From the sequence record X15714.1: a stretch of DNA of 276 nucleotides; one strand, written 5' to 3'. A program made the position numbers and the translations under genes. Source of the DNA: a phage. Under the pieces are notes generated by a model that ran no database searches, was not told the DNA's origin, and saw only the letters and a list, made by a program, of their open reading frames with translations. Below, piece after piece: positions 1 through 276 of the stretch. The number at the start of each line of letters is the position of its first letter. Within the stretch, counting starts at the first letter, position 1.

Positions 1-2
1 CT

Positions 3-149
3 GTTGATATTCATCCTCGTACTTCTGGTAATAATGTTTTTGTTGGTGTGATTTGTTCTAGCGCTAAATGGACCTCCGGTCGTGTGATTGGTACCATCGC
101 TACGACTCAGGTTATTCATGAATACCAAGTCCTTCAGCCGCTTAAATAA
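3..149 (+). CDS. G: Major spike protein G (Microviridae), C-terminal fragment; 5' end lies upstream of the window
   Basis: Frame 3 is open from position 3 to TAA at 147-149 and translates to [48 protein letters not shown]. From memory, phiX174 G ends ...[46 protein letters not shown]; the shared PRT-GNNV-VG core and identical LQPLK terminus indicate homology at roughly 50% identity. 30 of 48 sense codons end in T (my count), typical of microvirus coding sequence. The other two + frames hit stops early (TGA 5-7, TGA 49-51). Confidence 0.85.
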
Positions 150-176
150 AAGGCTGCCGCACTCCCGGTTAGATGC

Positions 177-194
177 CTGCCCAGTGTAGGGCAG
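177..194 (+). repeat. Hairpin A: 6-bp perfect stem (CTGCCC / GGGCAG) with 6-nt loop AGTGTA
   Basis: Read directly: 177-182 CTGCCC pairs with 189-194 GGGCAG, five of six pairs G:C. It would form in the single-stranded viral (+) DNA and in the mRNA. Confidence 0.65.
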
Positions 195-206
195 AACTAG
201 GAACGT

Positions 207-227
207 GGAAGGCGTTAGCCGCCTTCC
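207..227 (+). repeat. Hairpin B: 8-bp perfect stem (GGAAGGCG / CGCCTTCC) with 5-nt loop TTAGC; candidate origin stem-loop I
   Basis: Read directly: 207-214 GGAAGGCG pairs with 220-227 CGCCTTCC. It is followed by CTCCTGCTAAGCC, not a T-run, so it is not a canonical intrinsic terminator. A CTG lies 4 nt 3' of the stem. Confidence 0.7.
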
Positions 228-230
228 CTC

Positions 231-233
231 CTG
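231..233 (+). other. CTG trinucleotide; candidate primase initiation site on the viral-strand template
   Basis: DnaG primase initiates opposite the T of a template 5'-CTG-3'. This CTG sits just 3' of hairpin B. A primer started opposite T232 would read 5'-AGGAGGGAAGGCGGCUAACGCCUUCC-3' and copy hairpin B. As I recall it, the G4 origin primer begins pppAGUAGGG..., which is similar. CTG is a common trinucleotide, so position alone is weak evidence. Confidence 0.35.
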
Positions 234-244
234 CTAAGCCCAAA

Positions 245-250
245 AAGGAG
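245..250 (+). promoter_or_regulatory. Shine-Dalgarno sequence (AAGGAG) for gene H
   Basis: AAGGAG at 245-250 lies 8 nt upstream of the ATG at 259-261, a canonical spacing for an enterobacterial ribosome-binding site. Confidence 0.6.
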
Positions 251-258
251 TTACAGCG

Positions 259-276
259 ATGTTAGGTGCCGTTGTT
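259..276 (+). CDS. H: DNA pilot / minor spike protein H, N-terminal fragment (first 6 codons; continues beyond the window)
   Basis: ATG at 259 with an upstream SD; translates to MLGAVV. H follows G in all phiX174-like microviruses, and phiX174 H begins MFGAIAGG (from memory), so the M-x-G-A-[IV] start is consistent. Six codons give no statistical support on their own. Confidence 0.55.

Follow-up and report, generated by a model that had tools for sequence, protein, structure and literature searches.

In phiX174, priming of the complementary strand depends on the PriA primosome and takes place at a site within F/G. For St-1, phiK and alpha3, Sims, Capon and Dressler reportedly located the primase-dependent origins in the G/H spacer region in 1979. 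The spacer between genes G and H measures 8 nt in phiX174 and 10 nt in G4, compared to 134-136 nt in records of the alpha3 clade. At the G4 origin (G4ori), primase and SSB suffice for priming, which is rifampicin-resistant and takes place without PriA or DnaB; three stem-loops are followed on their 3' side by a 5'-CTG-3', synthesis begins at its T, and the primer can be as long as 28 nt (PMC6783573). In the published G4 model, the stem-loops exclude SSB and position two primase molecules (PMC6783573). The G4 genome record (NC_001420.2) carries the annotations 'RNA primer of replication' at 3970-3997 and 'origin of compl. strand synthesis' at 3998. A passage of PMC13037366, citing Sims, Capon and Dressler 1979, describes the replication origins of St-1 and alpha3 as having a hairpin I with GCGTTAGC.

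The window, which is the whole 276-nt stretch of record X15714.1, is on sequence grounds the viral (+) strand of coliphage alpha3 (Microviridae, Bullavirinae, Alphatrevirus), running from the 3' end of gene G to codon 6 of gene H. In the multiple alignment, its aligned bases are identical to positions 4811-5112 of alpha3 NC_001330.1 (276/276, no substitutions), and the sole difference is one 26-nt gap. Taken together, we consider it about 90% probable that the window represents the alpha3 G–oric–H region and that its spacer serves as a priming site for DnaG with SSB, in the manner of G4. A megablast search of 50,697 phage records returned matches to alpha3-clade microviruses only, with alpha3 first and St-1 and phiK also among the best, and neither phiX174 nor G4 among the best matches. 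The preliminary description had read the stretch as the G–H junction of a microvirus that is phiX174-like but diverged from phiX174, and had preferred the alpha3/phiK/St-1 clade; both readings held, as the G end, the H start and the ribosome-binding site were all recovered. It had left to a search whether this was a known isolate or a new one, and against the phage records the answer is a known one, alpha3.

The BLAST identities, taken at face value, might suggest a new species of the alpha3 clade, the reading that the preliminary description had tied to 70-90% nucleotide identity, because they amount to 91.4% for alpha3 and to 93-94% for St-1 and phiK, the latter over parts of the window only. 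However, the 91.4% is due wholly to the single 26-nt gap. Over the 149 nt of gene G, the window is identical to alpha3 (149/149), whereas St-1 differs by 9 substitutions (140/149 identical), phiK by 11, and ID32 and WA13 by 52 each (97/149). With 0/276 substitutions against alpha3 and clear differences from its relatives within G, the window is therefore assigned to alpha3 and not to a new clade member; the new-species reading has next to no probability left, and is already refuted for the bases in hand. The order of gene G, a long intergenic region and gene H, together with a spike protein of the Phage_G family, is that of alpha3, and every alpha3 feature checked on the 276 nt was found. The coding features of the window are as follows.

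3..149, + strand: 3' end of gene G (major spike protein), the last 48 codons plus the TAA stop at 147-149; identified by translation, Pfam, a PDB match and nucleotide identity to alpha3.
245..250, + strand: ribosome-binding site AAGGAG of gene H, 8 nt before the H start; corresponds, with identical sequence, to the regulatory feature at 194-199 of alpha3 M25640.1.
259..276, + strand: start of gene H (minor spike / DNA pilot protein), the first six codons, MLGAVV; aligned with the annotated H starts of alpha3, ID32 and WA13.

The gene G fragment occupies frame 3, which is open over 3-146 and encodes 48 residues. It matches the Pfam family Phage_G (PF02306) at profile positions 129-175 of 175, with a score of 32.5 bits against a cut-off of 25, and is 100% identical to residues 140-187 of the alpha3 spike protein structure (PDB 1M06, chain G; E = 6.5e-28); the protein-level check proposed for the G end thus came out positive on both counts. 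Identity at the protein level is 100% to alpha3, 94% to St-1, 92% to phiK, 56% to ID32, 47% to phiX174 and 46% to G4. Residues D2, P5, R6, G9, N10, V12 and G15 and the terminal LQPLK are invariant among these six phages. This agrees with the preliminary description, in which a PRT-GNNV-VG core and the LQPLK end were noted as shared with phiX174 G while about half of the residues differed. Compared to the window, the G–H junction of phiX174 has the same gene order and ends gene G with the same LQPLK, but is joined by its 8-nt spacer, and the origin model described below finds no match over the complete phiX174 genome.

Within the G coding sequence, a 21-nt direct repeat (81% identical) is seen at window positions 46-66 and 82-102, encoding GVICSSA and RVIGTIA, respectively; it is identical in alpha3 and is probably due to chance. 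The inverted repeats I1 and I2 and the direct repeat D1 are imperfect, lie within or across coding sequence and have no other support, and were likewise taken as chance. The remaining open reading frames, of 24-33 codons on either strand, are also without support. An exact-product look-up of the 48-residue G fragment and of a 30-residue open reading frame across the deletion junction found neither on record.

At the other end of the window, the ATG at 259 opens MLGAVV, which is the annotated start of alpha3 H, so that six H codons are covered; the downstream frame had been described as beginning like H. Over the ribosome-binding site and H start (window 242-276), ID32 and WA13 are identical to the window at 33 of 35 aligned positions, and St-1 and phiK at 19-20 of 35. 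The pattern is the opposite in gene G, where St-1 is the closer (140/149) and ID32 the more distant (97/149). Judging from these alignments, the origin seems to lie at a recombination boundary between G-type and H-type lineages.

The spacer between the two genes spans 109 nt in the window (150-258) and contains no credible open reading frame. It is long, as the preliminary description had pointed out, far exceeding the corresponding spacers of phiX174 and G4, and at the same time 25-27 nt shorter than that of every alpha3-clade relative. Its use as a clade marker had led to the right clade; its role as a primase-dependent origin of complementary-strand synthesis had gone unrecognised, and the 26-nt deletion had been missed. 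The features assigned to this region are listed below.

150..241, + strand: G4-type DnaG primase-dependent origin of complementary-strand synthesis (oric); from a covariance model and alignment with the G4 F/G origin.
152..194, + strand: stem-loop III, a long-range stem of 154-158 (within GGCTGCC, 152-158) with 190-194 (GGCAG); from covariation and predicted folds.
194..195, + strand: deletion junction, with ACCGAGCCGTACGGAGATACCCGATA (26 nt in alpha3) absent between G194 and A195; from alignments.
205-232, + strand: predicted primer template; from position-for-position homology with G4 3970-3997 and 3998.
207..227, + strand: hairpin I, an 8-bp stem of GGAAGGCG (207-214) and CGCCTTCC (220-227) with the loop TTAGC; a perfect inverted repeat (I3), present in the minimum free energy (MFE) and centroid folds and backed by covariation.
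212-219, + strand: the GCGTTAGC 'mini-hairpin' motif, inside hairpin I; from sequence and PMC13037366.
231-233, + strand: CTG start triplet; from homology with the annotated G4 start.
236-240, + strand: conserved AAGCC box; from alignment.

A sensitive search with the spacer also matched an unannotated stretch of G4-like phages, which proved to be their F/G intergenic region. The alpha3 G/H spacer aligns along its full length with the G4 F/G intergenic region, and since that region carries the annotated primer RNA and origin, the spacer is regarded as a homologue of the G4 oric. A covariance model was built from 16 natural origins, with the window left out. It matches the window end to end at 150-241, with a score of 92.3 bits and an E value of about 3e-27, compared to 150-155 bits for the natural alpha3-clade origins (153 for alpha3 itself), 118 for G4 and 110.9 for a plasmid copy. 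Exactly one site is found per alpha3-clade or G4 genome, always on the viral strand. Within the origin, ID32 and WA13 are identical to the window at 89/91 and 89/92 positions, respectively, against 97/149 in the G coding part. As far as these comparisons can tell, the origin is under selection as a DNA element and is far better conserved than the adjoining gene G.

The G4 oric (NC_001420.2, 3891-4006) shares with the family of the window the order of elements, namely stem III, middle block, hairpin I, CTG and AAGCC; compensatory changes preserve stems I and III, and priming in G4 needs only primase according to the literature. The two differ in that the G4 origin sits between F and G and that of alpha3 between G and H, and about 25% of their positions are different. 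Moreover, G4 retains the middle block as stem-loop II (-6.3 kcal/mol), which the window lacks. Compared to its own natural counterpart, the alpha3 origin at 4960-5077 of NC_001330.1, the window has the same bases, the same flanking genes, hairpin I with GCGTTAGC, the CTG box and the upper part of stem III, but is without 26 of the 118 nt.

A third context is provided by the Escherichia coli plasmid pRHB29-C22_2 (CP057337.1, 1082-1201, minus strand), which the model matches over its full length. Its stem III and CTGCTAAGCC box are nearly identical to those of alpha3; the hairpin I part differs and contains GCGAAGC, and the middle block (ACCTGGCCGAACAGAGATACCCG) is kept, unlike in the window. 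The plasmid is a 9.6-kb double-stranded molecule with 14 annotated genes, all of them on the other strand from the origin copy, which is placed in a 1.7-kb stretch free of genes. It has a twin in record CP057350.1, the two being the only matches among 72,556 plasmid records. This copy is probably a plasmid G4-type single-strand initiation signal. The module is thus found in three settings, namely G/H in the alpha3 clade, F/G in the G4-like phages and a plasmid stretch free of genes, and its occurrence between different genes and apart from any gene indicates that it travels as an autonomous DNA element.

Full 118-nt G/H origins were also found in three uncultivated alpha3-clade microviruses from metagenomes, IMGVR_UViG_3300045988_036090 (6143 nt), IMGVR_UViG_3300000293_000023 (6142 nt) and SKEJ01012116.1 (2398 nt), which could extend the alignment of the origin element.

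The position of the spacer between the high-copy gene G and the low-copy gene H, with a strong GC hairpin just before the H ribosome-binding site, could also point to a role mainly at the RNA level, as a terminator, an mRNA stabiliser or an attenuator that lowers the expression of H relative to G, in place of a replication origin. Yet a promoter and terminator scan of the window found neither, with no T-run terminator present, and the Rfam covariance models gave no match on either strand at E values up to 1. The same module in G4-like phages lies between F and G, in the plasmid it runs in a gene-free region opposite to the genes, and in the G4 copy the primer has been mapped. We consider an RNA role in place of the origin very improbable; the spacer may have a secondary RNA role alongside it. 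The priming origin remains our reading of the spacer.

Hairpin I is present in the window with its 8-bp GC-rich stem and GCGNNAGC-type loop on the viral strand, its arms are perfectly complementary, and across the family two of its pairs have changed on both sides. The CTG triplet and the AAGCC box downstream do not vary among the 19 aligned sequences. Primer synthesis is predicted to begin opposite T232, giving the sequence 5'-AGGAGGGAAGGCGGCUAACGCCUUCCAC. Stem III is a long-range helix with 100% of cells paired over the 19 sequences, in which C:G is replaced by T:A in five and G:C by A:T in two. In the window, five of the seven pairs of this GGCYRCC / GGYRG-A-CC stem are present. The CC that would pair with G152 and G153 falls in the deletion; G153 might instead pair with C197 across a 2-nt bulge. 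Overall, 98.6% of cells in the family structure are paired and four pairs have changed on both sides, against 34-57% paired in controls with slid partners.

A local hairpin of 177-182 with 189-194 is mutually exclusive with the long-range stem III, the two having the 3' arm GGGCAG in common. The single-sequence MFE fold picks the local hairpin; however, under the same substitutions it is kept through G·T pairs only, and the compensatory changes in the alignment support the long-range stem III over it. A further MFE arrangement, in which GGCT/AGCC and CGGT/ACCG pairings enclose the local hairpin, was rejected because it would put a C·A mismatch into the St-1-type sequences.

That primase acts at the alpha3 origin we infer from the literature on G4, St-1, phiK and alpha3. 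Under the established G4 model, the single-stranded circle would enter the cell and be coated by SSB except at stable hairpins, and DnaG primase, with neither helicase nor primosome, would recognise the structured SSB-free region. DnaG would then synthesise an RNA primer that copies hairpin I, beginning opposite the T of the 5'-CTG-3' immediately 3' of this hairpin, and DNA polymerase III would extend the primer into the double-stranded replicative form. The CTG at 231-233 would serve as the start signal in the window, with a template running from about position 232 back to 205. The genes, the origin and the priming mechanism have all long been known, and the element itself is thus an already known one.

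The only unusual trait of the window is the deletion, and its spacer is properly labelled as an internally deleted alpha3 origin and should not be called a normal G4-type one. Among the features of a G4-type origin, hairpin I, the CTG box and the strand are present, stem III is there in part, and the middle block and the overall length are not. The oric is 92 nt long, against 118 nt in natural alpha3-clade relatives, and the deleted bases correspond to positions 46-71 of the 118-nt core in alpha3; the boundary is ambiguous by one A, which gives a microhomology of 1 nt. The deletion removes a bulged A and both C's at the closing end of stem III, as well as the block TACGGAGATACCCG, the part that folds as stem-loop II in G4. 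Kept are hairpin I, the start triplet and the five stem III pairs. Stem III now lies about 12 nt from hairpin I, compared to 35 nt in the full-length origin, and the match to the family model drops by 61 bits, from 153 in alpha3 to 92. Under the published G4 model of SSB and primase, such a shift of stem III towards hairpin I should have an effect.

The region that is missing is near-invariant in the natural alpha3-clade sequences. In all 15 of these the origin core has a length of exactly 118 nt, and in G4, ID52 and the plasmid it measures 115-120 nt; a core of 115-120 nt and the middle block (TACGGAGATACYCG) are common to the 18 natural sequences, whereas the window has a 92-nt core without the block. 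The 26 missing columns are at least as conserved as the remainder, the majority fraction being 0.979 and 0.970, respectively. The lost block folds as stem-loop II in G4 and ID52 (CGGAGA/TCTCCG; -6.3 and -4.3 kcal/mol, respectively). In the alpha3-clade phages and the plasmid it has no stable fold, the centroid being open and no better than shuffles. The primary sequence TACGGAGATACYCG is common to all three lineages, the alpha3 clade, the G4-like phages and the plasmid; because it is shared by all of them and yet has no fold in the alpha3 clade and the plasmid, the block looks to be conserved as a sequence or a fixed-length spacer, and not as a hairpin. The three-hairpin G4 model may therefore not carry over exactly to the alpha3 clade.

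The deletion was found in none of the other records searched. All three alpha3 records (X60322/NC_001330, DQ085810.2 and M25640.1) include the 26 nt, and the 27 alpha3-clade records hold no instance of the loss. Comparable deletions are likewise absent from 365 G4-like records, of which 338 are ID11 genomes grown on E. coli C, and all of which show at least 90% gapped identity over the 116-nt G4 origin. The junction 25-mer had no exact match in any of the contig collections (viral, genome and metagenome), and a megablast search of 5,426 complete E. coli genomes was equally negative. A 2025 preprint on generative phage design likewise offered no relevant link. Gapped patterns that accept the short or the long spacing recovered the full spacing only, in 12 viral contigs and one metagenome contig, and gave no matches in bacterial contigs with one genome per species.

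The deletion comes with zero substitutions elsewhere, has 1 nt of microhomology and was not seen a second time, a pattern that agrees with an artefact or an engineered deletion no less than with a real allele. If it is an artefact, the gap would have arisen in sequencing, assembly, data entry or deliberate editing of an ordinary alpha3 record, and the real origin would be full length. This accords with the identity of all other bases to alpha3 and the presence of the 26 nt in the three alpha3 records, with a junction that occurs in no collection searched and the lack of any gene product of the window on record, and with the loss of a block that is near-invariant in nature at a junction of only 1 nt of microhomology. 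Nothing speaks directly against it; the gap is, however, clean with both flanks intact, and the ends of the window match no obvious restriction sites that would suggest a mis-joined fragment. We give this explanation nearly an even chance. As restriction-fragment ends, the window ends were rejected because no obvious site is present in the alpha3 flanks.

The alternative is a real deletion allele of alpha3, natural or from the laboratory, that still replicates, either because the short origin is sufficient or through a compensating priming route. The deletion leaves the primer start, hairpin I and the greater part of stem III intact, and the origin still scores 92 bits against the family model; in addition, the lost block has no stable fold of its own in the alpha3 clade, so that only two stem III pairs are lost and no hairpin is destroyed. 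However, both the length and the sequence of the block are fixed in all natural relatives and in the 338 experimentally evolved ID11 genomes, which argues for strong selection against such a loss. We regard a real allele as only slightly less likely than an artefact, and a viable circulating lineage as unlikely. Since the start triplet is retained along with hairpin I and the greater part of stem III, weakened and not abolished priming would be expected, and our best guess, based on the conservation and on G4 origin mutagenesis work, is that the shortened origin primes less efficiently without failing completely. As a second guess, the deletion arose in the laboratory or at the level of the record, and does not represent a natural allele in circulation.

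The stretch is a textbook region of a well-studied phage, and the value of this finding lies mainly in a correct annotation: the long G/H spacer that marks the alpha3 clade is a relocated G4-type primase origin and not filler. As an artefact, the deletion would point to an error in the record. That a replicating alpha3 lineage truly carries a 92-nt origin appears unlikely; if it did, the central block and the 35-nt spacing between stem III and hairpin I would be dispensable for primase recognition, or their loss would be offset by another priming route. The minimal primase entry site would then be smaller, contrary to what the strict conservation in about 390 phage records implies. Should the deletion exist in a viable phage, it would offer a ready-made test of which parts of an SSB/primase origin are needed, the middle block especially.

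Follow-up and report, generated by a model that had tools for sequence, protein, structure and literature searches.

Synthesis of the complementary strand of phiX174 needs the PriA primosome, while the origin in the G/H spacer of alpha3, St-1 and phiK and its counterpart in G4 have served as textbook examples of primase substrates from the late 1970s onwards. To judge from its title, the report of Sims et al. 1979 is said to have found the negative-strand origin of St-1, phiK and alpha3 to be dnaG-dependent, and papers from 1979 and 1992 reportedly placed the origins of alpha3, phiK and St-1 between genes G and H. At the G4 origin (G4ori), primase and SSB alone suffice for priming, which starts at the T of a 5'-CTG-3' lying 3' of three stem-loops and yields a primer of up to 28 nt (PMC6783573). 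The three stem-loops place two primase molecules at an optimal distance from each other, and the same geometry also phases SSB (PMC6783573). The St-1/alpha3 sequence has likewise been treated as a primase origin with a Hairpin I containing GCGTTAGC, in work citing Sims, Capon and Dressler 1979, J Biol Chem (PMC13037366), where GCGTTAGC carries a mini-hairpin motif (GCGNNAGC) reported to be unusually stable and poorly bound by SSB (PMC13037366).

A first-pass annotation had proposed that the G/H spacer in the 276-nt window (the whole stretch of DNA analysed here) is a candidate primase-dependent complementary-strand origin. Comparison with the G4 and alpha3 origins led us to read bases 150-258 as the complementary (negative) strand origin of coliphage alpha3, of the G4 type, with priming there probably reduced by an internal 26-nt deletion, a reading to which we assign a probability of about 85%.

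The window matches coliphage alpha3 except for one 26-nt gap

A search of the phage collection matched the window to coliphage alpha3 NC_001330 4811-5112, from the end of gene G to the start of gene H. The 91.4% identity reported by this search is misleading, because all 276 window bases match alpha3 and the whole difference is one 26-nt gap at alpha3 5006-5031, so that window 1-195 corresponds exactly to alpha3 4811-5005 and window 196-276 to alpha3 5032-5112. The 3' end of gene G (major spike protein) occupies 1-149 on the + strand, is 100% identical to alpha3 NC_001330 4811-4959 and ends in ...QPLK, followed by a TAA stop at 147-149, which is also the end of the annotated alpha3 G CDS. Gene H (minor spike/pilot protein) begins with the ATG at 259 on the + strand (259-276, MLGAVV), again identical to alpha3 and starting at the same base as the annotated H CDS. 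Its Shine-Dalgarno sequence, AAGGAG at 245-250 on the + strand, was read from the sequence 8 nt before the ATG, and M25640.1 annotates an H ribosome_binding_site under the match.

The stop codon of G and the start codon of H, which are both on the + strand, are separated by the noncoding spacer at 150-258 (+ strand), which is identical to alpha3 4960-5005 plus 5032-5094 and collinear with the F/G origin of G4, and thus represents the alpha3 oric with an internal 26-nt deletion. The description of this spacer as 109 nt long, noncoding and GC-rich proved correct, as its ends agree with the annotated alpha3 CDS and its GC content is 58.7% compared with 41.6% in the G coding part. Two further features were observed within the G coding sequence: a 21-nt imperfect direct repeat (81%) at window 46-66 and 82-102, 36 nt apart (GTGTGATTTGTTCTAGCGCTA / GTGTGATTGGTACCATCGCTA), whose copies code for the similar peptides VICSSA and VIGTIA, and a perfect 12-nt palindrome, TATTCATGAATA, at window 113-124.

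The spacer is homologous to the mapped origin of G4

The alpha3 G/H spacer aligned end to end with the G4 F/G spacer, giving a local score of 106 against a shuffle mean of 15.5 (z = 40), and the shortened spacer of the window still aligned locally with the G4 F/G spacer at z = 15. When the complete alpha3 genome was searched with the G4 oric, the only match was the G/H spacer at 4959-5091, with 76.9% identity over 134 nt. The G4 GenBank record annotates an "RNA primer of replication" at 3970-3997 and an "origin of compl. strand synthesis" at 3998, which is the G of the CTG. These two sites correspond to hairpin I plus the CTG and match window 207-233 position by position in the alignment: hairpin I is GGACGGCGAAAGCCGCCGTCC in G4, with CTA-CTG after it, and GGAAGGCGTTAGCCGCCTTCC in the window, where CTC-CTG follows in register. 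Homology to an experimentally mapped origin, together with identity to the alpha3 G/H spacer bar one deletion, supported the proposed primase-dependent complementary-strand origin. Judged by its sequence, however, the spacer is the already known dnaG-dependent negative-strand origin of St-1, phiK and alpha3 and no new candidate.

The window shares with the alpha3/St-1/phiK origin its position between G and H, 109 retained bases identical to alpha3, the GCGTTAGC loop motif, the CTG and the 5' block, but differs from alpha3 in lacking 5006-5031, in having a spacer of 109 rather than 135 nt and in having lost two pairs at the foot of stem III. With G4oric it shares collinear homology over the whole spacer, an 8-bp hairpin I, an GCGNNAGC-type loop, a CTG 3 nt past the stem and a long-range stem III. 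In contrast to the window origin between G and H, however, G4oric sits between F and G, and it has a real 6-bp stem-loop II, which alpha3-type phages match partly in sequence and which is wholly deleted in the window, as well as a stem III of 7+2 bp compared with 5 bp in the window. The G/H position in alpha3-type phages and the F/G position in G4 show that one cis element occupies different intergenic slots across Bullavirinae genera.

Hairpin I, the CTG and the predicted primer template are intact

Hairpin I is a perfect hairpin at 207-227 on the + strand, with an 8-bp stem (GGAAGGCG/CGCCTTCC, arms 207-214/220-227) and a 5-nt loop (TTAGC), and is homologous to hairpin I of G4. The GCGTTAGC mini-hairpin motif that PMC13037366 describes for St-1/alpha3 lies within it, at 212-219 on the + strand. 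The CTG primase start trinucleotide lies at 231-233 on the + strand, 3 nt after the 8-bp stem and thus at the same offset as in G4, and is invariant in 17 aligned sequences. Both the perfect 8-bp hairpin and the CTG just 3' of this stronger hairpin were therefore found as the first-pass annotation had described them. In 5000 dinucleotide-preserving shuffles of the spacer, a perfect 8-bp hairpin occurred in 0.9% (P = 0.009) and a hairpin of at least 6 bp in 15%, indicating that the 8-bp hairpin is beyond chance on sequence statistics, while the 6-bp hairpin and the overall structuredness are not.

Pairing and covariation were counted in the 17 aligned sequences, which include G4 and ID52. The stem of hairpin I was paired in 17/17 of these, with one compensatory pair (A:T to C:G). 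Transferring the G4 annotation through the alignment, we predict that this stable, GC-rich hairpin is the template of a 28-nt RNA primer on the - strand (205-232), 5'-AGGAGGGAAGGCGGCUAACGCCUUCCAC in the window compared with AGUAGGGACGGCGGCUUUCGCCGUCCAU in G4, and that T232 is the template of its first nucleotide. The predicted primer template ends 9 nt short of the deletion junction at 195/196, so that the start site and the primer template are intact. Across relatives, the hairpin I motif reads GCGCAAGC, GCGTAAGC, GCGAAAGC (G4) or GCGTAGC (ID52), and it is broken in one metagenomic relative, L026 (GCGTTAGT).

Covariation supports a long-range stem III in the 5' block

The second hairpin of the first-pass annotation, a perfect 6-bp hairpin, is present at 177-194 on the + strand (CTGCCC/GGGCAG, arms 177-182/189-194, 6-nt loop AGTGTA), but it is an alternative pairing of the 3' arm of a G4-type stem-loop III, in which CTGCC (154-158) pairs with GGCAG (190-194) across 154-194 on the + strand, and it is this long-range stem that covariation supports. 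G4 folds into an equivalent stem. In stem III, two of the five pairs have changed on both sides in a compensatory manner, C:G becoming T:A in 3 sequences and G:C becoming A:T in 2, with zero one-sided changes, and the 3' arm variants GGGCGG and GGGTGG in relatives are matched by CCGCC and CCACC in the distant arm. The nearby arm at 177-182, in contrast, is constant in relatives, with T.G or G.T mismatches in 14/17 sequences and one-sided changes only. The A:T variant of stem III probably arose at least twice independently, since it is carried by Lilleven and NC28, which belong to sub-lineages that differ otherwise. In the window, stem III lacks two extra pairs of G152/G153 with CC, because the CC partner sits in the deleted block, so that the stem is retained at 154-158/190-194 with 5 of 7 pairs.

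Thermodynamics of naked DNA favours the local hairpin (-6.1 compared with -2.0 kcal/mol for the long-range stem), whereas covariation favours the long-range stem; both may therefore form, the conserved one being the long-range stem. CTGCC is present as a direct repeat at window 154-158 and 177-181, and as both copies are complementary to GGCAG at 190-194, the origin can switch between the long-range stem and the local hairpin. In most relatives, fully Watson-Crick pairing is found only in the long-range version. The local 6-bp hairpin was rejected as a conserved structure in favour of stem III, and so were the ViennaRNA MFE pairings of alpha3 (GGCT/AGCC and CGGT/ACCG), as each showed only one-sided changes or mismatches in relatives.

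The structure chosen by RNAalifold combined the local hairpin with pairing between 165-173 and the deleted block, and its covariation term was close to zero; the latter pairing showed one compensatory change in phiK, and one break and one wobble elsewhere. The phiK co-change is C to T at window 169 and G to A at alpha3 5013, which is the G of GCCGTAC within the deleted block (columns 20 and 57 of alignment A4). This double change gives a weak hint that the 5' block (CTCCCGGTT) may pair with the deleted block (AGCCG..GGAG), weak because the pair of window 169 and alpha3 5013 is a wobble in NC28 and a mismatch in ID62.

The fold of the whole spacer as ssDNA was unremarkable (z = -1.6, with 14/200 shuffles folding equally well), and the opposite strand gave z = -2.2. 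Thus, the spacer is structured, as had been claimed, in that it holds the hairpins, but its overall fold is not significant. Folding energy, not significant on either strand alone, was dropped as evidence for an origin, and on the sequence data the support for the element comes from homology and conservation.

The deletion removes a conserved block between stem III and hairpin I

We measured conservation among 15 alpha3-type genomes, comprising 13 from GenBank, 1 from IMG/VR and 1 JGI metagenome contig. Mean pairwise identity was 95% in the spacer compared with 75% in the last 144 nt of G (68% at third positions), and a noncoding element that outconserves adjacent genes is as expected for an essential cis-acting replication signal. 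The deletion junction lies at 195-196, with a placement ambiguous by 1 nt (A), and the absent block, alpha3 5006-5031 (CCGAGCCGTACGGAGATACCCGATAA), is present in every relative. Flanked by the 5' block on one side and hairpin I on the other, these 26 nt correspond to the G4 segment that includes the loop of stem-loop II and its 5' arm. Measured from where the 5' block ends to the TGGA of hairpin I, the distance was 37 nt in 22/22 alpha3-type loci and 35 nt in two G4 loci, compared with 11 nt in the window, which thus has neither the middle block nor the 35-37-nt distance between stem III and hairpin I. The claim that the spacer has the architecture expected of such origins was accordingly only two-thirds true. 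What the deletion takes out is precisely the central third of an element whose conservation far exceeds that of the surrounding genes.

Descent from the alpha3 origin followed by inactivation through this loss, in a defective or engineered genome or through a sequencing, assembly or editing artefact, is a distinct possibility, although not the reading we favour. It would fit the equal conservation of the deleted block and the start-site block (96% mean pairwise identity each among alpha3-type genomes), the invariance of the 37- or 35-nt spacing in 24/24 relatives examined, and the 100% identity of the flanks to alpha3, which suggests a single event, recent or artificial, rather than a natural lineage that has diverged. 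The deleted copy was, moreover, found in none of the collections searched. The deletion junction sequence had no match in IMG/VR; every copy retrieved with a gapped pattern (0-30 nt) from IMG/VR and JGI metagenomes was full-length, and GTDB genomes yielded none; a pattern for shortened spacing (5-34 nt) retrieved nothing in IMG/VR; the INPHARED phage collection held no deleted variant; and the window had no match in E. coli genomes or plasmids (PLSDB).

Against inactivation, the CTG, hairpin I, the full 28-nt primer template and 5/7 stem III pairs are untouched, and the structure of the lost block is not strictly required. The alpha3-type block contains no convincing equivalent of G4 stem-loop II, its fold being weak, with only a 3-bp CGG/CCG stem without covariation. 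In the G4-like phage ID52 (locus L015 207-226, 236-242), the 3' arm of stem-loop II carries a mismatch (TCTCCG to TCTACG), so that the structure of stem-loop II is not strictly kept even within the G4 group. The loop of hairpin I in ID52 is one base shorter.

As the flanks are identical to reference alpha3, the deletion looks like a single recent event, which could have arisen by mutation in nature or in the laboratory, by engineering or as an artefact of the sequence. Neither a repeat nor a restriction-site signature accounts for the deletion, and the microhomology of the junction is only 1 nt (A). If the sequence came from a living phage, it would offer a naturally occurring test of which elements are needed by DnaG and SSB in a G4-type origin; if it is an artefact or engineered, it should be flagged before use as an alpha3 reference. 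The deletion is the only unusual feature of what is otherwise a known element, of modest value as a discovery.

Priming is probably weakened but plausible at the same site

Under our preferred reading of a G4-type origin with reduced priming, hairpin I (207-227) and the 5' stem-loop block (about 152-194) would stay folded on the SSB-coated viral single strand, and E. coli DnaG primase would bind these folded blocks directly, without the PriA primosome. The RNA primer would begin opposite T232 of the CTG at 231-233 and copy hairpin I leftwards, from 232 to about 205, after which Pol III would turn the circle into duplex DNA. The data show the identity to alpha3, the homology to the mapped G4 origin, the conservation, the covariation and the deletion, and from these we infer the nucleotide at which priming would start, the sequence of the primer and whatever activity is left. 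The window retains the CTG, hairpin I, the complete 28-nt primer template and 5/7 stem III pairs, and what has changed is the geometry between the folded blocks. With the start site, the primer template and most of stem III intact, priming is plausible at the same site, while the loss of the conserved middle block and of the 35-37-nt spacing leads us to expect a reduced efficiency, so that the origin is probably weakened.

A stronger version, which we consider unlikely, is that the window comes from a viable alpha3 variant in which stem III and hairpin I/CTG, set 11 nt apart, form a two-block origin that suffices for priming by DnaG/SSB in vivo. If this were true, the near-invariant 26-nt middle block and the 35-37-nt spacing would be conserved for some other reason, which would challenge the model of three stem-loops setting the distance between two primase molecules.

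Because the viral strand has the mRNA sense, the hairpins are also present in the G-H transcript, and the H Shine-Dalgarno sequence (245-250) lies 18 nt after hairpin I, so the hairpins might act mainly at the RNA level, by stabilising the 3' end of the G transcript, by weakly terminating it or by regulating translation of H. We regard this as very unlikely for the main function, since the G4 homologue lies between F and G, so that conservation follows the element and not the neighbouring genes, and since that homologue is a mapped primer site. Scans for terminators (T run) and promoters found none in the window or in full-length alpha3, and an Rfam scan matched no family, both of which count against an RNA-level role, although such a role is possible as a secondary function. 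A phiX174-type PriA (n') primosome assembly site, which also starts the complementary strand on a microvirus single strand but has another host requirement, is so improbable that we excluded it: nothing beyond the presence of a hairpin-containing spacer in a microvirus suggests it, the homology to the primase-only G4 origin is strong, and the window spacer shows no sequence similarity to the phiX174 site, the phiX174 F/G spacer scoring 14 and 15 on the two strands against a shuffle mean of 13.7-13.8. The G/H spacer of phiX174 itself is only 8 nt long (locus L031 724-731), compared with 134-136 nt in alpha3-type phages.

Follow-up and report, generated by a model that had tools for sequence, protein, structure and literature searches.

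A probable G4-type origin of complementary-strand synthesis in a coliphage alpha3 sequence lacking 26 nt

Start-site choice by bacterial primase is studied, in its textbook minimal form, at the G4-type origin, where the system comprises SSB-coated single-stranded DNA and DnaG. The DNA considered here, a stretch of 276 nucleotides referred to as the window, was proposed in an initial annotation, made from the letters alone, to contain such a start. Primase was predicted to initiate opposite T232, within a CTG at 231–233, and to copy an adjacent hairpin, there called hairpin B. Is T232 the counterpart of the start site mapped in phage G4? And, if it is, would the copy of the sequence in the window still be expected to prime there?

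The window within the alpha3 genome

By megablast the window corresponds to coliphage alpha3 [NC_001330.1] 4811–5112, with St-1, phiK and other Alphatrevirus genomes as the next matches. Base-by-base comparison with alpha3 revealed a single 26-nt gap flanked by no mismatches, the sequences being identical across all 276 nt present. Judged from this alignment, the window derives from coliphage alpha3 (Microviridae, Alphatrevirus), shown as the viral (+) strand, and runs from the end of gene G through the G–H intergenic region into the beginning of gene H. Genes and mRNAs of the microviruses have the same sense as the packaged viral strand; it follows that what enters the cell as single-stranded template is the + strand of the window.

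The 3' end of gene G, encoding the major spike protein, occupies positions 1–149 (+ strand). Its C-terminal end is seen in the frame 3 translation, which finishes ...EYQVLQPLK* at the TAA stop codon 147–149, and the alpha3 CDS G ends at 4959. Gene H, encoding the minor spike protein, extends from 259 onward, with its ATG at 259–261 (alpha3 CDS H start 5095 = window 259). The ribosome-binding site AAGGAG at 245–250 opens this last portion of the window (245–276, + strand), and a ribosome-binding site for H is annotated in the record M25640.1. Between the two genes, the intergenic region (150–258, + strand) is 109 nt in the window versus 135 nt in alpha3. Its alignment with alpha3, St-1, phiK, 10 other Alphatrevirus and 2 G4-group genomes identifies it as the G4-type origin region for complementary (minus) strand synthesis. 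The setting is that of a DnaG-dependent origin, being non-coding, on the viral (+) strand of a Bullavirinae microvirus and between CDS G and CDS H.

No near-identical copies of the window were found in the plasmids or complete E. coli genomes searched. Three phages, ID32, WA13 and WA45, are ~98% identical to the window from position 135 on (135–276), with no match upstream in gene G (1–134). The pattern is suggestive, for this group, of a recombination boundary close to where gene G ends.

Hairpin I and the primer start site

The G4 record annotates an 'RNA primer of replication' at 3970–3997 and an 'origin of compl. strand synthesis' (rep_origin) at 3998, the T at 3997 being the annotated primer start. 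In the sequence of the record, GGACGGCG-AAAGC-CGCCGTCC forms G4 stem-loop I and CTA separates it from the CTG; the T of this CTG templates the first nucleotide of the annotated 28-nt primer, AGUAGGGACGGCGGCUUUCGCCGUCCAU. Priming in G4 requires no proteins other than primase and SSB and begins at the thymine of a 5'-CTG-3' on the 3' side of three stem-loops; the primer, up to 28 nt long, runs through stem-loop I, and C first appears in it at position 9 (PMC6783573). That description agrees with the sequence read from the record. The initial annotation had noted a resemblance to a G4 primer start of AGUAGGGA, and this start is correct, the G4 record reading AGUAGGGACGGCGGCUUUCGCCGUCCAU.

The corresponding features are all present in the window. 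Positions 207–232 read GGAAGGCGTTAGCCGCCTTCCCTCCT, and the reverse complement, AGGAGGGAAGGCGGCTAACGCCTTCC, is exactly the primer that had been proposed. The predicted primase initiation trinucleotide, 5'-CTG-3', is at 231–233 (+ strand), 3 nt past a stem with CTC between, which is the same 3-nt offset as that of the G4 CTG at 3996–3998. T232 would template the first primer nucleotide (pppA). By analogy with G4 the predicted primer, 5'-pppAGGAGGGAAGGCGGCUAACGCCUUCCAC, would be up to 28 nt long (205–232, − strand) and would start AGGAGGGAAGG... at its 5' end. This 28-nt analogue, AGGAGGGAAGGCGGCUAACGCCUUCCAC, the reverse complement of 205–232, is the same as the G4 primer at 22/28 positions. The suggestion that the primer could itself fold agrees with computation, in which the predicted 28-nt RNA forms the same hairpin as the DNA at −16 kcal/mol (z = −5.1).

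The hairpin to be copied is a perfect 8-bp inverted repeat, 207–214/220–227, with a 5-nt loop. Stem-loop (hairpin) I (207–227, + strand), identified from the inverted repeat, fold and covariation, has the loop TTAGC at 215–219 and is a G+C-rich hairpin immediately 5' of the start on the template. The DNA folds at −9.4 kcal/mol (z = −2.7), a moderate advantage over shuffled sequences, 2 of 200 of which fold equally well. Pairing is maintained in all of the sequences (16/16, 100%), including one compensatory pair (alpha3 group, A:T; G4 group, C:G).

The presence of a CTG is in itself not beyond chance. The + strand of the window has 5 versus 4.7 expected from composition, and 3 of these are intergenic. 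It is position and conservation that set CTG 231–233 apart. The trinucleotide is invariant in 16/16 aligned origins (the window, 13 Alphatrevirus and 2 G4-group sequences), in 14/14 IMG/VR loci and in two divergent plasmid copies; the IMG/VR scan, which returned these 14 loci, used a pattern that left four positions around the CTG free. Around it, TCCCT(C/A)CTGC(T/A)AAGCC is mostly invariant across the aligned origins. The adjoining 3' flank, C(T/A)AAGCC (234–240, + strand), is conserved in the alpha3 group, the G4 group and the plasmid copies, and by analogy with G4 it may be part of an SSB-free single-stranded stretch to which primase binds.

Could primase start instead at one of the other intergenic CTGs, 154–156 or 177–179? 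These are within the same non-coding region, but both sit in the arms of stem III or of a local hairpin (see below), the T of CTG 154–156 is replaced by C in most relatives, and G4 has its mapped start at the CTG on the 3' side of stem-loop I. With both inside stems, one not conserved and neither fitting the G4 geometry, these two sites were rejected, and a start at either is considered exceedingly unlikely.

One observation counts against the start-site reading of CTG 231–233, which is that in naked DNA it is weakly pairable, via 198–202/229–233 or 228–232/246–250. The first of these pairings, TAGGA 198–202 with TCCTG 229–233, is available in the alpha3 group, where it extends hairpin I across the initiation CTG, and is disrupted in G4-group sequences. 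The second is between CTCCT 228–232 and the gene H Shine-Dalgarno sequence AGGAG 246–250.

Because the geometry is the same, the primers match at 22 positions, the CTG is invariant and hairpin I has a compensatory pair, T232 is supported as the homologous primase start site. The initial proposal of a start here that copies the hairpin is upheld by this homology. For wild-type alpha3, the alignment gives us high confidence that the start site is T232 (alpha3 nt 5068).

The location of hairpin I between two genes, on the coding strand of a phage whose mRNAs are in the viral-strand sense, raises the alternative that it acts mainly on mRNA as an intrinsic terminator or stabilizer between G and H, the CTG being incidental. 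The ability of CTCCT 228–232 to pair with the Shine-Dalgarno sequence is consistent with this. However, the stem is followed by CTCCTGCTAAG rather than by a T-run, and the scan of the window found neither promoters nor, on both strands, terminators; the terminator reading was rejected on these grounds. Additionally, the cassette is found between other genes in G4 (F–G) and in non-phage plasmids, which fits a DNA signal and not a gene-specific mRNA signal, and the CTG and its flanks are invariant. A role mainly in mRNA is thus very unlikely. No Rfam 15 covariance model matched either strand at E up to 10.

A different alternative retains the start site and changes the structure beside it. In the model of Hirao and colleagues, SSB binding would flip the 8-bp hairpin I to a very stable mini-hairpin, GCGTTAGC (212–219), freeing 220–233 for primase. 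The mini-hairpin motif is defined in a 2026 review (PMC13037366), which cites Sims, Capon and Dressler 1979 for the St-1 and alpha3 origins and places GCGTTAGC in hairpin I of St-1 and alpha3 where G4 has GCGAAAGC, the site of primer synthesis. The window contains an exact match to the motif (GCGNNAGC / GCGNAGC) in its GCGTTAGC at 212–219, and the variants in relatives are GCGCAAGC, GCGTAAGC, GCGAAAGC and GCGTAGC. Across the relatives the first one or two bases of the hairpin I loop vary (TT, CA, TA, AA, T) and the last three, AGC, never do; therefore GCGNNAGC or GCGNAGC is always kept, as the model would have it. The plasmid copies likewise contain GCGAAGC. When their stems are shortened, fragments of St-1 and alpha3 hairpin I adopt the mini-hairpin form, and mini-hairpin DNA is a poor SSB binder, yet the authors themselves state that the switch has not been demonstrated at the G4 origin (PMC13037366). 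The compensatory change from A:T to C:G, at the fourth stem position, argues instead for selection on the full 8-bp stem. We consider the switch unlikely, though it deserves more weight than the mRNA reading, and take hairpin I to be the element that would be folded beside T232.

Stem-loop III and the 26-nt deletion

Upstream of hairpin I is a second structure, stem-loop III (152–194, + strand), recognized by covariation. Its long-range stem pairs GGCTGCC 152–158 with GGCAG 190–194 and, in the wild-type, with the CC that follows GGCAG and a bulged A. There are two fully compensatory pairs in this stem (T:A to C:G and G:C to A:T), it is 100% paired across 15–16 sequences, and the minimum-energy fold of G4 includes the homologous stem III and reproduces the three stem-loops. 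The stem-loop III block is present in the window at 150–194. The bulged A and the CC have been deleted, so that only CTGCC 154–158 and GGCAG 190–194 can pair, leaving 5/7 pairs.

A local hairpin competes with this stem. CTGCCC and GGGCAG, at 177–182/189–194 (177–194, + strand; inverted repeat I6), pair in the minimum-energy and centroid folds, and this is probably the other hairpin of the initial annotation. It shares its 3' arm with stem III, making the two mutually exclusive. Among the relatives it shows one-sided wobble changes only and no compensatory change, yet it is preferred by energy folding of alpha3. A function for the local hairpin as the upstream element is compatible with the data, although compensatory changes are found only in the long-range stem 152–158/190–194.

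The deletion is the sole unusual aspect of the window. Its junction relative to alpha3 is at 194/195, with placement ambiguous by 1 nt and no mismatches on either side, and the missing sequence is ACCGAGCCGTACGGAGATACCCGATA (alpha3 5005–5030). These 26 nt are absent from the central block between stem-loops III and I, which in G4 is the region of stem-loop II. The ACCGAGCCGTACGGAGATACCCGATA block is present in 15/15 aligned natural origins, in 14/14 IMG/VR loci and in two aligned plasmid homologues. Between alpha3 and G4 the deleted block is identical at 21/26 positions (81%), compared to 29/36 for the block of hairpin I with its flank and CTG, 36/46 for the stem III block and 3/10 (30%) for the adjacent short spacer. 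The deleted block is one of the constrained parts of the origin, because its identity of 21/26 contrasts with 3/10 in the spacer. The two closing G:C pairs of stem III that the deletion also takes, 2/7 pairs, are invariant.

Does this natural or artificial loss matter for priming? The origin may be crippled, because a conserved 26-nt block and 2/7 of the stem III pairs have been removed. In the deleted copy the homologous site is correctly identified, and its priming activity is probably reduced. A substantial loss of function is a serious prospect, which we put somewhat below an even chance. The extreme form of this explanation holds that the window contains the right homologue but that it is dead in the deleted copy: SSB phasing or primase binding would fail, no specific primer would be made at T232, and synthesis would rely on inefficient non-specific priming. 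The three stem-loops of G4 are said to place two primase molecules at an optimal distance (PMC6783573). The presence of the block in every natural relative examined, its high identity between alpha3 and G4 against that of the spacer, and the loss of two invariant pairs from stem III also argue for it. The deletion junction was, in addition, absent from the IMG/VR and JGI metagenome collections; a single match in a GTDB genome was 21 nt, degenerate and on a Neomarinimicrobiota contig with unrelated flanks, and was rejected as a chance match. Against a dead origin, the window keeps hairpin I intact, along with the CTG, the 3' flank and 5 bp of stem III. A CTG on a short template can also be used by primase, and among the three stem-loops of G4 it is stem-loop II that shows the least conservation. 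No functional data were retrieved for the 26-nt deletion, and a literature search on alpha3 minus-origin mutants and G4 stem-loop deletions yielded nothing usable. A dead origin is a real contender, if one we would not quite bet on.

It is also conceivable, but improbable, that the window is a real alpha3 variant, natural or laboratory-made, that lacks the central 26 nt and nonetheless primes specifically at T232. If this were true, recognition by DnaG would require no more than hairpin I and the CTG together with a shortened stem-loop III, and the central block would serve another purpose. If the sequence is real and the phage viable, it would be a ready-made test of the need for the conserved central block.

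Comparison with known origins

Overall, by analogy with G4, the window very probably represents the G4-type complementary-strand origin of alpha3, with DnaG starting at the CTG of T232. Following the G4 scheme, host SSB would coat the incoming single-stranded circle while stem-loops I and III (plus II in G4) stay folded, leaving SSB-free DNA on both sides. Host DnaG primase would bind this SSB-free DNA with no primosome and begin the RNA primer opposite T232, in the CTG that follows stem-loop I after 3 nt. Copying of stem-loop I would generate pppAGGAGGGAAGGCGGCUAACGCCUUCC(AC), up to ~28 nt, and Pol III holoenzyme would then extend the primer round the circle.

The G4 primer was reportedly sequenced in 1978. 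The primase-dependent origins of alpha3, St-1 and phiK are said to have been sequenced and compared with G4 by Sims, Capon and Dressler in 1979 (J Biol Chem 254:12615). The flagged start site is thus a rediscovery of one described in 1978–79, and the prediction was right but not new. Since the site is the alpha3 counterpart of the G4-type origin, its confirmation adds nothing new to biology. It does illustrate that a real initiation nucleotide is recoverable from raw sequence, as was achieved in the initial annotation.

The minus-strand origins of alpha3, St-1 and phiK are the closest known systems, sharing with the window the G–H location, hairpin I with GCGTTAGC, the CTG and the 3' flank. 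The difference is in the 26 nt at alpha3 5005–5030, which these phages and every other relative have and the window does not.

The G4 origin likewise has an 8-bp stem-loop I with a 5-nt loop and a CTG 3 nt later whose T is the start, as is predicted in the window. It shares most of its primer with that predicted for the window and has a homologous stem-loop III, and the requirement for DnaG and SSB only would, by analogy, extend to the window. The two differ in the third primer nucleotide, which is U in G4 and G in the predicted primer of the window, and in stem-loop II, which is clear in G4 (GGAGA...TCTCC) and is a structure that the alpha3 group does not have. They also differ in location. 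The origin cassette is at 3884–4019 in G4, between F and G, and at 4960–5094 in alpha3, between G and H; it must therefore have been relocated as a module in the course of microvirus evolution.

Copies are also present outside of phages. Small non-mobilizable E. coli plasmids, CP057337.1 and CP057350.1 (9653 bp each) and NZ_CP062859.1 and NZ_CP062904.1 (8009 bp each), carry the cassette at 74–83% identity over 117 nt. One plasmid of each size was aligned, pRHB29-C22_2 (CP057337.1, 2501–2619) and the unnamed plasmid NZ_CP062859.1 (867–985). Both aligned copies have, like the phage origins, the stem III block, the central block and TCCCTCCTGCTAAGCC, which includes the CTG. Unlike the phage origins, they are in a non-phage context and hairpin I has diverged, being built around GCGAAGC. 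No microvirus genes are annotated within 2.5 kb on either side of the plasmid cassettes, and no function is annotated for them in the records. They are candidate G4-type single-strand initiation (ssi) signals, based on their sequence, and may deserve a separate look as such.

The other well-known signal of this kind is the phiX174-type primosome assembly site (PriA/n' site). It too is a structured non-coding signal on the microvirus viral strand that starts the complementary strand. This type of site needs PriA, PriB, PriC, DnaT, DnaB and DnaC, and the priming it supports takes place at many positions. The homology of the window is with G4 and not with phiX174.
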